A stretch of DNA of 64,000 nucleotides, taken from sequence record MH550421. One strand, written 5' to 3'. This stretch comes from Enterobacteria phage T6. Of this stretch, positions 1-64,000 are shown piece by piece (the first letter of the stretch is position 1; every line of letters begins with the position of its first letter). The position numbers were made by a program, and so were the translations under genes. Under the pieces are notes generated by a model that did no database searches, was not told the origin of the DNA, and was given only the letters and a program-made list of their open reading frames with translations.

Positions 1-353
1 CTGTTCCTTCTCCGTTTGATCGTATTAACGTTCGTCGTCTGTTTAATATGTTGAAAACGAATATCGGACGTAGTTCAAAATATCGTTTGTTCGAATTAAA
101 TAACGCGTTTACTCGTTCATCATTCCGCACAGAAACTGCCCAGTACTTACAGGGAATTAAAGCTCTTGGTGGAATTTATGAATATCGTGTAGTTTGCGAT
201 ACAACAAATAACACTCCGTCAGTAATTGATAGAAATGAGTTTGTTGCAACATTCTACATCCAACCGGCTCGTAGTATAAATTATATCCAACTTAATTTCG
301 TCGCAACTGCTACTGGTGCAGATTTTGATGAGTTAACTGGTCTTGCAGGTTAA
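1..353 (+). CDS. 18: Tail sheath protein gp18, C-terminal fragment (5' end lies upstream of window)
   Basis: Frame open from window edge to TAA at 351-353; immediately upstream of gene 19 in conserved T4 order; followed by GC-rich hairpin. Confidence 0.7.
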   Translation, partial: VPSPFDRINVRRLFNMLKTNIGRSSKYRLFELNNAFTRSSFRTETAQYLQGIKALGGIYEYRVVCDTTNNTPSVIDRNEFVATFYIQPARSINYIQLNFVATATGADFDELTGLAG

Positions 354-359
354 TTGATT

Positions 360-998
360 ATGGGGCTTCGGCCCCTATTCTCGAGGAAACAAGTGATTAT
401 TTCTAAGTTTGTTACAATAAAACCAAGAAATCATTCAAAAATGTGGTCGACAATTCTGGGATATAAAGTATCATATCATGATACAGTATCTGTTCCAATA
501 GAATTAATGCCAAAGAATAGTAATAAAATAGTTGACGCTAAATGTGATTTGTGTGGTACTAAATTTAGTAGAAGCATTCAGCTTTTAAATAGAACACCCA
601 CACATGCATGTAGAAAATGTAGCATTAAACAAGTTGCTATCAAAAATTCGGAAGTTCAATCTGGAATAAGCAGACCATGGCAAAGAGGTGATAAACATCC
701 TCGATGGACTGGTAAAAGAAAAGAGTTTGCATTATATGCTAGTAGAGTTCATTCTATAACTAAGTCAGCTAAAATAAGAAAAATCTGGTCAAAATGGCCG
801 AATGCTGATAAAATAGGAGTGTGTGGCGTAGAAGGTGCTTACCAACTCGATCATAAAGTATCTATCAAATATGGATTTGATAATTTAATTCCGCCGGAAA
901 TTATAGCAAGCGTAAAAAATTTAGAAATAATCACTTGGGAATCTAACCGAGAAAAGTCAAAAAGAAATAGCGTAGATCTTTGGGATTTACTAGAATGA
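360..998 (+). CDS. Putative HNH-family endonuclease, free-standing (possible homing endonuclease) between genes 18 and 19
   Basis: Track ORF 354..998 starts at TTG; ATG at 360 or about 441 possible. Cys motif CDLCG...CRKC, then QLDHKVS...N...N...WESNREK resembling an HNH catalytic core; position between two conserved structural genes. Confidence 0.5.
   Translation: MGLRPLFSRKQVIISKFVTIKPRNHSKMWSTILGYKVSYHDTVSVPIELMPKNSNKIVDAKCDLCGTKFSRSIQLLNRTPTHACRKCSIKQVAIKNSEVQSGISRPWQRGDKHPRWTGKRKEFALYASRVHSITKSAKIRKIWSKWPNADKIGVCGVEGAYQLDHKVSIKYGFDNLIPPEIIASVKNLEIITWESNREKSKRNSVDLWDLLE
362..376 (+). terminator. Stem-loop GGGGC-UUCG-GCCCC downstream of gene 18
   Basis: Perfect 5-bp GC stem with UUCG tetraloop directly after stop codon; weak U tract. 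Confidence 0.45.
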
Positions 999-1024
999 TT
1001 CTAAAGGCCTGTTTCGGCAGGCCA

Positions 1025-1032
1025 TATAAATA
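1025..1032 (+). promoter_or_regulatory. Candidate T4 late promoter (TATAAATA)
   Basis: Exact TATAAATA in intergenic region upstream of gene 19. Confidence 0.45.
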
Positions 1033-1083
1033 CACTATATCCTTAATTCTTTAATTCTATATGCCCTAGGTTAAACATAGGGA

Positions 1084-1091
1084 TATAAATA
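1084..1091 (+). promoter_or_regulatory. Candidate T4 late promoter (TATAAATA) for gene 19
   Basis: Exact TATAAATA about 15 nt upstream of AGAGG Shine-Dalgarno and ATG at 1106. Confidence 0.6.
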
Positions 1092-1105
1092 CTACAGAGG
1101 CTAAT

Positions 1106-1597
1106 ATGTTTGTAGATGATGTAACACGAGCGTTTGAATCTGGTGATTTTGCTCGACCTAACTTATTCCAAGTAGAAATTTCTTATCTTGGACAAAATTT
1201 TACGTTTCAATGTAAAGCCACTGCTTTACCAGCTGGTATTGTAGAAAAAATTCCAGTCGGATTCATGAACCGTAAAATTAACGTAGCAGGCGATCGTACA
1301 TTCGATGACTGGACTGTTACAGTAATGAACGATGAGGCACATGATGCTCGCCAGAAGTTTGTTGATTGGCAAAGCATTGCTGCTGGGCAAGGGAACGAAA
1401 TTACTGGTGGAAAACCAGCAGAATATAAAAAGAGCGCTGTTGTTCGCCAATATGCTCGTGACGCTAAAACTGTAACAAAAGAAGTCGAAATTAAAGGCCT
1501 GTGGCCTACTAACGTGGGTGAACTTCAATTAGATTGGGATTCAAACAATGAAATCCAAACATTTGAAGTAACTCTTGCTCTCGATTATTGGGAATAA
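1106..1597 (+). CDS. 19: Tail tube protein gp19
   Basis: 163 aa; MFVDDVTRAFESGDFARPNLFQVEISYLGQNF... matches T4 gp19 in sequence and length. Confidence 0.95.
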   Translation: MFVDDVTRAFESGDFARPNLFQVEISYLGQNFTFQCKATALPAGIVEKIPVGFMNRKINVAGDRTFDDWTVTVMNDEAHDARQKFVDWQSIAAGQGNEITGGKPAEYKKSAVVRQYARDAKTVTKEVEIKGLWPTNVGELQLDWDSNNEIQTFEVTLALDYWE

Positions 1598-1602
1598 AAT
1601 GA

Positions 1603-1620
1603 ATGGGGAGAAATCCCCAT
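1603..1620 (+). terminator. Stem-loop (7-bp stem, GAAA loop) after gene 19
   Basis: AUGGGGA-GAAA-UCCCCAU inverted repeat directly after gene 19 stop. Confidence 0.4.
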
Positions 1621-1629
1621 CCTGCTTAA

Positions 1630-3254
<1,625 letters not shown>

Positions 3255-3255
<1 letters not shown>

Positions 3256-3512
3256 TGGAAGGTTTAATTGAAGCTATTAAATCAAACGACCTCGTAGCCG
3301 CTCGTAAATTCTTTGCTGAAGCCATGGCTGCAAGAACGATTGATTTAATTAAAGAAGAAAAAATCGCTATCGCTCGTAATTTCTTAATCGAAGGTGAAGA
3401 ACCTGATGATGAGGATGATGACGAAGACGAGGATGATGAAGATAGCGATGATAAAGACGACAAAAAAGACAAAGACTCTGACGAAGATGACGAAGACGAG
3501 GATGATGAATAA
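3255..3512 (+). CDS. 67: Prohead core protein gp67 (acidic C-terminal tract)
   Basis: 85 aa, start overlaps gene 20 stop (TAATG); highly acidic D/E-rich tail; conserved position. Confidence 0.85.
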
Positions 3513-3937
3513 TGCTTCTGATCCCTGAAACTCATGAATTAGTTCTCGAGAATGTCGAAGCACTTATTCCTGAAGCACAGGGTCGCTTTGACGAATTGTC
3601 TTCTGCTTTAAATAAAGACGATATAAATACAATTGTCGAGAATATGCTTGATGATGAAACTGATTTAGCGATTGCATTAGCTTCTATTAATGAAGATATG
3701 CCGCTAAATGAATTCATCGTTAAACATGTTTCTGCTCGTGGTGAAATTACACGTACTAAAGACCGCAAGACGCGTGAACGTAATGCATTTCAAACCACCG
3801 GGCTGTCTAAAGCAAAACGTAGACAAATTGCTCGCAAAGCTACCAAAACGAAGATTGCCAACCCAGCAGGTCAATCTCGTGCTCAGCGTAAGCGTAAAAA
3901 AGCTCTTAAACGCCGTAAAGCATTAGGATTAAGCTAA
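3512..3937 (+). CDS. 68: Prohead core protein gp68
   Basis: 141 aa; TAATG overlap with gene 67; basic C-terminus; conserved position. Confidence 0.85.
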
Positions 3938-4575
3938 TGAATGAACCCCAATTACTAATTGAAACTTGGGGTCAACCTGGCGAAATTATTGATGGCGTGC
4001 CAATGCTTGAATCTCATGATGGAAAAGACCTCGGTTTAAAACCTGGTTTATACATCGAAGGAATATTCATGCAAGCGGAAGTCGTCAATAGAAATAAACG
4101 TCTTTATCCAAAACGCATATTAGAAAAAGCGGTAAAAGACTATATCAATGAGCAAGTTTTAACTAAACAAGCTCTCGGAGAATTAAATCATCCTCCACGC
4201 GCTAATGTTGACCCGATGCAAGCCGCTATCATTATAGAAGATATGTGGTGGAAAGGAAATGACGTATACGGACGAGCTCGTGTTATTGAAGGTGACCACG
4301 GTCCTGGAGATAAATTAGCAGCTAATATTCGTGCCGGATGGATTCCAGGAGTTTCTTCTCGTGGATTAGGTTCATTGACTGACACAAATAAAGGTTATCG
4401 TATCGTAAACGAAGGATTCAAATTAACTGTAGGTGTTGATGCAGTATGGGGTCCAAGTGCTCCAGATGCATGGGTAACTCCTAAGGAAATTACCGAATCA
4501 CAGACGGCGGAAGCCGATACAAGTGCCGATGACGCCTATATGGCTCTCGCAGAGGCCATGAAAAAAGCGTTATAA
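3937..4575 (+). CDS. 21: Prohead core protease gp21
   Basis: 212 aa, [18 protein letters not shown]...; length and position as T4 gp21. Confidence 0.9.
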   Translation: MNEPQLLIETWGQPGEIIDGVPMLESHDGKDLGLKPGLYIEGIFMQAEVVNRNKRLYPKRILEKAVKDYINEQVLTKQALGELNHPPRANVDPMQAAIIIEDMWWKGNDVYGRARVIEGDHGPGDKLAANIRAGWIPGVSSRGLGSLTDTNKGYRIVNEGFKLTVGVDAVWGPSAPDAWVTPKEITESQTAEADTSADDAYMALAEAMKKAL

Positions 4576-4578
4576 ATA
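4571..4578 (+). promoter_or_regulatory. Candidate late promoter for gene 22
   Basis: TATAAATA overlapping gene 21 stop, about 30 nt upstream of gene 22 ATG. Confidence 0.6.
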
Positions 4579-4605
4579 TTATTATCTAAACAACAGGACT
4601 ACAAA

Positions 4606-5415
4606 ATGCTTAAAGAACAACTGATTGCTGAAGCGCAAAAAATTGATGCTTCCGTTGCTCTTGATAGTATTTTCGAATCAGTTAATATTTCTCCGGAAGC
4701 AAAAGAAACTTTCGGCACTGTATTCGAAGCTACCGTCAAGCAGCACGCCGTTAAATTAGCTGAATCTCATATCGCTAAAATTGCTGAAAAAGCAGAAGAA
4801 GAAGTAGAAAAAAATAAAGAAGAAGCCGAAGAAAAAGCTGAGAAGAAAATCGCTGAGCAAGCTTCTAAATTCATTGACCATCTTGCAAAAGAATGGCTCG
4901 CTGAAAATAAATTAGCAGTTGATAAAGGCATCAAAGCCGAACTGTTTGAATCCATGCTTGGTGGATTAAAAGAGCTCTTTGTTGAACACAACGTTGTTGT
5001 TCCAGAAGAATCAGTTGATGTTGTAGCTGAAATGGAAGAAGAGCTGCAAGAACATAAAGAAGAATCAGCTCGTCTGTTCGAAGAACTCAATATGCGCGAC
5101 GCATATATCAATTATGTGCAGCGTGAAGTGGCATTGAGCGAAAGTACTAAAGATCTGACTGAGTCTCAAAAAGAAAAAGTCTCTGCTCTGGTCGAAGGTA
5201 TGGATTATTCAGATGCATTCTCAAGTAAATTGAGTGCAATCGTAGAAATGGTGAAGAAATCTAATAAAGATGAAAGCACTATTACTGAGAGTATAAATAC
5301 TCCTGATACTGAAGCAGCCGGACTGAATTTCGTCACTGAAGCTGTAGAAGATAAAGCTGCACCTGGTGCAGAAGATATTGTAAGTGTATATGCGAAAGTC
5401 GCATCTCGTTTCTAA
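4606..5415 (+). CDS. 22: Prohead core scaffold protein gp22
   Basis: 269 aa, glutamate-rich coiled-coil-like sequence; conserved position. Confidence 0.9.
   Translation: MLKEQLIAEAQKIDASVALDSIFESVNISPEAKETFGTVFEATVKQHAVKLAESHIAKIAEKAEEEVEKNKEEAEEKAEKKIAEQASKFIDHLAKEWLAENKLAVDKGIKAELFESMLGGLKELFVEHNVVVPEESVDVVAEMEEELQEHKEESARLFEELNMRDAYINYVQREVALSESTKDLTESQKEKVSALVEGMDYSDAFSSKLSAIVEMVKKSNKDESTITESINTPDTEAAGLNFVTEAVEDKAAPGAEDIVSVYAKVASRF
5292..5299 (+). promoter_or_regulatory. Candidate late promoter inside 3' end of gene 22 (possible gene 23 promoter)
   Basis: Exact TATAAATA about 135 nt upstream of gene 23 start. Confidence 0.35.
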
Positions 5416-5433
5416 TTTTAAAGGTTAACACAA

Positions 5434-6999
5434 ATGACTATCAAAACTAAAGCTGAACTTTTGAACAAATGGAAGCCATTACTGGAAGGTGAAGGTTTAC
5501 CGGAAATTGCTAATAGCAAACAAGCGATTATCGCTAAAATCTTTGAAAACCAGGAAAAAGATTTCCAGACAGCTCCGGAATATAAAGACGAAAAAATTGC
5601 TCAGGCATTCGGTTCTTTCTTAACAGAAGCTGAAATCGGTGGTGACCACGGTTACAATGCTACTAACATCGCTGCAGGTCAGACTTCTGGCGCAGTAACT
5701 CAGATTGGCCCAGCTGTTATGGGTATGGTACGTCGTGCTATTCCTAACCTGATTGCTTTCGATATTTGCGGTGTTCAGCCGATGAACAGCCCGACTGGCC
5801 AGGTATTCGCACTGCGCGCAGTATATGGTAAAGATCCAATCGCTTCCGGTGCTAAAGAAGCATTCCACCCAATGTATGGTCCAGATGCAATGTTCTCTGG
5901 TCAGGGTGCTGCTAAGAAATTCCCAGCTCTGGCTGCTAGCACACAAACCGTTGTAGGTGATATCTATACTCACTTCTTCCAGGAAACTGGTACTGTGTAT
6001 CTGCAAGCTTCCGCTTTAGTAACAATCGATGCTAGTGCTAACGATGCAACTAAATTAGATGCTGAAATTAAGAAACAAATGGAAGCTGGTGTACTGGTAG
6101 AAATCGCTGAAGGCATGGCTACTTCTATCGCTGAACTTCAGGAAGGTTTCAACGGTTCTACCGATAACCCATGGAATGAAATGGGCTTCCGTATCGATAA
6201 ACAAGTTATCGAAGCTAAATCTCGTCAGCTGAAAGCTGCTTACTCTATCGAATTAGCACAAGACCTCCGCGCTGTTCACGGTATGGATGCTGATGCTGAA
6301 CTGTCTGGTATTCTGGCTACAGAAATTATGCTGGAAATCAACCGCGAAGTTGTTGATTGGATTAACTACTCAGCTCAGGTTGGTAAATCTGGTATGACCC
6401 TGACTCCGGGTTCTAAAGCTGGTGTATTTGACTTCCAGGATCCAATCGATATTCGTGGTGCTCGCTGGGCAGGTGAATCCTTTAAAGCTCTGTTGTTCCA
6501 GATTGACAAAGAAGCAGTTGAAATTGCTCGTCAGACCGGTCGTGGTGAAGGTAACTTCATTATCGCTTCCCGTAACGTAGTTAACGTTCTGGCTTCAGTT
6601 GATACCGGCATTTCTTATGCTGCACAGGGTCTGGCTACCGGCTTTAACACTGATACTACCAAGTCAGTATTTGCTGGTGTTCTGGGTGGTAAATACCGCG
6701 TATATATCGACCAGTATGCTAAACAGGATTATTTCACTGTAGGTTATAAAGGTCCGAACGAAATGGATGCTGGTATTTACTACGCTCCATATGTAGCTCT
6801 GACTCCGCTGCGTGGTTCCGATCCGAAGAACTTCCAACCAGTAATGGGATTCAAAACTCGTTACGGTATCGGTATCAACCCATTTGCAGAATCCGCTGCT
6901 CAGGCTCCGGCTTCTCGCATCCAGAGCGGTATGCCTTCTATTCTGAATAGCCTTGGTAAAAACGCTTACTTTAGACGTGTATATGTTAAAGGTATCTAA
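5434..6999 (+). CDS. 23: Major capsid protein gp23
   Basis: 521 aa; MTIKTKAELLNKWKPLLEGEGLPEIANSKQAIIAKIFENQEKDFQ... near-identical to T4 gp23. Confidence 0.97.
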   Translation: MTIKTKAELLNKWKPLLEGEGLPEIANSKQAIIAKIFENQEKDFQTAPEYKDEKIAQAFGSFLTEAEIGGDHGYNATNIAAGQTSGAVTQIGPAVMGMVRRAIPNLIAFDICGVQPMNSPTGQVFALRAVYGKDPIASGAKEAFHPMYGPDAMFSGQGAAKKFPALAASTQTVVGDIYTHFFQETGTVYLQASALVTIDASANDATKLDAEIKKQMEAGVLVEIAEGMATSIAELQEGFNGSTDNPWNEMGFRIDKQVIEAKSRQLKAAYSIELAQDLRAVHGMDADAELSGILATEIMLEINREVVDWINYSAQVGKSGMTLTPGSKAGVFDFQDPIDIRGARWAGESFKALLFQIDKEAVEIARQTGRGEGNFIIASRNVVNVLASVDTGISYAAQGLATGFNTDTTKSVFAGVLGGKYRVYIDQYAKQDYFTVGYKGPNEMDAGIYYAPYVALTPLRGSDPKNFQPVMGFKTRYGIGINPFAESAAQAPASRIQSGMPSILNSLGKNAYFRRVYVKGI

Positions 7000-7025
7000 T
7001 CTCTAACAATAGAAACACAATTTTA

Positions 7026-7048
7026 GGGAACCTTCGGGTTCCCTTTTT
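7026..7048 (+). terminator. Intrinsic terminator after gene 23
   Basis: GGGAACC-UUCG-GGUUCCC hairpin followed by UUUUUCU. Confidence 0.75.
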
Positions 7049-7711
7049 CTATTTTATACGATAGCAATCAGGCATATCATCCGCATTTATCCAATTGCGA
7101 ATAGTTTTAGGACTAACTTTAAAATGCTCCGCTGCGTAATCAGGATTATCAAATTTAACGCCCTTTATACATATTGGAATAAATTTTTTAATACCACCAA
7201 GTTTTTCAGAAATAGCTTTACGATGTGAAATCGATATAGGTTTGTTTTTTCGTGGATGAACATGTGTTTTATAATATTCATTGCGCCCTTTAACTCGCTT
7301 CGCAATAGTTTCATCAGATTGCTTAACGCCTGTTTTTGCCTTTGATATTTTTCGTTTAGCTTCCACAGTCATTCCTTCTTTTGTTCGTATTGATAACATA
7401 TTACGATATGAAGGATCTTGCAAATGAACTATAACTGGATTTCCTCTGCCACCAATAGCAGCATTATAGGTATCAGTTCTCATAACGAATTCCTCATTGA
7501 CTAGTAAAGCTTCCATTTTATACATCTCCTCAGATGAGGAGAAAGAATAAAGAATTTCTTTTTTAAAGTTATGAATACCATATTTTTTGATGGATTTTTT
7601 GATGTTTACGCCAGAACCCATATAACCATCGTTTTCGTCAAGAGTAGCATGAGCTCCGATGTAAATTTTTCCATTGATGATATTAGTAATTTGATATATT
7701 AAATATTTCAT
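7049..7711 (-). CDS. segD: GIY-YIG homing endonuclease SegD-like
   Basis: MKYLIYQITNIINGKIYIGAH... GIY-YIG motif; between genes 23 and 24 as T4 segD; track start 7750, ATG at 7711 chosen to place GIY-YIG at N-terminus. Confidence 0.7.
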   Translation of the reverse strand: MKYLIYQITNIINGKIYIGAHATLDENDGYMGSGVNIKKSIKKYGIHNFKKEILYSFSSSEEMYKMEALLVNEEFVMRTDTYNAAIGGRGNPVIVHLQDPSYRNMLSIRTKEGMTVEAKRKISKAKTGVKQSDETIAKRVKGRNEYYKTHVHPRKNKPISISHRKAISEKLGGIKKFIPICIKGVKFDNPDYAAEHFKVSPKTIRNWINADDMPDCYRIK

Positions 7712-7775
7712 TTTAAACATCACTCCGTTTGTATATGAATATAATATCATATTACTTTGGTCTTGTAAATAACTT

Positions 7776-7783
7776 TATAAATA
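7776..7783 (+). promoter_or_regulatory. Candidate late promoter for gene 24
   Basis: TATAAATA about 28 nt upstream of gene 24 ATG. Confidence 0.6.
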
Positions 7784-7810
7784 GTATTATATTTCAACAA
7801 GGAAAATACA

Positions 7811-9094
7811 ATGGCTAAAATCAACGAACTTCTGCGCGAATCAACCACAACGAATAGCAACTCAATCGGTCGCCCAAATCTCGTTGCTTTGACTCGCGCT
7901 ACCACTAAATTAATATATTCTGACATTGTAGCAACGCAAAGAACTAATCAACCTGTTGCTGCTTTTTATGGTATCAAATACCTTAATCCAGATAACGAAT
8001 TTACATTTAAAACTGGTGCTACTTACGCTGGCGAAGCTGGATACGTAGACCGAGAACAAATCACAGAATTAACAGAAGAGTCTAAATTAACTCTCAATAA
8101 AGGCGATTTATTCAAATATAATAATATCGTTTATAAAGTATTAGAAAATACACCATTTGCTGATATTGAAGAAAGCGATTTAGAATTAGCTCTTCAAATT
8201 GCAATCGTTCTTTTAAAGGTTCGTCTATTTTCTGATGCTGCAGTAACAAGCAAATTTGAAAGCTCTGATAGTGAAATTGCGGATGCTAGATTCCAGATTA
8301 ATAAATGGCAAACCGCAGTTAAATCTCGTAAACTTAAAACTGGCATCACAGTTGAATTAGCACAAGATTTAGAAGCAAACGGATTCGATGCTCCTAATTT
8401 CTTGGAAGATTTGCTTGCAACTGAAATGGCGGATGAAATCAATAAAGATATTTTGCAGTCTTTGATTACAGTGTCAAAACGCTATAAAGTTACAGGAATT
8501 ACTGATACTGGATTCATTGATTTGAGTTATGCATCTGCACCTGAAGCTGGTCGTTCATTATACCGAATGGTATGCGAAATGGTTTCACATATCCAGAAAG
8601 AATCAACTTATACAGCAACGTTCTGTGTTGCTTCAGCTCGTGCCGCTGCGATTCTTGCTGCATCAGGTTGGTTAAAACATAAACCGGAAGATGATAAATA
8701 TCTTTCACAAAATGCCTACGGGTTCTTAGCTAATGGTTTACCGCTTTATTGCGATACCAACAGCCCATTAGATTATGTAATCGTTGGCGTAGTAGAAAAT
8801 ATCGGTGAAAAAGAAATTGTTGGATCAATTTTCTATGCTCCGTATACAGAAGGTCTTGACTTAGATGACCCTGAACATGTAGGTGCATTTAAAGTTGTAG
8901 TTGATCCAGAAAGTTTGCAGCCATCTATCGGTTTATTAGTTAGATATGCTTTATCTGCAAATCCTTACACTGTAGCAAAAGATGAAAAAGAAGCAAGAAT
9001 AATTGATGGTGGAGACATGGATAAAATGGCGGGTCGTTCAGATTTGTCTGTTTTATTAGGTGTTAAGCTACCAAAAATTATCATTGATGAATAA
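7811..9094 (+). CDS. 24: Capsid vertex protein gp24
   Basis: 427 aa, gp23 paralog; conserved position. Confidence 0.95.
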   Translation: MAKINELLRESTTTNSNSIGRPNLVALTRATTKLIYSDIVATQRTNQPVAAFYGIKYLNPDNEFTFKTGATYAGEAGYVDREQITELTEESKLTLNKGDLFKYNNIVYKVLENTPFADIEESDLELALQIAIVLLKVRLFSDAAVTSKFESSDSEIADARFQINKWQTAVKSRKLKTGITVELAQDLEANGFDAPNFLEDLLATEMADEINKDILQSLITVSKRYKVTGITDTGFIDLSYASAPEAGRSLYRMVCEMVSHIQKESTYTATFCVASARAAAILAASGWLKHKPEDDKYLSQNAYGFLANGLPLYCDTNSPLDYVIVGVVENIGEKEIVGSIFYAPYTEGLDLDDPEHVGAFKVVVDPESLQPSIGLLVRYALSANPYTVAKDEKEARIIDGGDMDKMAGRSDLSVLLGVKLPKIIIDE

Positions 9095-9100
9095 AACAAA

Positions 9101-9121
9101 GGGACCTTTCGGTCCCTTTTT
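9101..9121 (+). terminator. Intrinsic terminator after gene 24
   Basis: GGGACC-UUUC-GGUCCC hairpin followed by UUUUU. Confidence 0.75.
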
Positions 9122-9123
9122 AT

Positions 9124-10128
9124 TTAACTTACCAATTCAATCCAAGCCGGACGAAGTACATCTTGTACCATTTTAACTAATTCCTTCTTAATCAAAGACG
9201 GATTATCCGCTTGAGTTAGAGTAATACCTTCACGAGAAGTTTCTTCCAAAATATCTTGAACAGTTAGTCCCATCACCTTTCCAAAATCCTTTGGACCAAT
9301 TTCGCCAATTTTAGAAATAACGTTATTTACTCGGTTCAGTGTAACGTAACAAGCTAAAATTCCAACCAATTTGTTATCAGCTTCTGACAGTTCAACTTTA
9401 GCTTTAATAGGCTTATCAGACTTTTTCTTTTCACTAAATTTAGAGTTCTTGCATTTGATGGCTACACGATTGCGATTAGGCAGCCAAGAAGGATAACAAG
9501 GTTTCAATACATATCCTTCAGCGGTAAATACTTCGCCTTTTGCTTCAGCATTCCAAACGCATTTATTTGCATCAACTAATCCAGCATGGTCTACCGTAAA
9601 ATTATAATCCTGTACGACAGAATCTAAATCATTTGGCAATTTAATCAGCTCTTCAAATTTACCGCGACCTAAAAGTGGAGCCATTTTAAATTTAAACGTA
9701 TTACAGAATGATTCCATCATATAATCATCGACATAAGTTACATCACCACTTTCTGTAGTAACAATAATGTCAAATACATAAAAATCTTTATCACCATAAT
9801 CGACATTCTTCTGAATGCCAGGTCCAGCGAATTCGCCAAAGACTTGATAAGATACAACCGCTGAAGTTTCCATAATATCTTGTACTGCTTTAATGGAATC
9901 AGCGTAATTCTTCAAAATAATTTCATACCCAAAGAAATCTTCAGCAGGAAGAATAGGACCAGTGCGTTTAGCACAAGTTACTTTATCACGCTCAATAATC
10001 AATGAGAAATTTGTGCCATGAATCTTTTCACGAGCTACCCATTCGCCGCCAGTCAATCCTAAACTGTAAAGTTTTTCAATAAATTTAGAGTTGTAATGAT
10101 TTTCAAGACTGCTATACTTTTTAAACAT
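9124..10128 (-). CDS. rnlB: RNA ligase 2 (RnlB)
   Basis: 334 aa; KIHGTNFS nucleotidyltransferase lysine motif; [20 protein letters not shown]... as T4 Rnl2. Confidence 0.9.
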
Positions 10129-10137
10129 AATTAATCC

Positions 10138-10416
10138 TCAAAATGTAATTTCTAACCAATCACCATCACGCTGATCACTATTAACTTTAAAGCTGAATCC
10201 TTCTTTTCTCAGCCAATCACCAATTTCTTCAGTAATCAATTTATCACGAGCAGTACAATAATAACTAAAATATGTTTTACCTTGTTCAGCTGCTTTATTA
10301 GCAAGTTCCGAAAAATCTTTAATAAAACACTCTAGCTTAAACTGTTTGCTTTTAAGTGCTTTTTCGCGTAATTGATTAGCAAAAGATTCATTTTCATAAA
10401 GATCATACTGTTCCAT
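10138..10416 (-). CDS. Hypothetical protein (24.2-like)
   Basis: 92-aa ORF in conserved position between rnlB and hoc. Confidence 0.55.
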   Translation of the reverse strand: MEQYDLYENESFANQLREKALKSKQFKLECFIKDFSELANKAAEQGKTYFSYYCTARDKLITEEIGDWLRKEGFSFKVNSDQRDGDWLEITF

Positions 10417-10618
10417 TTTTCACCTTTTTATTAATATGTCTTTTTCTATAGACAACTTTTTCTCGAGTTTCAAATTTATTCTTAGCAGTCATAGCTCGAG
10501 CCCATAATACAGCCACTTCTTTTGCCTGTAAGTTTAATTCACGAGCAATTTCAATGAATGACTTTCCAGACTCATGAAGAGTAAACACCACAACCTCAGT
10601 TCTCATAATCAATCTCAT
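10403..10618 (-). CDS. Hypothetical protein (24.3-like)
   Basis: 71-aa ORF overlapping upstream gene by 14 nt; conserved position. Confidence 0.5.
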   Translation of the reverse strand: MRLIMRTEVVVFTLHESGKSFIEIARELNLQAKEVAVLWARAMTAKNKFETREKVVYRKRHINKKVKNGTV

Positions 10619-10680
10619 GTTATCGAGTTGGTGCCATTATATACATCATTTTCTGATTGTGTTTTACGTGCTTTCAAAAT

Positions 10681-10701
10681 GAAGAAAGGGGCCGAAGCCC
10701 C
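10681..10701 (-). terminator. Intrinsic terminator after hoc (minus strand)
   Basis: GGGGC-UUCG-GCCCC hairpin followed by UUUCUUC on minus-strand transcript. Confidence 0.6.
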
Positions 10702-10707
10702 TTATGA

Positions 10708-11839
10708 TTATGGATAGGTATAGATGATACCAGTTTCTAAAGCAGTTTTATGAATGATGTATCCATTACGTGATTCTTGAACATCAACTTCTGGATAGTC
10801 TTTCATCATCTTCTGAAGAGTGTAACGATGCAGGTAGTATTTACTATCTGGATCTTCAGTTTTCCAATCTTTACCTTCTTCAGTCATTTTTTGAATTTCA
10901 TCCATAACCCACCAACCGCACCAGATGTAAGCTGAAGTACGATGTGGAAGAGGATGAACATAAGGTAATTCACCTTCTGGTTCTGGAGCAACTTTATCAG
11001 TTACCTGAACTTGACCTTCTGCTGTAATAGTTTTGCTATCATAATCAGTAGCAGTAACGACGGCAGTCACTTCAATAGTTTGACTTCCAATAGATGAGGT
11101 ATCAACGGTATATACATTAGTTGACCCTTCTACAGGAGAAGAATCTTTCTTCCATGAATACGCAATTTGCGCTTCTTCTGGAGCATCAGTAACATTAGCA
11201 GTAAATGTAGCCGAAGCATCTTGTTGAACGTTAATAGAAGGAGGAGTCAATGTAACCTGTGGATTCATTGTCTTCTTATTAACCGTTAATGATACTTCAT
11301 TAGAAGTAACTTCCTTTTCATTGTAATTTTCTGCAGTTACTTGGGCTACGCATTTAATTCTTTTTAACTCCACTTGTAGTTGGAGTGTAATTGAATGTAG
11401 CGGAAGTTGCTTCGTCCACAGGAGAACCGTCAACGTACCACTGATATGTGGCGTTTGCGCCCGATGGCTGCGAAGCTAAAGTAGCGGTAAATTCAACAGC
11501 TGTTCCGATTACTCCAGCATCAGGGCTACCAGGAGTTACGGCTAAAGTAGTTGTTTGTGTCTTATTTTGAACTGTGATAGTTGTACTAATTTCAGCTGTT
11601 TCGGGACTACTATCGGCAACTTGATTTGTTGCAACTACTTTAATAGTCTTTTGACCGGCAGGTCCTTTTAGTACATAACTAAAAGTTGCTGACGTTTCTT
11701 CCTGTGGAACATCGTCTACAGTCCAAGCATAGGTAATAGTTCCACCTCCAGTTTCACCACTGGGTGTAGCAGTAAACTGCTTAGTTTCATCAATAACCCC
11801 TGTTGGTGTTTTAGGAGTTATATCAACTGTAAAAGCCAT
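10708..11839 (-). pseudogene. hoc: Outer capsid protein Hoc, reading frame interrupted by 1-nt insertion in a homopolymer run
   Basis: Track ORFs 11354..11839 and 10708..11433 are in different frames; joined at ...TTSGVK/RIKCVAQ... they give 376 aa, the T4 Hoc length; frameshift in T5 run near 11361-11365. Confidence 0.8.
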
Positions 11840-11848
11840 AAGTTATCC

Positions 11849-12529
11849 TTATTTTAATGTTACGAAAGAAGAATTACGTGTTTCACGAATTAGAACTGAT
11901 CCGTCGCGATTAATGTAATAAATTAAGCTAAATAAAGTTTGGTGTGCCGACGCATGTTCAAAACTAGTTGGTTGAGATTTCCAATCCGGAGTTTCAGCGA
12001 TCCATTGATAAATCCACCAAGGAACAGTGCAGAATCCTGGATTTTTTCCAATCAGCTGAAGATTCGGACTAAAGTTTTCCGGAAGAGTAAATACAGACGG
12101 CTTTTCAGATTCAATAATCTCAGCTACAGCCTGTTCGAATTTTTCTTCAACAAAAGGAGTATCTTCAATCAAAACTGAGGTATTTTCAGGAATTTTATCA
12201 GTTTCTACTACTTCAATTTTAATGTCAGATTTAATCGGAGAATCAATCAGAAGTGCTGCTTCTGGATTGACTTCTTCATCGTCATATTTTAATCCCTCTG
12301 CGGCATCAGCAGCATCAATTAAGTCTTTAATAGATAACCCATCAGTCTCTGGCATAGGTTCACTAGCGAGCTTCTGGAGGGCTTCTTCAATATCATTAAC
12401 GATATTATCAAAAGATTTATTCTTTTTGACCTTTATACCAAACTGTTCAGCATATTCAGCTAATTTAGCTTTAGCTTCTTTGTTATCATCAAGAGCCTTC
12501 AGCTCTGCAATATAATCTTTATCTATCAT
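11849..12529 (-). CDS. inh: Inhibitor of prohead protease (Inh)
   Basis: 226 aa, same length and position as T4 Inh. Confidence 0.8.
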   Translation of the reverse strand: MIDKDYIAELKALDDNKEAKAKLAEYAEQFGIKVKKNKSFDNIVNDIEEALQKLASEPMPETDGLSIKDLIDAADAAEGLKYDDEEVNPEAALLIDSPIKSDIKIEVVETDKIPENTSVLIEDTPFVEEKFEQAVAEIIESEKPSVFTLPENFSPNLQLIGKNPGFCTVPWWIYQWIAETPDWKSQPTSFEHASAHQTLFSLIYYINRDGSVLIRETRNSSFVTLK

Positions 12530-12578
12530 AATATTTCCTCAGTATAAATATAGATATATTTATTACTCGGAAAATAGT

Positions 12579-13196
12579 ATGTACCACTTTGTATATGAAA
12601 CAACAAATCTAATAAATGGTAAAAAGTATATAGGAAAGCACTCTACTGATGACTTGAATGATGGTTACCTTGGTTCCGGTAAGGCAATTCAGCAGGCTAT
12701 AAAGAAATATGGTGAAAACAATTTCTCTAGAACAATACTAAAAGAGTTTAAAACTTCCGAAGAAGCGTACATGTATGAAGAAGAAATTATAACTCCTGAA
12801 CTAATAAAAAGCAAAAATTATTATAATATGAAACCTGGCGGAATTGGTGGAATTGTTATGACTACAGAGGTTATAGCAAAGATGAAAGAATCTTCCGCTA
12901 AAAGATTTGAAAACTCACCGGGCACGGTATTAGGTAAAACTTGTTATACTAATGGAACTAAAAATATTTTTATTAAACCTGGAGAACTTGTTCCAGAAGG
13001 ATTTGTAAAAGGGATGGTTCATCCTAATAGAAAGTCCAGAAAAGGATGTAAAGTCAAACCGACTACCACAGGAACTTTTTGGGTCAATAATGGCGCAATA
13101 AATAAATTAATACAACCAGACGGTATTATTCCCGACGGATTTATTAAAGGTCGTCTCATGAAAAGAGATTCTAAAGGCAAATTTAGTAAGGCATAA
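12579..13196 (+). CDS. segE: GIY-YIG homing endonuclease SegE
   Basis: 205 aa; MYHFVYETTNLINGKKYIGKH... GIY-YIG motif; between inh and uvsW as in T4. Confidence 0.8.
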   Translation: MYHFVYETTNLINGKKYIGKHSTDDLNDGYLGSGKAIQQAIKKYGENNFSRTILKEFKTSEEAYMYEEEIITPELIKSKNYYNMKPGGIGGIVMTTEVIAKMKESSAKRFENSPGTVLGKTCYTNGTKNIFIKPGELVPEGFVKGMVHPNRKSRKGCKVKPTTTGTFWVNNGAINKLIQPDGIIPDGFIKGRLMKRDSKGKFSKA

Positions 13197-13198
13197 TT

Positions 13199-14706
13199 AT
13201 GGATATTAAAGTACATTTTCACGACTTCAGTCATGTACGCATCGATTGTGAAGAGAGCACGTTTCACGAATTAAGAGATTTCTTTTCGTTTGAGGCCGAT
13301 GGATATAGATTTAATCCTCGCTTCAGATGTGGCAACTGGGATGGACGAATCCGTCTTTTAGATTATAATCGACTTCTTCCATTCGGCTTAGTCGGGCAAA
13401 TTAAAAAGTTCTGTGATAACTTTGGCTATAAAGCCTGGATTGACCCACAAATTAACGAAAAAGAAGAATTATCAAGAAAAGATTTTGATGAATGGCTTTC
13501 TAAATTAGAAATCTATTCAGGAAATAAAAGAATTGAACCACACTGGTATCAAAAAGATGCAGTGTTCGAAGGATTAGTTAATCGTCGTAGAATTCTTAAT
13601 CTTCCAACATCTGCAGGTAAATCTTTAATTCAAGCTTTGCTTGCGCGGTATTATTTGGAAAATTATGAAGGTAAAATTCTTATCATTGTTCCAACAACTG
13701 CTCTGACAACTCAGATGGCTGATGACTTTGTTGACTATCGTTTATTCAGTCATGCAATGATAAAGAAAATCGGTGGCGGAGCATCAAAAGATGATAAATA
13801 TAAAAATGATGCACCAGTCGTTGTTGGTACATGGCAAACTGTAGTTAAACAACCGAAAGAATGGTTCTCACAGTTTGGAATGATGATGAATGATGAATGC
13901 CATCTTGCTACAGGAAAAAGTATTTCATCTATCATATCAGGATTAAATAATTGCATGTTTAAATTTGGTTTGTCTGGTTCATTACGTGATGGAAAAGCCA
14001 ATATCATGCAGTATGTTGGAATGTTTGGTGAAATATTTAAGCCAGTAACGACTTCTAAGTTAATGGAAGATGGACAAGTAACTGAGCTAAAAATTAATAG
14101 TATTTTTCTTCGCTATCCCGATGAGTTCACTACTAAATTAAAGGGAAAAACTTACCAAGAAGAAATAAAAATTATTACTGGGCTTAGTAAAAGAAATAAA
14201 TGGATCGCTAAATTAGCTATTAAGCTTGCGCAAAAAGATGAAAACGCTTTTGTCATGTTTAACATGTATCGCATGGTAAAGCTATTTTCGATTTAATTAA
14301 AAATGAATACGATAAAGTTTATTACGTATCAGGGGAAGTTGATACCGAAACCCGCAATATAATGAAAACCTTAGCTGAAAATGGTAAAGGAATAATTATA
14401 GTAGCTAGTTATGGTGTATTTTCTACTGGTATTTCAGTTAAAAATCTGCATCACGTTGTTTTAGCGCACGGTGTTAAATCAAAAATCATTGTATTACAAA
14501 CAATCGGTCGTGTATTACGTAAGCATGGTTCTAAAACAATCGCAACAGTCTGGGACCTCATAGATGACGCGGGCGTAGTTTCTAAATCAAAAACATCTTC
14601 TAAAAAATACTCGCATTTAAACTATCTTTTAAAACATGGAATTGATCGTATTCAGCGTTATGCTGATGAAAAGTTTAATTATGTGATGAAAGAGGTTAAA
14701 CTTTGA
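13199..14706 (+). pseudogene. uvsW: UvsW SF2 helicase, frame interrupted by 1-nt deletion
   Basis: Track ORFs 13199..14296 and 14362..14706 are in different frames; second frame is open from about 14263 and encodes the helicase C-terminal domain (VSGEVDTETR, QTIGRVLR); restoring one A in TTTAACATG near 14258-14263 gives a single ORF of about 502 aa. Confidence 0.8.
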
Positions 14707-15395
14707 ATTATAAATTAATATATGATAATTTAATTAATAGAGCCCAGAATCGGGCTCGCCTTAATGAATACACTGAAACACATCATATAATTCCTAGATG
14801 TATGGGTGGTACAAATGATAAGTGTAATTTAGTAGAACTAACGGCTGAAGAACATTTTATAGCCCATAAACTTTTAGCTAAAATTCATCCAAACCATTAC
14901 GGTATAATTAAAGCTGTTATATGTATGGGGATGAATTCAAATACTCATGAAAGACACGTCAATAAATCTTACGCATGGGAACGTCGTAAAATGGCAGAAC
15001 TTCAATCCGGCGAAGGTAATCCATTTTACGGAAAACACCATACGGAAGAACATAAACAATATATGTCAAAACTCATGAAAAGTCGTCCAATTACATGGGG
15101 AAATAAAATTAGTAAAACTAAAAGAATGAACCCAACGAAATGGACTGAAGAAGCTAAAAGATTACATTCAATCAATCAATCGGGTAAAAATAACGGCATG
15201 TATGGAAGGAAACATTCCGCTAAATCTATTCAGAAAATTAAAGATAACATGCCAGATAATTCAGGAGCTAATAACCCAGCTGCTAAACCTATAGAAGTAA
15301 ATGGTGTTAAGTATAAATGTATGAAAGATGCTTCTAAAGCTACTGGATTATCAATGTACAAACTAAGAATACTTAGAAAAACAGTTAATTTATAA
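14703..15395 (+). CDS. HNH homing endonuclease, Mob family (paralog of MobE)
   Basis: 230 aa; N-terminus MNYKLIYDNLINRAQ...ETHHIIPRCMGG...NLVELT..EHFIAH near-colinear with the mobE product at 42588..43229; TTG start overlapping uvsW stop. Confidence 0.75.
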   Translation: MNYKLIYDNLINRAQNRARLNEYTETHHIIPRCMGGTNDKCNLVELTAEEHFIAHKLLAKIHPNHYGIIKAVICMGMNSNTHERHVNKSYAWERRKMAELQSGEGNPFYGKHHTEEHKQYMSKLMKSRPITWGNKISKTKRMNPTKWTEEAKRLHSINQSGKNNGMYGRKHSAKSIQKIKDNMPDNSGANNPAAKPIEVNGVKYKCMKDASKATGLSMYKLRILRKTVNL

Positions 15396-15410
15396 GGGCT
15401 TCGGCCCTTT
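15395..15410 (+). terminator. Stem-loop AAGGGC-UUCG-GCCCUU upstream of uvsW.1 Shine-Dalgarno
   Basis: 6-bp stem with UUCG loop immediately followed by UGGAGAAAAAG-ATG. Confidence 0.45.
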
Positions 15411-15419
15411 GGAGAAAAA

Positions 15420-15651
15420 GATGTTACTAGAATTTAAACAATTTCTTTATGAAGCTTCTATTGATGAATTTATGGGTAAAATTGCCTCTTGTCAAACATT
15501 AGAAGGTTTAGAAGAACTTGAAGCTTATTATAAGAAAAGAGTCAAAGAAACTGAATTAAAAGATACTGATGACATCTCTGTGAGAGATGCTTTGGCAGGA
15601 AAAAGAGCTGAATTAGAAGATTCAGACGATGAAGTAGAAGAAAGCTTTTAA
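15420..15651 (+). CDS. uvsW.1: UvsW.1-like small acidic protein
   Basis: 76 aa from ATG at 15420 (MLLEFKQFLYEA...); GGAG Shine-Dalgarno; position after uvsW. Confidence 0.65.
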
Positions 15652-15706
15652 ATTAAAAAAGGCCCAACCAAAAAGGAAGGGCCAAAACTATAGACTAAAG
15701 GTCACA

Positions 15707-15874
15707 CTATAGCAAAAGTTGCGTTTCATTTAATTGTTCTTCCGAACTTTCTGAAACTGGTAGTTCTTTAATGTAATTATAGCAAGGCCCAGGATGTACA
15801 GGACCTTTGTCTGTTTCAACAACCAATGCAGAATCGATTGGAGTTTTACAGACAACACAAATCTTATCTGACAT
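15707..15874 (-). CDS. Small Cys-containing protein (uvsY.-2-like)
   Basis: 55-aa ORF below track threshold, MSDKICVVCKTPIDSALVVETDKGPVHPGPCYNY...; AGGAG Shine-Dalgarno upstream. Confidence 0.4.
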   Translation of the reverse strand: MSDKICVVCKTPIDSALVVETDKGPVHPGPCYNYIKELPVSESSEEQLNETQLLL

Positions 15875-15902
15875 GATTGTCTCCTCTGAATTATATATCT
15901 AT

Positions 15903-16127
15903 TTATACAACTCTCATATGCATATCAATGCCCATATCTTTAGAATAAAAATATTCATCAAGATATCCGGCAAATTTTCCTTTAATATAAAGGACATCTT
16001 CACCACACGGGTGGTCGGCCAGGATACGAATATCCTGACGCTTAAGATTATGCTTTTTCATTAAGAATTGAATTTCCGTTTCAAATTCTTCTTCATAATT
16101 AAAAGCATCATCAATACTATATTTCAT
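15903..16127 (-). CDS. Hypothetical protein (uvsY.-1-like)
   Basis: 74-aa ORF; start overlaps uvsY stop. Confidence 0.6.
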   Translation of the reverse strand: MKYSIDDAFNYEEEFETEIQFLMKKHNLKRQDIRILADHPCGEDVLYIKGKFAGYLDEYFYSKDMGIDMHMRVV

Positions 16128-16540
16128 TATTTTCCAGCCTCAAATGCCCGCATGTCTTGAATATGCTTAATAGCAAATCCACGTGATTTAATAGCATCAA
16201 GAGCTCCGCTACAGAAATCTAATAAAATCCCCCAATACTGTAACGAGGTATCAACCTTTAAAACATCCTTATCAGCTGATAGAACTGTCTTCATTTCTGA
16301 TTTCTCGTAACGATCCATACTAAATTCATCACCATCTCCTCGTCCCGAGTAGTAGTCTAATTTAGCTTTAAGAGCAACTTTTTTCTGTGCGTCAATTCTA
16401 AGCATTTCCTTTTTAATACTTGAATGCTTATTAAGCCATTTACTATATAACATCACATTATTAGCTGCTTCATACTGTAATTTAGTCGAATCTATAAACA
16501 CATCTTTCTTCAATTCTTCTTGAAGATCTTCTAATCTCAT
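16127..16540 (-). CDS. uvsY: Recombination mediator protein UvsY
   Basis: 137 aa; MRLEDLQEELKKDVFIDSTKLQYEAANNVMLYSKWLNK... as T4 UvsY. Confidence 0.9.
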   Translation of the reverse strand: MRLEDLQEELKKDVFIDSTKLQYEAANNVMLYSKWLNKHSSIKKEMLRIDAQKKVALKAKLDYYSGRGDGDEFSMDRYEKSEMKTVLSADKDVLKVDTSLQYWGILLDFCSGALDAIKSRGFAIKHIQDMRAFEAGK

Positions 16541-16560
16541 ATTGTTCTCTATTCAATTGT

Positions 16561-16588
16561 TATTGGATGGACTTAGATTCATTATACC
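16561..16588 (-). promoter_or_regulatory. Candidate MotA-dependent middle promoter for uvsY
   Basis: Minus strand AATGCTTCAC (MotA box TGCTT) then 12 nt then TATAAT. Confidence 0.5.
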
Positions 16589-16606
16589 ACGTTTTAACGT
16601 GAAGCA

Positions 16607-17005
16607 TTATACTCTATTACTGGAAGCCAGTTGCAGTTTTATCTGCTCAATATCATCGGGATTATCGATGACCGAAAAGCGTATTTCTACTATCAGAGTA
16701 TAATCATCATAAACGGGTATTACATTAACTGCTAATTTATCAATACGTGGCTCGTAGTTTCTTACTGCGCTTTCAATGTTACGCTCAACAGTATCAGCAG
16801 TAAGAGGAGTCATATTCTCAAAAAGTTGGTCAGATAAATCGCATCCAAATTCTGGGTCAAACGGCCTTGACCCTTTCCTGGTTGTAATAATTCCCAAAAG
16901 ACTGTTTTTAATTGACCTTAATCCAAGTGATCTGGAAACATCTTTGTTCCAATCCATTTTCATTTCCGGGTCAATGTCAGAATAAAGCTTATTAATATTT
17001 GCCAT
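16607..17005 (-). CDS. 25: Baseplate wedge protein gp25
   Basis: 132 aa, same length and position as T4 gp25. Confidence 0.9.
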   Translation of the reverse strand: MANINKLYSDIDPEMKMDWNKDVSRSLGLRSIKNSLLGIITTRKGSRPFDPEFGCDLSDQLFENMTPLTADTVERNIESAVRNYEPRIDKLAVNVIPVYDDYTLIVEIRFSVIDNPDDIEQIKLQLASSNRV

Positions 17006-17631
17006 TACAATAGCTCAAAGAATTCTTTGAGTCCTCTTATTACATGAGCGTGAGTTTTTCCACACTCTGGACACTTAATTGGAACAGCCAAATAAACAGT
17101 AGGCTTTAAAAGCATATCTTTTATAGCTACAATATCTGACTCTGTGATGATAGAGTATAAATCTTCCAATTCTTTTTCATTTAAGTCTTCAATTGGAATG
17201 CTTTCACCGTTAGCATGAATCGTTTCTATACATGATACTATCATGTGGGCTATATTTTTATCATCAAAAATTTTAGGGTAATGGAACTTAATTTTAATGT
17301 CACCCAGTGTATACCAGAGGTCTTCTGGTGCATCTATTTGTGTATGTAATAGATTTATATGGGTTGGTATTTCAGTTCCACAGGTGCACTTCCAGGAGTT
17401 TTCGTGATTAACTTCTCCAAGAGAATGCGCCCATAAATGAATCAACAGTAGTTCTGATTCTTGGCGGTTTAAATCTTTTGCATTTGTACAGTCTTTGATT
17501 AGCTTTTTAACGATCTCTTCTACTGAACCGTTCTTTTTAGCAGTAATAAGTTCTAGATATTCTTTAAGAGTAAATGCGCGGCAGTTGATTATTTTAGAAC
17601 CAACTCTCACATCAAATTTGTATTCATACAT
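17005..17631 (-). CDS. 26: Baseplate hub protein gp26
   Basis: 208 aa; conserved position; AAGGAG Shine-Dalgarno. Confidence 0.85.
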
Positions 17632-17652
17632 ATTTAGCTCCTTTATTTATCA

Positions 17653-17664
17653 TATTTATAAATA
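17653..17664. promoter_or_regulatory. Divergent overlapping late promoters (TATTTATAAATA) for genes 26 and 51
   Basis: Palindromic TATTTATAAATA contains TATAAATA on both strands between divergent genes 26 and 51. Confidence 0.6.
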
Positions 17665-17681
17665 GAATAAAAGGAGCATCT

Positions 17682-18431
17682 ATGGCAAACATTATTCGTT
17701 GTAAATTACCAGATGGTGTTCATCGTTTTAAACCATTTACGGTAGAAGATTATCGAGATTTTTTGTTAGTTCGAAACGATATAGAACATCGGTCACCACA
17801 AGAACAAAAAGAAATAATTGCTGATTTAATTGCCGATTATTTTGGAGACTATCCGAAGACTTGGCAACCATTTATATTTTTGCAGGTATTTGTAGGGTCA
17901 ATAGGTAAAACTAAAGTACCTGTCACATTTGTATGTCCAAAATGTAAAAAAGAAAAGACAGTTCCATTTGAAATATATCAAAAAGAATTAAAGGAACCTG
18001 TTTTTGATGTAGCTAATGTTAAAATTAAATTAAAGTTTCCTTCTGAGTTTTATGAAAATAAAGCAAAGATGATTACTGAAAATATTCATTCTGTTCAAGT
18101 AGATGAAATATGGTATGATTGGAAGGAAATTAGTGAATCAAGCCAAATAGAACTTGTTGATGCCATCGAGATAGAAACATTAGAAAAAATTCTCGATGCA
18201 ATGAATCCTATTAATTTAACATTGCATATGTCATGTTGTAATAAGTATGTAAAAAAATACACTGATATAGTAGATGTGTTTAAGCTATTAGTTAACCCAG
18301 ATGAAATATTTACTTTTTATCAAATCAATCACACGCTCGTAAAAAGTAATTATAGCTTAAATTCAATAATGAAAATGATTCCTGCTGAGCGCGGATTCGT
18401 ATTAAAACTGATTGAGAAGGATAAACAATAA
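17682..18431 (+). CDS. 51: Baseplate hub assembly protein gp51
   Basis: 249 aa; AAGGAG Shine-Dalgarno; conserved position. Confidence 0.85.
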
Positions 18432-19603
18432 TGAGTATGTTGCAACGCCCAGGATATCCAAATCTCAGCGTTAAATTATTTGATAGCTACGACGCTTGGA
18501 GTAATAATAGATTTGTTGAATTAGCTGCTACTATTACCACATTAACTATGCGGGATTCTCTTTATGGCCGAAATGAAGGAATGCTGCAGTTTTATGATTC
18601 TAAAAATATCCATACAAAAATGGATGGAAATGAAATAATTCAGATTTCTGTAGCTAACGCAAACGATATTAATAATGTTAAAACACGAATTTATGGATGT
18701 AAGCATTTTTCCGTGTCAGTAGATTCAAAGGGTGATAACATCATTGCTATTGAATTGGGAACTATTCATTCTATAGAAAATCTTAAATTTGGCAGACCAT
18801 TTTTCCCTGATGCAGGTGAATCTATAAAAGAAATGCTTGGTGTCATTTATCAAGATCGCACATTATTAACTCCAGCAATAAATGCTATAAATGCTTATGT
18901 TCCTGATATTCCATGGACTAGCACATTTGAAAACTATTTGTCATATGTAAGAGAAGTTGCTCTAGCTGTAGGAAGTGACAAATTTGTATTTGTATGGCAA
19001 GACATCATGGGAGTTAACATGATGGACTATGATATGATGATAAATCAAGAACCATATCCAATGATTGTCGGTGAGCCATCTTTAATAGGTCAATTTGTCC
19101 AAGAATTAAAATATCCATTAGCATATGATTTCGTTTGGTTGACTAAATCGAATCCTCACAAACGTGACCCAATGAAAAACGCTACTATCTATGCTCATTC
19201 ATTTTTAGATTCTTCATTGCCAATGATTACTACAGGAAAGGGTGAAAACTCTATTGTAGTGTCAAGGTCAGGTGCTTATTCTGAAATGACTTATAGGAAT
19301 GGATATGAAGAAGCTATTCGTCTTCAAACTATGGCACAATATGACGGTTATGCTAAATGTTCTACTGTCGGTAATTTTAACTTGACTCCTGGTGTTAAAA
19401 TTATTTTTAATGATAGTAAAAACCAATTTAAAACAGAATTTTACGTTGATGAAGTTATCCATGAATTATCCAATAATAATTCAGTAACTCATCTATATAT
19501 GTTCACTAATGCAACGAAACTGGAAACAATAGACCCAGTTAAGGTTAAAAATGAATTTAAATCTGATACTACCACTGAAGAAAGTAGTTCTTCCAATAAG
19601 TAA
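18431..19603 (+). CDS. 27: Baseplate hub protein gp27
   Basis: 390 aa; conserved position. Confidence 0.9.
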
Positions 19604-20084
19604 TAAAGAAGTTTCTATTCCTAAAATGGGTCTTAAACATTATAACATTTTAAAAGATGTTAAAGGTCCTGATGAAAATTTAAAACTTCTTATTGATTCT
19701 ATTTGTCCGAATTTATCACCGGCAGAAGTTGATTTCGTTTCTATTCATTTATTGGAATTTAATGGAAAGATTAAATCTCGTAAAGAAATAGATGGCTATA
19801 CTTATGACATTAATGATGTTTATGTGTGCCAAAGATTAGAATTTCAATACCAAGGAAATACATTTTATTTTAGACCTCCTGGAAAATTTGAACAATTTTT
19901 AACGGTGAGCGATATGTTATCTAAATGCTTGCTTAAGGTCAACGATGAAGTTAAAGAAATTAATTTTCTTGAGATGCCAGCATTCGTTTTAAAATGGGCA
20001 AATGATATTTTTACAACTTTAGCAATTCCTGGCCCTAATGGTCCAATAACTGGAATTGGCAATATTATTGGATTATTTGAATGA
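19551..20084 (+). CDS. 28: Baseplate hub distal protein gp28
   Basis: 177 aa; overlaps 3' end of gene 27. Confidence 0.8.
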
Positions 20085-21853
20085 AAAAGCCACAAGAAAT
20101 GCAAACGATGCGTAGAAAAGTTATTTCAGATAATAAACCAACACAGGAAGCGGCTAAATCCGCTTCTAACACTTTATCTGGACTTAACGATATATCTACG
20201 AAATTGGATGATGCTCAAGCTGCTTCTGAATTAATAGCTCAAACTGTCGAAGAAAAATCGAATGAAATAGTTGGAGCAATTGGTAACGTAGAAAGCGCAG
20301 TGAGTGATACTACTGCCGGTTCTGAGTTAATTGCTGAAACTGTCGAAATTGGCAACAATATTAATAAAGAAATTGGTGAATCACTCGGAAGCAAATTAGA
20401 TAAATTAACAAGTTTACTAGAGCAAAAAATTCAGACAGCTGGAATTCAACAGACTGGAACTAGTTTAGCCACAGTTGAAAGCGCTATTCCTGTTAAAGTC
20501 GTTGAGGATGATACTGCTGAATCTGTGGGTCCTTTATTACCGACTCCTGAAGCAGTTAATAATGATCCTGACGCTGATTTTTTCCCTACCCCTCAGCCAG
20601 TTGAGCCAAAGCAAGAATCACCAGAAGAAAAACAGAAAAAAGAAGCATTTAACTTAAAATTATCTCAAGCTTTAGATAAATTAACAAAGACAGTTGATTT
20701 TGGATTTAAGAAATCCATTTCAATTAGTGATAAAATATCAAGCATGTTATTTAAGTACACCATCAGTGCTGCTATTGAAGCTGCTAAAATGACTGCAATG
20801 ATATTGGCTGTTGTTGTTGGAATAGATCTGCTGATGGTTCATTTTAAATACTGGTCAGATAAATTTTCAAAAGCCTGGGATTTGTTTAATACTGACTTTA
20901 CTAAATTCTCTAGCGAAACCGGAACATGGGGTCCTTTATTGCAGAGCATCTTTGATTCTATTGATAAAATTAAACAACTTTGGGAAGCGGGAGATTGGGG
21001 TGGATTGACAGCAGCTATTGTTGAAGGACTCGGAAGTGTTCTTTTTAATTTAGGTGAACTTATTCAATTAGGTATGGCTAAATTATCTGCAGCAATTCTT
21101 CGAGTCATTCCTGGTATGAAGGATACTGCTGATGAAGTAGAAGGAAGAGCATTAGAAAATTTCCAAAATTCTACTGGAGCATCTCTCAATAAAGAAGACC
21201 AGGAAAAAGTTGCAAATTATCAAGATAAACGAATGAATGGAGACCTTGGTCCGATAGCAAAAGGATTAGATAAAATTGCTAATTGGAAAACTCGTGCATC
21301 TAATTGGATTCGTGGGGTTGATAATAAAGAAGCACTAACTACCGACGAAGAACGTGCAGCAGAAGAAGAAAAATTAAAGCAGCTTTCACCTGAAGAAAGA
21401 AAAAATGCTTTAATGAAGGCTAATGAAGCCCGTGCCGCAATGATTCGCTTTGAAAAATATGCTGATTCAGCTGATATGAGTAAAGACTCAACGGTTAAAT
21501 CAGTTGAAGCTGCCTATGAAGACCTTAAAAAACGGATGGATGACCCGGATTTAAATAATTCACCGGCAGTTAAAAAAGAACTTGCTGCTAGATTTTCTAA
21601 AATTGATGCTACTTATCAAGAGCTCAAGAAAAATCAGCCTAATGCCAAACCTGAAACTTCTGCTAAATCACCAGAAGCAAAACAAGTCCAGGTAATAGAA
21701 AAGAATAAAGCACAGCAAGCTCCTGTTCAACAAGCATCTCCTTCGATCAATAATACTAATAATGTTATTAAGAAAAATACTGTCGTTCATAATATGACAC
21801 CCGTAACGAGCACGACTGCTCCTGGTGTATTTGATGCGACTGGAGTTAATTAA
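20081..21853 (+). CDS. 29: Baseplate hub / tail length determinator gp29
   Basis: 590 aa; ATGA overlap with gene 28. Confidence 0.9.
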   Translation: MKKPQEMQTMRRKVISDNKPTQEAAKSASNTLSGLNDISTKLDDAQAASELIAQTVEEKSNEIVGAIGNVESAVSDTTAGSELIAETVEIGNNINKEIGESLGSKLDKLTSLLEQKIQTAGIQQTGTSLATVESAIPVKVVEDDTAESVGPLLPTPEAVNNDPDADFFPTPQPVEPKQESPEEKQKKEAFNLKLSQALDKLTKTVDFGFKKSISISDKISSMLFKYTISAAIEAAKMTAMILAVVVGIDLLMVHFKYWSDKFSKAWDLFNTDFTKFSSETGTWGPLLQSIFDSIDKIKQLWEAGDWGGLTAAIVEGLGSVLFNLGELIQLGMAKLSAAILRVIPGMKDTADEVEGRALENFQNSTGASLNKEDQEKVANYQDKRMNGDLGPIAKGLDKIANWKTRASNWIRGVDNKEALTTDEERAAEEEKLKQLSPEERKNALMKANEARAAMIRFEKYADSADMSKDSTVKSVEAAYEDLKKRMDDPDLNNSPAVKKELAARFSKIDATYQELKKNQPNAKPETSAKSPEAKQVQVIEKNKAQQAPVQQASPSINNTNNVIKKNTVVHNMTPVTSTTAPGVFDATGVN

Positions 21854-21861
21854 GGAATAAT

Positions 21862-22956
21862 ATGGCAATTGTTAAAGAAATAACTGCTGATTTAATTAAA
21901 AAGTCCGGCGAGAAAATTTCAGCCGGACAGAGTACTAAATCAGAAGTAGGAACTAAAACATACACAGCCCAGTTTCCAACTGGGCGTGCTAGTGGTAATG
22001 ACACTACAGGGGACTTCCAGGTAACAGATCTGTATAAGAATGGATTATTATTTACTGCATACAATATGTCATCTAGGGATTCTGGAAGTCTTAGATCGAT
22101 GAGATCTAACTACTCTTCTTCATCTTCGAGTATTTTACGTACAGCCAGAAACACTATTAGTAGTACAGTATCAAAACTATCAAATGGATTAATATCAAAT
22201 AATAATTCAGGAACAATAAGTAAAGCTCCTATCGCAAACATTCTTTTACCGAGATCTAAATCTGATGTTGATACATCATCACACAGATTTAATGATGTTC
22301 AAGAAAGCCTTATCAGTAGAGGCGGAGGTACTGCTACTGGTGTGCTAAGTAATATTGCTTCAACCGCAGTATTTGGGGCGCTGGAAAGTATAACACAAGG
22401 TATAATGGCTGATAATAATGAACAGATTTATACGACAGCCAGAAGTATGTATGGTGGTGCTGAAAATAGAACTAAAGTGTTTACATGGGATTTGACTCCA
22501 CGTTCAACAGAAGATTTAATGGCTATTATTAATATCTATCAATATTTTAACTATTTTTCTTATGGTAAAACGGGTAAATCTCAATATGCTGCTGAAATAA
22601 AGGGGTATTTAGATGATTGGTATCGTTCTACGTTAATTGAACCTTTATCTCCGGAAGACGCAGCTAAAAATAAAACACTATTTGAGAAAATGACATCGAG
22701 TTTAACTAACGTTCTAGTAGTTTCAAACCCGACAGTTTGGATGGTGAAAAACTTTGGCGCAACATCTAAATTTGATGGAAAAACGGAAATATTTGGTCCA
22801 TGTCAAATACAGAGCATTAGATTTGATAAAACACCTAATGGTAACTTTAACGGATTAGCTATTGCTCCAAACCTCCCTAGTACATTTACTCTCGAGATTA
22901 CTATGAGAGAAATTATCACGTTAAACCGTGCTTCTTTATATGCGGGGACTTTTTAA
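21862..22956 (+). CDS. 48: Baseplate tail tube cap gp48
   Basis: 364 aa; conserved position. Confidence 0.9.
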   Translation: MAIVKEITADLIKKSGEKISAGQSTKSEVGTKTYTAQFPTGRASGNDTTGDFQVTDLYKNGLLFTAYNMSSRDSGSLRSMRSNYSSSSSSILRTARNTISSTVSKLSNGLISNNNSGTISKAPIANILLPRSKSDVDTSSHRFNDVQESLISRGGGTATGVLSNIASTAVFGALESITQGIMADNNEQIYTTARSMYGGAENRTKVFTWDLTPRSTEDLMAIINIYQYFNYFSYGKTGKSQYAAEIKGYLDDWYRSTLIEPLSPEDAAKNKTLFEKMTSSLTNVLVVSNPTVWMVKNFGATSKFDGKTEIFGPCQIQSIRFDKTPNGNFNGLAIAPNLPSTFTLEITMREIITLNRASLYAGTF

Positions 22957-23921
22957 TGTATTCTTTAGAGGAATTTAATAATCAAGCAATAAACGCAGAT
23001 TTTCAACGTAATAATATGTTTAGCTGCGTTTTTGCAACAACTCCATCAACTAAAAGCTCTTCGTTGATAAGTTCAATTAGCAACTTTTCTTATAATAACT
23101 TGGGCCTAAATTCAGATTGGCTAGGATTAACTCAAGGTGATATTAATCAGGGAATTACCACGCTAATTACAGCTGGCACACAAAAACTGATAAGAAAATC
23201 AGGGGTTAGTAAATATCTTATTGGTGCCATGAGTCAACGTACAGTTCAAAGTTTATTAGGCTCATTTACAGTTGGTACATATTTAATTGACTTCTTTAAC
23301 ATGGCATATAACTCATCTGGATTGATGATATACTCTGTAAAAATGCCAGAGAATAGATTATCCTATGAAACTGACTGGAACTATAATTCTCCTAATATTC
23401 GTATAACTGGAAGAGAATTAGACCCTTTGGTTATTTCATTTAGAATGGATTCAGAAGCTTGTAACTATCGTGCAATGCAAGACTGGGTTAACTCTGTTCA
23501 AGACCCAGTAACTGGATTACGTGCTTTGCCACAAGATGTCGAGGCAGATATTCAGGTTAATCTTCATTCTCGTAATGGATTGCCTCATACTGCGGTGATG
23601 TTCACCGGATGCATTCCAGTGTCAGTGAGCGCTCCTGAGTTATCATATGATGGAGATAACCAAATAACTACATTTGATGTTACTTTTGCGTATAGAGTCA
23701 TGCAGGCTGGAGCAGTTGATAGACAAGCTGCGCTTGAATGGCTTGAATCTGCTGCTATAAATGGTATTCAAAGCGTTCTCGGAAATAGTGGAGGTGTTAC
23801 TGGACTATCTAATTCGCTTTCACGACTTAGTAGACTAGGAGGAACCGCAGGAAGCATTTCAAACATTAATACTATGACAGGAATTGTCAATTCGCAGAGT
23901 AAAATATTAGGAGCAATATAA
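22956..23921 (+). CDS. 54: Baseplate tail tube initiator gp54
   Basis: 321 aa; TAATG overlap with gene 48. Confidence 0.9.
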   Translation: MYSLEEFNNQAINADFQRNNMFSCVFATTPSTKSSSLISSISNFSYNNLGLNSDWLGLTQGDINQGITTLITAGTQKLIRKSGVSKYLIGAMSQRTVQSLLGSFTVGTYLIDFFNMAYNSSGLMIYSVKMPENRLSYETDWNYNSPNIRITGRELDPLVISFRMDSEACNYRAMQDWVNSVQDPVTGLRALPQDVEADIQVNLHSRNGLPHTAVMFTGCIPVSVSAPELSYDGDNQITTFDVTFAYRVMQAGAVDRQAALEWLESAAINGIQSVLGNSGGVTGLSNSLSRLSRLGGTAGSISNINTMTGIVNSQSKILGAI

Positions 23922-23925
23922 CAAT

Positions 23926-23943
23926 GGGGACCGAAAGGTCCCC
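23926..23943. terminator. Bidirectional stem-loop between convergent genes 54 and the alt-distal ORF
   Basis: GGGGACC-GAAA-GGUCCCC hairpin flanked by A/T runs on both sides. Confidence 0.6.
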
Positions 23944-23949
23944 ATATTT

Positions 23950-24240
23950 TTATTTACGGAATGAAATGAAAGCAGAAACTGAAGCAACTAAACTGTCTTC
24001 AATATAAACTTCAATTTTTACCGGAGCTTCTGACTCAAATTTACCTGTTACTACACCCTGAAAAATACTTTCAGTTTGTTCTGGCTTTGAAAAATTTTCA
24101 GAAGGAAAAATTCCGAACTTTTTATCTGTTCCAAAAATTTTAATAAATTCATCGTAAACTGCTTCATTAAAAGCATTATCAGCAGGAATAACGCCTTCAA
24201 CTACAAGTTCTTGACCTAAAAAGCGCAAAGAAGATTTCAT
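23950..24240 (-). CDS. Hypothetical protein (alt.-3-like)
   Basis: 96-aa ORF downstream of Alt paralogs; GAGGAA Shine-Dalgarno. Confidence 0.5.
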   Translation of the reverse strand: MKSSLRFLGQELVVEGVIPADNAFNEAVYDEFIKIFGTDKKFGIFPSENFSKPEQTESIFQGVVTGKFESEAPVKIEVYIEDSLVASVSAFISFRK

Positions 24241-24301
24241 TTTGTGTTCCTCATGTTATGTCAGTAAGACTATTATAACACAACATAAGGAACTTGTAAA
24301 C
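24241..24301 (-). promoter_or_regulatory. Candidate early promoter (GTTTACA-N17-TATAAT) with leader for the alt.-3-like gene
   Basis: Minus strand GTTTACAAGTTCCTTATGTTGTGTTATAATAGTCTTACTGACATAACATGAGGAACACAAAATG; matches T4 early promoter consensus. Confidence 0.55.
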
Positions 24302-26358
24302 TACATTTTGAACTTTTTAGACATTCCGTTGATGTTAACCAAAGAAGCTAAGATTTGAGAAACTTCGTTTTCCTCTTCTTTTGATTCTTCTACAAGGAAT
24401 TGATTAAATCCAGTCATTGGACGAACTTCACCAGTTTCCATTAGATGGTCTCCATCATATACTGATTCTTCTAATTGTTCAGAAGGAGGAACGATTGTAC
24501 CTTCGATTAGATACTTGTTATAAGCAGTTTCTTTCATAAAGTACGTACTTACTTTATTAATCTTCAGTAAAATTCCACGCGGTAGAATAACTTCAGCTTC
24601 TGATGGAAATCCTGTTAAATGACCTGGAACGATAACTTTGATTCGCTCAGCTCCTTTAATTACCATACCCACGCTAGTTTCAGCATCTTCATTAGCATAT
24701 GTAGAATGACTACCCATATGCATCAAATCTTCTGCATCAACAGAACCTTCTCCTTCGCCAGAAAATACTTCACCGGAATCATCTAGAGCCATATAGTTTT
24801 TACCATGCTCACCGAAGATATTCGGTTTAAGCGATGTAGATACGAAGTTCTTGAAATAGAACATTTTGTTTTCAATGTTATGACGCAAAGTTTTAAAGGT
24901 AACTTCTTGTCCACGATAAAGCGTAGTTCCTGGAGGAAGAACTGAACCTTTAGCGAATGCAGAATCCAACGTCTCGATGTGCTTAATGGCACGTTCCATA
25001 TATTCTTCACGGGTAGAATCTGGTTTACCCAAAAGGAACGAGTTCATTTCAACATATGAATCTGCACAATAATCTTCAATTACATCAGATTCAGCTTGAG
25101 TTAATCCTTTTGGAGTTACTTCAGTACTTGCATATTCATACGCCTGAGCAGCAGATTCATTAATCAATTTATAAATGCCATTCATTACAAATTGAATAAT
25201 AGCTGTCTTTTCATCTGGCGTGGCTTTAGAACCTTTAACTAAATCATTAATAATTTTCTTAATAACATCAAAGCTATTAGAAATATTAATGTCAGCAAGA
25301 TCGCTTAAAATTTTATCAGTTTTATAATCAAAGAATTCTTTATTCTTTAAATATTCTTGAGAACCTTGATATGTTATATCGCTCTGCAGCTTGATAGATG
25401 GATCACGTAAACGCGCATGGGCCAATGCGATATGATTTCGGAAGTTTTCTAGTTCATAATCGCTAGATTTAAAACGAGAAGCACTCCTCATACCACCGAT
25501 AGCTCCTTTGCCGAAGTTTGAACCAATCTGGATAACGCCAGAGTTCATCGGACCTTCTGCTTTATATACCGGAACTTTAGATTCAAACTCTTGATATTTC
25601 TTGGCAGCGAAGCTATCACCCTGAAGTGAAGCATCAACAGTAGAATATTGAGCTTGTGCTGCTAATCGACGACTAATTTTAGTTTTCTGAATAACAGCTT
25701 GGTCCGTGCGCTTATCATTTTCTAAAGCAATAGAAGCAGCAACAGCGACAGCTTTAGGAACAGCATTACCTGTTTTAACGTCTACATAAACATCACCAAC
25801 CTTTGATTCAACTTTTGTGAATAACTCAGTTGAAATAGGAGGTACACCTGGAATGTCTTCTAAATTGGCATTTTTACGGTAAACCATAATATATGCGTAC
25901 TTTTTATCATAATCCCAGATTTCCTTTAAAAGAACATATCGACCTGCTCCTTTAATACGTACTAAACGGTCAGCAATAACTTGCATTTGACGAGCAGCGC
26001 CATTTGTTTTACTTTTTAGTACGCGGAATAAGCATGCGTCGATTTTATACTGTTTCATTGTTTGAAGAGCAGTATCAAAAACAGCATTAATGACGCCAAT
26101 TGGATTTCCACCCAAGTTTTTAAGCTTGACTAACGATAATTTCTCGTTGACACCTATCATTACGATATGCATCATTTTATCGCCTGGCTTAACGTTTTTA
26201 TTTGTATCACCGCCAGAGGTGTATGTACAAAATCTAAATCCAGGAAGCACACTTTCTTCGCCGGCTTGAATAGCAAAAATTTGTGGTATTTTATGCTTAG
26301 GATTTAAGTTAACAACCGGCGCCGAAGCGCCGTCAAATAATTCTGTAATAAGTTCCAT
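24301..26358 (-). CDS. Alt-family mono-ADP-ribosyltransferase paralog
   Basis: 685 aa; N-terminal about 230 aa colinear with the adjacent Alt (MELITELFD..., KIDAC..., RYVLLKE.WDYDKKYAYI); C-terminal R/S/E-x-E motifs (YRGQ, FVSTSL, SEAEVILPRG). Confidence 0.75.
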   Translation of the reverse strand: MELITELFDGASAPVVNLNPKHKIPQIFAIQAGEESVLPGFRFCTYTSGGDTNKNVKPGDKMMHIVMIGVNEKLSLVKLKNLGGNPIGVINAVFDTALQTMKQYKIDACLFRVLKSKTNGAARQMQVIADRLVRIKGAGRYVLLKEIWDYDKKYAYIMVYRKNANLEDIPGVPPISTELFTKVESKVGDVYVDVKTGNAVPKAVAVAASIALENDKRTDQAVIQKTKISRRLAAQAQYSTVDASLQGDSFAAKKYQEFESKVPVYKAEGPMNSGVIQIGSNFGKGAIGGMRSASRFKSSDYELENFRNHIALAHARLRDPSIKLQSDITYQGSQEYLKNKEFFDYKTDKILSDLADINISNSFDVIKKIINDLVKGSKATPDEKTAIIQFVMNGIYKLINESAAQAYEYASTEVTPKGLTQAESDVIEDYCADSYVEMNSFLLGKPDSTREEYMERAIKHIETLDSAFAKGSVLPPGTTLYRGQEVTFKTLRHNIENKMFYFKNFVSTSLKPNIFGEHGKNYMALDDSGEVFSGEGEGSVDAEDLMHMGSHSTYANEDAETSVGMVIKGAERIKVIVPGHLTGFPSEAEVILPRGILLKINKVSTYFMKETAYNKYLIEGTIVPPSEQLEESVYDGDHLMETGEVRPMTGFNQFLVEESKEEENEVSQILASLVNINGMSKKFKM

Positions 26359-26361
26359 GAT

Positions 26362-28455
26362 TTATCCTTGAACGAACTTGTAAGGCATGTTTGTAATATC
26401 TATGCAAGACGCAATAATTCCAAGAGATGATTCTACTTTCTGTTTAACATTTGATGAAACAAATGATGCAAAGTCAACTCTGTCTTCTATTTCAATATCA
26501 CCTGTCATTGCAACTACTTCACCGGTTTCCATTAAACAGTCTCCGTCATAGATTACCGATTCGGTGAGTTCTTCTGTGGTCATAACTTCAGCTTGAATGA
26601 GTTTTGTATTGTTAGATGTTGTTCCATCATTATTAGAAGCATCAGTTATTTTATTAACTTTGACCATTAATCCGCGCGGTAGAATAACTTCAGCTTCTGT
26701 TGCTATTCCGAGACTTCCTGGATATACAACATTAACTTTATGAGCTCCATCAATTGCCCATCCTATTTGAACTTTAACGTATTCAGGATTTTCTTTATAC
26801 GCTCTTATTTCGTTTGGATTAATAGTTATTCCTTCTTCATTTTTATCAACTGTTAATTCATTGCGAGCTTCTGGTTCTAAAAGACCAATACCAGCATGTG
26901 TAATTCCAAAACGTCCAAAAATGATAGGAGTTAAAGAAGTAGATACAAAATTTCTGAAATAGAATACTTTATTTTTAACTAGCGCTTCGTATATAGGAGC
27001 AGTCATACTTTGAGCACGATAAACTGTAATGCCTTCCGGTATGCGGTCACCATTTTCAAAAGCTGAATCTAAATTATTTATAGCAGATTCAATTTCTTTT
27101 TCACTCATTACATCATATCGTTCTGGATTGTAACGACCTAAAAGAAGATTATTAATGTCTGTATATCCTGAACCACAATACTCTCTAATACCGCGCTTTT
27201 GCGATGGAGTATATTTAGAACCATCACGGGCAATAGTAATATCAATCATTGGGCCTGCACCAATTCCAGAAAAACTATAAATCATTCGTTTGAGGAATTT
27301 AGTTTTTGCTGCATTCCAGGCATTTTTAGTTATTTCTCCCCAGACTTCATCTGGTTGCCCTTTACGAGTTTTATTATGTTTATCAAGCCAATTATCTTTA
27401 TATTCTTCAAAGAATTGATTGACAGCTGCTGCGTATTTCTCTAAACATTTTATTGAAGTAGTTGGTTCATTTTTGATCGCATTAAGAATTACATCTTTAA
27501 TTTTTTCGGAAACTTCATTAACCTCACTTTTTGAAAAGAATTTATAGTCATAGTGAAGTTCATTCGCAGTTCCTTCGGCAATAATTTTTGCTGCCTTAGT
27601 TTTAGAAGCTAATGAATTAATTCCAAGCTTCATTTCTTCTGCTTCGGGAATTAAAGGAGCAGTAGCAGGTTTATTGAAATTAGCTGCGGTAGATTCATAC
27701 TTCTGGAATAATTCACTTTCAAATCTAGAAGATTCCAATGACTGACTTTGTGCAATTGCTCTACGGGAAATTTTAACTTTAACGATTACAGCTTGGTCAG
27801 AACGTTTATCATTTTCTTGTGCAATAGATGCTGCAATTGCCTCATTTTTAGTTACTTGAGCTCCAGTATCTTTATTGATATAAACATCACCGACCTTCGA
27901 TTCAACCTTAGTAAAGAGCTCGGTACTAATTTCCGGAACTCCTGGAATGTCTTCTAGTGATACATTTTTGCGATGTATAAGAATATATGCATACTTTTTA
28001 TCATAATCCCAGAGTTCCTTAAGAAGGACGTATCTTCCACCTGAACGACTACGGATAAGTCTATCAGCAATAACTTGAATTTGTCGAGCTTGGCCAGCAG
28101 TTTTAGACTTAAGAATACGAAGCATGCAGGCATCAATTTTATACTGACGCATTGTTTGCATTGCAACAGTAAAAACTGAATTGATATAATTAATTGGGCT
28201 TGGTCCAAGACCTTTTAATTTAGCAATTGAACCTTTAGCAGTTAATGTAAAAGGAACAATATGCATCATTTTATCGCCCATTTTTAAATCGCGATTAGTA
28301 TCACCTCCGGATGTATAGGTACATAAACGAAAGCCTGGTTGTTCAATTGCATCATCAACATGAACTGAAAAAATTTGCGGTATTTTCTTCTTTGGATTTA
28401 AGTTTGTAATTGGAAGAGTAGTATCTTCGTCAAATAATTCTGTAATGAGTTCCAT
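26362..28455 (-). CDS. alt: Alt ADP-ribosyltransferase (packaged internal head protein)
   Basis: 697 aa from second Met; MELITELFDEDTTLPITNLNPKKKIPQIF...; ART motifs YRAQ, FVSTSL, TEAEVILPRG; directly downstream of gene 30. Confidence 0.85.
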   Translation of the reverse strand: MELITELFDEDTTLPITNLNPKKKIPQIFSVHVDDAIEQPGFRLCTYTSGGDTNRDLKMGDKMMHIVPFTLTAKGSIAKLKGLGPSPINYINSVFTVAMQTMRQYKIDACMLRILKSKTAGQARQIQVIADRLIRSRSGGRYVLLKELWDYDKKYAYILIHRKNVSLEDIPGVPEISTELFTKVESKVGDVYINKDTGAQVTKNEAIAASIAQENDKRSDQAVIVKVKISRRAIAQSQSLESSRFESELFQKYESTAANFNKPATAPLIPEAEEMKLGINSLASKTKAAKIIAEGTANELHYDYKFFSKSEVNEVSEKIKDVILNAIKNEPTTSIKCLEKYAAAVNQFFEEYKDNWLDKHNKTRKGQPDEVWGEITKNAWNAAKTKFLKRMIYSFSGIGAGPMIDITIARDGSKYTPSQKRGIREYCGSGYTDINNLLLGRYNPERYDVMSEKEIESAINNLDSAFENGDRIPEGITVYRAQSMTAPIYEALVKNKVFYFRNFVSTSLTPIIFGRFGITHAGIGLLEPEARNELTVDKNEEGITINPNEIRAYKENPEYVKVQIGWAIDGAHKVNVVYPGSLGIATEAEVILPRGLMVKVNKITDASNNDGTTSNNTKLIQAEVMTTEELTESVIYDGDCLMETGEVVAMTGDIEIEDRVDFASFVSSNVKQKVESSLGIIASCIDITNMPYKFVQG

Positions 28456-28478
28456 CATATCCTCTCTAGTGTTTATTC

Positions 28479-28486
28479 TATTTATA
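28479..28486 (-). promoter_or_regulatory. Candidate late promoter for alt
   Basis: TATAAATA on minus strand about 20 nt upstream of alt start. Confidence 0.55.
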
Positions 28487-28492
28487 AAATTA

Positions 28493-28508
28493 AAGGCCCG
28501 AAGGCCTT
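28493..28508 (-). terminator. Stem-loop AAGGCC-CGAA-GGCCUU upstream of alt late promoter
   Basis: 6-bp stem overlapping stop of upstream 62-aa ORF, followed by A/U-rich tract. Confidence 0.45.
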
Positions 28509-28696
28509 TAATAATCTAGTGGTAAGAGAGTACGGTATATTTCAAACTTTGGACCTTTTTCATAGGCATCAAATGTTTCTGTAAATTTATTATAAGCATA
28601 TGCATCTACAAATTCGAGAACGACTTGTGATACAGAAGTAGAAACATCTCCACCTTCTTTTTGAGCTACGACAACTGTTTCTAAGTAAGCTTTCAT
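28508..28696 (-). CDS. Hypothetical small protein between gene 30 and alt
   Basis: 62-aa ORF, start overlaps gene 30 stop. Confidence 0.45.
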   Translation of the reverse strand: MKAYLETVVVAQKEGGDVSTSVSQVVLEFVDAYAYNKFTETFDAYEKGPKFEIYRTLLPLDY

Positions 28697-30156
28697 AGAC
28701 CAGTTACCTCATGAAAATCACCAAATACATCTTCGAATGTATTAGCTTTAGTTTTATCTTCACGCAAACGAATCGCAATTGGAAGAAATAATTTAACGTA
28801 ATCAGTGCGGCCATCAGATTTTAACCAACCGTTGCATTCGCACTCTAGAATTTTTCCAATATAATAATTTTGGTTTTCCATAATGCGAGTACGGTCAAGT
28901 TCATGTGATTTTACGCCGGCTTTATCTTTTAAGCCTGAACCAGCATTTACCTTAATTTTTCCACACTCTGACTCAAGAATAAATCCACCTGCTTTAGTAG
29001 GGTCTTTACGGTGAGGATAAATTCCTACAATTTTTAAATCAACATCAATTACTTCTTTAAATTTATAGAGATTTTTCGAACGAGCATTTTCCCATAATCC
29101 ATCGATATTTTTGAGAATAATACCTTCAAGACCTTGGTCAATATACTTTTTATAAATTACCTTAGCTTCATCTAGGTTATTTACTACCTGGTTTTCAATT
29201 AAAATTACTTTATCATAGCCTGATGTCATTTGTTCTAATTTAGAAAAACGTACATCATATTTCAAGCGAAATGCTGGAAGACCGTATACTTCTACCAACG
29301 GGACATAATCCCAGACCTGAAACTTCATGCATTGTGCTTCTTTTTCAGAAATGGTTCCCTTTAAAGATTTATTGGCGATGCCATTAGATGCAGTACGTGA
29401 TTCAGCTACTTCTGTGAAGTCTTTAACTTTACTGTTTTCAGGATGAGCATCAAAAAGAAAATCTAGGCCTTCTGGCTCCTTTTTAACTTGCTCATGGTAT
29501 ACCAATTCGCCATCAATTAACACGCCTTCTGGATGAATCTGGCGAGCTTCAGCGGTCATTTTGATTAACTCTTCTTTAAGAAGATCTAATCCTAGATATT
29601 CATTACCAGCTCGTGATAAAAGACGAACATCATCTAATTCATCACCTCTGACTTCAGCAAAGCACCGAGCCCCATCAGCTTTTAACTGGGCAAAGGCTGG
29701 AAATTTAATATTCTTATTAATGCCTTTTTCATCATAAGAACTTGCAAGCATTTGAGGTTGTTCAGGAATTAAACCTGGCCAAACTTTGTTTGCAATAGAT
29801 ACCGAAGCACCGCATTCAAGGTCTCGCATCATCACTCGACGCAAAACTTCAACATCATCTTTTTTACCATCGGTGATGTATCCAGTTAATTCCTCAATTG
29901 CCGCATTTCCAGTCAATTTCCGAGTAGCTAACGTGAATTCAATGAAGTCAAGCATATCAGTAAGAGTCAACATTCCAAAACTCTGGGTAGCAATACCAGG
30001 TTTAGGCCATTTCTTGATATAATACTGTAACCCACGAGAATAAGTCAGACGATATACCCGTTTAAGCAATTCATTATCTTTATTCTTTTCAAGAATTGCT
30101 TGTTTTTGTTTAGTTGAACCAATAGATGCTATTTCGTTCAGAATTTTAAGAATCAT
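28693..30156 (-). CDS. 30: ATP-dependent DNA ligase gp30
   Basis: 487 aa; MILKILNEIASIGSTKQKQAILEKNKDNELLKRVYRLTYSRGLQYY...; adenylation motif KADGAR. Confidence 0.95.
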   Translation of the reverse strand: MILKILNEIASIGSTKQKQAILEKNKDNELLKRVYRLTYSRGLQYYIKKWPKPGIATQSFGMLTLTDMLDFIEFTLATRKLTGNAAIEELTGYITDGKKDDVEVLRRVMMRDLECGASVSIANKVWPGLIPEQPQMLASSYDEKGINKNIKFPAFAQLKADGARCFAEVRGDELDDVRLLSRAGNEYLGLDLLKEELIKMTAEARQIHPEGVLIDGELVYHEQVKKEPEGLDFLFDAHPENSKVKDFTEVAESRTASNGIANKSLKGTISEKEAQCMKFQVWDYVPLVEVYGLPAFRLKYDVRFSKLEQMTSGYDKVILIENQVVNNLDEAKVIYKKYIDQGLEGIILKNIDGLWENARSKNLYKFKEVIDVDLKIVGIYPHRKDPTKAGGFILESECGKIKVNAGSGLKDKAGVKSHELDRTRIMENQNYYIGKILECECNGWLKSDGRTDYVKLFLPIAIRLREDKTKANTFEDVFGDFHEVTGL

Positions 30157-30422
30157 TATTCATCCTTTAGAGTTTGGTTTACAGCTCTATTATAAATCAA
30201 TTCATCATTAAGCTCAGTCAAAGACCTGTGGTACGTGGTTCTAACTTTATTTCCTTGCATCCAGTGCTTGACGTAAATGAAACCTTGCTCTACACATTTT
30301 TTAAAAATTCGTTCGTCTTTTTGAGCTCGGAATTCTGGATTGCATCTAAAAAATTGATTTACGTGACCGTAATCACGTGTAGTATTACCTTCATTTTCAT
30401 AAATAGTGTGAACGACAAACAT
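30156..30422 (-). CDS. Hypothetical protein (30.1-like)
   Basis: 88-aa ORF, start overlaps next gene stop. Confidence 0.5.
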   Translation of the reverse strand: MFVVHTIYENEGNTTRDYGHVNQFFRCNPEFRAQKDERIFKKCVEQGFIYVKHWMQGNKVRTTYHRSLTELNDELIYNRAVNQTLKDE

Positions 30423-31267
30423 TAGAATGCTCCTTGGAAAATATTATCACCACAAGTAGGTCTATTATACAAATACTCTATGCCACCGGGTTTAATATAG
30501 TTCCATGTCTGAAACGGATGCGTCTGATATGGATGATATGGATGATATAGATTATAAGGATTAAATCCAGGAGTTCTCCAGGTAGTGTTCCAAGGAAAAG
30601 AATCGTTTTTAATCATCTTTTCAATTACATCTTTTATAGCTTTTTCACTATCAAAACTTTCTTTATTTTCCTTTGGTGAAAAAAGCTTATTCTCTACATC
30701 ATTCCATGTATAAACTCGCTGAGCAGTTTTTGGAATATTGTCACGCTCCCCTCGAGCCATCCAATAAACAGGAACACTTAATATTTCACTCGCATGATCG
30801 CAGTGGTGAGCGAGATCGTCGATATAACAAATTACGTTATATTTCTCTTTTGCCTTTTTGAACAACTCTTCTTTTGAAGAATCGTGACCACACATCATTA
30901 CTTCTGAGAAGGCACCAGGAAAAAGAGCATTCAAATTAAATTGACGATTCAACAGAGCGTCAATAGAATCACCCAATGCTGTAACAGCTACAAAATTATA
31001 ATATTCTTTTAATTTGTTAATTACACACAGAGCATCTTTGTATGGAGACAAGTAACGAATAAAATCTGAACGATTGTATTTTTCAATTAACTTGACGCCA
31101 AGTTCTTCATCACAATTAAAGAGTTTACCTGGAGAAATAAATTTCTCATCTTGGATCATTTTTAAAATATGTTCTAACGGAAGATTATATTTCTGAGCAA
31201 AATAAGGAAGGCCTGATTGCCAGCTTAAACATACTCCATCAATATCAGTTAAAATAGTAGGCTTCAT
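30422..31267 (-). CDS. HAD-superfamily phosphatase-like protein (30.2-like)
   Basis: 281 aa; N-terminal ILTDIDGV (DxDx[TV] motif I), later VAVTA and ICYIDD motifs. Confidence 0.5.
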   Translation of the reverse strand: MKPTILTDIDGVCLSWQSGLPYFAQKYNLPLEHILKMIQDEKFISPGKLFNCDEELGVKLIEKYNRSDFIRYLSPYKDALCVINKLKEYYNFVAVTALGDSIDALLNRQFNLNALFPGAFSEVMMCGHDSSKEELFKKAKEKYNVICYIDDLAHHCDHASEILSVPVYWMARGERDNIPKTAQRVYTWNDVENKLFSPKENKESFDSEKAIKDVIEKMIKNDSFPWNTTWRTPGFNPYNLYHPYHPYQTHPFQTWNYIKPGGIEYLYNRPTCGDNIFQGAF

Positions 31268-31722
31268 AGAGAGTCTCTTAATAGGTTTAACACATCAATA
31301 AATTCAGCTTCGGTTAGTATTGTATCATCTTTTGTTAGACCACTAGCCATGCTGTGCTTCAAAACTTTTCCTTTCGAGGCTTGTAATGCATCACGAAAGC
31401 CCTTGTTTTGGATCGCTGCTTCAAAATATGCATTTGTGTATAATTCTTTCCACGCCGGGGAATATCTTGAAAATGGAACTCCAAGCCAGAAGAGGGTCCC
31501 ACGGTCCTGAGCTCTAGCATAAGACCTTCCAGCTTGTTGAGCGGCAAGCCCGGATAACCCAAATATACGACGTTGTTGTTCAACATTTTTCACCTTGCAC
31601 CCTTGAAGGAATCCTTCTAGACCTCCAAATTGAATACCATCCATAACGAAAGGCCAATGGGCGAAATTACTTAATGCACATGATGGCCACCTAAAATTAC
31701 TTCTAATCTCTAACTCAGACAT
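31264..31722 (-). CDS. NADAR/YbiA-like (DUF1768) protein (30.3-like)
   Basis: About 152 aa from ATG at 31722; LSNFAHWPFVMDG and LEGFLQGCKV resemble E. coli YbiA FSNFAAWPIKVDG / SEHYFQAQKF by eye. Confidence 0.5.
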   Translation of the reverse strand: MSELEIRSNFRWPSCALSNFAHWPFVMDGIQFGGLEGFLQGCKVKNVEQQRRIFGLSGLAAQQAGRSYARAQDRGTLFWLGVPFSRYSPAWKELYTNAYFEAAIQNKGFRDALQASKGKVLKHSMASGLTKDDTILTEAEFIDVLNLLRDSL

Positions 31723-31921
31723 TTTCAATGCTTATAATTTCAACATCAGCCCAATGACCATAGCAAGGAAGACGAAATTCAACTGGCCAGTTAGGGTCCT
31801 TTTCTAATATAATAGACTTAACTTGTGGTTCTTCGTGTTCATCAGTATATGGATTTTTATCTGTTACTTTATATGTGACCTTAATGTACTGAATTCCAAA
31901 AATCTTATTAATTATATTCAT
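31715..31921 (-). CDS. Hypothetical small protein
   Basis: 68-aa ORF in 30.x cluster. Confidence 0.45.
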   Translation of the reverse strand: MNIINKIFGIQYIKVTYKVTDKNPYTDEHEEPQVKSIILEKDPNWPVEFRLPCYGHWADVEIISIENV

Positions 31922-32115
31922 ACTAATTCCTTTAATCCGTAAATAGGAGATAATTCATCACCCATACGAAGGTCTTCATTTCCATCTACCCAGGAAACAA
32001 TATAAGCCTCTTTTACTTGAACATCTCCCAATTTAAATGCGGGTAAAACCTTAGAAATTAATCCAGGTATACCAACTCCCTTTAATTCAACAGTTTGGCC
32101 TAAAAAGAATTTCAT
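31918..32115 (-). CDS. Hypothetical small protein
   Basis: 65-aa ORF; overlapping stop/start with neighbours. Confidence 0.45.
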   Translation of the reverse strand: MKFFLGQTVELKGVGIPGLISKVLPAFKLGDVQVKEAYIVSWVDGNEDLRMGDELSPIYGLKELV

Positions 32116-32402
32116 TAAAACCTCATCTGAAAGCCGTGTGATTTAACATTACCACCGCCAATATCAGAAATGTTAATTTCACGCGCAATTGAAGGGTCAA
32201 TGTCAATTTCGCGATTGAGTTTAGTGATAGCTAAAGTATCGCGCCCATTTACAGTACGAAACTCTAAAGGACAAACCACATCAACGTAGTTTTTAATCGA
32301 TTCGCTAGTAGGTTGCAAATGTGCAGGAAGGTCTTTAGGTGCCTTTGAGAAAACCACTTCACAAAAATTTTTGCGGGTATCAAAATAAGTAGTCATAAAC
32401 AT
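32115..32402 (-). CDS. Hypothetical protein
   Basis: Track ORF 32115..32453; start moved to ATG at 32402 (MFMTTY...) with GAGGA Shine-Dalgarno, leaving hairpin 32419-32434 intergenic. Confidence 0.45.
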   Translation of the reverse strand: MFMTTYFDTRKNFCEVVFSKAPKDLPAHLQPTSESIKNYVDVVCPLEFRTVNGRDTLAITKLNREIDIDPSIAREINISDIGGGNVKSHGFQMRF

Positions 32403-32442
32403 AATATTTTCCTCAGTAAGGGGCCGAAACCCCTCATTTATT

Positions 32443-32808
32443 TTAAATATCAAATTCGTTAAGAACTACATCAAAGATTGCTTCCAAGTGCTCAGGTTTA
32501 GCTCTGTTACTCAGAATATGACGAATCCAAGTTTTAACTAAGAGTTTACGATTAGCACCATTCCAGCAAGGATGAGTCCCTAAATCGCGTTCACGAAAAT
32601 CATCATCCAGAGCGATTTTAAAGTTGGAACCTTCCATTGTGATTGAAACCGTGATACCGTTTTCAAATCGCATATAAACGTAGTTAGGAGTCATATACTG
32701 TTCAATTTCGCATACTGATCCATTTTGATGTTTCCAAAGGCAGATGGTATCAATAGAACCTGCAATACCATTAGAAACATATTTACGTTCAAAGTTGATG
32801 TAGTTCAT
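32443..32808 (-). CDS. Hypothetical protein
   Basis: Track start 32820 is TTG; ATG at 32808 (MNYINFERKY...) with GGAG Shine-Dalgarno. Confidence 0.5.
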   Translation of the reverse strand: MNYINFERKYVSNGIAGSIDTICLWKHQNGSVCEIEQYMTPNYVYMRFENGITVSITMEGSNFKIALDDDFRERDLGTHPCWNGANRKLLVKTWIRHILSNRAKPEHLEAIFDVVLNEFDI

Positions 32809-32833
32809 TTTATTCTCCAAGATGTTTAATTGC

Positions 32834-32874
32834 GGTACAGGTATATAATATCATGTCCTGTACCAAAGTAAACA
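32834..32874 (-). promoter_or_regulatory. Candidate early promoter (GTTTACT-N17-TATTAT) with -10 enclosed by inverted repeat
   Basis: Arms GGTACAGG / CCTGTACC flank the -10; upstream of ORF 32443..32808. Confidence 0.45.
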
Positions 32875-32875
32875 A

Positions 32876-33208
32876 TTATTTTACTACTTTCCAATACTGC
32901 ATGTCAAGTTTACCAACTTTTTTCATCTTCTCAATTAAGCGTTCGGCACGTTGGCGAGCTATAACATAACACCATTCACCTAATTCATTTTGTTCAATTT
33001 TTCCAACGATTACTGTATTCAATTCATAAATCCAACCAGTAAAGAAATTATGAACTTGAATTGTAAAGGTGAAATCTGTTCCCATACCTTCTGTTGTTTC
33101 TACTTCAATAATATCACCTTCAACTGCCATTAAGAACCACATAGTTTCATTATATTTACCATTGAAGCATTTAGTTTTAACTGCAGCGTTCAGATTAATC
33201 GTTTTCAT
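32876..33208 (-). CDS. Hypothetical protein
   Basis: 110-aa ORF with AAGGAG Shine-Dalgarno. Confidence 0.5.
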   Translation of the reverse strand: MKTINLNAAVKTKCFNGKYNETMWFLMAVEGDIIEVETTEGMGTDFTFTIQVHNFFTGWIYELNTVIVGKIEQNELGEWCYVIARQRAERLIEKMKKVGKLDMQYWKVVK

Positions 33209-33232
33209 TTTATTCTCCTTTGTTTGTGTAAG

Positions 33233-33265
33233 ATAATACTATCACAAAGGAACCGTACTGTAAAC
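33233..33265 (-). promoter_or_regulatory. Candidate early promoter (GTTTACAG -35)
   Basis: Minus strand GTTTACA then about 17-19 nt then TATTAT upstream of ORF 32876..33208. Confidence 0.4.
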
Positions 33266-33297
33266 AAAACTTTATGCAATCTTTGGAAAATAAAAAA

Positions 33298-33315
33298 GGA
33301 CTCCCGAAGGAGTCC
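33298..33315 (-). terminator. Intrinsic terminator (minus strand)
   Basis: GGACUCC-UUCG-GGAGUCC hairpin followed by UUUUUUAUUUU on minus transcript. Confidence 0.6.
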
Positions 33316-33320
33316 TCAAC

Positions 33321-33497
33321 TTATGCTTTCTGCTTACCAAAACGAGAAGCATCATCTCGAAGAACCGCACGTGCTCGGCGCATGATCTTCTCAACAGTTT
33401 GATTGATACGAGAGTTCGACCCACGCTTGTAGCCAGCGCGTTTAGAATCACCAACTTTCTTTTCAACTGCTTTCTTTGCTTTAGCTTGTTTTGCCAT
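33321..33497 (-). CDS. Small highly basic protein (30.9-like position)
   Basis: About 58 aa from ATG at 33497 (MAKQAKAKKAVEKKVGDSKRAGYKRG...); track ORF starts earlier at 33539. Confidence 0.4.
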   Translation of the reverse strand: MAKQAKAKKAVEKKVGDSKRAGYKRGSNSRINQTVEKIMRRARAVLRDDASRFGKQKA

Positions 33498-33785
33498 TAT
33501 AAATTCTCTTTTAAATGAAAATGCAGGACTTATTGGCATTGCCTGCGCAAGCCCTCAAGGGGAACATAGGTTTTTGGATATTTAACGACCAGGATAACCA
33601 TAAACCCGTCATCATACCACCAAGACTTACACAGATAACACTTTTCTGACGCATGATAGTAACATTCAAGAGGTACACCGTAAAACTGCCGGGGTCTTAA
33701 AACTATAATGATTCGCAAATCATTAATCAGACAGTTCGACGGCTCCTCGATTTAGCTCACACTAAGGCAGTGAATCTCCAATAAA

Positions 33786-34034
33786 TTACTTCAATGTTAC
33801 CACAAAGTGACGAACTGCTTTTCGTGCAGCAGAAGCCAGAGGCTTAGCATACTTAAGTTCATCTTTTTCCTGAAGCTCAGCAGCTAATGCAGTTTGAGCA
33901 GGATTCAGATGTTTGAAATAACGCAGGATTTCAAGAGCTTCGGCTTCAACATCAATAGATGCGCCATAGTTTTCGTGACCATTATTCCATGCGTTTCGTT
34001 GCAGTTCAAGAGCGTGTTGTAATTGTTTAATCAT
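33786..34034 (-). CDS. rIII: Lysis inhibition accessory protein RIII
   Basis: 82 aa, immediately upstream of gene 31 region as in T4; MIKQLQHALELQRNAWNNGHENYG... Confidence 0.7.
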   Translation of the reverse strand: MIKQLQHALELQRNAWNNGHENYGASIDVEAEALEILRYFKHLNPAQTALAAELQEKDELKYAKPLASAARKAVRHFVVTLK

Positions 34035-34160
34035 TTAAAAATTCTCGTTAGAGATTAAAACTCGGTAGTCACGTTCTTCTGAATTTCATCTTCTTTCGAC
34101 AGATCTCTCAGTTGTAGACTACCACATAGAATTGAAACTCAATTCATATTATTATTTATA

Positions 34161-34496
34161 TCACTTATAAAGACACGGAATAGCTTTATAGTGACAGGTA
34201 ACGAATTTTTGTTTAATTTCTTTTGGCTGCTTAAGACCCAGAGCTACAAAAGGATGCGGAACATTTCGAATTTGACCAACTGGAAGAGAAGTCAAATCGC
34301 CAACTTCGCAGAAACCTTCAGGAACATCAGGACCAACAGAGTGAACTACACACAGTTCAGGAACTTCACCTTGGACACGTTTACCAATAATAAGTCCTGA
34401 TTCTGTAACTTCTTCATCACCAGCTTGTGCAGGTTCAGAAACTAAAATAACATATTCACCGACAGCACGAATTGGTAGCTGTTGTACTTCAGACAT
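34161..34496 (-). CDS. 31: Co-chaperonin gp31 (GroES analogue)
   Basis: 111 aa; [57 protein letters not shown]... as T4 gp31. Confidence 0.95.
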
Positions 34497-34526
34497 CGTT
34501 TTTCCTTTTTGTTAACAGATGAATTA

Positions 34527-34553
34527 ATAATAACAAATAATTCTTAAAGCATT
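34527..34553 (-). promoter_or_regulatory. Candidate MotA-dependent middle promoter for gene 31
   Basis: Minus strand AAATGCTTTAA (MotA box) then about 13 nt then TATTAT, upstream of gene 31 ATG. Confidence 0.4.
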
Positions 34554-34861
34554 TATTTACCAATAAATTGAAGCAAATGCTCAACTTTCATACCATTAAC
34601 GGAAATCAATTTGTCAATAGAAAAACCTCGCCATGCACCAAGCTCAACATCAAATACTGGAATCATGTCAGTAGATTCTTTCCGAGTAGATTCAGTCAAT
34701 TTACCGGTTTGCATGGTTGGCATAAAGTCTGCATCACGAGTACCTTTCATAATACGAATAGTACCATCAGACTTTTCAAAAACTACGTTTGAAACACCCA
34801 TGGACAATTTAGTTTTCAAAATTTCACGAATTGCTACTTTTTGTTCAGTCGTCAGTTTCAT
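34553..34861 (-). CDS. Hypothetical protein (31.1-like)
   Basis: 102-aa ORF; conserved position. Confidence 0.55.
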   Translation of the reverse strand: MKLTTEQKVAIREILKTKLSMGVSNVVFEKSDGTIRIMKGTRDADFMPTMQTGKLTESTRKESTDMIPVFDVELGAWRGFSIDKLISVNGMKVEHLLQFIGK

Positions 34862-35098
34862 TTATTTACCTATTACAGTTTTAATATGAGTTGTTCCACG
34901 TTCTTTAAGGGTGGAAAGTAATTTTTGGCATTTTTCTAAATCAGATTTCCAACTATACGGTCTATCAATACTAGTCCAATCAGTTTTATAATACTGTTTC
35001 CATTTAGAGAAAAAATATTTCTTATACTCTACAGCAAATGAGATGTTCTCGTTAGAATAAGAACTAATTGCTGTGAGCTTTACCAAACGAAATTTCAT
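34862..35098 (-). CDS. Hypothetical protein (31.2-like)
   Basis: 78-aa ORF; start overlaps cd stop. Confidence 0.5.
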   Translation of the reverse strand: MKFRLVKLTAISSYSNENISFAVEYKKYFFSKWKQYYKTDWTSIDRPYSWKSDLEKCQKLLSTLKERGTTHIKTVIGK

Positions 35099-35679
35099 TA
35101 TTCACCACAGAATTCGTTGATATTTTCCCAGTTTAACTTATTCAAGTTTTTCTTAGGAACATTAAACACTTCAATACCTGCATTTCGCAGAATATCATCC
35201 CAACCAGGTTTATTTTTATCGTATGTTTCGCAATAAACCAGTTTTTTAATTCCAGATTGAGCTATCGCTTTTGCGCAATCTGGACATGGAGAAAGTGTTA
35301 CATACATAGTAGCACCTTCAATAGAAGAACCATTTCGTGCAGCAAACAAAATTGCATTTAGTTCAGCATGAATTTCATTTTTAGATGACCATTCCGAGTG
35401 AGCACTACGATGTTCTTTCGCCAAGACAAAGCGATCAGTTGAACCAAATGATACGCATTCAGACTTATGACCTTGAATGATAGTATGTTTAGGCTTATTC
35501 AACAACCAACCTTGCTCAGCAGCATAATCACAACAGTTCACACCCCCTGCCGGAGAACCATTATATCCAGTAGAAATAATACGTCCATTCTTTTCAATTA
35601 CTGCTCCTACCTTCCAGGAGCAACATTTTGATTCCTGCGATACTAAATATGCAATTTGAAGTACTGTACTCGCTTTCAT
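35098..35679 (-). CDS. cd: dCMP deaminase
   Basis: 193 aa; zinc-binding HAELNAI...PCPDCAKAI motifs. Confidence 0.95.
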   Translation of the reverse strand: MKASTVLQIAYLVSQESKCCSWKVGAVIEKNGRIISTGYNGSPAGGVNCCDYAAEQGWLLNKPKHTIIQGHKSECVSFGSTDRFVLAKEHRSAHSEWSSKNEIHAELNAILFAARNGSSIEGATMYVTLSPCPDCAKAIAQSGIKKLVYCETYDKNKPGWDDILRNAGIEVFNVPKKNLNKLNWENINEFCGE

Positions 35680-36014
35680 TTCATAATCACCAGATAAGCA
35701 GATTTAGCGGTTTCAACACGATAAATTTCGTGACGAAGTTTAGTTATACTTTTAATAACAGAACTAATTATATTCTGCCCATCTTTAAAGCGGTTTTTCT
35801 TATCAATAAAAACTGCGCCAGTCATCTTTTTGTGAAGCTCAACTGGATACTTCGTCACAATAATAGCATCATACACAGAAGGATGAATACTATTCACTAG
35901 AGTATCATTCATTAAAGTTATTCTAATGAACTTTGCTGTTTCAGAATCAAGCGCTCTATGATCGCCAGTATCATTTTCAAGACAATTATCAATTATATCA
36001 GTTAAATTCATCAT
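35676..36014 (-). CDS. Hypothetical protein (cd.1-like)
   Basis: 112-aa ORF, overlapping stop/start. Confidence 0.5.
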   Translation of the reverse strand: MMNLTDIIDNCLENDTGDHRALDSETAKFIRITLMNDTLVNSIHPSVYDAIIVTKYPVELHKKMTGAVFIDKKNRFKDGQNIISSVIKSITKLRHEIYRVETAKSAYLVIMK

Positions 36015-36247
36015 AGTACGCCATACACCCTTTGTGCTTCAACTAATCCATCAAAATCCAGTTTAAGATGCGATATTTGATCGCCATCACCTGGATTCAC
36101 AATTACTAATACTGAACGAGGAGTTTCAGTAATAACACGAACCGATGTTTCAGGAAATCGTTCAGAAACCTTATTTACTAATTCCTGTGCAAATAGTTTA
36201 ACTTTTTCTTGGAATTCTTTAACAGTAATTGGTTTTTCACTTAGCAT
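36011..36247 (-). CDS. Hypothetical protein (cd.2-like)
   Basis: 78-aa ORF. Confidence 0.5.
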   Translation of the reverse strand: MLSEKPITVKEFQEKVKLFAQELVNKVSERFPETSVRVITETPRSVLVIVNPGDGDQISHLKLDFDGLVEAQRVYGVL

Positions 36248-36768
36248 GTTGATCCCAGCTCCTTACTTTCAACGTTTTTAACTAATTTGACAGAAACTAA
36301 TTCAGCATCTTGAGTAATCATTACCGGACCTTCTTCATACTCTTCAAGATATTCTAGAGCTTTCTTTTTAGCTTCTTCCTTCGTATCAGTTTGAGCATAG
36401 ATATAAAACATACAACCAGTAATACCTACTACTTTCCACTTAATTTCTTTATCAGTTTTAATTTCAAATTTACTGACAGAATCATCTTTTTGAACTTCTT
36501 CGAAAAAAGAATATTCTAACATATAAGCAATTGAAAATAACGGGCTAACTTTATAGGATTCGCCCATTACATCAACAGCTTTATACCAGCAGTCATCAAT
36601 TTCGCGTTTAATGCTAATAACATTCTTTGCAGGGTCAATTTTTACTTTAAATGAATTTTCCCCAATAAACTGGGCAATTCGTTTATTAGCCCCGCAAGTT
36701 TCATTAAAAATATCTTTATAGCCAGTTTTAAAGCGATAAACCTTATCTTCTTCAAACCATTCGCTCAT
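36241..36768 (-). CDS. Hypothetical protein (cd.3-like)
   Basis: 175-aa ORF. Confidence 0.5.
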   Translation of the reverse strand: MSEWFEEDKVYRFKTGYKDIFNETCGANKRIAQFIGENSFKVKIDPAKNVISIKREIDDCWYKAVDVMGESYKVSPLFSIAYMLEYSFFEEVQKDDSVSKFEIKTDKEIKWKVVGITGCMFYIYAQTDTKEEAKKKALEYLEEYEEGPVMITQDAELVSVKLVKNVESKELGSTC

Positions 36769-36789
36769 TTCAATTTCCTCATTTGTTTT

Positions 36790-36828
36790 GGTAGAGCTAT
36801 AATATCACAACTCTACCGTAAAGTAAAC
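36790..36828 (-). promoter_or_regulatory. Candidate early promoter (GTTTACT-N17-TATTAT) with -10 enclosed by inverted repeat
   Basis: Arms GGTAGAG / CTCTACC flank the -10; upstream of ORF 36241..36768. Confidence 0.45.
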
Positions 36829-36830
36829 CA

Positions 36831-37106
36831 TTAAATCGCTTTGAATTCCGCAGTTTGAGATTCAAAGCGAATGTCGCCTTTGATAACTAGCTCAGCATCA
36901 AGACCGAATACAACAATGATATGCGCGGAACCTGGATACAACGTAATGGCAATAGAATCCACCTGGTCTGGAAGCAAAGTGTTCAATACATGAGTCACTT
37001 GAGCGTGGATTCGAAGCTCAGCTGCATTATCAAGTTTTTCAAACATATTATTAGCGATAATTTGGCTAAACACTACTTCTACGATTTTAGAGTAAGTCGG
37101 AAACAT
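36831..37106 (-). CDS. Hypothetical protein (cd.4-like)
   Basis: 91-aa track ORF; my hand reading of this stretch disagrees with the track by 1 nt, track coordinates kept. Confidence 0.45.
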   Translation of the reverse strand: MFPTYSKIVEVVFSQIIANNMFEKLDNAAELRIHAQVTHVLNTLLPDQVDSIAITLYPGSAHIIVVFGLDAELVIKGDIRFESQTAEFKAI

Positions 37107-37170
37107 ATTTACCTCACATAATTTTCTTCAAGCCAATTAATAATATCCCAAGTTTCATGGTGCCAAGCCA

Positions 37171-38374
<1,204 letters not shown>

Positions 38375-38378
<4 letters not shown>

Positions 38379-38605
38379 TTATTTTTCTCAACTAATGATT
38401 GAATATAATCATGCAGGTCTTTAGATGCTTTACCCCACTTATTTTGATATTCATTTTTGAGATTAGCACGTGATTGAGCTAATAAAACATCATTAGTTGG
38501 AGGTAAAGATTCCAACCGCTGAATCTGGCGTCCATAAATCATTGCAGCCATCTCGGATTCATAAATCAATCCTTTGAGATGCTCAAATTGATGCCATGAA
38601 ATCAT
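38375..38605 (-). CDS. Hypothetical protein
   Basis: 76-aa ORF. Confidence 0.45.
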
Positions 38606-38901
38606 TTACATTTATCCTCTTTTAACTCTTGACGATAATAACATATCATAGTTTTCTGGTCATGTACATATCGTTTTACATCATTAAGCCAAATACGAAA
38701 TTCCTGAGAATCTTCAAATGGCATACCGACCCAAGCTTTACCATCAATAACTTTAACTTGCCAAGATAGTTTAGCTTCATCATATGACTTTATCTGTACA
38801 GGCCAATTAGGATGAACTGTTTCTTTCTTTACTTCTAGAGGCTTTGTCGAACAACCAACTAGAAGACCAATAGATAATATTACTGCTGATAGTTTAATCA
38901 T
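38602..38901 (-). CDS. Outer-membrane spanin (lipoprotein, Rz1 equivalent)
   Basis: 99 aa; signal peptide with lipobox LLVGC; adjacent to and overlapping the i-spanin candidate. Confidence 0.6.
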   Translation of the reverse strand: MIKLSAVILSIGLLVGCSTKPLEVKKETVHPNWPVQIKSYDEAKLSWQVKVIDGKAWVGMPFEDSQEFRIWLNDVKRYVHDQKTMICYYRQELKEDKCK

Positions 38902-39251
38902 TTAGAAAGGTCCTGGATGTCTTCTGCGAACTTGTTGAAGGAGTTGTTGATTTGTTTTTCAACCAATCCTGGCTTATGAGCCACCACATCCGCCTTCTTT
39001 GCGTCTTTGCGCAGTTTTTCATTTTCACGCTCAATAGCAGCAATTGCCTCACGATTTTTATTATTCATCGCATCAATATAATTATACTGAATTCGCAAAT
39101 TATTTAATGCTAAAGCGTTTTCATTGGCTGTTTTTGTAATTTCAGTAACTGATGTTTCTAATCTTTCTACCTTATTTTTTAAAATAATAGATGTTCCGCC
39201 CAATGCTATTACAATTAATAGCAAACCTGCTGTCGTATTACTTAATTGCAT
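38898..39251 (-). CDS. Inner-membrane spanin (Rz equivalent)
   Basis: 117 aa; N-terminal hydrophobic helix GLLLIVIALGGTSIIL then long predicted coiled coil. Confidence 0.6.
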   Translation of the reverse strand: MQLSNTTAGLLLIVIALGGTSIILKNKVERLETSVTEITKTANENALALNNLRIQYNYIDAMNNKNREAIAAIERENEKLRKDAKKADVVAHKPGLVEKQINNSFNKFAEDIQDLSK

Positions 39252-39748
39252 AAAGTTTTAATAACCTCTATAATATCGTCTTGAGAAAGACCGTTAATTA
39301 AAATATGATGTTCAGCTGGAGATTTAGAAATTTTAAAGCATGCCTCAACATCTTCTGCCATATCTGATGCACTACGATTTGGATTACTAATTCCAAGACG
39401 ATGCTTTCCAGTCAAAGGATTAACGATGATATAGCATTTACAACTATTGATATGAACATTAGGTTGAGTCTGATTAATAAATACATCACAATCATATTTC
39501 GCAAGCTGATTTTCTAAAAAGACTTTCATCTCTTCAACCGCATCAGGAAGCATATCACGGGCTTGCTCAAGACGACGATTTCGATATTCTTTAATGGTCG
39601 TTTTCCGCTTGACTTGCTTAGCTAAATCTTTCTTAAGATCGGTGATATATCCAACTCGACGGTTTCCTTTGAATACAGAAATCCCATCTGTAGTATCACC
39701 GTATGCTTCAACGACCATTTCAGTAGTAATAAGCTGCAAATCCATCAT
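39242..39748 (-). CDS. alc: Alc, inhibitor of host transcription
   Basis: 168-aa ORF at conserved position between spanins and rnlA. Confidence 0.75.
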   Translation of the reverse strand: MMDLQLITTEMVVEAYGDTTDGISVFKGNRRVGYITDLKKDLAKQVKRKTTIKEYRNRRLEQARDMLPDAVEEMKVFLENQLAKYDCDVFINQTQPNVHINSCKCYIIVNPLTGKHRLGISNPNRSASDMAEDVEACFKISKSPAEHHILINGLSQDDIIEVIKTLCN

Positions 39749-39809
39749 AAAGTCCTCATGTTATGTCAGTAAGACTACTGTAACACAACAAGAGGGACTT
39801 GTAAACAGC
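39749..39809 (-). promoter_or_regulatory. Candidate early promoter with leader for alc (paralogous to element at 24241..24301)
   Basis: Minus strand GTTTACAAGTCCCTCTTGTTGTGTTACAGTAGTCTTACTGACATAACATGAGGACTTTATG; about 90 percent identical to the alt.-3 upstream element. Confidence 0.5.
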
Positions 39810-41397
<1,588 letters not shown>

Positions 41398-41404
41398 AAT
41401 AAAA

Positions 41405-41420
41405 TGGGCCTTGCGGCCCA
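41405..41420 (-). promoter_or_regulatory. Hairpin between Shine-Dalgarno and start codon of denA (split ribosome-binding site)
   Basis: UGGGCC-GCAA-GGCCCA hairpin lies between AAGGAG (41421-41426) and ATG (41397); folding would shorten the SD-AUG spacing from about 23 nt to about 7 nt. Confidence 0.45.
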
Positions 41421-41424
41421 CTCC

Positions 41425-42591
41425 TTAAAAGTATTTTTTAAAACTCATCATAACTTTATCATCAACATCATTATCAATCTGTGCAACAAGGTAAGATGAC
41501 AATTCTACTTCTTGTGGCGCAGATTGAACATTATCAGAATTAAGATATTCACGAATCCAAGGATATGGATGTTTAACCGGAGCATCGGTAATTGGGCATG
41601 GAAGACCACACTGTTTCATACGAGATACAGTTAAGTAATCAATAAAGCTCCACATGCTATTTGTATTTAATCCAGGAACATCGCCATCTTTAAATAAATG
41701 AACTGCCCAATCTTTTTCTTGGCGGTTAACTTCCATGAAAATATCAACTGCTTCTTGTTCACACTCTTGAGCAATTTTAACCCATTCATCGCCATCAGTG
41801 CCAAGTTGAAGTTGACGAATAATATATTGAGTGCCTTTAAGGTGAAGCTGTTCATCACGTGCAATGAACTTCATAATCTTAGCATTACCTTCCATAATTT
41901 CCATGTTCTTATGGAAGTTAAAGGTACAAGCAAAAGATACATAAAAACGAATAGCTTCCAATGCGTTGATTACATGGAGGCAGAGATAAAGAGATTTCAT
42001 CAGATCTCGTTTAGCTCTTTGCTCAACGTCTTTATCGGCCAGAATTAGACCTTGGTCTTTATAATATTTAACCATGTCTTTGGCATTTTCCCAGGCACGG
42101 GTTTTAAGCAAGACATCATCATAATATTTACCAATGGATTCAGCACGTTTCATAATAGCTTCGTCCAACAGAATTTCATCAAATACTTTAGATGGGTCTG
42201 CGAACAGGTTACGCATAATATGAGTATAAGAACGTGAGTGAATTGTTTCACTAAAAGTCCATGTAGCAACCCATGTATCAAGACTTGGGTCTGAAATTAA
42301 TGACATAAGTACAGCAGATGGCGCACGACCCTGAATGCTATCCAAAAGTGATTGATACTTCAGGTTATTAGTAAAAATATTTTGCTGATACTGAGGAAGC
42401 TTATTAAACTGTGCAGCATCCATCATTAAGTTTACTTCTTCAGGACGCCAAAAAAATGATAAAGATTTCTCAATAAGTTCTTCAAATACTCTATGTCGTT
42501 GAATATCATATCGAGCTAAACCCAATCCAGAACCAAAAAACATCGGCTCAGTCAAAATATTAACAGGGGATGTATTAAAAACTGTACTCAT
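41425..42591 (-). CDS. nrdB: Ribonucleotide reductase small subunit NrdB (no intron)
   Basis: 388 aa continuous ORF; MSTVFNTSPVNILTEPMFFGSGLGLARYDIQRHRVFEELIEK... Confidence 0.95.
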   Translation of the reverse strand: MSTVFNTSPVNILTEPMFFGSGLGLARYDIQRHRVFEELIEKSLSFFWRPEEVNLMMDAAQFNKLPQYQQNIFTNNLKYQSLLDSIQGRAPSAVLMSLISDPSLDTWVATWTFSETIHSRSYTHIMRNLFADPSKVFDEILLDEAIMKRAESIGKYYDDVLLKTRAWENAKDMVKYYKDQGLILADKDVEQRAKRDLMKSLYLCLHVINALEAIRFYVSFACTFNFHKNMEIMEGNAKIMKFIARDEQLHLKGTQYIIRQLQLGTDGDEWVKIAQECEQEAVDIFMEVNRQEKDWAVHLFKDGDVPGLNTNSMWSFIDYLTVSRMKQCGLPCPITDAPVKHPYPWIREYLNSDNVQSAPQEVELSSYLVAQIDNDVDDKVMMSFKKYF

Positions 42592-43229
42592 TTAGAATCC
42601 TTAAATTTACATTTATCATAATGCCATCTTAAAGCATTGCCTTTATTAACTTTCTTGCCACAATGCGGACAAGGCGGATACTCTGTACCTTGCTTAGTTC
42701 TCAAAGAAATCAAATCACGGGTTTCTTTAGTATGAGGAACATCTCTTGTCGGAGAGATTGTACCATACATCGGATTAAGCACGCCGACTTTAGCAGCAGC
42801 TATATTCTTTTTAGCTTCTTCGGTTTTAGGTTTTCTCATGCGAGCTAAATGCTCTTTGGTAAATTTCCTTCCTTTAAGGGCTCTACTTATCTTTTCTCTG
42901 GTTTCCATAGAAACTTCACGTCCTGTAGCAGCTTCAGATAAACGTCGTCTACCTAATTCGTACAGTTGAGAAGAAATTTTATATGAGCGATTTTTACCAG
43001 TCAAGCACATTAAACCAAAAGCTTTCTTTAATCCTGGAGTGTCATATATTTTACATAAAAGCCAATGAGCTATAAAATGCTCTCTACCTGTTAATTCAAC
43101 TAAATTTTCTTTATCATCAGAACCTCCCATACATCTAGGGATTATATGATGAGTCTCTTTATATTCGGATAAAGGTTCCCGAGCCTGAGCTCGGGAAATT
43201 AGGTCATTATAGATTTTTTGATAATTCAT
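42588..43229 (-). CDS. mobE: HNH homing endonuclease MobE
   Basis: 213 aa; ETHHIIPRCMGG...NLVELT..EHFIAH; located between nrdA and nrdB with overlapping start/stop codons. Confidence 0.8.
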   Translation of the reverse strand: MNYQKIYNDLISRAQAREPLSEYKETHHIIPRCMGGSDDKENLVELTGREHFIAHWLLCKIYDTPGLKKAFGLMCLTGKNRSYKISSQLYELGRRRLSEAATGREVSMETREKISRALKGRKFTKEHLARMRKPKTEEAKKNIAAAKVGVLNPMYGTISPTRDVPHTKETRDLISLRTKQGTEYPPCPHCGKKVNKGNALRWHYDKCKFKDSK

Positions 43230-45493
43230 TACAATTTACACGCTGCACAATCGTCGGCTTTAGGAGTTTCTATTTCATAATCATCAGTACCAGAACCATC
43301 ACGGGTATTATGATAATAGAAATTTTTAATGCCATAATACCATCCGTATAGCATGTCATCAATCATTATTGACATTGGAACCTTTCCCTTTGGAAAAATC
43401 TGCGGGTCATAGTATGTATTCGCTGAAGCTGATTGACATACCCATTTCAGCATAATAGCTACTTGCGTAAGATAAGGTTTATTACCTTTCTTAGCTAATT
43501 TCCATGTATAATCATAGAGGTCTATGTTATGCTCAATATTGGGCACGACTTGATTAAAGGAGCCCTCTTTTGATTCTTTAACAGAGACTGGTCCACGTGG
43601 AGGCTCGATACCGTTTGTACTGTTAGAAACTTGGGAAGATGACTCACATGGCATAAGTGCTGATAATGTGCTATTACGGATGCCAAAGAGCTTAAGGTCT
43701 TCCCGCAGCGACGACCAGTCACAAACGTATTTTGGAGCTGCGATTTGGTCAATCTTTTTATTGTACCAGTCGATAGGTAATTCGCCTCGAGACCAACGAG
43801 TGTCTGAATAATATTCGCAAGGTCCTTTTTCTTTGGCGAGCTTAATGGATGCTTTAATGAGTCCATACTGTAATCTCTCAAATAGTTCATGTGTTAAATC
43901 GTTAGCATCTTCATAAGAAGCAAAGTTACTTGCCAGCCAAGCTGCATAGTTAGTAACACCTACACCAAGGTTACGACGCTTTTTAGCTTTTTCTGCTTCA
44001 GGAACTGGATATCCTTGGTAATCCAAAAGATTATCAAGAGCACGAACTTGAACTTCTGCCAATTCATTAATTTTATCTTGGTCTTGCCAGTCAAAATTAT
44101 CCAACACAAATGCAGATAACGTACACAATCCAATTTCAGCATCAGGGCTATTCACATCATTTGTTGGAATAGCAATTTCACAACACAAGTTACTCTGACG
44201 AATAGGTGCCTTTTCACGAATAAACGGAGTATAGTTATTAGTATTATCAATGAACTGTACATAAATCCTTGCTGTTCCTGAACGTTCAGTCATGAGCAAT
44301 TCAAATAGTTCACGGGCTTTAATACGCTTTTTACGAATATTAGGGTCTTTTTCTGCTGCTTCGTATAATTCACGGAAACGGTCTTGGTCTTTAAAATAAG
44401 AATAATAAAGCTCTCCACCCATTTCATGCGGACTGAACAAAGTAATGTAATCGTTCTTTCCGAATCGTTCCATCATCAAATCATTCAGTTGAACACCATA
44501 ATCCATATGACGAATGCGGTTTTCTTCTACGCCTTTGTTATTTTTCAAAACGAGAAGATTTTCAACTTCCAAATGCCAAATAGGATAATAAGCAGTAGCA
44601 GCGCCGCCACGAATTCCACCCTGTGAACATGATTTAACTGCAGTCTGAAAATGTTTCCAAAAAGGAATAACACCAGTATGGCGTACTTCACCCATGCCAA
44701 TCTTAGAACCTTCAGCACGAATCATACCAACGTTAATACCAATTCCAGCGCGTTTAGAGATATATTCAACAATTGAAGCGGAAGCCTTATTGATAGACTT
44801 CAGCGAATCACCTGCCTCAATAACAACGCATGAACTGAACTGTCGAGTCGGAGTACGACAACCAGCCATAATAGGAGTTGGCAGTGAAATCTGTCGAGTA
44901 GATACTGCTTCATAAAAACGGATAACATGTTTTAATCTATCAACAGGTTCATCTTGATGCAGTGCCATTCCAATAGTCATAAATGCAAACTGTGGAGTTT
45001 CATAAATTTGACCAGTGGTTTTATCTTTAACTAAATATTTTTCTTTTAATTGCATCGCCCCGGAATAAGTAAATTCCATATCCCGCTCGTGCTTAATTTT
45101 TGATTCTAAAAATGTAATTTCTTCTGCTGAATATTTTGACAACAATTCAGGGTCATATTTACCTTCATTTACACAGTAAGAAATATGGTCAATAAATGAA
45201 CGTGGTTCATACTGCCCATAAACATGCTTACGAAGAGCGAACATTAAACAGCGTGCAGCTACGTATTGATAATCCGGCTCTTCAACCGAAATAGAATTCG
45301 CAGCGGCCTTAATGACAATAGTCTGAATATCATCAGTTGTCATTCCATCACGGAGATAAGATTTAATATTTTCATATAATTCATAAGGATCTACTGATGT
45401 TCCTTCAGCTGCCCAAGATAAAACTTTAATAATTTTTTGCGGGTCAAAGCTCTGAGAAACACCACTACTTTTGATAACATTAATTAATTGCAT
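43229..45493 (-). CDS. nrdA: Ribonucleotide reductase large subunit NrdA
   Basis: 754 aa; [31 protein letters not shown]...; class Ia RNR motifs. Confidence 0.97.
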   Translation of the reverse strand: MQLINVIKSSGVSQSFDPQKIIKVLSWAAEGTSVDPYELYENIKSYLRDGMTTDDIQTIVIKAAANSISVEEPDYQYVAARCLMFALRKHVYGQYEPRSFIDHISYCVNEGKYDPELLSKYSAEEITFLESKIKHERDMEFTYSGAMQLKEKYLVKDKTTGQIYETPQFAFMTIGMALHQDEPVDRLKHVIRFYEAVSTRQISLPTPIMAGCRTPTRQFSSCVVIEAGDSLKSINKASASIVEYISKRAGIGINVGMIRAEGSKIGMGEVRHTGVIPFWKHFQTAVKSCSQGGIRGGAATAYYPIWHLEVENLLVLKNNKGVEENRIRHMDYGVQLNDLMMERFGKNDYITLFSPHEMGGELYYSYFKDQDRFRELYEAAEKDPNIRKKRIKARELFELLMTERSGTARIYVQFIDNTNNYTPFIREKAPIRQSNLCCEIAIPTNDVNSPDAEIGLCTLSAFVLDNFDWQDQDKINELAEVQVRALDNLLDYQGYPVPEAEKAKKRRNLGVGVTNYAAWLASNFASYEDANDLTHELFERLQYGLIKASIKLAKEKGPCEYYSDTRWSRGELPIDWYNKKIDQIAAPKYVCDWSSLREDLKLFGIRNSTLSALMPCESSSQVSNSTNGIEPPRGPVSVKESKEGSFNQVVPNIEHNIDLYDYTWKLAKKGNKPYLTQVAIMLKWVCQSASANTYYDPQIFPKGKVPMSIMIDDMLYGWYYGIKNFYYHNTRDGSGTDDYEIETPKADDCAACKL

Positions 45494-45810
45494 AAGTCCT
45501 CAACTTGAAAATCGTCTTTAAACAGTCGGTTAACTATATGAGCTATTATATCACCATGACACGGCTTTGGTTTACATGTGCATCCTAGCCTCATTCCACG
45601 TAAAGGCTCTAAATGTGCTTTAGTTATTTCTCCGGATTTAATTCGACGTATAAAATCTTTTTTGAATAATTCAATGGCAGCCTCCCGGCTGCCAGCATCT
45701 TTACCGACGTAATTTCCCCAAAATGTACCGCGGTGAATATTAACATCAAAGTCGGATTTATATTTATTCACTACCCGACATAGACGGCCCGCGCGGTGAT
45801 AATTCGGCAT
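45484..45810 (-). CDS. Hypothetical protein (nrdA.1-like)
   Basis: 108-aa ORF overlapping nrdA start by 10 nt. Confidence 0.5.
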
Positions 45811-46027
45811 ATTGTTTTTCCGTTAAAACAGTAATATCGTAGTAACAGTCAGAAGAAGTTTTAACTGTGGAAATTTTATTATCAAAATACTCACGAGTCA
45901 TTTTATGAGTATAATATTTTTTGCCATAAATGATAATAGGCTGATTTGGTCCTGGAACTTCTAACTCACTTGGGTTAGGAAGTGTAAAAAGAACTACACC
46001 AGAAGTATCTTTAAATCGTAAAATCAT
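45764..46027 (-). CDS. Hypothetical protein (nrdA.2-like)
   Basis: 87 aa from ATG at 46027 (track start 46039 is TTG); overlaps next ORF by 47 nt. Confidence 0.45.
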
Positions 46028-46050
46028 ATATCCTCGCAATTAAATTGAAA

Positions 46051-46362
46051 TTACACCGCCATCTTTCCTTTAATTGGCGGGTGAGATACATAGTTGTTAA
46101 GAACAAAATTATGCGGCTTTGCGAATTGACTCAACCAAAATACCTGCGATTCTGTGTTCCATTCATCAAATTCATCTGGAAATTTTAATTGTAATTCGCA
46201 TAAATCCATAGGTTCACGACGTAAAATTTCTTTACATTGTTCTACGTGATTCATATAGATATGAGTATTACCACCAGAAAATATCAAATCTCCTGGAATA
46301 AGATTACACATCTTAGCTGCAATATGAACTAACGCAGCGTATGATGCAATATTAAATGGTAG
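46051..46362 (-). CDS. td: Thymidylate synthase, exon 2
   Basis: Exon begins CUACCAUUUAAUAUUGCAUC directly after intron terminal AUG; encodes 103 aa ...LPFNIASYAALVHIAAKMCNL... to stop. Confidence 0.9.
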   Translation of the reverse strand, partial: LPFNIASYAALVHIAAKMCNLIPGDLIFSGGNTHIYMNHVEQCKEILRREPMDLCELQLKFPDEFDEWNTESQVFWLSQFAKPHNFVLNNYVSHPPIKGKMAV

Positions 46363-47378
46363 CATTATGTTCAGATAAGGTCGTTAATCTTACCCCGGAA
46401 TTATATCCAGCTGCATGTCACCATGCAGATCAGACTATATCTCCAACTTGTTAAAGCAAGTTGTCTATCGTTTCGAGTCACTTGACCCTACTCCCCAAAG
46501 GGATAGTCGTTAGGCATTTATGTAGAACCAATTCCATTTATCAGATTTTACACGATAAGTAACTAATCCAGACGAAATTTTAAAATGTCTAGCTGCATCT
46601 GCTGCACAATCAAAAATAACCCCATCACATGAAATCTTTTTAATATTACTAGGCTTTTTACCTTTCATCTTTTCTGATATTTTAGATTTAGTTATGTCTG
46701 AATGCTTATGATTAAAGAATGAATTATTTTCACCTGAACGATTTCTGCATTTACTACAAGTATAAGCAGAAGTTTGTATGCGAACACCGCACTTACAAAA
46801 CTTATGGGTTTCTGGATTCCAACGCCCGTTTTTACTTCCGGGTTTACTGTAAAGAGCTTTCCGACCATCAGGTCCAAGTTTAAGCATCTTAGCTTTAACA
46901 GTTTCAGAACGTTTCTTAATAATTTCTTCTTTTAATGGATGCGTAGAACATGTATCACCAAACGTTGCATCAGCAATATTGTATCCATTAATTTTAGAAT
47001 TAAGCTCTTTAATCCAAAAATTTTCTCGTTCAATAATCAAATCTTTCTCATATGGAATTTCTTCCAAAATAGAACATTCAAACACATTACCATGTTTGTT
47101 AAAAGACCTCTGAAGTTTTATAGAAGAATGGCATCCTTTTTCTAAATCTTTAAAATGCCTCTTCCATCTCTTTTCAAAATCTTTAGCACTTCCTACATAT
47201 ACTTTATTGTTTAAAGTATTTTTAATCTGATAAATTCCGCTTTTCATAAATACCTCTTTAAATATAGAAGTATTTATTAAAGGGCAGTCCTACAATTTAG
47301 CACGGGATTGTCTACTAGAGAGGTTCCCCGTTTAGATAGATTACAAGTATAAGTCACCTTATACTCAGGCCTCAATTA
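46363..47378 (-). mobile_element. Group I self-splicing intron in td (1016 nt) carrying the I-TevI ORF
   Basis: 5' exon ends ...UUGGGU, intron starts UAAUUGAGGCCUGAGUAUAAGGUGACUUAUACUUGUAAUCUAUCUAAACGGGGAACC and ends ...CUGAACAUAAUG; 1016 nt as in T4 td. Confidence 0.9.
46510..47247 (-). CDS. I-TevI: Intron-encoded GIY-YIG homing endonuclease I-TevI
   Basis: 245 aa; MKSGIYQIKNTLNNKVYVGSAKDFEKRWKRHF...; inside the td intron. Confidence 0.95.
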   Translation of the reverse strand: MKSGIYQIKNTLNNKVYVGSAKDFEKRWKRHFKDLEKGCHSSIKLQRSFNKHGNVFECSILEEIPYEKDLIIERENFWIKELNSKINGYNIADATFGDTCSTHPLKEEIIKKRSETVKAKMLKLGPDGRKALYSKPGSKNGRWNPETHKFCKCGVRIQTSAYTCSKCRNRSGENNSFFNHKHSDITKSKISEKMKGKKPSNIKKISCDGVIFDCAADAARHFKISSGLVTYRVKSDKWNWFYINA

Positions 47379-47927
47379 ACCCAAGAAAACATCTACTGAT
47401 CGTTGATACCACTGCAAATCCAAATAGCCGTTACGCACATTAAACTGATAGAACATATGACAAGGCGGTAATGCCATATATTTAAGTTCAGCTGGATTCC
47501 ATGCAGAAACAATTTGACGCCTATCATTTGGCAATTTTTTAATACGATCAACAACTTCTATAATTTGGTCTACACCGCCAAAATCGCGCCATTGTTTTCC
47601 ATAAATTGGACCAAGTTCACCGCTATGGTATCCTAAATCTTTTGCTTGATTTTCGTAATTTTCATCCCAGACTGTTTTGCCTTGGATTAACGAATCATGC
47701 TGAATTAATCGTAAATCATTGACATTTGTGCTTCCTGATAAAAACCATATTAGCTCAGCAATGCAAGCTTTCCAGGCGAGCTTCTTAGTTGTTACCGCAG
47801 GAAAACCTTTAGTTAAATCCCAACGTAATTTAGTACCGAACAAAGCAATTGTTCCTGTGCCTGTTCGGTCATCGGTTTCGTAGCCATTTTCAAAAATGTC
47901 TTTAATTAAATCTTGGTATTGTTTCAT
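47379..47927 (-). CDS. td: Thymidylate synthase, exon 1
   Basis: 183 codons MKQYQDLIKDIFENGYETDDRTGTGTIALFG...; exon 1 + exon 2 = 286 aa. Confidence 0.9.
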
Positions 47928-47971
47928 TTAGTACCTTATATAAATTATAATACATTTTATGAAGCTAATAA

Positions 47972-48319
47972 TTAATACGGTTTAGCATCAAATTTTCTCT
48001 CAATTTCAGGAGTGAAATATAATTCTTTACCGCGTTTGGAAAAGCGACCAATAATATGATAATTATTCTCATCAAACGTAATATTACCAATATCCATAGC
48101 TTTCAACCAAATATCGATATTTCTATCCAGCTTTATGTCAAAATTCCAATACGGAGAACTATTACCGAAAATACTGCAAGCAGATTCAGTGAAACAACTG
48201 CTATAAATCTTGTCTTTAGGAACTACTAATTGATAGACACCTTTAATAAACTGAGGACCCTGCCATTTAGGTTGTTTCGCGTCTTTTTCTAATAGAATAG
48301 GGTAATAATTAAAATTCAT
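47972..48319 (-). CDS. Hypothetical protein between frd and td
   Basis: About 115 aa from ATG at 48319 (track start 48331 is GTG); no recognisable motif. Confidence 0.45.
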   Translation of the reverse strand: MNFNYYPILLEKDAKQPKWQGPQFIKGVYQLVVPKDKIYSSCFTESACSIFGNSSPYWNFDIKLDRNIDIWLKAMDIGNITFDENNYHIIGRFSKRGKELYFTPEIERKFDAKPY

Positions 48320-48339
48320 ATTTTCCGCCACGCGTTATT

Positions 48340-49162
<823 letters not shown>

Positions 49163-49178
<16 letters not shown>

Positions 49179-49522
49179 TGAAAAGAGTCATGAGCATATC
49201 CGCTAGCGTCAATCATTTTAACTAAAGTTACCATTCCTCTGTTAACTGCTTGCGCGATTTCATCAAAAACTTCATCAATATCACCATAAAGATCGCTAAA
49301 AAGTTCTAACACGTTCTTCTGAACTTTTAATTTACAGCCAACAATTTCGCCTACAGTAAATTCGTTTCCGCCAAATCCAGCGTAAAATGTAATTACACCC
49401 ATTAACTGGCTTTCACGGGAATCTATGTCGTGTGATAAATTAATATAAGCCGTCCCAGGCGCGGTTTTAAGTTGGCAACGAATACTTACTCGAGCAATTC
49501 CAGCTACACGAATGTCAGACAT
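49163..49522 (-). CDS. Hypothetical protein (frd.2-like)
   Basis: 119-aa ORF. Confidence 0.5.
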
Positions 49523-49532
49523 ATTATTTTCC

Positions 49533-49775
49533 TCAGACAGACTTTTTCACAATTTTCCAATCAGCTTTAAACTGATCAACATCAGAATGATAAATCCAGA
49601 ATCCTGCGCTTTCTCCGTCTTCATAAAGAGGACATCCATCGCATTCATCTTCCCATCCCATATCACGTAAAAGATGTTCAGCTTTTTCAACAAGTTCAGA
49701 ATCTTTACCGATGATATTAAAATACCATTTACCTCTAACTTCCGAATCTTTAATGCTCTGACGTTGTAATCTCAT
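49533..49775 (-). CDS. Hypothetical protein (frd.3-like)
   Basis: 80-aa ORF with GGAG Shine-Dalgarno. Confidence 0.5.
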   Translation of the reverse strand: MRLQRQSIKDSEVRGKWYFNIIGKDSELVEKAEHLLRDMGWEDECDGCPLYEDGESAGFWIYHSDVDQFKADWKIVKKSV

Positions 49776-49878
49776 TTTATTCTCCTTAGCAAGCTTTAAT
49801 CAAAAGATATAAACAAACCAACATAACTGCTGCCATAATATAAGGTGCGAACATTTTCTTTTCTCCATTAGTTTTGAT

Positions 49879-49914
49879 AGGGTAATAGTATCACACTACT
49901 ACCCTGTTGTAAAC
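49879..49914 (-). promoter_or_regulatory. Candidate early promoter (GTTTACA-N17-TACTAT) with -10 enclosed by inverted repeat
   Basis: Arms AGGGTA / TACCCT flank the -10; located in 138-nt intergenic region. Confidence 0.45.
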
Positions 49915-50300
49915 TACTTTTTGAAAGTTTTTCGCAAAAGTTCAATGATTTCATCTACATTGTTTTCATCTACAATGCAGTGAATTTTTGTTACACCAGA
50001 AACCTTGTCTTTAACTTCATCCTCTTCAGAAGTCGGTTCTTTATATTCGCGGAAACAATAAAACTCTTCTTCACTAAGTTCAAAATAATCATCACCCATA
50101 CCATCATCATTATAGATTTCACCATTAGCACAAATGATTTCGGTTACATAATCAAATCCATCTAAACTTGATATTGATTTAACTTCAAACCAACCACCAT
50201 TTTCTTGAATGATGCCGACCATATTAGCATTTGATGAACTAATATCAATGAAAGATTTAATACGGTGTGGATTTAACTCGTATTTTTTGCCGATTTCCAT
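49914..50300 (-). CDS. Hypothetical protein
   Basis: Track ORF 49914..50357; ATG at 50300 (MEIGKKYELN...) has GAGGA Shine-Dalgarno and leaves hairpin 50323-50340 intergenic. Confidence 0.45.
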   Translation of the reverse strand: MEIGKKYELNPHRIKSFIDISSSNANMVGIIQENGGWFEVKSISSLDGFDYVTEIICANGEIYNDDGMGDDYFELSEEEFYCFREYKEPTSEEDEVKDKVSGVTKIHCIVDENNVDEIIELLRKTFKK

Positions 50301-50346
50301 TTTGATTTTCCTCATTTTTAATAGGGGCTTAATAGCCCCTTGATAA

Positions 50347-50574
50347 TTATTGTTCAATCAGTCCCATGTAAAATTCTGCGTCTTCAGCATCCATACCGTC
50401 GCAGTATTCATTAGCCATAAAGCGGGTGAGGTCTTCAAGAGGACCTTCAATAACGATTTGAATACTCCAAAACTTAGAATCTTGTACGCTTGTGATACTA
50501 AGTTCAGGATAACGATTACGAATAATTTCTTCAATATATTCAAAATCAACGATGTCAATATCAACTTTAGCCAT
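50347..50574 (-). CDS. Hypothetical small protein
   Basis: Track ORF 50347..50637; likely start ATG at 50574 ([10 protein letters not shown]...) with AAGAGGAAAA Shine-Dalgarno. Confidence 0.45.
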
Positions 50575-50617
50575 ATTATTTTCCTCTTTAATTATCAACA
50601 GTATTGCCGATAGTTGT

Positions 50618-50647
50618 ATAGTACCATGGAAGAACAAGGATGTAAAC
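50618..50647 (-). promoter_or_regulatory. Candidate early promoter (GTTTACA-N17-TACTAT)
   Basis: Minus strand GTTTACA then 17 nt then TACTAT, just downstream of gene 32 terminator. Confidence 0.4.
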
Positions 50648-50677
50648 AGTTTTGTGAAAAAATTTTGAAATAAAAAA

Positions 50678-50695
50678 GGGGACCTCTAGGGTCCC
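50678..50695 (-). terminator. Intrinsic terminator after gene 32
   Basis: GGGGACC-UAGA-GGUCCCC hairpin followed by UUUUUUA on minus transcript. Confidence 0.7.
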
Positions 50696-50718
50696 CAATT
50701 AATTAGTAATATAATCTA

Positions 50719-51627
50719 TTAAAGATCATTCAAAAGGTCATCCAGGTCCGTGTCATCAGCACTAGATGAACTACCAGAGCTTGAGCTCATAAAATCATCT
50801 TCAGTTTTTGTATTGAAGTCATCAACATTGAATGCATCCAAATCATCAGCAACTTTATCAGCTTTCTTAGCAGCAGTCGCTGCGGCACCACCCATTGCAG
50901 CAGTTCCCATAACTTGACTGAACTTAGTGCTCAGTTCTTCAAACGATTTGAATTTATCTTTAGAAGTCATTTCAGAAAGATCAACCATTTGTTCGAACAG
51001 TTCTTTCTGGAAAGATTCATCGTCAATGTTTGGAATCGCAGATTGATTCAGGAATTTAGATTCGTCGTAGTTACTAAATCCAGAAACTTGTTTAACTTTC
51101 AGTACAAAGTTAGCACCTTCCCACGGGCAAGTTACATCAACCGGGGTTTCACCCATTTCGACATCAACTGCAATCATTGCATTGATTTTATCCCAGATTT
51201 TCTTACCGAAACGGTATTTAAATACTTTACCTTCGTTTTCTGGAGCAGCTGGGTCTTTTACAACAAGAATATTAGCCCAGTAAGAAGTTTTACGTTTAAC
51301 AAGACTGTACTCTTTATTGTCAGTGTTGTACAGATCATTTTTACTGATGTACTGACATACTGGGCAAGAATCGTAATCACCATGGGTAGATGAACATGTT
51401 TCAATATACCATTTACCATTTTTCTTGAAACCGTGATTTACAAGAATTGCGAATGGTGCTTGTTCATCATTTTTAGACGGAAGAAAACGAATTACTGCTT
51501 GACCGTTACCCGCATTATCGAGTTTCAGTTTCCACTCGCCTTTATCTTCAGAAGAAAAACCACCTTTATTTCCAGCCAGTTTAGCCATTTGCGCAGCGAG
51601 TTCAGCAGTAGATTTACGTTTAAACAT
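50719..51627 (-). CDS. 32: Single-stranded DNA-binding protein gp32
   Basis: 301 aa; [50 protein letters not shown]...; zinc site and acidic C-terminus. Confidence 0.97.
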
Positions 51628-51702
51628 TTTTATTTCCTTTTTAATTTAATTAACAGTTGGTGCTATGACGATGTATGACCTCATAGCTGGTCAGTGAGAT
51701 AA
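51628..51702 (-). promoter_or_regulatory. Gene 32 translational operator (pseudoknot plus A/U-rich unstructured region)
   Basis: Leader contains GCUGACCAGCUAUGAGGUCAUACAUCGUCAUAGCAC followed by AUUAAAUUAAAAAGGAAAUAAAAAUG, matching the described T4 gene 32 autoregulatory site. Confidence 0.7.
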
Positions 51703-52365
51703 TTATAAGCTATTTATAGGAAGCAATTGATACTTGCAAGATTTCACAGATTCAATGAAAACATTTTTAGCTTTCGGAGAATCAATATTTAAAATTTTTC
51801 TATAAGCCTTTAACTTTATAGAATAATTATTCCAGACTAAATTATCAGTCTGTTCATCATGTTTATCAATTATATTTAAAAATGAATCAAGCAAGATAAA
51901 CGTCTCAAACGAAATTATGTTCGATTGCAGAAGTTTAAAAATATAACTTGACTGAACCTTTGGATTATATTCAAAGATTTCTTTAAAAGCAGAAACTTCA
52001 ACTTTTTTACTAAAATAATAAATATTGCGAATATCTTCTTCAAACTTAAATTTAATTTGCTTTAAGCGTCCGATATATTCACGATAAAACACAAGTGCAT
52101 CAGCGTCAGAGATGTCACCAATCCAAGCATCTTGGTTAGCAACAAGATTGCTTATAAAGATTAAAGCAAGTTCCTTTAATTTATATTTTTCTGATAACTT
52201 CTGGAAAAAATACTTATCCCTTCGCTTTTGATAAGCGGCATCAGACACCCGCATGCACCAATTATACTTAATAACATCATACTTTCCATTCATATGTTGT
52301 TTTATCATTAAGTATAATTTATAAACTGATTTACCATCAATGTATCTTTCACCACCAGCAGGCAT
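51703..52365 (-). CDS. 59: Helicase loader gp59
   Basis: 220-aa ORF; conserved position between 33 and 32. Confidence 0.85.
   Translation of the reverse strand: MPAGGERYIDGKSVYKLYLMIKQHMNGKYDVIKYNWCMRVSDAAYQKRRDKYFFQKLSEKYKLKELALIFISNLVANQDAWIGDISDADALVFYREYIGRLKQIKFKFEEDIRNIYYFSKKVEVSAFKEIFEYNPKVQSSYIFKLLQSNIISFETFILLDSFLNIIDKHDEQTDNLVWNNYSIKLKAYRKILNIDSPKAKNVFIESVKSCKYQLLPINSL
51711..51718 (-). promoter_or_regulatory. Candidate late promoter for gene 32
   Basis: TATAAATA on minus strand within 3' end of gene 59. Confidence 0.5.
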
Positions 52366-52377
52366 GGCGGAGTTTAA

Positions 52378-52716
52378 TCATAGCAGAAAATCTAATGTAT
52401 TAGTTTTTTCACAACGAACAACAGAAGGACGTAAAAGATTTTCGTCAATAGCTTCTGACTGAATTTTTTCAATTATACCCGAAGGAATAAATTTAGCAAA
52501 TTGAGTTTCAGGAATAGAATTTTCTTCTAAGAATGCTGTTGTAGCTTCAAGATAACTCATTCCAAACTCTTCTACCATTTTTTCAATAATAAATCCATTT
52601 TCTTGACGATCAAGAAGCTTTGCTATTTCATCCTTTTCTTTCTTGATTGAAAGTTCTTTTTCTGAAAGACCGGTCTCATCGACCGGACGAATGTCATTTA
52701 GAGAAAACTGTGTCAT
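52378..52716 (-). CDS. 33: Late transcription co-activator gp33
   Basis: 112 aa from ATG at 52716 (MTQFSLNDIRPVDETGLSEKEL...); track start is TTG. Confidence 0.85.
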   Translation of the reverse strand: MTQFSLNDIRPVDETGLSEKELSIKKEKDEIAKLLDRQENGFIIEKMVEEFGMSYLEATTAFLEENSIPETQFAKFIPSGIIEKIQSEAIDENLLRPSVVRCEKTNTLDFLL

Positions 52717-52963
52717 AAAGTTCAACTACCTCTTCAGTTTCAGCTTCAAACACATCACGGTTATCTTTATGATACAAAGCTAATAGACGATTAAACATCT
52801 TACCATCAACGCCAAGTTCATCTTTAGCACGAATTCGAATATCTTTAATCAGTTCATTATAACCGGAAATTTTCAGTTTATGATCAGATGCTTCTTTAAT
52901 AAATTTAGCCAAGTCTTCGCCATGGATAGCTTCATCAAATTCAACCATTTCTTTTTTAGCCAT
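52694..52963 (-). CDS. dsbA: Double-stranded DNA-binding protein DsbA
   Basis: 89 aa; conserved position, overlaps gene 33 start. Confidence 0.8.
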   Translation of the reverse strand: MAKKEMVEFDEAIHGEDLAKFIKEASDHKLKISGYNELIKDIRIRAKDELGVDGKMFNRLLALYHKDNRDVFEAETEEVVELYDTVFSK

Positions 52964-52971
52964 TATTCACC

Positions 52972-53889
52972 TCAAAATTCATTAATGCTATTAGTTAATT
53001 TAGAAAGACCCGCTTTTACAAAATATGAATAAATTTTGCCACGCGGTGGTAATTTATATGAATTATAGTAATTCACAATGTTTGAAGCAATATTATCAGG
53101 AATATAATCAAAATCAATTAGAACTAAATTTTCTTTATAACGATTATATTCAGATTCAGTGAGAAGCACCTTAGCTTGCTCACGGTCATTAGCAATAGCT
53201 TCAACGATTGAAGTTTTCATTGAAGGAGTTCGTTCACCTTCAACTCTGGTAAACCAAAAGTCAGATCGTACTTTAACTGAAGCAACGTTATCCTTTTTGT
53301 CGCCTTTAAGGATTTTAGTCATACAGTCAATTTCAGCAGAACCGCTTTTAATTTTAACCCATTTCTTATGCATCGGAGACCATTGCTTAACATTTGGATA
53401 TTTGTGAAGCTGTGTAAAGTCACCATCAGATGAAATGATCAAAATCTTATGTCCTTCTAAAGAGAACTTTTTAACAAGAACAGCAATATGGTCATCTGCT
53501 TCATACTTATCAATATCCATAACAATATATGGCATATAAGCTTTCAATTCATCTATAACTTTATGGCTGGATTCAAAATAACCTTCCCAGTCCCAAGTAG
53601 ATTCTTCTCGTGCTTTTCCACGGTTTTTCTTGTAATAATAAGCGAAATCACGACGCCAGTATCCAGATTTCGCGTTATCAATACACAGTACAATTTTAGT
53701 GTATCCAAGCGTTTTTGCTTTTTTGACATTAAACTTAATTGAGTTCAATATCAAATGACGAACCATCGATAAATTAATTTTTTCTTTATCTGGGAAGTTT
53801 ACCAGAGCAGTTGAAAGAGCAATTTGACTAAAGTCAATAAAGCAAATTCCTTCTTTGTAATCTTCATCCAGCATCATTTCTAAATCCAT
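52972..53889 (-). CDS. rnh: RNase H (5'-3' exonuclease, FEN-1 family)
   Basis: 305 aa from ATG at 53889 (MDLEMMLDEDYKEGICFIDFSQ...); track start is TTG. Confidence 0.9.
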   Translation of the reverse strand: MDLEMMLDEDYKEGICFIDFSQIALSTALVNFPDKEKINLSMVRHLILNSIKFNVKKAKTLGYTKIVLCIDNAKSGYWRRDFAYYYKKNRGKAREESTWDWEGYFESSHKVIDELKAYMPYIVMDIDKYEADDHIAVLVKKFSLEGHKILIISSDGDFTQLHKYPNVKQWSPMHKKWVKIKSGSAEIDCMTKILKGDKKDNVASVKVRSDFWFTRVEGERTPSMKTSIVEAIANDREQAKVLLTESEYNRYKENLVLIDFDYIPDNIASNIVNYYNSYKLPPRGKIYSYFVKAGLSKLTNSINEF

Positions 53890-53951
53890 ATGAACCTCGT
53901 TCAATTAGTGAGATTTCTATTATATACTATCTAAATCTTAAAGTAAACAGG

Positions 53952-53959
53952 TATAAATA
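53952..53959 (+). promoter_or_regulatory. Candidate late promoter for gene 34
   Basis: TATAAATA 35 nt upstream of gene 34 ATG. Confidence 0.65.
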
Positions 53960-53993
53960 CTTATTATTGAAAACACAATAGGAGCCCGGGAGA

Positions 53994-56900
53994 ATGGCCG
54001 AGATTAAAAGAAAGTTCAGAGCAGAAGATGGTCTGGACGCAGGTGGCGATAAAATAATCAACGTAGCTTTAGCTGATCGTACCGTAGGAACTGACGGTGT
54101 TAACGTTGATTACTTAATTCAAGAAAACACAGTTCAGCAATATGATCCAACTCGTGGATATTTAAAAGATTTTGTAATCATTTATAATAATCGTTTTTGG
54201 GCAGCAACGGATAATATTCCAAAACCTGCTGGAAATTTTAATAGAATTCGTTGGAAAGCATTACGTACTGATGCCGTATATACAACCGTATCATCTGGAC
54301 CATATCAATTAAAATCCGGAGAAGCAATTTCAGTAGATACATCAGTTGGCAATGACATTGAGTTTACTTTACCACCTTCTCCGCTTGATGGAGAAACCGT
54401 AATAATTCAAGATATCGGTGGAAAACCTGGCATAAATCAGGTTAAAATAAATTCTTCAAATCAGAGTATTGTCAATTTTAGAGGTGAACAGGTACGTTCA
54501 GTTTTAATGACTCATCCAAAGTCACAGATGGTATTCATTTTTAATAATCGTTTGTGGCAAATGTATATTGCTGATTATAGCAGAGAAGCTGCGATTGTTA
54601 CTCCATCGACTGCATATCAAGCACAATCTAATGATTTTATCGTACGTAGATTTACTTCTGCCGAACCGATTAATGTTAAACTTCCAAGATTTGCCAATCA
54701 TGGAGATATCATTAATTTCGTTGATTTAGATAAATTAAATCCACTTTATCATACAATTGTTACGACATATGATGAAACGACGTCAGTGCAAGAAGTTGGA
54801 ACTCATTCCATTGAAGGCCGTACATCGATTGACGGTTTCTTGATGTTTGATGATAATGAGAAATTGTGGAGATTGTTTGACGGGGATAGTAAAGCACGTT
54901 TACGCATTATAACAACTAATTCTAATATTCGTCCAAATGAAGAAGTTATGGTATTTGGTGCGAATAACGGAACAACTCAGACAATTGAGCTTCAGCTTCC
55001 GACTGATATTTCTGTTGGTGATACTGTTAAAATTTCCATGAATTACATGAGAAAAGGACAAACAGTTAAAATCAAAGCTGCCGGTGAAGATAAAATTGCT
55101 TCTTCAGTTCAATTGCTGCAATTCCCAAAACGTTCAGAATATCCGCCTGAAGCTGAATGGGTAACAGTTCAAGAATTAGTTTTTAACGGTGAAACTAATT
55201 ATGTTCCAGTTTTACAACTTGCTTATATAGAAGATTCTGATGGAAAATACTGGGTTGTACAGCAAAACGTTCCAACTGTAGAAAGAGTAGACTCTTTAAA
55301 TGCTTCTACTAGAGCAAGATTAGGCGTAATTGCTTTAGCTACGCAAGCTCAAGCAAATGCTGATTTAGAAAATTCTCCACAAAAAGAATTGGCAATTACT
55401 CCAGAAACGTTAGCTAATCGTACTGCTACAGAAACTCGCAGAGGTATTGCAAGAATAGCAACTACTGCTCAAGTGAATCAGAACACCACATTCTCTTTTG
55501 CAGATGACCTTATCATCACTCCTAAAAAGCTGAATGAAAGAACTGCTACAGAAACTCGCAGAGGCGTTGCTGAAATTGCTACGCAGCAGGAAACTAATAC
55601 AGGTACTGATGATACTACAATCATCACTCCTAAAAAGCTTCAAGCCCGTCAAGGTTCTGAATCATTATCTGGTATTGTAACTTTTGTATCTACCGCAGGT
55701 GCTACTCCAGCTTCTAGTCGTGAATTAAATGGTACGAATGTTTATAATAAAAACACTAATAATTTAGTTGTTTCACCTAAAGCTTTGGATCAGTATAAAG
55801 CTACTCCAACGCAACAAGGCGCAGTAATTTTAGCAGTTGAAAGTGAAGTAATTGCTGGACAAAGCCAAGAAGGATGGGCAAATGCGGTTGTAACGCCAGA
55901 AACGTTACATAAAAAGACATCAACTGATGGAAGAATTGGTTTAATTGAAATTGCTACGCAAAGTGAAGTTAATACAGGAACTGACTATACTCGTGCAGTC
56001 ACTCCTAAAACTTTAAATGACCGTAGAGCAACTGAAAGTTTAAGTGGTATAGCTGAAATTGCTACGCAAGTTGAATTCGACGCAGGCGTCGACGATACTC
56101 GTATCTCTACACCATTAAAAATTAAAACCAGATTTAATAGTACTGATCGTACTTCTGTTGTTGCTCTATCTGGATTAGTTGAATCAGGAACTCTCTGGGA
56201 CCATTATACCCTTAATATTCTTGAAGCAAATGAGACACAGCGTGGTACACTTCGTGTAGCTACACAAGTTGAAGCTGCTGCAGGAACATTAGATAATGTT
56301 TTAATAACTCCTAAAAAGCTTTTAGGTACTAAATCTACTGAAGCGCAAGAAGGTGTTATTAAAGTTGCAACTCAGTCTGAAACTGTGACTGGAACGTCAG
56401 CAAATACTGCTGTATCTCCAAAAAATTTAAAATGGATTGTGCAGAGTGAACCTACTTGGGCAGCAACTACTGCGATAAGGGGCTTTGTTAAAACTTCTTC
56501 TGGTTCATTAACGTTTGTTGGTAATGATACGGTAGGTTCAACACAGCCATTAGAATCATATGAGAAAAATGGTTATGCAGTATCACCATATGAATTAAAT
56601 CGCGTATTAGCAAATTACTTGCCATTAAAAGCAAAAGCTGTAGATAGTAATTTATTAGATGGTCTAGATTCGCTCCAGTTCATTCGTAGGGACATTGCAC
56701 AAACAGTTAATGGTTCACTAACCTTAACCCAACAAACGAATCTGAGTGCCCCTCTTGTATCATCTAGTACAGCTACATTCGGTGGATCAGTTTCAGCAAA
56801 TAGTACATTAACTATTTCTAATACTGGAACGGCAACTCAATTGATTTTTGAGAAAGGACCTCAAACTGGAACAAACCCGGCTCAAACGATAACTGTCAGA

Positions 56901-57863
56901 GTGTGGGGAAATCAATTTAGTGGGGAATCAGACACAACACGTTCTACCGTATTTGAAGTTAGTGATGAAACGTCTAGTCATTTTTATTCTCAGCGTAATA
57001 AAGCTGGAAATATAACATTTAATATCAACGGTACAGTAACACCGATAAATGTTAATGCTTCAGGAACATTGAATGCAAATGGTGTAGCAACATTTGGTAA
57101 TTCAGTCACTGCAACTGGTGAAATTATTTCTCGAAGCGCAAATGCTTTCCGTGCTATTAACGGAAATTATGGTTTCATTGTTCGCAATGATGGATCAGTA
57201 ACGAATTTTATGCTTACTGCATCGGGTGATCAAACTGGCGGATTTAATGGATTACGTCCTTTAGCTATTAATAATGCATCTGGTCAAGTAACAATTGGCG
57301 AAAGCTTAATCATTGCCAAAGGTGCTACTATAAATTCAGGTGGTTTGACTGTTAACTCGAGAATTCGTTCTCAAGGTACTAAAACTTCTGATTTATACAC
57401 TCGCGCACCAACATCTGATACAGTAGGATTCTGGTCAATTGATATTAACGATTCAGCCACTTATAATCAATTCCCTGGTTATTTTAAAATGGTTGAAAAA
57501 ACTAATGAAGTGACTGGACTTCCATATTTAGAACGTGGTGAAGAAGTTAAATCTCCTGGTACGCTGACTCAGTTTGGTAACACACTTGATTCGCTTTACC
57601 AAGATTGGATTACTTATCCAACAACTCCAGAAGCGCGTACCACTCGCTGGACGCGTACATGGCAGAAAACTAAAAATTCTTGGTCAAGTTTTGTTCAGGT
57701 ATTTGATGGAGGTAACCCTCCTCAACCTTCGGATATAGGAGCAATCCCATCTGATAATGGAATAATAGGTAATCTTACTATTCGTGATTTCTTGCGAATT
57801 GGTAATGTTCGCATTATTCCTGACCCAGTGAATAAAACTGTTAAATTTGAATGGGTTGAATAA
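53994..57863 (+). CDS. 34: Long tail fiber proximal subunit gp34
   Basis: 1289 aa, same length as T4 gp34; internal TPKKL/ATETRRG repeat units. Confidence 0.95.
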   Translation: MAEIKRKFRAEDGLDAGGDKIINVALADRTVGTDGVNVDYLIQENTVQQYDPTRGYLKDFVIIYNNRFWAATDNIPKPAGNFNRIRWKALRTDAVYTTVSSGPYQLKSGEAISVDTSVGNDIEFTLPPSPLDGETVIIQDIGGKPGINQVKINSSNQSIVNFRGEQVRSVLMTHPKSQMVFIFNNRLWQMYIADYSREAAIVTPSTAYQAQSNDFIVRRFTSAEPINVKLPRFANHGDIINFVDLDKLNPLYHTIVTTYDETTSVQEVGTHSIEGRTSIDGFLMFDDNEKLWRLFDGDSKARLRIITTNSNIRPNEEVMVFGANNGTTQTIELQLPTDISVGDTVKISMNYMRKGQTVKIKAAGEDKIASSVQLLQFPKRSEYPPEAEWVTVQELVFNGETNYVPVLQLAYIEDSDGKYWVVQQNVPTVERVDSLNASTRARLGVIALATQAQANADLENSPQKELAITPETLANRTATETRRGIARIATTAQVNQNTTFSFADDLIITPKKLNERTATETRRGVAEIATQQETNTGTDDTTIITPKKLQARQGSESLSGIVTFVSTAGATPASSRELNGTNVYNKNTNNLVVSPKALDQYKATPTQQGAVILAVESEVIAGQSQEGWANAVVTPETLHKKTSTDGRIGLIEIATQSEVNTGTDYTRAVTPKTLNDRRATESLSGIAEIATQVEFDAGVDDTRISTPLKIKTRFNSTDRTSVVALSGLVESGTLWDHYTLNILEANETQRGTLRVATQVEAAAGTLDNVLITPKKLLGTKSTEAQEGVIKVATQSETVTGTSANTAVSPKNLKWIVQSEPTWAATTAIRGFVKTSSGSLTFVGNDTVGSTQPLESYEKNGYAVSPYELNRVLANYLPLKAKAVDSNLLDGLDSLQFIRRDIAQTVNGSLTLTQQTNLSAPLVSSSTATFGGSVSANSTLTISNTGTATQLIFEKGPQTGTNPAQTITVRVWGNQFSGESDTTRSTVFEVSDETSSHFYSQRNKAGNITFNINGTVTPINVNASGTLNANGVATFGNSVTATGEIISRSANAFRAINGNYGFIVRNDGSVTNFMLTASGDQTGGFNGLRPLAINNASGQVTIGESLIIAKGATINSGGLTVNSRIRSQGTKTSDLYTRAPTSDTVGFWSIDINDSATYNQFPGYFKMVEKTNEVTGLPYLERGEEVKSPGTLTQFGNTLDSLYQDWITYPTTPEARTTRWTRTWQKTKNSWSSFVQVFDGGNPPQPSDIGAIPSDNGIIGNLTIRDFLRIGNVRIIPDPVNKTVKFEWVE

Positions 57864-57871
57864 GAGGTATT

Positions 57872-58987
57872 ATGGAAAAATTTATGGCAGAGTTTGGACA
57901 AGGATATGTCCAAACGCCATTTTTATCGGAAAGCAATTCAGTAAGATATAAAATAAGTATAGCGGGTTCTTGCCCGCTTTCTACAGCAGGTCCATATGTT
58001 AAATTTCAGGATAATCCCGTCGGAAGTCAAACATTTAGTGCAGGTCTTCATTTAAGAGTTTTTGATCCTTCTACGGGAGCATTAGTTGATAGTAAGTCAT
58101 ATGCTTTTTCTGCTTCAAACAATACAACATCTGCCGCTTTTGTCAGTTTCATGAATTCTTTGTCAAACAATAGACTTGTTGCTATATTAACTAATGGAAA
58201 GGTTAATTTTCCTCCTGAAGTGGTATCTTGGCTAAGGAAAGCAGGAACTTCAGTTTTTCCATCAGATTCAGTATTGTCAAGATTTGATGTATCATATGCT
58301 GCTTTTTACACTTCTTCTAAAAGAGCTATCGCATTAGAGCATGTTAAACTAAGTAATAGAAAAAGCACAGATGACTATCAAACTATGTTAGATGTTGTAT
58401 TTGATAGTTTAGAAGACGTCGGAGCTACAGGATTTCCTAAAAGAACATACGAAAGCGTTGAGCAATTTATGTCGGCAGTCGGTGGAACTAATAACGAAAT
58501 TGCGCGATTGCCAACTTCAGCTGCTATAAGTAAACTTTCTGACTACAATTTAATTCCTGGTGATGTTCTTTATCTTAAAGCACAACTATATGCTGATGCT
58601 GATTTACTTGATCTTGGAACTACAAATATATCTATTCGTTTTTATGATGCATCAAATGGATATATTTCCTCGACCCAAGCTGAGTTTACTGGGCAAGCTG
58701 GGTCTTGGGAATTAAAAGAAGATTATGTAGTTGTTCCTGAAAATGCAGTAGGATTTACGATATATGCACAAAGAACTGCTCAAGCAGGTCAAGGCGGCAT
58801 GAGAAATTTAAGTTTTTCTGAAGTATCAAGAAATGGCGGAATTTCGAAACCTGCTGAATTTGGTGTCAATGGTATTCGTGTTAATTATATCGGTGAATCC
58901 TCTTCACCTCCAGATATAATGGTACTTCCTACACAGGCATCGTCTAAAACTGGTAAAGTGTTTGGACAGGAATTTAGAGAAGTTTAA
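57872..58987 (+). CDS. 35: Long tail fiber hinge connector gp35
   Basis: 371 aa; conserved position. Confidence 0.9.
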   Translation: MEKFMAEFGQGYVQTPFLSESNSVRYKISIAGSCPLSTAGPYVKFQDNPVGSQTFSAGLHLRVFDPSTGALVDSKSYAFSASNNTTSAAFVSFMNSLSNNRLVAILTNGKVNFPPEVVSWLRKAGTSVFPSDSVLSRFDVSYAAFYTSSKRAIALEHVKLSNRKSTDDYQTMLDVVFDSLEDVGATGFPKRTYESVEQFMSAVGGTNNEIARLPTSAAISKLSDYNLIPGDVLYLKAQLYADADLLDLGTTNISIRFYDASNGYISSTQAEFTGQAGSWELKEDYVVVPENAVGFTIYAQRTAQAGQGGMRNLSFSEVSRNGGISKPAEFGVNGIRVNYIGESSSPPDIMVLPTQASSKTGKVFGQEFREV

Positions 58988-58991
58988 ACTG

Positions 58992-59020
58992 AGGGAGCCT
59001 TCGGGTTCCTTTTTTTCTTT
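58992..59020 (+). terminator. Intrinsic terminator after gene 35
   Basis: GGAGCC-UUCG-GGUUCC hairpin followed by UUUUUUUCUUU. Confidence 0.75.
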
Positions 59021-59027
59021 ATAAATA
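59020..59027 (+). promoter_or_regulatory. Candidate late promoter for genes 36-37
   Basis: TATAAATA directly after terminator T-tract, 24 nt upstream of gene 36. Confidence 0.6.
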
Positions 59028-59050
59028 ATATTAAAATAAAGGGGCATACA

Positions 59051-59701
59051 ATGGCTGATTTAAAAGTAGGTTCAACTGTAGGTGGATCTGTCATTTGGCA
59101 TCAAGGAAATTTTCCGTTGAATTCAGCCGGTGACGATGTACTCTACAAATCATTTAAAATATATTCAGAATATAATAAACCACAGGCAGCTGATAATGAT
59201 TTCGTTTCTAAATCTACTGGTGGTACTTACACAGGCCCAGTTACTATTAATTATGGTGTAAATAGTTATCTTCAATTAAGTAATAATGAAACCCCCATCC
59301 GAATTCGTTCTGGTGGCGGCACTGGTAATACTCTTGTAGTTGGTGGCTCTTCTGGCGGTATTAGTTTTAGACCAGCAGGTAGTGAAATCACTACTGGACA
59401 AATTACTATTACGCCAGAAGGTTTGACAACATTTACCAAAGCTGTAACGGCTCCATCTGTAACTGTTACATCTACTCCTTCCGCAGCATCTGATGTTACT
59501 CGTAAAGATTATGTTGATGGAGCAATAAATACTGTTACAGCAAATGCAAACTCTAGGGTATTACGCTCTGGAGACACTATGACAGGAAATTTAACTGCGC
59601 CAAACCTTTTTTCACAGAATCCTGCATCTCAACCTTCACACGTTCCACGATTTGACCAAATCGTAATTAAGGATTCTGTTCAAGATTTCGGCTATTATTA
59701 A
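59051..59701 (+). CDS. 36: Long tail fiber distal connector gp36
   Basis: 216 aa; conserved position. Confidence 0.9.
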
Positions 59702-59709
59702 GAGGACTT

Positions 59710-62694
59710 ATGGCTACTTTAAAACAAATACAATTTAAAAGAAGCAAAACCGCAGGTCAACGTCCTGCTGCTTCAGTATTAGCCGAAGGTGAATTGGCTA
59801 TAAACTTAAAAGATAAAACAATTTTCACAAAAGATGACTCAGGTAGTGTTATAGAATTAGGTTTAAAATATGGAGGAACAATTGATGGTTCTTTAACTGT
59901 TAATGGAAGCATAATTGGAAATTTAACAGGTAACGCTGCAACCGCAACGAAATTAAAAACAGCACGAAAGATTAATGGTATATCTTTTGATGGGTCAAAG
60001 GACATTACCCTAACTCCATCTGACATAAATGTAAATAGTACAACATTTATAAAAAATAATGGTGAATTACCTACTGATGCTAATTTAGATACGTATGGGC
60101 CCATTGAAGAATATCTTGGTGTTTGGTCGAAATCTACTTCAACAAATGCGCAACCAGCAAATAAATTCCCAGAAGAAAATGCCGTAGGTGTACTAGAAGT
60201 ATTTGTGGCCGGCCAATTTGCTGGCACTCAGCGTTATACTGTAAGATCTGGTAACGTCTATATTCGTTCCTTATCTGCTAAATGGAATGGTGTAGATGGT
60301 CCGTGGGGTGTGTGGCGTAATGTTCAAGCGTCAACTCGTCCACTTTCACAAACGATTGACCTTGATAGCTTGGGAGAATTAGAACATTGTGGCTTATGGC
60401 GAAACAGTTCAAGCGCAATCGCATCATTTGATCGCCATTATCCAGAAGAAGGATCATCCGCACAAGGATTTTTAGAAATATTTGAAGGTGGTTTATACAC
60501 GAGAACGCAGCGATATACTACCCGCATGGGTATGGTTTATACTCGTTGTCTCGCTGCTGCATGGGATGCTAGTGCACCTAAGTGGGAGGAATGGAAGCAG
60601 GTTGGTCATGGCACACCAGCGACTTTCTATGACGGAGATCTGAATGATTTTAAAACTCCTGGGTTATATAATATTTTAGGCACTGATGCCGTTATTAACT
60701 GTCCTACCGGTGAAGGTTTGCCGACTGTTATTGTTGGTTTGCTGGAAGTTAAACAGCGTGCTTCTGGCGGTGCTATTTTCCAAAAATTTACTACTGCCGG
60801 AACGGGTGCAACTACTCGCGATCGTATTTTTGAGCGTGCATATACTGGTAGTGCGTGGGGGGCATGGAACGAAGTATATACATCTTATTCTCTGCCAATT
60901 ACTTTGGGTATGGGTGGTATTAAAGCTCAATTAACGGAGTTAGATTGGCAAACCTTTGATTTTGTCCCTGGTAGTATGTTTAGCGTTCCTTTGAACAAAA
61001 TAAAGAACATGCCAGCAAATATGAATTGGGGTACGATTGACGGAAACTTGGTTATGTTTTCTGTCGGTCCTAGCGAACACACTAGCACAGGGCGTACTGT
61101 TCAGGTTTGGCGTGGTACTGTATCCCAGACAAACTACCGTTATTTTGTCGTTCGTGTGTTCGGTAATTCTGGAAATAGAACTTGCACAGTCCGCCGTGTT
61201 GTTCTTGAAGATGGTCGCCACACATGGACAGCTCAACAAGATTTTAATGGTGCTGTTAACTTCGGTGCTCCTACCAATTTTAACTCTACTGTTAACCTTA
61301 ATAACACTACCACATTTAAAACAGAAGTTAAATTCCGCTCGTTGAATGCATTCCGTATGTATGGCGGAAAATTTGGTACATTTTTACGTAATGATGGAGA
61401 GAGTCTTTATATTCTTTCCACCGACGAAGATGATCAAGATGGAAACTTTAATACAAATAGACCTTTCCGTTATGAATTAAGAACTGGTGATGTTACTTTA
61501 GGTGGTACTAGTGGTGCTAACGTTTTAAAATTAAAACGCGATTCTCTCACCGCATTTTTTGGTGGTGATATTAATATAAAAGGCTTGATGACTTTTGATG
61601 CCGGACGTTTAGGATCACGAGATTATTTTAAATTTAACCATTGGGGTGATAGTAATAATGCGCGCGATAACATTATTCAGTTAGAAGACAGCAAAGGCGT
61701 TCATTTTTCCACTGAACGCACTTTAGCGACAGGTGCAATTAAGACTAAATTTTTTGGTGAAGTTGAATCCGAAGGTAGATTGATTATTAAACGTCCGGGT
61801 GATTCTATTGTATTATCAACAACTGCTAGTAATTCTTTGCATATTCGTGGTGACATAGACGGGACTGGTAACTGGTATATTGGTAAGGGTGGTGCTGATA
61901 ATGGATTAGCGTTCTATAGTTATGCTACTAATGCTGGTGTATACATTACAAACGCAGGAGATATCACGCTAAGTCCAAAAGGCGTCGAAATGGCTCATGT
62001 CAATAACGTTCGATTATATGTTCATGGTGAACGTTGGACTGCTAGTCAACCAGGTGATTGGGGTAGTCAGTGGCAAGTAGAAGCTCCATTATTCGTTGAT
62101 CATGGTTATGTTGGTCAAGATAGTTATTATCCTATTCTTAAAGCAAGAAGCGTTATAACCAATCAAGGATATAGCACCGCTGTTGACTTTGGTATGCGTC
62201 GTATTCCATCACAGTGGGGGCAAGCAATCATTCGCGTCGGATCCACGGAGGCTTCTCCTGATGCTGGACACCCACAAGCTATATTTGAATTCCATCATGA
62301 TGGATTCTTTTATACACCAGGAAATGGTAGCTTTAGCGATGTGTATATTCGTTCTGACTCCCGTCTCAAGATTAATAAAGAAGAATTAGAATATGGAGCG
62401 GTCGAAAAAGTTTGCCGACTGAAAGTTTATATTTACGATAAAGTTAAGTCTATTAAAGACCGTAGTGTTATTAAACGTGAAGTTGGTATTATTGCTCAGG
62501 ACCTTGAAAAGGAATTACCGGAAGCTGTATCTAAAGTTGAAGTTGATGGATCTGATGTTCTGACAATTTCTAACTCTGCTGTGAATGCTCTTTTAATTAA
62601 GGCTATCCAAGAAATGAGCGAAGAAATTAAAGAATTAAAAACGCCTTTCTTCACTAAAATTGCTCGCAAAATTAGTAATTATTTTAAATTCTAA
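59710..62694 (+). CDS. 37: Long tail fiber distal subunit gp37 with C-terminal intramolecular chaperone domain
   Basis: 994 aa; conserved N-terminus [40 protein letters not shown]-terminal about 113 aa begin with SDSRLK signature of self-cleaving chaperone domains. Confidence 0.95.
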
Positions 62695-62699
62695 CAACA

Positions 62700-62714
62700 A
62701 GGGGCTTTGCCCCT
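62700..62714 (+). terminator. Stem-loop after gene 37 / upstream of gene 38 Shine-Dalgarno
   Basis: AGGGGC-UUU-GCCCCU followed by UUGGAGAAAAUU-ATG. Confidence 0.45.
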
Positions 62715-62726
62715 TTGGAGAAAATT

Positions 62727-63512
62727 ATGGCAGTAGTTGGTGTTCCCGGTTGGATTGGAAGTTCATCCGTAAATGAAACAGGACAACGATGGATGAGTCA
62801 AGCGGCTGGTCAATTAAGATTGGGTGTTCCTTGCTGGATGAGCCAATTCGCCGGACGCTCAAGAGAGATTATTCATACTGTAAGTGCTAATCATAATTTT
62901 AATGGTCAGTGGTTCCGTGATAGATGCTTTGAAGCTGGCGGTGCACCCATTGTATTCAATATTGTTGGTGATATCGTTTCTTATTCTAAAGATGTGCCAC
63001 TTTTCTTTATGTATGGGGATACGCCTAATGAATATGTTGTTCTTAATATTCATGGTGGTGTTCATATGTGGGGTCGTGGTGGTAATGGCGGTAGCAATAG
63101 TCCTGGCTCAGCTGGGGGTCATTGTATTCAAAACGATATTGGTGGGAGACTAAGAATTAATAATGGCGGAGCTATTGCAGGCGGTGGCGGCGGTGGCGGC
63201 GGCGGATATTATTCTCCTTTTCCACAAATGAGATTGACCTTTGGCGGCGGGGGCGGTCGTCCTTTTGGTGCGCCAGGCGGATCTATTAATATGCAATCAG
63301 GCGCGACTGGTGGTACTATTTCTTCACCTGGCTCAGGATCCGTGAATGGTATCTATAATGGTGGAAACGGTGGTGAAGTAGGTTCCGCGGGAGGTAGATG
63401 CAATATTCGCGGTCAAGGATCTGAATATGATGGCGGTGCTGCTGGTTATGCTGTCATAGGGTCCGCTCCAACATGGCAAAATGTTGGAGCAATATATGGT
63501 CCAAGAGTATAA
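62727..63512 (+). CDS. 38: T2-type gp38 tail fiber adhesin with glycine-rich motifs
   Basis: 261 aa from ATG at 62727 ([43 protein letters not shown]...); poly-Gly tracts separating variable segments. Confidence 0.85.
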
Positions 63513-63542
63513 TGTGAATAAATACCCTTAAAAGGAGGGTCT

Positions 63543-64000
63543 ATGGCAGCACCTAGAATATCATTTTCGCCCTCTGATATTCTGTTGGGTGTTCTAGATC
63601 GCTTGTTCAAAGATAATGCTACCGGGAAAGTTCTTGCTTCCCGGGTAGCTGTCGTAATTCTTTTGTTTATAATGGCGATTGTATGGTATAGGGGAGATAG
63701 TTTCTTTGAGTACTATAAGCAATCAAAGTATGAAACATACAGTGAAATTATTGAAAAGGAAAGAAATGCACGCTTTGAATCTGTCGCCCTGGAACAACTC
63801 CAGATAGTTCATATATCATCTGAGGCAGACTTTAGTGCGGTGTATTCTTTCCGCCCTAAAAACTTAAACTATTTTGTTGATATTATAGCATATGAAGGAA
63901 GATTACCTTCAACAATAACTGAAAAATCACTTGGAGGATATCCTGTTGATAAAACTATGGATGAATACACAGTTCATTTAAATGGACGTCATTATTATTC
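63543..64000 (+). CDS. t: Holin T, N-terminal fragment (3' end beyond window)
   Basis: MAAPRISFSPSDILLGVLDRLFKDNATGKVLASRVAVVILLFIMAIVWYRGDSFFEYYKQSKYETY... matches T4 holin; AAGGAGG Shine-Dalgarno; ORF runs off window end. Confidence 0.9.
   Translation, partial: MAAPRISFSPSDILLGVLDRLFKDNATGKVLASRVAVVILLFIMAIVWYRGDSFFEYYKQSKYETYSEIIEKERNARFESVALEQLQIVHISSEADFSAVYSFRPKNLNYFVDIIAYEGRLPSTITEKSLGGYPVDKTMDEYTVHLNGRHYY

Follow-up and report, generated by a model that had tools for sequence, protein, structure and literature searches.

The tail sheath and tail tube genes (genes 18 and 19) normally adjoin closely in T4-type genomes, as had been presumed and as T4 bears out with an intervening gap of only 116 nt (120 nt when the stop codon is counted in). 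In phage T6 the junction holds an additional open reading frame, which raises the question of what this gene encodes and how it came to lie there. The locus was analyzed within a stretch of 64,000 nucleotides of T6 DNA (sequence record MH550421), referred to below as the window. The features at the junction are as follows.

351..353, + strand: stop codon TAA of gene 18 (tail sheath), placed by alignment with T4 and RB6 and by the PST annotation
354..998, + strand: open reading frame with three possible starts, TTG 354 (214 aa), ATG 360 (212 aa) and GTG 393 (201 aa)
354..998, + strand: inserted cassette of 645 bp, comprising a 39-nt leader and the ORF19.1 coding sequence, in place of 9 nt of T4, TACGGTGCA
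362..375, + strand: leader hairpin GGGGC-UUCG-GCCCC, which is the cassette's own and is absent from T4
383..386, + strand: Shine-Dalgarno sequence GAGG, seen directly in the sequence, with a spacer of 6 nt to GTG 393
393..998, + strand: ORF19.1 coding sequence, 201 aa, with a GTG start and a TGA stop at 996-998
1006..1023, + strand: hairpin GGCCUGU-UUCG-GCAGGCC, the native post-gene 18 hairpin of T4, located here 3′ of the cassette and identical in T4, RB6 and the window
1025..1032, + strand: exact late promoter motif TATAAATA of gene 19, common to T4
1084..1091, + strand: second exact late promoter motif TATAAATA of gene 19, common to T4
1106..1597, + strand: gene 19 (tail tube), the downstream neighbor of ORF19.1

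The gene and its cassette

The original prediction had located a frame of ~200 aa between the two genes, and the frame is indeed found between the gene 18 stop codon and gene 19. The weak TTG or ATG start with a poor Shine-Dalgarno sequence that had been assigned to it was not upheld. GTG 393 is the best start, with GAGG upstream and with the M-I-I-S-K N-terminus of nearly all homologs beginning at that point, and the GenBank entry for T6 also gives a GTG start. As GAGG sits 6 nt before GTG 393, the ribosome-binding site is not poor. The ATG 360 and TTG 354 starts were rejected: neither has a ribosome-binding site, their positions are before or within the hairpin of the leader, and both would extend the protein past the conserved N-terminus.

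The ORF19.1 protein matches PHROG 5104 (E 4e-82), homologs are found in 242 phage records, and a profile search with the family returned 6,917 representatives at E ≤ 1e-3. Thus, ORF19.1 is a genuine gene and not a chance reading frame. The entry named ORF19.1 in GenBank for T6 is the same gene (DNA 100% identical over positions 380–1000, protein 99.5% identical), and it is a named frame without a function. Most genome records label the product a hypothetical protein and a few automated ones an HNH or homing endonuclease, whereas some public labels, namely "holin" and "head morphogenesis," are plainly wrong. A literature search for "ORF19.1" and "gp19.1" recovered only unrelated Candida and SPP1 genes, and in no paper that was retrieved is the T-even gene treated as an endonuclease.

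In a three-way alignment of the window, T4 and RB6, the cassette starts at the first base after the gene 18 stop codon and its boundaries are exact to the base: the flanks match T4 up to that stop and are identical from position 999 onward. The frame had been described as bracketed by the gene 18 terminator hairpin and two late promoters. Both promoters were confirmed as exact motifs, but the upstream hairpin belongs to the insertion, and what follows gene 18 in T4 is the hairpin now located downstream of the frame (fold z-score −2.4). The errors in start codon, Shine-Dalgarno sequence and hairpin leave the conclusion about an endonuclease unchanged. Scans for late motifs and for sigma-70 promoters and terminators revealed neither an exact late motif nor a convincing sigma-70-type site as a promoter of ORF19.1's own, and an Rfam scan of window positions 1–1700 produced no match.

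A two-domain protein with a predicted nuclease fold

The Cys4 element and the HNH-like C-terminal core that had been predicted were both recovered in the translation of the frame. The former is CDLC...CRKC, corresponding to C51, C54, C73 and C76 when numbered from GTG 393, and the HNH-like motif reads AYQLDHKVSIKYGFDNLIPPEIIASVKNLEIITWESNREK. The two domains are positioned as follows.

393..677, + strand: N-terminal domain, aa 1-95, Cys4 zinc ribbon/treble-clef-like, with cysteine codons at 543-545, 552-554, 609-611 and 618-620
678..995, + strand: predicted C-terminal HNH-like (beta-beta-alpha-metal) nuclease domain, with D153-H154 at 849-854, N176 at 918-920 and N185 at 945-947

The N-terminal domain is supported by the conserved cysteines and by high pLDDT values. 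Weak Pfam matches to DUF4379 were obtained with the ORF19.1 protein, with 16 of 41 and with 9 of 144 relatives, and the domain gave a weak profile match to mS66 zinc-finger proteins. It is presumed to be the DNA-binding and specificity module. In the C-terminal domain, residues D153, H154, N176 and N185 are the sole positions that are invariant across 39 diverse examples; the four do not vary in 41 close homologs either, and in 144 relatives their conservation is 90% or more. The AF2 model of the protein (mean pLDDT 89.5) places a strand-strand-helix unit around these residues. As in the HNH superfamily, two antiparallel strands are followed in the predicted model by an active-site helix, and the four residues would supply the catalytic histidine that ends strand 1, the structural asparagine ahead of strand 2 and the metal-binding residue on the helix, which is Asn or His in that superfamily. 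Structure matches in BFVD carry the names HNH endonuclease (E 1e-5), endonuclease-like and homing endonuclease. Among the 144 relatives the same C-terminal domain is fused to NUMOD3, several HTH types, CapR, DUF7487 or DUF4379, and two N-domain types exist at the 18–19 locus itself. A nuclease module joined to interchangeable DNA-binding modules is characteristic of homing genes; that the N-terminal domain of ORF19.1 binds DNA is what we infer.

Known nuclease families were sought by a range of profile methods. The match to the Pfam HNH profile (PF01844) that was to corroborate the prediction failed to appear for the ORF19.1 protein even at E ≤ 10, and Pfam searches gave no usable HNH match in the 41 relatives and weak matches to HNH_4 and to HNH in two each of the 144. 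Neither NCBIfam nor PADLOC nuclease models matched the protein, and the GIY-YIG catalytic domain of the Seg family was absent from it in both Pfam and PHROGs. When all PDB sequences were searched with HMM profiles, built from the full family or from just its C-terminal domain, the matches were no more than noise (zinc-finger, LRR and gp41) and included no HNH protein, and Foldseek comparison of the model with the PDB yielded no match below E 0.59. Alignment by hhalign with 39 Mob-type HNH sequences was not significant (E 0.72), though the top alignment pairs QLDHKVSIKYGF with ETHHIIPRCMGG; alignment with the two Mob HNH genes of the window also was not significant. Significant matches to a curated HNH model or to a solved HNH protein were therefore not obtained in these searches, and at the level of sequence profiles no method ties the ORF19.1 protein to a known HNH family.

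The Mob proteins of T4 (MobA-E) are free-standing HNH homing endonucleases of sporadic distribution (PMC2988022). Like their genes, ORF19.1 is free-standing and intergenic, adjoins an essential, conserved gene, is oriented as its neighbors are, is sporadic, and encodes a small protein of two modules, an HNH-type catalytic motif and a zinc- or DNA-binding module. [quoted passage not shown] Furthermore, gp19.1 is without the NUMOD3 that accompanies HNH in the window's own Mob proteins, its putative catalytic signature is D-H...N...N in contrast to H-H...N...H, and no similarity was detectable to these two proteins or to the 39-sequence Mob alignment. In I-HmuI, a nicking enzyme, an Asp-His pair lies on the first strand and an Asn metal ligand on the helix. 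The gp19.1 pattern appears to fit this layout, but HNH endonucleases of the I-HmuI and I-TevIII type are intron-encoded with an N-terminal nuclease domain.

Hef (phage U5 Hef) and Hef-like proteins also are the products of free-standing homing-type genes in T4-related phages. In Dickeya phage LIMEstone1 one of them, F-LimVIII, is encoded at this very junction between the sheath and tube genes, and its DUF7487 repeats recur in some gp19.1 relatives. However, F-LimVIII is a 596-aa protein encoded on the opposite strand, and the Hef-like nuclease domain is Vsr/DUF559/REase_MTES_1575-like rather than HNH-like. Kinship of gp19.1 with Hef was rejected because F-LimVII and F-LimVIII proved to be Vsr-like, and hhalign disclosed no similarity between them and the gp19.1 C-terminal domain; gp19.1 itself does not combine DUF7487 repeats with a Vsr/DUF559-like nuclease. 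Gme HNH (4h9d) and GVE2 HNH (5h0o), two small nicking HNH enzymes of phages, share only 10–17% identity with gp19.1 at a high rmsd. We take these two to be terminase-associated HNH enzymes in which the zinc-binding cysteines are inside the HNH domain, whereas the Cys4 element of gp19.1 is in a separate N-terminal domain and its gene is dispensable in most relatives. An association with terminase and a need in packaging, as for HK97 gp74, do not apply: ORF19.1 follows the sheath gene, away from genes 16 and 17, and T4 and most relatives package normally without it.

Occupancy of the junction and the recoded patch in gene 18

Comparison of the 18–19 region across T-even genomes, by which the predicted insertion was to be assessed, disclosed precise presence or absence of the gene at the same site in several genera. 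Within Tequatrovirus the site exists in three states. The T6-type allele is found in 69 of the 676 records that match window positions 1–1700, and the RB3-type allele, whose N-domain is different, in 48 of 668. Of Tequatrovirus records, about 13% carry the former and about 9% the latter, and the site is empty in the remaining records, about three quarters, which include T4. Homologs occur sporadically at the sheath-tube junction in at least six other phage groups. VR26 is a carrier and VR25 and a sibling phage are empty among VR-type phages; Raoultella M12a is a carrier and JD18 and Mineola are empty in Jiaodavirus; and Mokit is a carrier and Maestro and Minot are empty in Hadassahvirus. The gene also lies between the sheath and tube genes in Sinorhizobium phiM7, Aeromonas AS-zj and Shewanella Thanatos-2. 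The cassette is present or absent among near-identical phages, a polymorphism at an identical site in close relatives that is typical of homing genes.

Incongruence between gene and host-genome phylogenies, a further property of homing genes, emerged from a pairwise identity matrix and from mosaic alleles. The C-termini of the sheath proteins of PST and RB6 are 99% identical, but their 19.1 N-domains are merely 36% identical; that of RB6 has 61% identity with the N-domain of Raoultella M12a and 58% with that of Thanatos-2. By these comparisons the 19.1 alleles are incongruent with phage phylogeny. Over the final ~230 nt the two alleles of Tequatrovirus share 88% identity, which points to intragenic recombination.

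The cassette is accompanied by alterations in the neighboring sheath gene, which constitute the new lead of the analysis.

270..302, + strand: patch of mostly synonymous differences at the 3′ end of gene 18, codons R-S-I-N-Y-I-x-L-N-F-V, with Ile-Asn encoded as ATA AAT at 277-282
275..282, + strand: TATAAATT within the patch, a 7/8 match to the late promoter motif TATAAATA

Of the 22 differences that separate T4 from the window over the final 353 nt of gene 18, 14 are inside this 33-nt patch. ATA AAT is present in every examined carrier of typical architecture, in seven lineages, whereas empty phages of the same genera mostly have ATY AAC, and no record was found that joins a T4-type patch to a T6-type insert. 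Because a search of IMG/VR with gp19 gave only 15 loci, contigs were sampled from it with degenerate DNA patterns that encode the peptide of gene 18. The gene was located on three of 11 contigs with ATA AAT and on none of 103 others (Fisher p about 7e-4, computed by hand on contigs that are not independent). The recoded patch also was observed in the empty-site phages e11/2, L009, L015 and L046, and the divergent carriers AS-zj and phiM7 are without it.

These patterns make the patch a candidate cleavage or immunity site of the endonuclease; the association of patch and gene also could be plain linkage. It is possible, if doubtful, that the synonymous changes instead create a late-promoter-like TATAAATT that drives the cassette, or are a mere linked haplotype, and have no part in target-site immunity. 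The motif lies 111 nt 5′ of GTG 393, the cassette is without another late promoter, and the carriers in both Tequatrovirus and Raoultella M12a read AGT ATA AAT T. Against a promoter, the carriers VR26, Mokit, L036, L045 and Thanatos-2 have GATAAATT, a 6/8 match in which the first T is missing; TATAAATT is not enriched in the window, where it occurs at 13 sites (TATAAATW overall 31 versus 21.6 expected); and the patch spans about 11 codons, well past the motif.

Probable homing and alternative explanations

Overall, ORF19.1 behaves like a selfish gene whose product is a probable free-standing HNH-type homing endonuclease, and we consider it likely that the gene belongs to an uncharacterised HNH-like family of such enzymes. 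The original prediction that a homing-endonuclease-like gene of this type had invaded the 18–19 site is thereby supported, though not proven, by presence and absence at the site, by alleles incongruent with phylogeny, by the modular build and by the invariant D-H...N...N residues. In a mixed infection, gp19.1 would bind the DNA of a cassette-less phage and nick or cut gene 18 in its 3′-terminal part, with the Ser-Ile-Asn-Tyr codons or their immediate surroundings as the probable site, about 70–80 bp upstream of the insertion point. Repair of the break by T4-type recombination would copy from the cassette-bearing genome, so that the cassette and flanking gene 18 and 19 markers would be inherited preferentially. 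Carrier genomes would be protected by the synonymous recoding of ATY AAC to ATA AAT and by the neighboring changes. As the gene is without an exact late promoter of its own, its expression most likely would result from read-through of gene 18 late transcripts, possibly aided by TATAAATT in the recoded patch.

From Tequatrovirus to Sinorhizobium phiM7 and Aeromonas and Shewanella phages the gene keeps one and the same sheath-tube position, and the strict conservation of its putative catalytic residues implies that activity is under selection. Both observations would suit an accessory nuclease that is resident at the junction and was domesticated or never moved. The gene would then be an old component of the sheath-tube module with a benefit to the phage, such as degradation of host or competitor DNA or co-infection exclusion, and its distribution would reflect vertical inheritance with many losses. 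A study of ICP1 notes that homing-endonuclease-like nucleases can be domesticated. Nevertheless, T4 and the majority of Tequatrovirus manage without the gene, alleles with widely diverged N-domains occur in one genus while closer kin of each are in other genera, the ends of the cassette are exact to the base, and empty sites with the recoded patch resemble former carriers. A resident gene is therefore an unlikely explanation. Even less probable is that the frame moved by recombination between flanking short hairpin cassettes, a modular shuffling like that of PeSL elements in which there is no endonuclease-driven homing and the activity of the protein is irrelevant to its distribution. Hairpin-mediated shuffling of frames is documented in T4-type phages (PMC2839356), and two G+C-rich UUCG-loop hairpins (362–375 and 1006–1023) bracket the cassette. 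However, a PeSL comprises an early sigma-70 promoter and a stem-loop on either side of the frame, and no promoter-like site on the + strand adjoins either hairpin. Moreover, the two hairpins have little sequence in common, simple recombination of one hairpin with the other would not yield the empty site seen in T4, and both the recoded patch in gene 18 and the nuclease-plus-DNA-binding build of the family would be left unexplained.

We give least credence to gp19.1 as a zinc-finger nucleic-acid-binding protein, whether a regulator or an RNA-binding factor, with a non-catalytic HNH-like fold. The lack of matches to Pfam, NCBIfam and PADLOC nuclease models and the weak sequence matches, which are to zinc-finger modules only, would agree with such a role, but the four would-be HNH active-site residues are the most conserved positions of the family and the structural neighbors are nucleases.

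Free-standing HNH homing endonucleases beside conserved phage genes are well established and ordinary in T4-like phages, and no concept is changed by a further example. At present the family, in which Pfam recognizes no nuclease domain, is recorded as PHROG 5104 ("unknown function") and includes thousands of metagenomic relatives. If homing by gp19.1 is confirmed, an uncharacterised family would be added to the free-standing homing endonucleases of T-even phages, a long-known insertion polymorphism between T6 and T4 would be explained, and the annotation of a gene labeled hypothetical, holin or head morphogenesis would be improved. The junction also would mark a locus at which marker exclusion and gene conversion should distort recombination among therapeutic T4-like phages. 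The mostly synonymous changes that accompany the gene in seven lineages allow a broader proposal, advanced here tentatively, in which a single lineage of endonucleases has followed the sheath gene through at least seven groups of T4-like phages. Its conserved C-terminal nuclease would have kept a fixed cleavage preference for the codons that specify the invariant sheath peptide S-I-N-Y/F, carriers in every lineage would have escaped self-cleavage by the same synonymous change from ATY AAC to ATA AAT, and gp19.1 would represent a new HNH subfamily of reversed domain order that is invisible to current domain libraries. Were this true, the co-evolution of an endonuclease and its target would be recorded naturally, and in replicate, at the 3′ end of gene 18.

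A cassette between the tail sheath and tail tube genes

Insertion boundaries were defined by aligning the window with T4 and RB6. Over its first 1700 bases, the window matches Yersinia phage PST at 100% identity and T6 at 99.9%. Collinearity of the window with T4, in which the 18-19 junction carries no gene and the intergenic gap is 116 nt, extends through the gene 18 stop codon and resumes at position 999. Between these points 9 nt of T4, TACGGTGCA, are exchanged for 645 nt (354-998) in the window. This cassette comprises a 39-nt leader and a 606-nt ORF, designated ORF19.1, whose TGA stop directly adjoins the shared sequence. The region is organized as follows.

To 353, + strand: gene 18 (tail sheath); the window opens inside the gene and the TAA stop is at 351-353
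354-998, + strand: the single ORF in the 18-19 interval
362-375: leader hairpin GGGGC-UUCG-GCCCC; the leader also holds the ribosome-binding site
1006-1023: hairpin GGCCUGU-UUCG-GCAGGCC, found 3' of gene 18 in T4; unchanged and downstream of the cassette
1025 and 1084: gene 19 late promoters TATAAATA, both unchanged and downstream of the cassette
1106-1597, + strand: gene 19 (tail tube)

The original prediction placed the ORF between the gene 18 terminator hairpin and two late promoters. The geometry holds, but the upstream hairpin is a component of the insert rather than of gene 18. Both flanking hairpins have UUCG tetraloops closed by C-G on stems that are unrelated in sequence. The Cys4 element (CDLC...CRKC) and the C-terminal string AYQLDHKVSIKYGFDNLIPPEIIASVKNLEIITWESNREK were both found in the ORF translation as anticipated, whereas the weak TTG or ATG start with a poor Shine-Dalgarno sequence gave way to GTG 393, which GAGG (383-386) precedes by 6 nt. 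The M-I-I-S-K amino terminus of nearly all homologues coincides with this codon. ATG 360 was rejected as a start as it lies inside the hairpin and lacks a ribosome-binding site. Upstream of the ORF, scans for late and sigma-70-type promoters detected neither an exact late promoter motif nor a convincing sigma-70-type site; ORF19.1 is most simply taken to be expressed by read-through from late transcripts of gene 18. The ORF is matched by PHROG 5104 (function unknown) with an E value of 4e-82, and translated homologues were found in 242 phage records. A profile of 41 homologues retrieved 6,917 cluster representatives at E<=1e-3 from 1.84 billion proteins. Judged by these sequence comparisons, ORF19.1 is a real gene.

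Distribution of ORF19.1 alleles

As the original prediction suggested examining, occupancy of the 18-19 junction was compared across T-even genomes and proved polymorphic. The T6-type cassette occurs in 69 of 676 matching Tequatrovirus records and a second allele, the RB3/RB6 type, in 48 of 668; all other sites, like that of T4, lack an insert. Common to both alleles are the leader, first codons, and last ~230 nt (88% identity); their centers differ. The N-terminal, Cys4-containing domains of the proteins are 36% identical and the C-terminal domains 74%. Elsewhere, homologues are present in VR26 but not its sibling phages, in Raoultella phage M12a but not Jiaodavirus JD18 or Mineola, and in Acinetobacter phage Mokit but not Maestro or Minot. 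The sheath-tube position is also occupied in Aeromonas AS-zj, Shewanella Thanatos-2, and Sinorhizobium phiM7, the last of which lies outside the straboviridae yet has its homologue at the same junction. The RB6 N-domain shares 61% identity with its M12a counterpart and 58% with its Thanatos-2 counterpart, but only 36% with the PST one, although the sheath C-termini of PST and RB6 are 99% identical. The sequence relationships indicate that the history of the 19.1 gene departs from phage phylogeny. Sporadic occurrence, base-exact boundaries, competing alleles, and phylogenetic incongruence together form the pattern that a homing endonuclease gene produces, and are not expected of a vertically inherited accessory gene.

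Domain structure of gp19.1 and its relation to known nucleases

An AlphaFold2 model of the ORF19.1 product, gp19.1, built from a 41-sequence alignment was confident (mean pLDDT 89.5) and revealed two domains. The N-domain (about residues 1-95, counted from GTG 393) contains the conserved Cys4 pairs C51, C54, C73, and C76. It is matched weakly by the DUF4379 'treble clef' zinc finger, in gp19.1 and many relatives, and by kinetoplastid mS66 zinc-finger proteins. The C-domain is modeled as a strand (150-154), two short helices, a second strand (177-181), and a helix (182-187). The sole invariant residues in an alignment of 39 diverse C-domains are D153, H154, N176, and N185: the first strand ends with Asp-His, one Asn precedes the second strand, and the other Asn lies on the helix. 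The Asp-His/Asn-type HNH (beta-beta-alpha-metal) active site, seen in I-HmuI and T4 endonuclease VII, has such a layout. The top 31 matches in a structure search include Cas9 HNH domains, an Rhs endonuclease toxin, SspE, T5 SciA, VcaM4I, McrA, BrxU, endonuclease I, PtuB, a TIGR02646 protein, and DraIII. Among predicted viral structures, significant matches outside the family were named HNH endonuclease (E 1e-5), endonuclease-like, or homing endonuclease. The Pfam HNH profile search by which the predicted HNH-like core was to be checked gave no HNH model matching gp19.1, and HNH or HNH_4 was matched, weakly, by only 4 of 144 relatives. HMM searches of PDB sequences with family profiles yielded no HNH, and a Foldseek search of the PDB with the gp19.1 model returned nothing. 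An hhalign comparison with a 39-sequence Mob-type HNH alignment was not significant; its best local alignment paired QLDHKVSIKYGF with ETHHIIPRCMGG in the expected register. Overall, gp19.1 probably belongs to the HNH fold.

Domain arrangements were surveyed among the best 150 of the 6,917 representatives. The C-domain is partnered in relatives by NUMOD3, helix-turn-helix arrays, CapR, DUF7487 repeats, or DUF4379, and also occurs alone in proteins of about 110 aa. M1HDJ8 of Salmonella phage S16 (106 aa; a BFVD match with 61% identity), P0118, P0160, and others consist of the C-domain only; such proteins are remnants of truncation or, alternatively, self-contained nuclease modules. Phage homing endonucleases are typically built in this way, from one nuclease module and exchangeable DNA-binding modules (PMC2988022, PMC10448857). 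The DUF7487 repeat module of some relatives recurs in Hef-like endonucleases of the Dickeya phage LIMEstone1 (Ackermannviridae). One of these, F-LimVIII ('Hef-like', 596 aa), is encoded between the tail tube and tail sheath genes on the opposite strand (8129-9919 of the LIMEstone1 genome) and combines DUF7487 repeats with a Vsr/DUF559-like nuclease domain unrelated to that of gp19.1. The sheath-tube junction has therefore been colonized by at least two different nuclease families, and unrelated nucleases have landed there repeatedly. Family comparisons excluded gp19.1 from the Mob, Seg, and Hef families; it is proposed to work like their endonucleases.

A recoded gene 18 patch as candidate target

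The last 353 nt of gene 18 differ between T4 and the window at 22 positions, 14 of which fall within 33 nt (270-302) and are almost all synonymous. This patch ends 51 bp from the insertion point and is flanked on either side by near-identity to T4. Codon tables showed that Ile-Asn of the conserved peptide P-A-R-S-I-N-Y/F-I is ATA AAT in every carrier of typical architecture, spanning seven lineages: T6-type and RB3-type Tequatrovirus, VR26, M12a, Mokit with the IMG/VR contig L045, the QL01-like L036, and Thanatos-2. Empty-site phages of the same genera mostly have ATT/ATC AAC. Two further tests agreed with this pattern. The T4-type patch was present in none of 69 T6-type carriers, and the best record for a chimeric query (T4-type patch with T6-type leader) was PST itself at 94.8% identity. 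In an independent set of IMG/VR contigs, retrieved by degenerate DNA patterns encoding the gene 18 peptide, a 19.1 homologue lay just downstream in 3 of 11 ATA-AAT contigs versus 0 of 103 with other codons (Fisher p about 7e-4, computed by hand on contigs that are not independent).

ATA AAT is missing from two divergent carriers, AS-zj and phiM7. Several empty-site phages (e11/2, L009, L015, and L046) possess it, and their state fits former carriers or resistant alleles and equally plain linkage. The Acinetobacter-type IMG/VR contigs L045 and L046, together with e11/2, have an identical recoded patch with and without 19.1, a pattern compatible with the endonuclease gene having been lost from a resistant site. 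Alternatively, recoding might serve to express the cassette, for it yields TATAAATT (275-282), one base from the late promoter consensus; however, some carriers read GATAAATT, in which the promoter reading fails. Comparison of these sequences makes the patch a tentative candidate for the cleavage/immunity site of gp19.1, a role that is possible but somewhat doubtful.

In the proposed mechanism, the zinc-ribbon domain of gp19.1 would recognize the 3' end of gene 18 in a genome lacking the cassette during mixed infection, and the HNH-like domain would nick or cut that genome. Recombination-dependent repair would then copy the cassette and neighboring markers from the carrier, which the recoded patch would shield from gp19.1. 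Cleavage tens to hundreds of bp from the insertion site and carrier protection through polymorphisms are already the rule for free-standing T4 endonucleases (PMC2988022), and the mechanism is thus conventional.

Other loci were also noted. The window is 99.1% identical to PST over the first 11.5 kb and 95-97.5% thereafter, with several indels, and so represents a close T6/PST-like Tequatrovirus relative of PST, not PST itself. Homology to annotated PST genes points to many homing endonuclease genes in the window, including segD, segE, I-TevI, and segG. A MobE-type HNH + NUMOD3 homing endonuclease gene absent from PST (213 aa; 42588-43229, - strand) separates nrdB and nrdA; the adjoining 5' part of nrdB (42113-42591) is 87% identical to PST versus 95-98% elsewhere, a drop suggestive of co-conversion or of target divergence left behind by this endonuclease. 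The uvsW region (13199-15651) contains two ORFs (13199-14296 and 14362-14706) where PST is annotated with one continuous 1509-nt frame, followed by an HNH + NUMOD3 Mob-type gene (230 aa; 14703-15395) and a uvsW.1-like ORF (15409-15651); the interruption may reflect a genuine frameshift or an error in sequencing. The PST alignment breaks at two tandem Alt-like ADP-ribosyltransferase paralogues of 685 and 698 aa (24301-28458, - strand), with about 1.8 kb more in the window. In Thanatos-2, gene calling splits the large terminase region (1-1980) into two overlapping genes; the first also matches a Tn7 TnsA-like N-terminal endonuclease domain, which may represent another nuclease insertion beside a packaging gene.

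The ORF is known already as T6 ORF19.1. Most genome records label the product hypothetical, a few automated annotations name it HNH or homing endonuclease, and 'holin' and 'putative head morphogenesis protein' are clearly wrong labels. A text search of one review of T4 mobile elements found no mention of genes 18 and 19 or phage T6, the tail sheath gene comes up in a 2026 T6 study in another context only, and in the full texts covered, the name 'gp19.1' turned up only for an SPP1 gene that is unrelated. The protein gp19.1 is classified as an uncharacterized addition to a known kind; it stands out by the reversed order of its domains and by its unusual faithfulness to a single genomic junction. 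It constitutes a solid, testable annotation advance with a neat comparative signal and no conceptual surprise.

Follow-up and report, generated by a model that had tools for sequence, protein, structure and literature searches.

A +1 frameshift in hoc of phage T6 at a tract of recurrent breakage, and the probable absence of Hoc from the T6 virion

The window analyzed here is a stretch of 64,000 nucleotides of Enterobacteria phage T6 DNA (record MH550421), in which hoc lies between inh and gene 24.3 as it does in T4, in the synteny inh-hoc-24.3-24.2-rnlB (Table 1). The region 10600-11950 is 100% identical to the T6 genome AP018814.1 and its RefSeq copy NC_054907.1, and after these come other Tequatrovirus phages, none of them above about 94%. 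Two overlapping minus-strand reading frames occupy the locus, and the coordinates and lengths given to them by a first-pass annotation of the window agree exactly with the ORF listing. GenBank (BBF63597/BBF63596) and RefSeq (YP_010067326/YP_010067325) already annotate two CDSs here, both members of the RefSeq pair being named "Hoc-like head decoration"; a published statement that T6 hoc is split or null was sought in the literature and none was found, the two CDSs being visible in the public records. The first frame, ORF1, is preceded by a good Shine-Dalgarno sequence (AAGGAU, -6.0 kcal/mol) and specifies Ig-like domain 1 with part of Ig-like/PKD domain 2, without the capsid-binding domain. 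The second, ORF2, is started in the public records at GTG 11373 to give 221 aa, and the 3' part of hoc that it contains encodes the end of Ig domain 2, followed by Ig domain 3 and by the capsid-binding domain, defined as T4 residues 281-376 (PMC10385173), with the motif PLPHRTSAYIWCGWWVMDE kept.

Table 1. Positions of the hoc locus, its parts and neighbors, and other features of the T6 window
Feature	Position	Strand	Detail
hoc locus	10708..11839	-	1132 nt = 1131 + 1
inh	11849-12529		adjoins hoc on one side
gene 24.3	10403-10618		adjoins hoc on the other side
ORF1	11354..11839	-	ATG start, 161 aa, ends ...TTSGVKKN-stop
ORF1 make-up	11839-11363		hoc codons 1-159 at these positions, then out-of-frame AAG AAT, then TAA
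ORF2	10708..11433	-	241 aa counted from TTG
hoc 3' part, +1 frame	10708..11361	-	codons 160-376 plus stop
TTAAAAA tract with net +1 base	11361..11367	-	frame switch between Val158 and Arg160
SNP, window versus SRR24085887	10934	-	C in window, T in SRR24085887; Ser302Leu
intrinsic-terminator-like hairpin	10676..10703	-	AAGGGGCTTCGGCCCCTT then T-rich tail, directly after hoc stop codon
alignment of T4 uvsW (NC_000866)	13199-14703	+	two frames
alt-like ORF	24301-26358	-	685 aa, full length
alt-like ORF	26362-28458	-	698 aa, full length
NUMOD3 ORF	14703-15395	+	230 aa
ORF between gp18 and gp19	354-998	+	214 aa, TTG start

The identification of the locus as hoc and the +1 relation of its two frames, both proposed at first pass, hold up in alignment to T4 and in matches to the family PHROG 1149 ("Hoc-like head decoration"), of which ORF1 matches profile positions 745-900 (E 1.9e-42) and the 3' half the consecutive part, 964-1150 (E 5.1e-77). 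A tblastn alignment of T4 Hoc changes frame exactly at the T6 tract, and T4 residues 158-376 share 89.5% identity with the T6 3' part. Deletion of one base restores a single ORF of the predicted 376 aa, with the junction ...TTSGVK/RIKCVAQ..., and the comparison with an intact T-even hoc that had been called for shows the repaired protein to align with T4 Hoc without gaps, 323 of 376 residues and 980 of 1131 nucleotides being identical, a colinearity that must be reckoned far beyond chance. Consistent with the N-terminal Ig-like/PKD string of Hoc, the repaired protein has a Pfam PKD match at residues 100-171 (26.7 bits, the cut-off being 23.5), with Ig_3 and I-set matches at 193-277 below their cut-offs; since the PKD domain spans residues 100-171, the break at residue 160 cuts Ig-like domain 2. 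A single uninterrupted frame joining the Ig domains to the capsid-binding domain is missing in T6 owing to the +1 frameshift, and the locus is to be classed, from its reading frames, as a hoc pseudogene or null allele and not as a functional member of the Hoc family.

At the break the T6 coding strand reads ...AGT GGA GTT AAA AAG AAT TAA, with an A5 run at 11365-11361, and intact T4 hoc reads GGA GTA AAA AGA ATT, thus with the same A5 run. The frames do switch at the run of five T on the plus strand (11361-11365), as the first-pass annotation had placed it, but its further supposition that the run itself is abnormal, an A4 grown to A5, fails because intact T4 hoc also has A5. For the same reason the extra base in the TTAAAAAG tract is not uniquely assignable, and "A4 became A5" is no more parsimonious than two other accounts of the net +1, the three one-event derivations being a T added to the T4 type, a G added to the A7 type, or an A added to an unobserved GTT-A4-G. 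The allele GTT-AAAA-G, which removal of one A would imply as the ancestor, was found in 0 of 50,697 phage records, so that extension of the homopolymer by one base cannot be demonstrated; 269 of these records have the T4-type GT-AAAAA-G between identical flanks, and the T6-allele 30-mer is confined to the two T6 records among them. By these comparisons the inserted base need not be an A of the run. T6 hoc is moreover a mosaic: the 120 nt upstream of the tract show 1 mismatch to phage F1, the gene from nt 508 on is 100% identical to Yersinia phage PST, the last 624 nt being identical to PST hoc, and F1 and PST both carry GTT-A7-TT at the tract. Out-of-register recombination within the tract would be as plausible an origin of the lesion as replication slippage.

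The predicted product of ORF1 is an N-terminal fragment without the capsid-binding domain, and since it stops at residue 161, short of that domain, it would be unable to attach to the capsid. A close counterpart is the T4 mutant HAP1, in which C496T creates an ochre codon at position 166 and Hoc is absent from the capsid by ELISA (PMC10580926); since T4 Hoc stopped at codon 166 is not found on the capsid, T6 virions probably lack Hoc too. T6 resembles HAP1 and the classical hoc amber mutants of T4 in that the same gene is cut near the same residue (160 in T6, 166 in HAP1) and in that the phage is viable, Hoc being dispensable; it differs in that the lesion is a frameshift rather than a nonsense mutation, and is found in a circulating "wild-type" T6 rather than in a selected mutant. 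No report bearing on the composition of the T6 capsid or on T6 Hoc, and no protein-level data on T6 capsids, were found in the literature searched.

The 3' part of the gene probably goes untranslated. In one alternative, which is quite unlikely, termination-reinitiation at GTG 11373 or at a nearby codon would let this part be translated on its own, into a shorter capsid-decorating Hoc that would consist of Ig domain 3 and the capsid-binding domain, together with a free N-terminal Ig protein. In its favor, ORF2 is open throughout and shows no decay, its GTG sits 17 nt upstream of the ORF1 stop, within reach of reinitiation, and natural short Hoc variants of 164-292 aa have fewer Ig domains and the same C-terminal domain (PMC10385173). 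However, no Shine-Dalgarno sequence was found before any ATG, GTG or TTG of the ORF2 frame; the value at the annotated GTG is +2.6 kcal/mol, where hoc, inh and rnlB have about -6 at their genuine starts, and the sole SD-like element in this frame (GUGGAG) precedes an ATT codon. The lack of capsid Hoc in HAP1, which is cut six codons downstream in the same context, also speaks against a reinitiated product, as does the fact that the arrangement is conserved in no relative. In addition, a second T6 lineage, that of sequencing run SRR24085887, carries Ser302Leu. Residue 302 is Ser or Thr in every homolog examined, down to about 40% identity, and lies between the gp23-contacting His295 and Tyr304/Trp306 (PMC10385173); the change fits relaxed constraint, as a single SNP. 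That the 3' part in AP018814 has no private change relative to PST over the 624 identical nucleotides points to a young lesion, although continued use of the 3' part would equally predict its perfect preservation. Separate translation of ORF2 is on these grounds judged unlikely, and low-level reinitiation or ribosomal slippage at T6 hoc may occur.

Between a genuine hoc-null allele and a homopolymer sequencing error, the two choices offered at first pass, the evidence favors the former. An error of sequencing or assembly, such that T6 hoc is really intact and the extra base an artifact of AP018814, would be in keeping with a lesion at a short homopolymer, with the single T6 genome record (AP018814, with its RefSeq copy NC_054907) in the phage collection, and with the G4 to G5 frameshift in PST hoc, which could itself be a platform error. 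It is nevertheless quite unlikely. The independent run SRR24085887, separately assembled, yields a Logan contig of 1360 nt that encodes the 161-aa product exactly, runs colinear with the window and has the same TTAAAAAG tract; a neighboring contig is identical to T6 over inh and segE, only one SNP (Table 1) separates run and window over the 2.46 kb spanned by these two adjacent contigs, and the run also contains exact T6 gp38. A second Logan run, SRR12606221, contains T6 gp38, and exact T6 Inh or Hoc fragments were sought in it and none found, so that this run says nothing on hoc. Neither the Ser302 nor the Leu302 form of the exact repaired 376-aa Hoc is present in a collection of about 15 billion proteins, which does contain both halves, and a run of A5 beside T2 is not of the classic error-prone length.

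When 43 T4 CDSs are compared with T6 over 34 kb, hoc is the sole gene whose frame change indicates a T6 lesion; 41 others show no frame change, and the remaining exception is uvsW, whose T4 sequence (587 aa) spans two frames when aligned to T6. The called T6 UvsW is 502 aa long and has intact helicase domains, the T4 record flags sequence discrepancies in its uvsW section, and the T4 uvsW reference contains a known sequencing error; this frame change looks like a discrepancy of the T4 reference rather than a lesion in T6. Since the same tract is present in SRR24085887, the repaired protein is absent and no other T6 frameshift occurs among the T4 genes compared, the T6 hoc frameshift is almost certainly a real lesion; AP018814 and SRR24085887 may both go back to a single laboratory stock, and hoc could be intact in T6 from other stocks.

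Other parts of the window also differ in gene content from T4. The two full-length alt-like ORFs (Table 1) are in tandem, and the N-terminus of the downstream alt-like ORF matches T4 alt.-1 and alt.-2, which the T4 record takes to be left over from an old alt duplication; T6 thus seems to retain intact the alt paralog that is degenerate in T4. The ORF with a NUMOD3 match is homing-endonuclease-like and lies between uvsW and a uvsW.1-like ORF; it has no T4 counterpart in that interval and is present in PST. The gap between gp18 and gp19 is about 750 nt, as compared to about 117 nt in T4, and the ORF within it is possibly a further mobile endonuclease gene.

Breakage of hoc at codons 158-160 is not confined to T6, and the tract is, in the alleles found, a recurrent indel hotspot and the preferred breakpoint of Tequatrovirus hoc; besides T6, at least eight lineages of phage show +1 or -1 changes in it. 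In F1, where the tract is A7, hoc is intact with 376 aa, and the near-identical sibling FN, sequenced on Illumina MiSeq (bioRxiv 10.1101/2022.07.04.498734), has A8 and a first CDS of 161 aa; A6 is found in CE1, with a first CDS of 163 aa, and likewise in 172859UKE1 and PM105. When the N-terminal fragment of T6 was used as a query, at least nine protein clusters at 90% identity were found to end ...SGVKK followed by N-stop, NQVC..., LSV-stop or SSV-stop, including ACG-C40, UPWr_E2 and several Logan/ENA/metagenome assemblies; this search gave short proteins only and no full-length Hoc, and it measures recurrence, not frequency. BASEL phage FriedrichMiescher has a 240-aa protein that its annotators, who recognized the split, named "capsid whiskers protein Hoc part 2", the break being at or just upstream of Gly157, a few codons from the T6 site.

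The hoc pseudogene of T2 is like that of T6 in synteny and in having an indel at the identical tract (A6, against A7 in intact relatives). It differs in that three frameshifting indels of -11, -1 and -2 bp are present (NC_054931, 5374-6600), namely an 11-bp deletion near codon 58, the change at the tract and the loss of 2 bp from the capsid-binding domain, and is thus older or more decayed than T6 hoc, in which a single +1 interrupts an otherwise pristine gene. The A6 allele is found in seven T2 records and in SV76 (8 records, LC348380 and NC_054931 being one genome). Ishii and Yanagida, in the 1970s, reportedly compared the T-even shells and found T2 to be without Hoc. Among the sequences examined of the classical T-even phages, hoc is intact only in T4. 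PST hoc (KF208315, 3191-4610) has a five-domain architecture and its G4 to G5 frameshift at about codon 15, and variants of 164-341 aa that have lost domains in frame are common as well; hoc is thus a plastic gene that is often lost.

Variation in the number of domains and of genes is seen as well. Extra Ig-like domains, each ending ...SGVK(R/T/K)IKCVAQ, are found in hoc of IMGVR_UViG_3300010279_000005 (1200 and 1488) and of locus L036, and domains that end in this motif would repeat the T/A tract inside one gene and so provide a substrate for unequal recombination. In IMGVR_UViG_2706795356_000001 a second capsid-binding motif of Hoc type, PLDHRDSGYIWMGWWVMDE, lies on the opposite strand near hoc, which suggests that this phage carries two Hoc-like genes, as has been reported for Muldoon and PG7.

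Independent alleles at the tract, +1 in FN and -1 in CE1, 172859UKE1, PM105 and T2, together with those of ACG-C40, UPWr_E2 and the metagenome/Logan clusters, could also be seen as states of a reversible contingency locus, in which a hypermutable repeat toggles Hoc display and T6 is in the off state. Contingency loci, homopolymers of at least 6 bases, have been reported in T2, T4 and T6 in a preprint (Gomez, Barrick & Waters, bioRxiv 10.1101/2025.10.21.683753), and the likeness to hoc lies in the homopolymer +1/-1 frameshifts in T-even genes and in the A7 alleles of F1/PST-type phages, which satisfy this length; the difference is that the T6 tract, A5 beside T2, is below the 6-base threshold and that hoc is absent from the main text of the preprint. 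The two further indels of T2 point to irreversible decay and not to switching. A scan of JGI metagenomes gave 3 matches, all of them intact and T4-type, too few for a natural frequency of the off allele, and neither the T6 allele nor variable-gap patterns were found in IMG/VR, where there are only about four close Tequatrovirus hoc loci, too small a number to serve as a census. For T6 itself a reversible switch is very unlikely, and it is a doubtful conjecture that the Tequatrovirus tract, A7 in many lineages, would serve at the population level as an on/off switch of the immunogenic, mucus-binding Hoc fiber, with T6 and T2 fixed in the off state.

Least credible of all is the restoration of full-length Hoc by slippage in transcription or in translation. 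For efficient transcriptional slippage by RNA polymerase a five-A run is far too short. Programmed +1 ribosomal frameshifting, with tRNA-Lys moving between AAA codons on A-AAA-A, has in its favor that +1 is the shift required, that tRNA-Lys could re-pair perfectly in the P site and that an SD-like GGAG stands 2 nt upstream of the AAA codon, loosely as in prfB. Against it, the A site (the next codon in the 0 frame) holds AAG (Lys), which is no stop and no slow, hungry codon either, the configuration occurs in T6 only, the 269 relatives with the same flanks being in frame, and relatives broken at the tract go both +1 and -1, unlike the outcome of one programmed mechanism. The tract was rejected as a prfB-type site for its ordinary AAG and for an arrangement unconserved in the homologs.

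T6 hoc is best described, then, as an ordinary loss-of-function allele of a dispensable gene. In the mechanism we propose the sequenced T6 lineage carries a genuine +1 frameshift at codons 158-160 of hoc, in the TTAAAAA tract; translation begun at the normal hoc start would end two codons past the frameshift, and the virions would most likely be without the Hoc fibers that occupy the centers of the gp23 hexamers on T4, a loss that would be tolerated because Hoc is dispensable. The lesion most likely arose at this short tract of recurrent indels when replication slipped or when diverged hoc alleles recombined out of register. We regard this account as a whole as highly likely to be correct.

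T6 is a standard model in work on phage defense and in reporter-phage engineering. A 2026 reporter-phage study relied on the RefSeq annotation alone in choosing KMB99_gp220, the 3' half of the gene, as a "Hoc-like" locus for integration (PMC13532311), its authors being apparently unaware that this is the dead half of a pseudogene. If T6, like T2, is without Hoc, comparisons with T4 would be confounded for surface charge, aggregation, mucus adherence, immunogenicity and capsid display. The short tract at which hoc breaks repeatedly is, in addition, a concrete site at which to ask whether capsid decoration is phase-variable in nature.

Follow-up and report, generated by a model that had tools for sequence, protein, structure and literature searches.

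A one-base deletion interrupts the uvsW helicase gene of phage T6 in record MH550421 and is private to that record

The window, by which we mean the whole 64,000-nt stretch of DNA analysed here, belongs to Enterobacteria phage T6 and corresponds to MH550421:96001-160000, so that a window coordinate plus 96000 gives the coordinate in the record. Its uvsW gene is found in the conserved location beside uvsW.1, uvsY.-2, uvsY.-1 and uvsY. Directly upstream lies a gene predicted to encode a GIY-YIG (Seg-type) homing endonuclease (12579..13196, plus strand), while a homing endonuclease gene of the HNH/NUMOD3 (Mob-type) kind (14703..15395, plus strand), the start of which overlaps the uvsW stop, is situated between uvsW and uvsW.1 (15409..15651, plus strand; Pfam UvsW-1). 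The uvsW gene itself is present in two pieces, namely a 5' reading frame encoding 365 aa (13199..14296, plus strand), which corresponds to AXN58216.1, and a 3' part (14263..14706, plus strand) in the -1 frame.

The native UvsW residues of the 5' piece (1-354) end at Phe354, Lys355 being the first changed residue. They are followed by 11 out-of-frame residues (NMYRMVKLFSI) and the TAA at 14294-14296, so that the translation terminates with ...AFVMFNMYRMVKLFSI or, in the longer C-terminal string, with ...ENAFVMFNMYRMVKLFSI ahead of the stop. Past a TAA at 14260-14262 the -1 frame stays open from 14263 until the TGA at 14704-14706; its translation over 14263..14706 reads HVSHGKAIFDLIKNEYDKVYYVSGEVDTETRNIMKTL...QTIGRVLRKHG... 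and comprises residues 356-502 with the second RecA-like domain (Helicase_C). At the junction (14258..14263, plus strand) the letters are TTT (14258-60), AA (14261-62) and C (14263), whereas all relatives have TTT-AAA-C with AAA as the Lys355 codon. Addition of one A at 14261-14262, which converts TTTAACATG to TTTAAACATG, results in a single protein of 502 aa. This repaired protein is identical in all 502 aa to the T6 UvsW BBF63600.1 encoded by AP018814 and is colinear with the T4 UvsW 2OCA_A over residues 1-502 (1124 bits, E=0). In a base-by-base comparison with AP018814 the sole difference in uvsW is the one absent A, opposite record position 110256.

The initial annotation, which described uvsW as split by a single-base deletion, with an open reading frame at 13199..14296, a further frame from about 14263 carrying QTIGRVLR and a UvsW of about 502 aa restored by one added A, is thus borne out by the comparison with AP018814 (AAA to AA at Lys355), by translation and Pfam, and by the identity of the repaired protein with BBF63600.1 and its match to 2OCA_A over 1-502. 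The locus is the ordinary T6 uvsW gene, and the repaired gene encodes a full member of the UvsW family.

According to Pfam the 5' piece contains UvsW_N (PF21241, residues 2-82, E = 7.8e-43) as well as ResIII and DEAD (residues 113-260), and Helicase_C (PF00271) is encoded by the 3' piece in the -1 frame, after the TAA at 14294-14296. Motif I (PTSAGKS, 136-142) and motif II (DECH, 232-235) are both located ahead of the break, and the motif V region (408-414) and motif VI (QTIGRVLR, 434-441) both beyond it. The two RecA-like domains are therefore not carried by one polypeptide in the gene as written, but they are once one A is added. SF2 helicases need the second motor domain for ATP hydrolysis and translocation. 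Lacking this domain, the 365-aa product would be incapable of productive ATP hydrolysis and of movement on DNA, so that the MH550421 gene as written is predicted to be a helicase null, the entire second RecA-like domain with motifs IV-VI being gone.

A megablast search with the uvsW region gave 99.9% identity to T6 AP018814 / NC_054907, and each relative among the matches listed was one base longer. Two T6 stocks of independent origin, AP018814 from Japan and the Illumina-sequenced T6-Hancock of 1972, have the intact form (TTTAAACATG). Using a 71-nt query centred on the site, the deleted allele was found in 0 of 506 full-coverage phage records, the best match (98.6%) differing by a single gap. 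Exact scans of IMG/VR, JGI metagenome contigs and GTDB genome contigs gave 0 matches to the deleted allele, with a weak control, as the intact allele was recovered from one IMG/VR contig only. Among the 24 contigs with an identical upstream GIY-YIG gene, the ten listed all encode a 502-aa uvsW product. Neither the 365-aa product nor a 114-aa C-terminal product is encoded by any contig on record; as the exact intact 502-aa T6 protein is likewise without a Logan source, this absence carries no weight in either direction. The T6-like Logan contigs from the runs SRR24085887 and SRR12606221 begin only 27 and 81 nt, respectively, ahead of the HNH gene and hence fall short of the deletion site. A natural allele common to other phages can be ruled out on the basis of the 506 records and the empty exact-pattern scans, and the deletion is private to record MH550421: it is a flaw of the record or a mutation of one stock rather than a trait of T6. 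As to independent sequence with TTTAAACATG, which the initial annotation regarded as speaking against an interruption, it exists for T6 as a phage in the two other stocks, which does not extend to the stock actually sequenced.

The frameshift was already known, as the truncated coding sequence is annotated in GenBank and the variant is contained in a published table. Subedi & Barr 2021 (PMC8573959) compared T6-Hancock (1972 stock) with MH550421, which is reported there as an Illumina assembly, and gave the variants in Data Set S1, sheet 5. The insertion T>TA at 110260 is assigned to uvsW ('helicase'; CDS 1065/1098, residue 355/365, p.Asn355fs). The same table (PMC8573959) also has, at gene 59, the changes 147709 G>T, 147719 GG>AT, 147729 G>A (Gln213* in the 220-aa CDS), 147750 A>T, 147776 GGA>TGT, 148365 del G and 148384 C>T. 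All differences between the window and AP018814 in uvsW and gene 59 match this table when 96000 is added to the window coordinate.

Over its whole length of 64 kb the window is 99.978% identical to AP018814, from which it differs by 12 substitutions and by 2 indels of one base each. The private changes were polarised with the Hancock table, AP018814 and the Yersinia phage PST as outgroup. The substitutions at window positions 835, 54883, 54892 and 63346 were found to be simple SNPs private to AP018814, and apart from the uvsW deletion the changes private to MH550421 within the window form a block in gene 59 (gp41 helicase loader; 51703..52384, minus strand), which therefore carries the only other record-private differences in the window. 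In gene 59 an extra base at 52366, after codon 5, interrupts the sequence between MIKLR and MPAGG and leaves a 10-codon open reading frame (MIKLRHACWW, then a stop), and the ATG at codon 6 opens a reading frame (51703..52365) past the +1 shift. At the other end of the gene seven substitutions are found within about 70 nt (51709-51778); they exchange Q for P and T for S and convert the stop codon TAA to CAA, adding 8 aa (QLLPINSL). Including one further substitution at 52384, the changes are confined to both ends of a 676-nt stretch, the interior of which (51779-52365, 587 nt) is identical to AP018814, T6-specific alleles included.

The canonical gp59 (217 aa, AP018814) equals the T4 gp59 and is encoded on 480 contigs, whereas the 220-aa form of MH550421 is a singleton, and the cluster at the gene 59 end was found in none of about 500 related phage genomes. 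A recombination patch from a sequenced relative was considered as the source of this cluster and rejected, since T2, T6 and many others share one sequence over these 121 nt, from which only the window deviates, at 7 positions. As regards engineered restriction sites or ends derived from primers, inspection by eye revealed a chance CAATTG only, and the 3' changes extend over 71 nt, which is too wide for an ordinary primer.

Outside the window the changes were polarised against AP018814 via the CDS-relative position and offset arithmetic rather than from the letters of MH550421, and the polarised set leaves out MH550421:22952. On this basis we infer that the changes private to MH550421 also comprise V320A in a-gt, T166I in a hypothetical protein, the alteration of 3 out of 4 nt in e.3, an inserted TC which would fuse two arn.1-like ORFs (PST and AP018814 have two), an inserted G at about nt 1137 of gene 52, by which gp52 would stop at 383 of 442 aa, and an inserted C in ac, the Ac protein of AP018814 having 51 aa. 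The gene 52 CDS was confirmed to encode a topoisomerase subunit, and gene 52 is classed as essential (PMC8573959, Table 3). The indels private to MH550421 would thus number five (uvsW, gene 59, the arn.1-like ORF, gene 52 and ac, the last three by the above arithmetic), all of them frameshifting. The private substituted bases number about 13, are mostly clustered and in 9 of the 13 cases lead towards G/C in a genome with 65% A+T. The changes private to AP018814 or to T6-Hancock are a few isolated SNPs with 0 indels.

Furthermore, the hoc gene of T6 is interrupted. Between the window and AP018814, which annotates two hoc CDSs, the hoc region (10700-11845, 1146 nt) shows 100.0% identity, and the differences between T6-Hancock and MH550421 do not include the hoc frameshift. 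The Logan contig SRR24085887_66, which originates from an independent run, matches window 10488-11847 with 99.93% identity and 0 gaps and encodes the same products of 161 aa and 221 aa. Near 11360 the T6 hoc reads TTCTTTTT where the intact hoc of phage UFV13 has TTTTTTT. As the hoc frameshift is common to all T6 sequences and to the independent contig, hoc and uvsW indels have different histories, and the hoc frameshift is an old and real feature of the T6 lineage which predates the split of the T6 stocks. The window contains 401 homopolymers of at least 5 nt (327, 69 and 5 runs with a length of 5, 6 and 7 nt, respectively), of which 0 differ from AP018814, and the two window indels relative to AP018814 affect a 3-nt run and a single base. 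The absence of any discordant run rules out an error that depends on homopolymer length.

Taking these observations together, we consider a consensus error of the MH550421 record the probable origin of the uvsW deletion, with a probability of roughly 55%. The deletion would then belong to a group of private single-base indels and clustered substitutions in a faulty consensus, and the pattern in gene 59, with changes at the ends only, may represent one low-quality read patch. This reading is favoured because the uvsW deletion occurs in the company of private frameshifts, five in all, one of which affects the essential gene 52, because the G-biased substitution clusters have no donor sequence, and because changes restricted to the ends of the gene 59 stretch are what a single poor read would give. 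It is furthermore favoured because a phage kept as wild type is unlikely to do without UvsW, an intact gp59 and the C-terminus of gp52 together, and because an error in a uvsW reference sequence has a precedent in AF158101.

The alternative with a considerable, though smaller, share of the probability is that the sequenced T6 stock carries a spontaneous slippage-type uvsW null mutation which was fixed during laboratory propagation, either by drift or by dar-type suppression of a gene 59 defect. The change from AAA to AA is a classic slippage frameshift with loss of one unit from a short run, and the Illumina-based sequencing reported for MH550421 rarely loses a base in a 3-nt run. The deletion is also isolated, with no miscalls alongside, and the concordance of all 401 longer runs reveals no general indel problem. 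In T4 uvsW is dispensable and knockouts are viable. It is also consistent with a real mutation that the record-private changes in the 64-kb window concern uvsW and gene 59 only: in T4 the DNA arrest seen in recombination mutants and in gene 59 mutants is known to be suppressed when UvsW is lost, so that the pairing with a damaged gene 59 fits a double mutant, and the restart ATG at codon 6 makes a weakened rather than absent gp59 conceivable. According to the review PMC3016281, dar, which came to light together with gene 59 mutants, and uvsW are the same gene (refs 58-61 therein), and inactivation of UvsW suppresses the DNA-arrest phenotype in T4. Mechanistically, R-loops would persist without UvsW and late replication could bypass the gp59-dependent recombination pathway.

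However, the pairing of uvsW and gene 59 as a suppressor pair is suggestive only. With about 8 private loci genome-wide, at least one of the other 7 would fall into a DNA-arrest gene by chance in about 15-20% of cases, if genes 46, 47, 59, uvsX and uvsY are counted as such, with an estimated share of about 2.9% in the genome. In gene 59, moreover, the seven clustered and G-biased substitutions, for which about 500 related genomes offered no donor, are unlike spontaneous mutations. If all the indels were real, the phage would also be deprived of the gp52 C-terminus and of an intact Ac, which is unlikely for a wild-type T6 stock, and the allele occurs in no independent assembly or SRA-derived contig. 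It seems rather unlikely, in its strict form, that the record is faithful throughout and that the stock is a natural multi-frameshift mutant in which the uvsW null was fixed as a dar-type suppressor of the damaged gene 59. If this were true, no suppressor pair of this kind would have been seen before to arise spontaneously in a 'wild-type' reference stock of a T-even phage, and a history of frameshift mutagenesis might be considered in view of the presumed frameshifts in ac and gene 52.

A platform-wide miscalling of homopolymers as the common cause of the hoc and uvsW frameshifts is very improbable. Both sites are located in or beside short A/T runs, but the hoc frameshift is the same in AP018814, T6-Hancock and SRR24085887_66 and is hence real and shared, 401 of 401 runs agree with AP018814, and the indels sit at a 3-nt run and a single base. 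The initial annotation had combined hoc and uvsW into two homopolymer indels in 4 kb that suggested a systematic error, a proposal which is contradicted by the shared nature of the one and the private nature of the other. It was right in that the hoc interruption is real, and wrong in taking it for an indel specific to the window. Its choice between sequencing error and mutation in a laboratory stock persists for uvsW, now on other evidence than the pairing with hoc.

Least probable of all is that the break is functional, either with a programmed shift of the ribosome to the -1 frame within 14263-14293 restoring full-length UvsW, or with two separately made halves acting as a split helicase. 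The tetramer A_AAG is slip-prone in E. coli, and one is present at 14278-14281, where its frame would allow tRNA-Lys to slip by -1 at a low level. The overlap (14263-14293) lacks any X_XXY_YYZ heptamer beyond this tetramer, and the predicted RNA fold of 14276-14360 is not exceptional (-13 kcal/mol, z = -1.2; an equal or better fold was obtained for 29 of 200 shuffles). The break itself occurs in 0 of 506 relatives and uvsW is continuous in two other T6 stocks; as it is not conserved, nothing has evolved around it. For a split helicase, the first start of the 3' frame is the ATG at 14362, which is not preceded by a Shine-Dalgarno sequence and from which the product would miss the first strands of the second RecA domain. 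A programmed frameshift or functional split gene is rejected for want of conservation, heptamer, structure and a usable 3' start.

The practical consequence concerns MH550421 as a reference for T6, a role in which it has served: for uvsW and gene 59, and probably for gene 52 and ac as well, it calls for critical use. Protein databases contain the truncated UvsW AXN58216.1 (UniRef100_A0A346FJR1) and the aberrant gp59 AXN58277.1 (A0A346FJX2), and T6 reads mapped to MH550421 will give apparent frameshift variants in uvsW and gene 59, probably also in gene 52 and ac. In the RefSeq record NC_054907 (= AP018814) uvsW, gene 59, gene 52 and ac are intact. Should the allele be real, studies of replication, recombination, repair or anti-phage defence that employed this stock would have been done with a uvsW-deficient phage, which would be worth knowing since UvsW controls R-loops and fork reversal. 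The sequence itself implies no new biology.

Compared with known systems, the closest counterpart is T6 AP018814 / NC_054907 (BBF63600.1, YP_010067329.1), the DNA of which is the same over 1508 nt except for one A. Its neighbouring genes are also the same as in the window (GIY-YIG gene, uvsW, HNH gene, uvsW.1), but in the window the split of uvsW leaves a 365-aa ORF, with the 3' part untranslated. Genes with a programmed -1 frameshift, e.g. dnaX of E. coli, resemble the locus in their overlapping frames and the A_AAG, whereas the window is devoid of conservation, heptamer and stimulatory structure.

The motifs and the domain order of T4 UvsW (P20703; PDB 2OCA, 1RIF) match those of the repaired T6 UvsW. 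The few substitutions between the two proteins are concentrated in residues 461-500, and T4 has no HNH gene between uvsW and uvsW.1, unlike T6. T4 UvsW, an SF2 helicase, serves to unwind R-loops at origins and to regress stalled forks, and it supports replication that depends on recombination. Its helicase, branch-migration and R-loop-unwinding activities are known from the literature. T4 uvsW (= dar) knockouts are viable, hypersensitive to hydroxyurea and DNA damage and reduced in recombination; the MH550421 allele, if real, would be their T6 counterpart.

The T4 reference AF158101 also contains a frame error in uvsW, by which uvsW and uvsW.1 are fused to encode 587 aa instead of 502 and 76 aa. 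The error was seen as AF158101:114183 p.Ile503fs in the 587-aa CDS when three T4 sublines were re-sequenced; each T4 sequenced anew has it corrected, and a sequence discrepancy is flagged within AF158101 as well. The established error in AF158101 thus fuses two genes, whereas the lesion in MH550421, which is probably an artefact, truncates one to 365 aa.

The hoc gene (window 10708-11839, minus strand) is broken by an extra base into a 161-aa and a 221/241-aa open reading frame; near 11360, where T6 reads TTCTTTTT, phage UFV13 has TTTTTTT. AP018814, another T6 genome record, shows exactly the same split, which is also unchanged in the 1972 stock T6-Hancock and carried by the Logan contig SRR24085887_66. 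Based on its recurrence in these three sequences, T6 therefore appears to be truly without an intact Hoc decoration protein.

Record-private changes were detected in gene 59 encoding the helicase loader (window 51703-52384, minus strand), where they are confined to the two ends of the gene and leave an interior of 587 nt without change. One end carries an additional base at 52366, after codon 5, and a single substitution at 52384. At the other end, the region of the stop codon (51709-51778) contains seven G-biased substitutions in a stretch of 70 nt, which convert TAA to CAA and thereby extend the product by 8 aa. The resulting gp59 of 220 aa (AXN58277.1) is a singleton; identical copies of the canonical protein of 217 aa are present on 480 contigs. 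This record-private substitution cluster is located directly at the junction of genes 32 and 59, whose intergenic region (51628-51702) harbours the homing endonuclease gene segG in T4 and the Yersinia phage PST but not in T6 and T2.

Comparison of the published variant table for T6-Hancock (PMC8573959) with AP018814 points to three further insertions private to MH550421 and located outside the window, at record positions 161017, 163394 and 164706 (about 161012, 163387 and 164698 in AP018814, locus L010). The presumed additional TC would join two arn.1-like open reading frames into one, an additional G in gene 52 would cut the topoisomerase subunit at 383 of 442 aa, and an additional C in ac would leave Ac with 49 instead of 51 aa.

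AP018814, in turn, has four private simple SNPs (window 835, 54883, 54892 and 63346), which affect an open reading frame between genes 18 and 19, gp34 (two SNPs) and the gp38 adhesin. At all of these sites the window matches PST, the outgroup. The SNPs are real differences between T6 stocks, in tail-fibre genes.

A gene encoding a Mob-type HNH/NUMOD3 homing endonuclease (window 14703-15395, plus strand) is located between uvsW and uvsW.1, its TTG start overlapping the uvsW stop. It occupies this position in T6 and PST, not in T4, and is missing from eight of the ten contigs listed with the same gene upstream of uvsW.

Among the UvsW homologues, an ENA metagenome protein of 844 aa (P0087) matches Hom_end (PF05204) and LAGLIDADG_3 (PF14528), which points to an intein-type insertion in uvsW. 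The homologue of Serratia phage 4S (P0074) is labelled "putative split helicase", yet comprises 499 aa. In the T4 reference AF158101 (locus L006) uvsW is still annotated as a protein of 587 aa, a fusion of uvsW and uvsW.1, and the correcting change at position 114183 is found in all re-sequenced T4 sublines.

Follow-up and report, generated by a model that had tools for sequence, protein, structure and literature searches.

A candidate Mob-type HNH homing endonuclease gene adjoining the uvsW terminus in bacteriophage T6

MobE of phages T4 and T6 is a free-standing HNH homing endonuclease whose gene lies between nrdA and nrdB and which nicks nrdB. Another homing endonuclease of T4, the GIY-YIG enzyme SegE, is encoded between inh and uvsW and has uvsW as its known target (PMC2988022 Table 1). 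One intergenic site can also hold different endonuclease genes in related phages, as in the case of Hef/SegH in place of mobE/mobC, for which PMC2988022 cites Sandegren et al. 2005. The enzymes I-TevI (C-terminal domain, PDB 1I3J/1T2T) and I-HmuI (1U3E) are intron-encoded, unlike the gene described below.

Here we analysed a 64,000-nt stretch of record MH550421, referred to as the window, which is phage T6 sequence with 99.98% identity to NC_054907. The list of open reading frames contains, at 14703..15395 on the plus strand, a 230-aa ORF with a TTG start that is assigned to a Mob-type HNH homing endonuclease. We put the probability at roughly 0.7 that the ORF encodes a free-standing HNH homing endonuclease of the T-even Mob family that is still functional, or was so until very recently, and that acts specifically on the uvsW 3' end. 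Literature searches found no paper describing or characterising the gene, which would add a sixth, unstudied Mob-type lineage, carried by the classical phage T6, to the T-even catalogue and would leave the current understanding of homing endonucleases unchanged.

Relationship to MobE and other endonucleases

Within the window, the closest paralog of the 230-aa protein is the product of mobE (42588..43229, minus strand; 213 aa, between nrdA and nrdB), which is matched by BLASTP with E = 3e-34 and 39% identity over 183 aa. When the T-even paralogs were ranked, MobE came first (E = 1.6e-33), ahead of MobB (9e-26), MobD (7e-25) and MobC (2e-18), in keeping with the paralogy to mobE proposed in an earlier note on this sequence, and the HNH motif lines up with those of MobB–E. 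That note had described the N-terminal 60 aa as shared with mobE almost residue for residue; the similarity is far beyond chance, but the description was overstated, since identity over the first 60 residues is 72% (43 positions, counted on the BLASTP alignment). The note had also regarded the region that follows as different from mobE. This is the case for the last ~50 residues, which are unrelated, but past residue 60 a weak alignment extends across the NUMOD3 repeats as far as residue ~180.

The protein consists of an HNH region at about residues 1–75, NUMOD3 motifs in its middle part and a putative I-TevI-like DNA-binding region at about residues 157–228. It matches PHROG 655 ('homing endonuclease') with E = 1e-59 and, in two stretches, Pfam NUMOD3 (PF07460) with 51.8 bits against a cut-off of 20.4 (E = 7.6e-14). 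The score with Pfam HNH (PF01844) is 17.4 bits, under the curated gathering cut-off of 21.4, compared with 24.4 for the MobE of the window. The catalytic residues have nevertheless been kept: H28, N42, H51 and H55, which are invariant in a 62-member family alignment, are all found in the T6 protein (H27/H28 at the first position). Residues 157–216 gave a match to the I-TevI DNA-binding domain 1I3J (E = 0.006). The nuclease domain of I-TevI is of the GIY-YIG type whereas that of the T6 protein is HNH, and structural scores against 1I3J/1T2T and 1U3E are too low for proving common descent of the whole proteins. Judged by its sequence, the 230-aa protein is a member of the Mob family.

In addition to the N-terminal HNH identity, the NUMOD3 motifs and PHROG 655 are common to this protein and MobE. 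Neither cassette has a promoter of its own, and in both the start codon overlaps the stop codon of the preceding gene (for mobE, PMC2988022); both also have a GC-rich hairpin near the 5' end, at the same codons (RAQ.R). They differ in the start codon, which is ATG in mobE and TTG in the uvsW-linked gene, as well as in locus and presumed target, nrdB for MobE and the uvsW 3' end here. Read from the sequence, the C-terminal ~50 residues appear to form an I-TevI-like helix-turn-helix region, whereas MobE has a CxxC...HxxxC motif in this part.

It is very improbable that the gene is an inactive relic persisting through linkage, even though the TTG start and the sub-threshold Pfam HNH score would fit such a state and T4 mobA, according to its annotation, is an example of Mob gene decay. 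The ORF is intact and of full length in 11 of 11 carriers sampled, with a pN/pS of ~0.06 at a synonymous divergence of up to 15%, so that the gene has been under strong purifying selection. Retention of every family-invariant catalytic residue, and of orthologs that are 55–69% identical across genera, likewise argues against decay.

Structure of the insertion between uvsW and uvsW.1

The helicase gene uvsW spans 13199..14706 on the plus strand, and its TGA stop codon (14704–14706) is overlapped by the TTG start codon of the endonuclease gene (14703–14705), exactly as first noticed. A GAGG is located at 14692–14695, 7 nt 5' of the TTG, and the endonuclease is read in a frame separate from that of uvsW. 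On the other side, uvsW.1 (15421..15651, plus strand; 76 aa, ATG start) is preceded by a GGAG and by the hairpin GGGCTTCGGCCC at 15396–15407, and its 25-nt upstream context is the same as in T4. In T4, uvsW.1 begins 25 nt past uvsW with no gene in between, which confirms the T4 gene order given in the note. Alignment of the uvsW–uvsW.1 junctions revealed a gap block in 12 of 12 endonuclease-less genomes; the 689 bp missing from T4, T2, RB3 and RB33 correspond to 14689..15377 (plus strand), with boundaries that are uncertain by a few nt owing to AAA microhomology. With the HNH residues kept and these relatives lacking the insert, the placement of a Mob-type HNH gene between uvsW and uvsW.1 is borne out.

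Comparison with T4 and the junction alignment show that both flanking genes are complete and separate. The endonuclease gene is free-standing, lying between conserved genes and outside any intron or intein. A group I intron or intein context was rejected, since no intron RNA family matched in Rfam within 12400–16000 and the flanking genes are whole. Phages G8 and G28 annotate the endonuclease as group I intron-encoded, a label for which the locus lacks the intron. In the record of PST, the flanking genes are named uvsW-A and uvsW-B, as if the endonuclease gene split a single helicase gene into N- and C-terminal parts. Such a split is hardly credible, since T4 and all relatives have uvsW (503 aa) and uvsW.1 (76 aa) as two distinct genes, with a stop codon, a hairpin and a separate ribosome-binding site between the two genes in T4. 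It was rejected on the basis of resequencing and structural work, according to which the fused uvsW/uvsW.1 form is a sequencing error in an old T4 record (PMC1524935; PMC6486255). The database labels 'mobD', 'group I intron endonuclease' and 'uvsW-A/uvsW-B' can thus be set right; in T6 and PST, the GenBank label of the gene is already 'homing endonuclease'.

In the window, an AAA run at ~14261 lacks one base, which divides uvsW into the ORFs 13199..14296 and 14362..14706. The deletion lies 440 nt 5' of the endonuclease gene, a proximity that had been singled out as worth noting. It is present in this sequence, as one of only two indels in the 64 kb, but neither the T6 reference nor any of the 499 other records holding the segment shares it, and both PST and the T6 reference have a whole uvsW of 1509 nt. 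Since it is private to this sequence, a link between the endonuclease and the frameshift was rejected.

In carriers, the 3' end of uvsW is recoded. The stretch at 14686..14706 (plus strand; ATGAAAGAGGTTAAACTTTGA) encodes MKEVKL*, and the recoded tail (KEVKL*) supplies both the GAGG ribosome-binding site and the TTG start codon of the endonuclease gene. The original end of uvsW is displaced to 15378..15395 (plus strand; AAAACAGTTAATTTATAA, KTVNL*), where it is identical to the final 18 nt of T4 uvsW, is read in frame with the endonuclease and now provides the last codons and stop of that ORF. The locus is thus an example of a free-standing endonuclease cassette that entered a gene's last codons with neither neighbour damaged. 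The same recoded tail, GAGG and TTG are found in Dhakavirus carriers, and the terminus of their endonuclease, MKQVDL*, equals the uvsW end of JS98, a displaced-tail arrangement as in Tequatrovirus.

In Dhakavirus Bp7, a MobD-like HNH gene occupies the same uvsW junction, again with this tail, GAGG and TTG. As for Hef/SegH, different endonuclease genes, MobD-like in Bp7 and T6-type elsewhere, are thus present at one intergenic site in related phages. The case differs from Hef/SegH in that the Bp7 gene has its 5' junction and a few initial codons in common with the T6-type gene, which suggests that the 3' part of the gene may have been replaced, rather than the site having been invaded by an unrelated gene. 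We tentatively propose, at slightly less than even odds, that the mobile unit is more than an ORF and amounts to a portable 'landing pad', in which the recoded end of uvsW gives a ribosome-binding site, a TTG start and self-immunity, together with an in-frame fusion to the displaced host stop. This unit would be conserved between Tequatrovirus and Dhakavirus, and more than one Mob-type nuclease would have made use of it, at least the T6-type and the MobD-like one of Bp7.

Distribution and the linked uvsW haplotype

A scan of IMG/VR by UvsW.1 gave 14 loci only, and the population sample was taken from GenBank records. The full-length gene is present in 48 of the ~499 Tequatrovirus records that hold the uvsW segment, whereas the site is empty in T4, T2, RB3, RB33, phiD1, wV7 and others, so that its distribution is patchy and far from universal. 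Dhakavirus PSD2002 and UP19, Morganella phage Rgz1 and metagenomic T4-like contigs have orthologs of 55–69% identity at precisely this site, with the 4-nt overlap between the endonuclease start and the uvsW stop preserved. The term lineage-specific, by which the homing endonuclease insertion had been described, is therefore too narrow: the gene is an insertion and is absent from T4, but it is polymorphic among Tequatrovirus and has orthologs in other genera. No close endonuclease-less relatives of the distant orthologs (L020–L025) were present among the IMG/VR loci, and for Dhakavirus the haplotype comparison drew on three extra records only.

Comparison of 11 carriers with 12 non-carriers gave 28 fixed differences, all of them within 14571–14685 (the last ~130 nt of uvsW) and none elsewhere in uvsW or in uvsW.1; polymorphisms just 3' of the endonuclease gene are few, which makes the absence of fixed differences there weakly informative. 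A highly diverged core patch (14571..14613, plus strand) accounts for 21 of the 28, with a between-group divergence of 0.37, and encodes AGVVSKSKTSSKKYSH in carriers and (A/C)GVKPKSAN(T/M)KKKYVH in non-carriers (A in T4 and L007). The remaining seven, all synonymous, form a proximal linked block (14619..14685, plus strand) on the endonuclease side of the core patch. Linkage of the haplotype to the gene is strict: the core patch was found at 95% identity or more in exactly 48 records, equal to the 48 with the endonuclease, and the two sets agree among the matches listed. Four endonuclease-less phages, LH2 and OES_C-1/2/3, have the core patch only, next to a T4-type proximal block, which is consistent with what would be left by repair that converts the cut site but stops short of the endonuclease gene. 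As a positive control, segE (12579..13196, plus strand), an independent element at the opposite end of uvsW, gave a mirrored pattern, with 26 fixed differences that all lie at the 5' end of uvsW, in 13200–13309.

These comparisons predict that an endonuclease-less allele is recognised or cleaved at the core patch and that the self-immunity of carriers resides in the same place. Alternatively, an active endonuclease might target the insertion junction itself (the uvsW stop and the region upstream of uvsW.1), as intron-encoded enzymes do, with immunity conferred by the insert splitting the site and the upstream patch merely hitch-hiking from the donor. The exact conservation of the insertion point across genera would be expected in that case, as would the separation of patch and gene in LH2 and the OES_C phages, and the carrier contigs L020 and L021 have the gene next to an unaltered patch. 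We nevertheless regard a junction target as unlikely. Characterised free-standing T4 endonucleases have target genes that do not coincide with the intergenic sites of their own insertion (PMC2988022 Table 1), such enzymes can act far from their own locus (PMC13096335), and the segE control has the same kind of flanking patch. Furthermore, the patch codons are altered in five of six carrier lineages (T6, PSD2002, UP19, Bp7 and Rgz1), independently at SAN-T/A and with a different replacement in each, a pattern that points to selection acting on the site and not to hitch-hiking. Since L020 and L021 retain the non-carrier KPKSANAKKKYVH motif and the KTVNL* tail, immunity cannot depend on the core patch throughout the family. 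Part of the linked haplotype might also reflect historical hitch-hiking, with the 37%-diverged stretch recombining poorly.

A domesticated protein with a role beyond homing, such as harming co-infecting rivals, stimulating recombination or segment amplification, or regulatory DNA binding, is improbable. Roles of this kind have been reported for other phage homing endonucleases, for instance SegB in T6 (PMC13096335), and would be compatible with strong purifying selection; the locus, however, gives no hint of a second function, and presence in ~10% of records together with a linked, immunity-like patch is what a plainly selfish element predicts.

Proposed homing pathway and the relation to segE

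For an enzyme directed at the uvsW 3' end, the following course of events is envisaged. Transcription would be late, probably on a segE–uvsW message from the late-promoter consensus TATAAATA upstream of segE (12543–12550); a scan for sigma-70 promoters and terminators gave nothing exceeding shuffled expectation. Since the TTG start overlaps the TGA stop, translation would be low and probably coupled to termination of uvsW. During mixed infection the protein would bind DNA via its C-terminal half, through the NUMOD3 and helix-turn-helix parts, and nick or cut a uvsW allele that lacks the endonuclease gene, at a point no more than ~135 bp from the end of uvsW and most likely around the conserved KPKSAN(T/A)KKKYVH codons, ~75–115 bp upstream of the insertion point. 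Recombination-dependent repair off the carrier genome would then copy the 689-bp cassette together with the adjoining uvsW 3' haplotype, and the carrier would be immune because its own stretch is ~37% diverged and its uvsW end is recoded. The pathway predicts that T4-type uvsW is cut ~75–115 bp before the stop codon while T6-type and LH2-type alleles are resistant, and that T6 uvsW 3' markers are over-inherited in T4 x T6 crosses. If the landing-pad reading is also true, uvsW would be a predictable marker-exclusion hot spot in T-even crosses, with the position of the target site predicted.

SegE resembles the endonuclease described here in that it approaches the same target gene from the other end, has a patchy distribution too and adjoins a block of fixed differences over ~110–115 nt of uvsW, but its nuclease family, GIY-YIG, is unrelated to HNH. 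Together with segE, a landing pad of the kind proposed would leave uvsW bracketed by two independent drive elements. The two genes assort independently among genomes: both are present in 6, the HNH gene only in 5, segE only in 4 and neither in 8.

A Mob-type HNH gene downstream of uvsW

The ORF at 14703..15395 (+), between uvsW and uvsW.1, encodes 230 aa and begins at a TTG (14703-14705) that overlaps the uvsW stop codon TGA (14704-14706), with a GAGG 7 nt upstream (14692-14695). Homology to MobE runs from residue 1 (MNY...), in support of this TTG, where the earlier note had placed the start, as the true one. When compared by BLASTP with the window's own MobE (42588..43229, -), the product (the HNH protein) showed 39% identity over 183 aa (E = 3e-34), and both proteins fall in phrog_655 of the PHROGs collection, 'homing endonuclease' (E = 1e-59). 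The initial reading of a Mob-type HNH homing endonuclease gene paralogous to mobE is right in substance. Among the T4 Mob proteins, MobE was the best match, followed by MobB (44% over 126 aa), MobD (57% over 75 aa) and MobC (42% over 107 aa), the likeness lying mostly in the N-terminal HNH domain. The Pfam HNH match is sub-threshold (17.4 bits versus a cut-off of 21.4). No loss of HNH residues was seen: every residue that is invariant across 62 aligned database homologs (Y3, H28, P31, G36, N42, L46, E50, H51, H55 and L58, counting Met1), the HNH motif among them, is present in the window's protein.

Pfam also detected NUMOD3 in two stretches (E = 7.6e-14). Residues 157-216 match I-TevI twice, once as its DNA-binding domain (PDB 1I3J, E = 0.006) and once, by tblastn, as the I-TevI gene that the window carries in its td intron (E = 1e-5). 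These matches therefore point to a protein with a Mob-type HNH nuclease at the N-terminus, NUMOD3 motifs as linkers and a helix-turn-helix end like that of I-TevI. The C-terminal DNA-binding module held in common with the I-TevI gene (~46546-46743, - strand) would be an example of a module shared by a GIY-YIG and an HNH endonuclease of one genome. Near-identity of the first 60 residues to MobE, followed by a different C-terminus, had been proposed; the likeness is strong but short of near-identity (43/60 identical by hand count on the BLASTP alignment), and the main difference is confined to the last ~50 residues, where MobE has a CxxC...HxxxC arrangement (read from sequence).

The T6 annotation (YP_010067330) calls the gene 'homing endonuclease', that of Yersinia phage PST uses 'mobD / MobE', and those of phages G8 and G28 give 'group I intron endonuclease'; literature searches found no published description of it. 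The ORF is intact, with the TTG start, in all 11 sampled Tequatrovirus genomes that have it (carriers), among which pairwise synonymous divergence reaches 0.15 and pN/pS is about 0.06. Purifying selection is acting on the protein, and this counts against the gene being a dead relic. Judged from its sequence, this is a well-preserved Mob-type homing endonuclease gene, already labelled in databases yet uncharacterised.

Upstream of segE, positions 12543-12550 match the late-promoter consensus perfectly (TATAAATA), and no convincing sigma-70 promoter or terminator was found between this site and the HNH gene. A GC-rich hairpin in the HNH gene (14740-14757) occupies the same R-A-Q-x-R codons as the GC-rich internal hairpin of mobE (43170-43195, -), the known weak internal terminator of that gene. 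In the predicted minimum-energy fold, the GAGG ribosome-binding site pairs with GCCUU just after the 14740-14757 hairpin (z = -2.95; prediction only). The start/stop overlap suggests that translation may be coupled to that of uvsW; such coupling has been proposed for mobE and nrdA (PMC2988022).

Distribution and junction anatomy

A full-length HNH gene was found in 48 phage records (96.5-100% identity), compared with 499 Tequatrovirus-type records for the neighbouring uvsW segment; therefore ~10% carry it. In T4, T2, RB3, RB33, phiD1, wV7, pSs-1 and others, a uvsW-to-uvsW.1 query was covered to only 72%, in two pieces, showing that the gene is not universal; in T4, uvsW.1 begins 25 nt after uvsW, in line with the earlier note. 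Every relative with 55-69% protein identity, whether from Dhakavirus PSD2002, Morganella phage Rgz1 or metagenomic T4-like contigs, likewise occupies the uvsW-uvsW.1 junction and keeps the 4-nt start/stop overlap. Within Dhakavirus, 7 of 55 records gave a full-length match, while JS98, JS10, WG01 and others have an empty site. The element is therefore patchy inside genera, yet faithful to one site across genera, so that the suggested lineage-specific insertion stands as regards patchiness but not as regards restriction to one lineage.

Aligned with T4, the insert is 689 bp (14689-15377). The final 18 nt of the HNH ORF (AAAACAGTTAATTTATAA, KTVNL*) are the final 18 nt of T4 uvsW in the same frame, whereas T6 uvsW ends in a recoded copy, ATGAAAGAGGTTAAACTTTGA (MKEVKL*), that contains the GAGG and TTG. 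The 25 nt from the stop codon to the uvsW.1 ATG are unchanged relative to T4, including the GGGCTTCGGCCC hairpin and GGAG. Thus, the cassette enters a few codons before the uvsW stop, its replacement uvsW end doubles as the endonuclease translation start region, and the HNH ORF borrows the host stop codon. Dhakavirus repeats this design: JS98 uvsW ends in ...ATGAAACAGGTGGATTTATGA (MKQVDL*), the endonuclease ORFs of PSD2002 and UP19 end in exactly that string, and their uvsW ends in ATGAAAGAGGTCCAAATTTGA (MKEVQI*), with a TTG endonuclease start.

Another Mob-type HNH gene (260 aa) occupies exactly the same junction in Dhakavirus Bp7 (L046, 1002-1784), with a KEVQL* tail, GAGG and TTG start as in the T6-type cassette. 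Its product is nearest to T4 MobD (29% over 258 aa) and resembles the T6 protein only in the first 64 aa. This suggests that one endonuclease has replaced another, or that domains have been swapped, at a landing site common to both.

A diverged uvsW patch linked to the gene

When the stretch spanning uvsW and uvsW.1 was aligned for 11 carriers and 12 non-carriers, all 28 positions without a shared allele between the groups fall in 14571-14685, and between-group divergence reaches 0.37 in 14548-14637. Over the rest of uvsW and uvsW.1, between-group divergence equals within-group divergence (mostly about 0.01-0.06), the uvsW 5' end reaching about 0.15 but tracking segE instead of the HNH gene. 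The core patch (14571-14613) encodes AGVVSKSKTSSKKYSH in carriers and (A/C)GVKPKSAN(T/M)KKKYVH in non-carriers; the other seven fixed changes lie between this patch and the recoded tail, and every one is synonymous. At >=95% identity, the T6-type patch occurs in exactly 48 database records, the same count as the HNH gene, and the two sets agree among the matches listed (40 for the HNH gene).

As a positive control, the same genomes were regrouped by presence of segE, a GIY-YIG gene whose product targets uvsW (PMC2988022, Table 1). With this split, 26 differences were fixed, and each of them falls within the first 110 nt of uvsW (13200-13309), adjoining segE (gene plus linked patch, 12579-13309). 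The two genes assort independently (both in 6 genomes, HNH only in 5, segE only in 4, neither in 8). T6 uvsW therefore has an independent homing endonuclease cassette at either end, and each cassette comes with a separate diverged patch.

Four endonuclease-less Tequatroviruses, LH2 (L044, 1560-1741) and OES_C-1/2/3 (OES_C-2: L045, 1560-1741), have the T6-type core patch, T4-type sequence from 14619 and an empty site. These are naturally occurring recombinants ('resistant empty sites'). Such alleles would be expected if a cut in the patch region were repaired by conversion that stopped short of the endonuclease gene; alternatively, they could be the ancestral allele that the HNH gene originally entered. 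The SAN(T/A) codons are kept in non-carriers of several genera and changed in T6, PSD2002, UP19, Bp7 and Rgz1, differently in each. An exception to the linked-patch rule is provided by metagenomic T4-like carriers (L020/L021, 2850-3004), in which a 69%-identical ortholog with an ATG start sits at the same site, while uvsW retains both its KTVNL* end and the KPKSANAKKKYVH motif of non-carriers. The patch is therefore a good, not universal, candidate target. The cassette is tidily built, and its predicted target in the uvsW 3' end is testable. Nuclease activity, nicking versus cutting, target position and homing are inferences.

The uvsW frameshift and differences from the T6 reference

In the window, an AAA run at about 14261 has lost one A (AAA to AA, 14259-14263), which breaks uvsW into two ORFs, 13199..14296 and 14362..14706, whereas the gene is intact (1509 nt) in the T6 reference and PST. 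The earlier note had thought the closeness of this frameshift to the HNH gene noteworthy. However, the deletion is missing from all 499 other phage records that contain the segment and lies 440 nt away; it is a private mutation or sequencing error, unrelated to the HNH gene.

End-to-end alignment with NC_054907/AP018814 identifies the window as phage T6: the two share 99.978% identity, differing by 12 substitutions and 2 single-base indels, and position 1 of the window corresponds to about T6 position 95,996. Differences are bunched at the two ends of gene 59 (helicase loader; 51709-51778 and 52366-52384), where 7 substitutions are tightly clustered and a one-base insertion and one more substitution also occur, and the ORF (51703..52365) encodes 220 aa versus 217 aa in the reference. 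This clustering is odd given 99.98% identity across the rest of the genome. The hoc region (~10707-11838, - strand) is annotated in the T6 reference as two overlapping 'Hoc-like' CDS, which suggests that hoc is frameshifted in T6.

What the first reader, a model, noticed from the sequence alone, without database searches (positions are those of the whole stretch)
24301..28455. Two tandem Alt-family ADP-ribosyltransferase genes
Adjacent minus-strand ORFs of 685 and 697 aa share a near-colinear N-terminal region of about 230 aa (MELITELFD..., RYVLLKE.WDYDKKYAYI..., EDIPGVP.ISTELFTKVESKVGDVY), the part that in Alt mediates head packaging. Both keep C-terminal R-S-ExE catalytic signatures (YRGQ/YRAQ, FVSTSL, EAEVILPRG), but their central and target-recognition regions are divergent. 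This suggests two packaged, injected ART effectors with different host targets. I cannot verify from memory whether reference T-even genomes carry an intact second copy at this position.
Basis: partly seen in the sequence, partly recalled or inferred. Interest (0 to 1): 0.55.

Follow-up and report, generated by a model that had tools for sequence, protein, structure and literature searches.

The report
Phage T6 alt and its paralogue
The window is phage T6, and the two ORFs are its already-annotated pair of Alt-type ADP-ribosyltransferase genes; most T4-like coliphages keep the second gene intact, T4 itself has deleted it, and nobody has tested what it does.

Summary
The window is 100% identical to Enterobacteria phage T6. 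Two minus-strand ORFs, 26362-28455 (697 aa, alt) and 24301-26358 (685 aa, called alt.-2 in RB32), are colinear paralogues. They are 67% identical over the N-terminal ~238 aa, ~10% in the middle domain and 36% in the ART domain. Both keep the R / S-T-S / E-x-E motifs, which align to the catalytic residues of solved C3/iota/CDTa toxins.

The pair is not new. RefSeq names both genes 'Alt-like RNA polymerase ADP-ribosyltransferase', a 2006 paper recognised T4 alt.-1/alt.-2 as alt paralogues, and a 2026 paper proposes the same functional-divergence idea.

What I add:
- The second copy is intact in at least 401 phage records and under strong purifying selection (dN/dS ~0.05).
- T4 lost it through a 1,699-bp deletion between two 9-bp repeats, leaving alt.-1/alt.-2. 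Phage sutha lost it independently.
- Both prohead-protease sites mapped in T4 Alt (ITE-6 and LTE-619) are conserved in both T6 copies.
- One late promoter precedes the pair.
- The ART domains are exchanged between genera, while the N-domains stay lineage-specific.

Packaging, injection and distinct targets for copy B are likely but untested. Interest is low to moderate.

The parts
28492..28509 (-). Stem-loop AAAGGCCTTCGGGCCTTT followed by a T-run. It is the likely terminator of the upstream alt.1/gene 30 unit.
   Evidence: Read directly from the sequence. The homologous site is annotated as a terminator in phage G28. Nolan 2006 reports a conserved terminator upstream of alt. The consensus scan did not list it.
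28479..28486 (-). T4-type late promoter TATAAATA, 23 nt upstream of the alt start codon.
   Evidence: the motif occurs 18 times in the window against 8.3 expected. Position read. No such motif lies between the two alt genes.
26362..28455 (-). Copy A, the alt orthologue (T6-type allele), 697 aa. Layout: propeptide 1-6; N-domain 7-239; helical middle 240-412; ART 413-628 with R480, S505/S507 and E587/E589; LTE-632 cleavage motif; acidic C-propeptide 633-697.
24301..26358 (-). Copy B, the alt paralogue (alt.-2 of RB32), 685 aa. Layout: propeptide 1-6; N-domain 7-238; helical middle 239-415; ART 416-625 with R482, S507/S509 and E587/E589; LEE-631 cleavage motif; acidic C-propeptide 632-685. It starts 3 nt after the stop of A, with an AAGGA Shine-Dalgarno inside the end of A.
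25645..26340 (-). Alt-specific N-terminal domain of copy B (database Pfam PF26846). The equivalent region in copy A is 27739-28437.
24484..25113 (-). ART catalytic domain of copy B. Codons: R482 at 24913-24915, S507 at 24838-24840, S509 at 24832-24834, E587 at 24598-24600, E589 at 24592-24594.
26572..27219 (-). ART catalytic domain of copy A. Codons: R480 at 27016-27018, S505 at 26941-26943, S507 at 26935-26937, E587 at 26695-26697, E589 at 26689-26691.
26011..26019 (-). Upstream copy of the 9-bp direct repeat CTAAAAAGT (codons 114-116 of copy B). It is the left end of the deletion that removed copy B from T4.
24312..24320 (-). Downstream copy of CTAAAAAGT, near the stop of copy B. It is the right end of the 1,699-bp T4 deletion.
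24272..24300 (-). Strong sigma-70/T4-early-type promoter (TTTACA, 17 nt, TG-TATAAT) directly after the stop of copy B. It drives alt.-3.
   Evidence: 11 of 12 matches plus TG; sequence read.
23950..24240 (-). alt.-3 (96 aa, DUF5498), the downstream neighbour. It is not an ART.
   Evidence: The CmdTAC escape mutations in T4 map to this gene.
23924..23945 (.). Bidirectional terminator between alt.-3 and gene 54. It ends the alt transcription unit.
   Evidence: Annotated as a terminator in G28.
28508..28696 (-). alt.1 (62 aa, Pfam Phage_blade), the upstream neighbour.

Best explanation
The two ORFs are phage T6's alt gene (copy A) and its tandem paralogue (copy B, alt.-2 in RB32). Both encode three-part proteins: an Alt-specific N-terminal domain, a helical middle domain, and a C3/VIP2-type arginine-specific mono-ADP-ribosyltransferase domain with an R / S-T-S / E-x-E active site.

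The proposed mechanism runs as follows.
1. Both genes are transcribed late as one message from the TATAAATA promoter in front of copy A.
2. Both proteins are built into the prohead core.
3. The prohead protease gp21 trims both: after ITE-6, and after LTE-632 in A or LEE-631 in B. This gives mature proteins of about 70 and 69 kDa.
4. Both are injected with the DNA and use host NAD+ to ADP-ribosylate host proteins before any phage gene is expressed.
5. Because the middle domains (10% identity) and the ART domains (36% identity) have diverged, the two enzymes probably modify different sets of substrates.

The locus is a modular, copy-number-variable array of such effectors. There is one copy plus a remnant in T4, two in T6, T2, RB32 and most Tequatrovirus phages, and three in a Dhakavirus. 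T4 lost copy B by a microhomology deletion.

Shown here: gene identity, paralogy, intact motifs and fold, purifying selection, promoter layout, conserved cleavage motifs, and the deletion history.
Inferred: translation of copy B, packaging, processing, injection, enzymatic activity, and distinct targets.
For: Identity and annotation:
- The window is 100% identical to T6, and both genes are annotated as Alt-like ARTs. RB32 labels copy B alt.-2.
- Both match Pfam PF03496 and PHROG 802 over their full length.

Catalytic residues and fold:
- The R and ExE of copy A align to the catalytic R and ExE of CDTa/iota toxin.
- A B-type profile aligns LYRGQ and EEAEVILPRG to the R and Q/ExE of a C3 exoenzyme and to Lmo0066.
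- R482, S507, S509, E587 and E589 are invariant in 17 homologues.
- The AlphaFold model of B (pLDDT 75.8) matches Vis, C3, CDTa, VIP2 and iota toxins with probability 1.0 and target TM-score 0.6-0.7.
- In T4 Alt, mutating the ExE glutamate (E577A) abolishes activity.

Copy B is a working gene:
- It is full-length in at least 401 of 497 matching phage records.
- Its C-terminal two-thirds is 96-100% identical in about 400 records.
- Mean dN/dS is 0.047 across 9 phages, and every region is below 0.09.

Packaging-type features:
- A late promoter sits at 28479-28486 and none lies between A and B. The gap is 3 nt with an AAGGA Shine-Dalgarno.
- The gp21 sites mapped by mass spectrometry in T4 Alt (ITE-6 and LTE-619) are conserved in A and B of all 9 phages. 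E6 and E631 are invariant.
- The model is disordered exactly in residues 1-11 and 630-685.

Modularity:
- N-domains are more alike within a genome (63-68%) than between orthologues (42-47%).
- ART domains show cross-genus orthology, 96% for the A type and 57% for the B type.
- The A-type ART has dS = 0.37 against saturated flanking genes.

T4 history:
- The deletion junction lies at a 9-bp repeat, and a 1-nt frameshift splits the remnant.
- The PHROG families of alt.-1 and alt.-2 map to residues 1-56 and 62-117 of copy B.
Against: - I found no direct evidence that copy B is translated, packaged, cleaved, injected or active. No virion proteomics or biochemistry for it turned up in the searchable literature.
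- Copy B has been lost at least twice, in the T4 lineage and in phage sutha. It is therefore dispensable under some conditions.
- Copy B alone gives no phmmer hit to any PDB chain, and its Pfam score is weaker than that of A.
- Divergence alone does not prove different substrates. T4 Alt is itself promiscuous.
Confidence: 0.7

Rival explanations
1. Copy B is an active ART that is not packaged. It would act inside the producing cell late in infection, in the way ModA and ModB act as non-packaged enzymes, for example on host or phage proteins during assembly.
For: There is no direct evidence of packaging. T4 has non-packaged ARTs (ModA and ModB). Late expression is equally compatible with a late intracellular role.
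Against: Copy B keeps the whole Alt-specific N-domain, which is otherwise found essentially only at the N-terminus of Alt-like proteins. It also keeps both gp21 cleavage motifs at the positions used in T4 Alt. Purifying selection is strongest on the N-domain, with dN/dS 0.027.
Confidence: 0.15
2. Copy B is a redundant or decaying duplicate with no function of its own.
For: It has been deleted independently in T4 and in sutha without loss of viability. alt itself is non-essential in T4.
Against: dN/dS is 0.047, with synonymous divergence up to 0.29. The gene is intact in at least 401 genomes. All catalytic residues are invariant. A B-type orthologue is retained in the same position in another genus, Dhakavirus E33_3.
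Confidence: 0.04
3. Copy B is packaged mainly as a structural or core component, or as a partner of copy A (for example a heteromer that directs A to its target). Its own catalysis would be secondary.
For: Alt is described as a component of the prohead core. The N-domains of paralogues within one genome resemble each other more than they resemble their orthologues. That pattern could reflect a shared binding partner or mutual interaction.
Against: Invariant R-S-ExE residues and a dN/dS of 0.036 on the ART domain argue that catalysis itself is under selection. Phage sb2 combines a different A allele (T4-type) with the same B, so B does not need a matched A effector domain.
Confidence: 0.1

Closest known systems
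T4 Alt (gp alt), the head-packaged NAD+:arginine mono-ADP-ribosyltransferase that modifies Arg265 of one RNA polymerase alpha subunit along with other host proteins
   Same: Same locus (between alt.1/gene 30 and alt.-3/gene 54). Same three-domain architecture, the same R-S-ExE motifs, a late promoter, and the ITE-6 and LxE-S gp21 cleavage motifs. The N-domain of T6 copy A is 97-100% identical to that of T4 Alt.
   Different: T6 copy A is a different allele. Its middle region is only 15-55% identical to T4 Alt and its ART domain is 66% identical. Copy B is further away: 67% in the N-domain, 16% in the middle and 37% in the ART domain. The substrates of neither T6 protein have been determined.
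RB32 alt.-2, the RefSeq 'Alt-like RNA polymerase ADP-ribosyltransferase' second copy of T2, RB-series and other Tequatrovirus phages
   Same: This is the same gene as copy B: 95-98% nucleotide identity, the same length and the same position.
   Different: Nothing of substance. The RB32 note calls it an 'apparent insertion in alt.-2'. The junction analysis shows instead that T4 carries a deletion.
T4 ORFs alt.-1 and alt.-2
   Same: They correspond to codons 1-56 and 62-117 of copy B at about 96% nucleotide identity.
   Different: They are remnants. A 1-nt deletion splits the reading frame. A 1,699-bp deletion between CTAAAAAGT repeats removes the rest of the gene, including the whole ART domain.
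C3-like and binary-toxin ARTs (C3bot, Vis, VIP2, iota Ia, CDTa), the R-S-E clade
   Same: Same ART fold and the same catalytic R, S-T-S and E-x-E motifs.
   Different: Only 14-20% identity. The Alt proteins are delivered from a phage head rather than by secretion or a B-component pore. They carry Alt-specific N-terminal and helical domains, plus an insert of about 70 residues between the STS and ExE motifs.
Three-gene alt array of Dhakavirus (phage vB_EcoM-E33)
   Same: Tandem Alt paralogues at the same locus. E33_2 is the orthologue of copy A (ART 96% identical) and E33_3 is the orthologue of copy B (ART 57%), in the same order.
   Different: There is an extra first copy with a third ART type, about 38% identical to the others. 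The N-domains are only 42-47% identical to those of T6.

Membership tests
Alt family (T4-like phage head-packaged ARTs; PHROG 802) | C-terminal ADP-ribosyltransferase domain of the R-S-E clade (Pfam PF03496) with catalytic R, S-T-S and E-x-E | tested here: met
   Both copies exceed the Pfam gathering score. The motifs are invariant. They align to the catalytic residues of solved toxins. The fold match has probability 1.0.
Alt family (T4-like phage head-packaged ARTs; PHROG 802) | Alt-specific N-terminal domain of about 235 aa (PF26846 in the database's precomputed Pfam) | tested here: met
   Copy A is 100% identical and copy B 67% identical to T4 Alt over this domain. Hits carry PF26846. Both proteins match PHROG 802 end to end.
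Alt family (T4-like phage head-packaged ARTs; PHROG 802) | Genomic position between gene 30/alt.1 and alt.-3/gene 54, on the strand opposite the baseplate genes | tested here: met
Alt family (T4-like phage head-packaged ARTs; PHROG 802) | Late-promoter expression | tested here: met
   TATAAATA lies 23 nt upstream of copy A. Copy B has no promoter of its own and follows after a 3-nt gap, so co-transcription is inferred. This is motif evidence only; no transcript data were examined.
Alt family (T4-like phage head-packaged ARTs; PHROG 802) | gp21 prohead-protease processing at both termini (ITE-6 and LTE-619 in T4 Alt) | tested here: inconclusive
   The motifs are conserved at homologous positions in both copies of 9 phages, and the corresponding segments of the model are disordered. 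Actual cleavage of the T6 proteins was not observed.
Alt family (T4-like phage head-packaged ARTs; PHROG 802) | Physical presence in the virion (about 40 copies in T4) and injection with the DNA | not testable with these tools
   This needs virion proteomics or injection assays. I found no such data for copy B in the literature searches.
Alt family (T4-like phage head-packaged ARTs; PHROG 802) | NAD+-dependent ADP-ribosylation of RNA polymerase alpha Arg265 and other host proteins | not testable with these tools
   This is a biochemical property, known only for the T4 allele.
MuF-fused head-packaged effectors / polyvalent proteins | MuF (or another recognised head-packaging) domain fused to the effector | tested here: not met

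The most novel reading that the evidence does not exclude
Two linked ideas remain open.

First, the Alt N-terminal domain may be a lineage-matched module that loads a protein into the phage head, with interchangeable effector domains attached to it. In Tequatrovirus and Dhakavirus the cargo is one of several ART cassettes that move between genera. The A-type ART has dS 0.37 against saturated flanking genes. Fold-level hits in BFVD hint that the same N-domain fold sits in 500-1,280-aa proteins of other large myoviruses, some annotated with zeta-toxin, ParB/Srx or deaminase domains.

Second, copy B may be a second injected enzyme with a non-RNA-polymerase target, for example a host defence or translation factor. 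T4-centred work would have missed it because T4 deleted the gene. It could account for part of the host-range and defence-sensitivity differences between T2/T6 and T4.
Probability: 0.3. Interest if true: 0.55.

Novelty: already known. Interest (0 to 1): 0.27.

Why it matters
Almost everything known about injected phage ADP-ribosyltransferases comes from T4. T4 turns out to be the exception here: it has deleted a second Alt-type enzyme that about four-fifths of sequenced relatives keep under strong purifying selection. T6's 'alt' is also a different allele from the T4 enzyme that was characterised biochemically. So for most natural T-even phages, the set of host proteins modified in the first seconds of infection is probably wider than the T4 model says. 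The gene pair itself is already annotated and has been noted in print. The value here is a clear, testable question (what does copy B modify?) and a clean natural knockout (T4) for comparison. It is not a discovery.

Tried and rejected
- phmmer of copy B alone against PDB sequences found nothing. A B-type profile was needed to reach C3-like ARTs.
- NCBIfam has no model for either protein.
- I tested whether the N-domain is fused to non-ART effectors at the sequence level. The search of 1.84 billion representatives gave 69 clusters, all with the domain N-terminal. Of 10 sampled, 8 carry PF03496. One of the two without a Pfam hit, P0183, still shows a degenerate ART-like tail. The profile search returned only N-domain fragments. 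Only fold-level BFVD hits suggest other cargos, and I could not follow them up.
- I considered recent gene conversion between the N-domains of A and B and rejected it. Their dS is saturated at 1.86 and there are no long identical nucleotide tracts.
- I considered that phage IME340 has an insertion in copy B, because the hit came in two pieces. The annotation shows a normal pair, and the second piece was cross-matching to copy A.
- Seven literature searches for functional or proteomic work on the second Alt copy found only genomic remarks.
- Model coordinates are not exposed to the scripting tool, so I could not measure triad distances.


Full report
**What is there**

The window is Enterobacteria phage T6. 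The 4,158-bp region is 100% identical to AP018814 and NC_054907. On the minus strand, one search lists ORFs at 24301..26358 (685 aa) and 26362..28458 (698 aa). The annotated start of the upstream gene is the second ATG at 28455, giving 697 aa. That start fits the GAGG Shine-Dalgarno spacing and the published removal of six residues, MELITE, from T4 Alt.

The neighbours are those of the T4 alt locus:
- gp48 and gp54 on the plus strand;
- alt.-3 (DUF5498) downstream;
- alt.1 (Pfam Phage_blade) and DNA ligase gp30 upstream.

I call the upstream gene copy A (alt) and the downstream gene copy B (named alt.-2 in RB32).

**Checking the observation**

BLASTP of A against B gives 40% identity over the full length, E = 1e-161. 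Identity differs by region:

| Region | A vs B identity |
|---|---|
| N-terminal residues 7-238 | 67% |
| Middle helical region | ~10% |
| ART domain | 36% |
| C-terminal tail | 44% |

Both proteins exceed the Pfam ADPrib_exo_Tox gathering score and match PHROG 802 ('Alt-like RNA polymerase ADP-ribosyltransferase') from end to end. The quoted motifs are all present:
- A has R480, S505-T-S507 and E587-x-E589.
- B has R482, S507-T-S509 and E587-x-E589.

Several results show these are the catalytic positions:
- Copy A aligns its YRAQ and EAEV to the catalytic Arg and ExE of CDTa and iota toxin.
- A profile of B-type sequences aligns LYRGQ and EEAEVILPRG to the Arg and Q/ExE of a C3 exoenzyme and of Lmo0066.
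- The five residues are invariant in a 17-sequence alignment spanning 43-95% identity.
- An AlphaFold model of B (mean pLDDT 75.8) matches Vis, C3, CDTa, VIP2, iota and Certhrax with Foldseek probability 1.0.
- In T4 Alt, mutating the ExE glutamate (E577A in that paper's numbering) abolishes ADP-ribosylation (PMC11404850).

I could not measure triad distances, because model coordinates are not exposed.

**Is it already known?**

Yes.
- RefSeq names both T6 genes 'Alt-like RNA polymerase ADP-ribosyltransferase'. The same pair is annotated in T2, RB32, RB3, RB27 and many others.
- Nolan et al. 2006 (PMC1524935) wrote that the T4 ORFs alt.-1 and alt.-2 are paralogous duplications of alt, and that phage 44RR has a full-length duplicate.
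- A 2026 genome paper (PMC13600099) describes 'two paralogous Alt-like proteins' sharing 43% identity in a Tequatrovirus and proposes functional divergence.

**Distribution, and the T4 question**

Copy B matches 497 phage records at the DNA level, and 401 of them carry at least 80% of it. Its C-terminal two-thirds is 96-100% identical at the protein level in about 400 records. Identity then drops sharply, to 51% in Dhakavirus and 37% or less elsewhere.

T4 retains only the first ~116 codons, annotated as alt.-1 and alt.-2. Their PHROG families match B residues 1-56 and 62-117. Aligning T4 with T6 shows two changes:
- a 1-nt deletion in an A-run, which splits the remnant into two ORFs;
- a 1,699-bp deletion whose junction lies exactly in a 9-bp direct repeat, CTAAAAAGT, present in T6 at 26011-26019 and 24312-24320.

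The RB32 note 'apparent insertion in alt.-2' therefore has the direction backwards: T4 carries a deletion.

Phage sutha lost copy B independently. Its 1,940-bp deletion lies between a 12-bp near-repeat, AAGTTCGT(T/C)CAA, and leaves a 38-aa tail ORF.

**Is copy B a working gene?**

Across nine Tequatrovirus genomes the gene is always 685 codons with no internal stop. Mean pairwise dN is 0.009 and dS is 0.19, a ratio of 0.047. The ratio by region is 0.027 for the N-domain, 0.082 for the middle, 0.036 for the ART domain and 0.041 for the tail. This excludes a decaying duplicate.

**Expression and processing signals**

- A T4 late promoter, TATAAATA, sits at 28479-28486 on the minus strand. It follows a stem-loop terminator that closes the alt.1 unit.
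- No late promoter or terminator lies between A and B. The genes are 3 nt apart, with an AAGGA Shine-Dalgarno inside the end of A. B is therefore most simply the second cistron of a late alt message.
- Directly after the stop of B comes a near-consensus early promoter for alt.-3 (24272-24300). A bidirectional terminator follows at 23924-23945.

Mass spectrometry of T4 heads showed that gp21 cleaves Alt after ITE-6 and after LTE-619, removing 6 and 63 residues (PMC5694885). I located LTE at residues 617-619 of T4 Alt. The homologous motifs are ITE-6 and LTE-632 in T6 copy A, and ITE-6 and LEE-631 in copy B. They are conserved in all nine phages, with one B variant reading IIE. E6, E631 and S632 are invariant or nearly so. 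The model of B is disordered exactly over residues 1-11 and 630-685. The predicted mature proteins are 70.1 kDa (A) and 69.2 kDa (B), and the removed C-propeptides are acidic.

These features are what a head-packaged, processed protein should have. They remain indirect evidence for copy B.

**Modular evolution**

Copy A exists in at least two alleles:
- a T6-type of 697 aa (T6, T2, RB32 and others);
- a T4-type of 682-684 aa (T4 and Shigella phage sb2).

The two share an N-domain that is 97-100% identical. The middle is only 15-55% identical, and the ART domain is 66% identical. The biochemistry of T4 Alt therefore cannot simply be transferred even to T6's copy A. Phage sb2 combines the T4-type A with an intact B.

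Dhakavirus phage E33 carries three tandem paralogues. By their ART and middle domains, E33_2 is the orthologue of A (ART 96% identical) and E33_3 the orthologue of B (ART 57%), in the same order. The N-domains show the opposite pattern: 63-68% identical within a genome but 42-47% between orthologues.

For calibration, the flanking genes gp48, gp54, alt.-3 and alt.1 are 55-65% identical between the two phages, and their synonymous sites are at or near saturation (dS about 1.0 for the short alt.-3, 1.8 for gp48, not calculable for gp54). The A-type ART domain has dS = 0.37. That cassette was therefore exchanged between the genera long after they split.

The N-domains of A and B within T6 have saturated dS (1.86), so recent gene conversion does not explain their similarity. 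A shared, lineage-specific interaction partner is the more economical reading. The papers I read do not establish this. They speak only of a short targeting sequence and call the role of Alt's two propeptides an open question.

**The N-domain**

- Its model is confident (pLDDT 84.9, pTM 0.83).
- At the sequence level it is rare: 69 clusters among 1.84 billion representatives, always N-terminal in proteins of about 600-710 aa. It is tied to the ART domain in 8 of 10 sampled, and one of the other two, P0183, still has a degenerate ART-like tail.
- Foldseek against predicted viral structures finds the Alt homologues. It also finds weaker matches (query TM-score about 0.5, 10-16% identity) to long proteins of Ackermannviridae-like and jumbo phages. 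Some are annotated with zeta-toxin, ParB/Srx or deaminase domains. I could not follow this lead up.

**Most likely mechanism**

Both proteins are made late, incorporated into the prohead core, trimmed by gp21 at both ends, and injected with the DNA. There they use host NAD+ to mono-ADP-ribosylate arginines. The E-x-E motif is the arginine-specific form, and T4 Alt modifies alpha Arg265 and other proteins. With 10% identity in the middle domain and 36% in the ART domain, different substrate sets are likely.

My estimates:

| Claim | Probability |
|---|---|
| Both are Alt-family ART genes | > 0.95 |
| Copy B is an active enzyme | ~0.85 |
| Copy B is packaged and injected | ~0.65 |
| Its substrates differ substantially from those of copy A | ~0.55 |

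**Verdict**

What I add is limited:
- T4 is a microhomology-deletion derivative.
- Copy B is strongly conserved.
- The processing motifs are retained in both copies.
- The locus behaves as a modular array of effectors with variable copy number.

These results sharpen a testable question but do not make the finding novel.

Noticed in passing
window 26362-28455 compared with L003 4851-6899 (T4) and L009 4562-6616 (Shigella phage sb2): T6's own alt (copy A) is a different allele from T4 alt. The N-terminal 240 aa are 97-100% identical, but the middle is only 15-55% and the ART domain 66% identical. Phage sb2 carries the T4-type allele together with an intact copy B. Substrate data from T4 Alt may therefore not apply to T6, T2 or RB32 Alt.
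   Followed up: partly
L006 244-6356 (Dhakavirus phage vB_EcoM-E33): There are three tandem Alt paralogues (631, 693 and 707 aa) at the same locus. The second carries an ART domain 96% identical to T6 copy A, with dS 0.37 where the flanking genes are at or near saturation. This points to lateral exchange of just the effector cassette between genera.
   Followed up: partly
L005 5001-5117 (phage sutha) compared with window 24428-26368: This is a second, independent loss of copy B. A 1,940-bp deletion between a 12-bp near-repeat, AAGTTCGT(T/C)CAA, leaves a 38-aa C-terminal remnant ORF annotated as an 'Alt-like' protein.
   Followed up: yes
window 23950-24300: alt.-3 (DUF5498, 96 aa) has its own near-consensus early promoter directly after the stop of copy B. 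In T4, C-terminal extensions of Alt.-3 are the escape mutations against the CmdTAC defence system (PMC11618068). The remnant T4 alt.-2 ORF reads through into this promoter region.
   Followed up: no
window 27075-27082 (minus strand): A second exact TATAAATA lies inside copy A, upstream of its ART domain. It may be a chance match (8.3 expected per window) or an internal late promoter that would boost transcription of copy B.
   Followed up: no
L001 (NC_054907 T6 RefSeq) 8208-12158, corresponding to about window 28508-32455: Several small ORFs downstream of the ligase gene (the gene 30.x region) carry implausible RefSeq product names. Examples are 'siderophore-interacting protein' for alt.1 (62 aa), 'terminase large subunit' for a 95-aa ORF, 'prohead core protein' and 'head vertex protein'. 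These look like errors of automated annotation transfer.
   Followed up: no
BFVD hits to the N-domain model: The Alt N-terminal domain fold gives Foldseek probability-1.0 matches (query TM-score about 0.5) to long uncharacterised proteins of Erwinia, Dickeya, Shigella (MK-13), Vibrio and Agrobacterium (Atu_ph07) phages. Some are annotated with zeta-toxin, ParB/Srx or deaminase domains. The fold may be a shared head-delivery module for diverse effectors.
   Followed up: partly
P0184 (541 aa, metagenomic): This protein has an Alt-type N-domain (residues ~3-162) followed by a C-terminal region with no Pfam or PHROG ART match and no obvious R-S-ExE motif. It is a candidate for a non-ART cargo on the Alt N-domain.
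   Followed up: no
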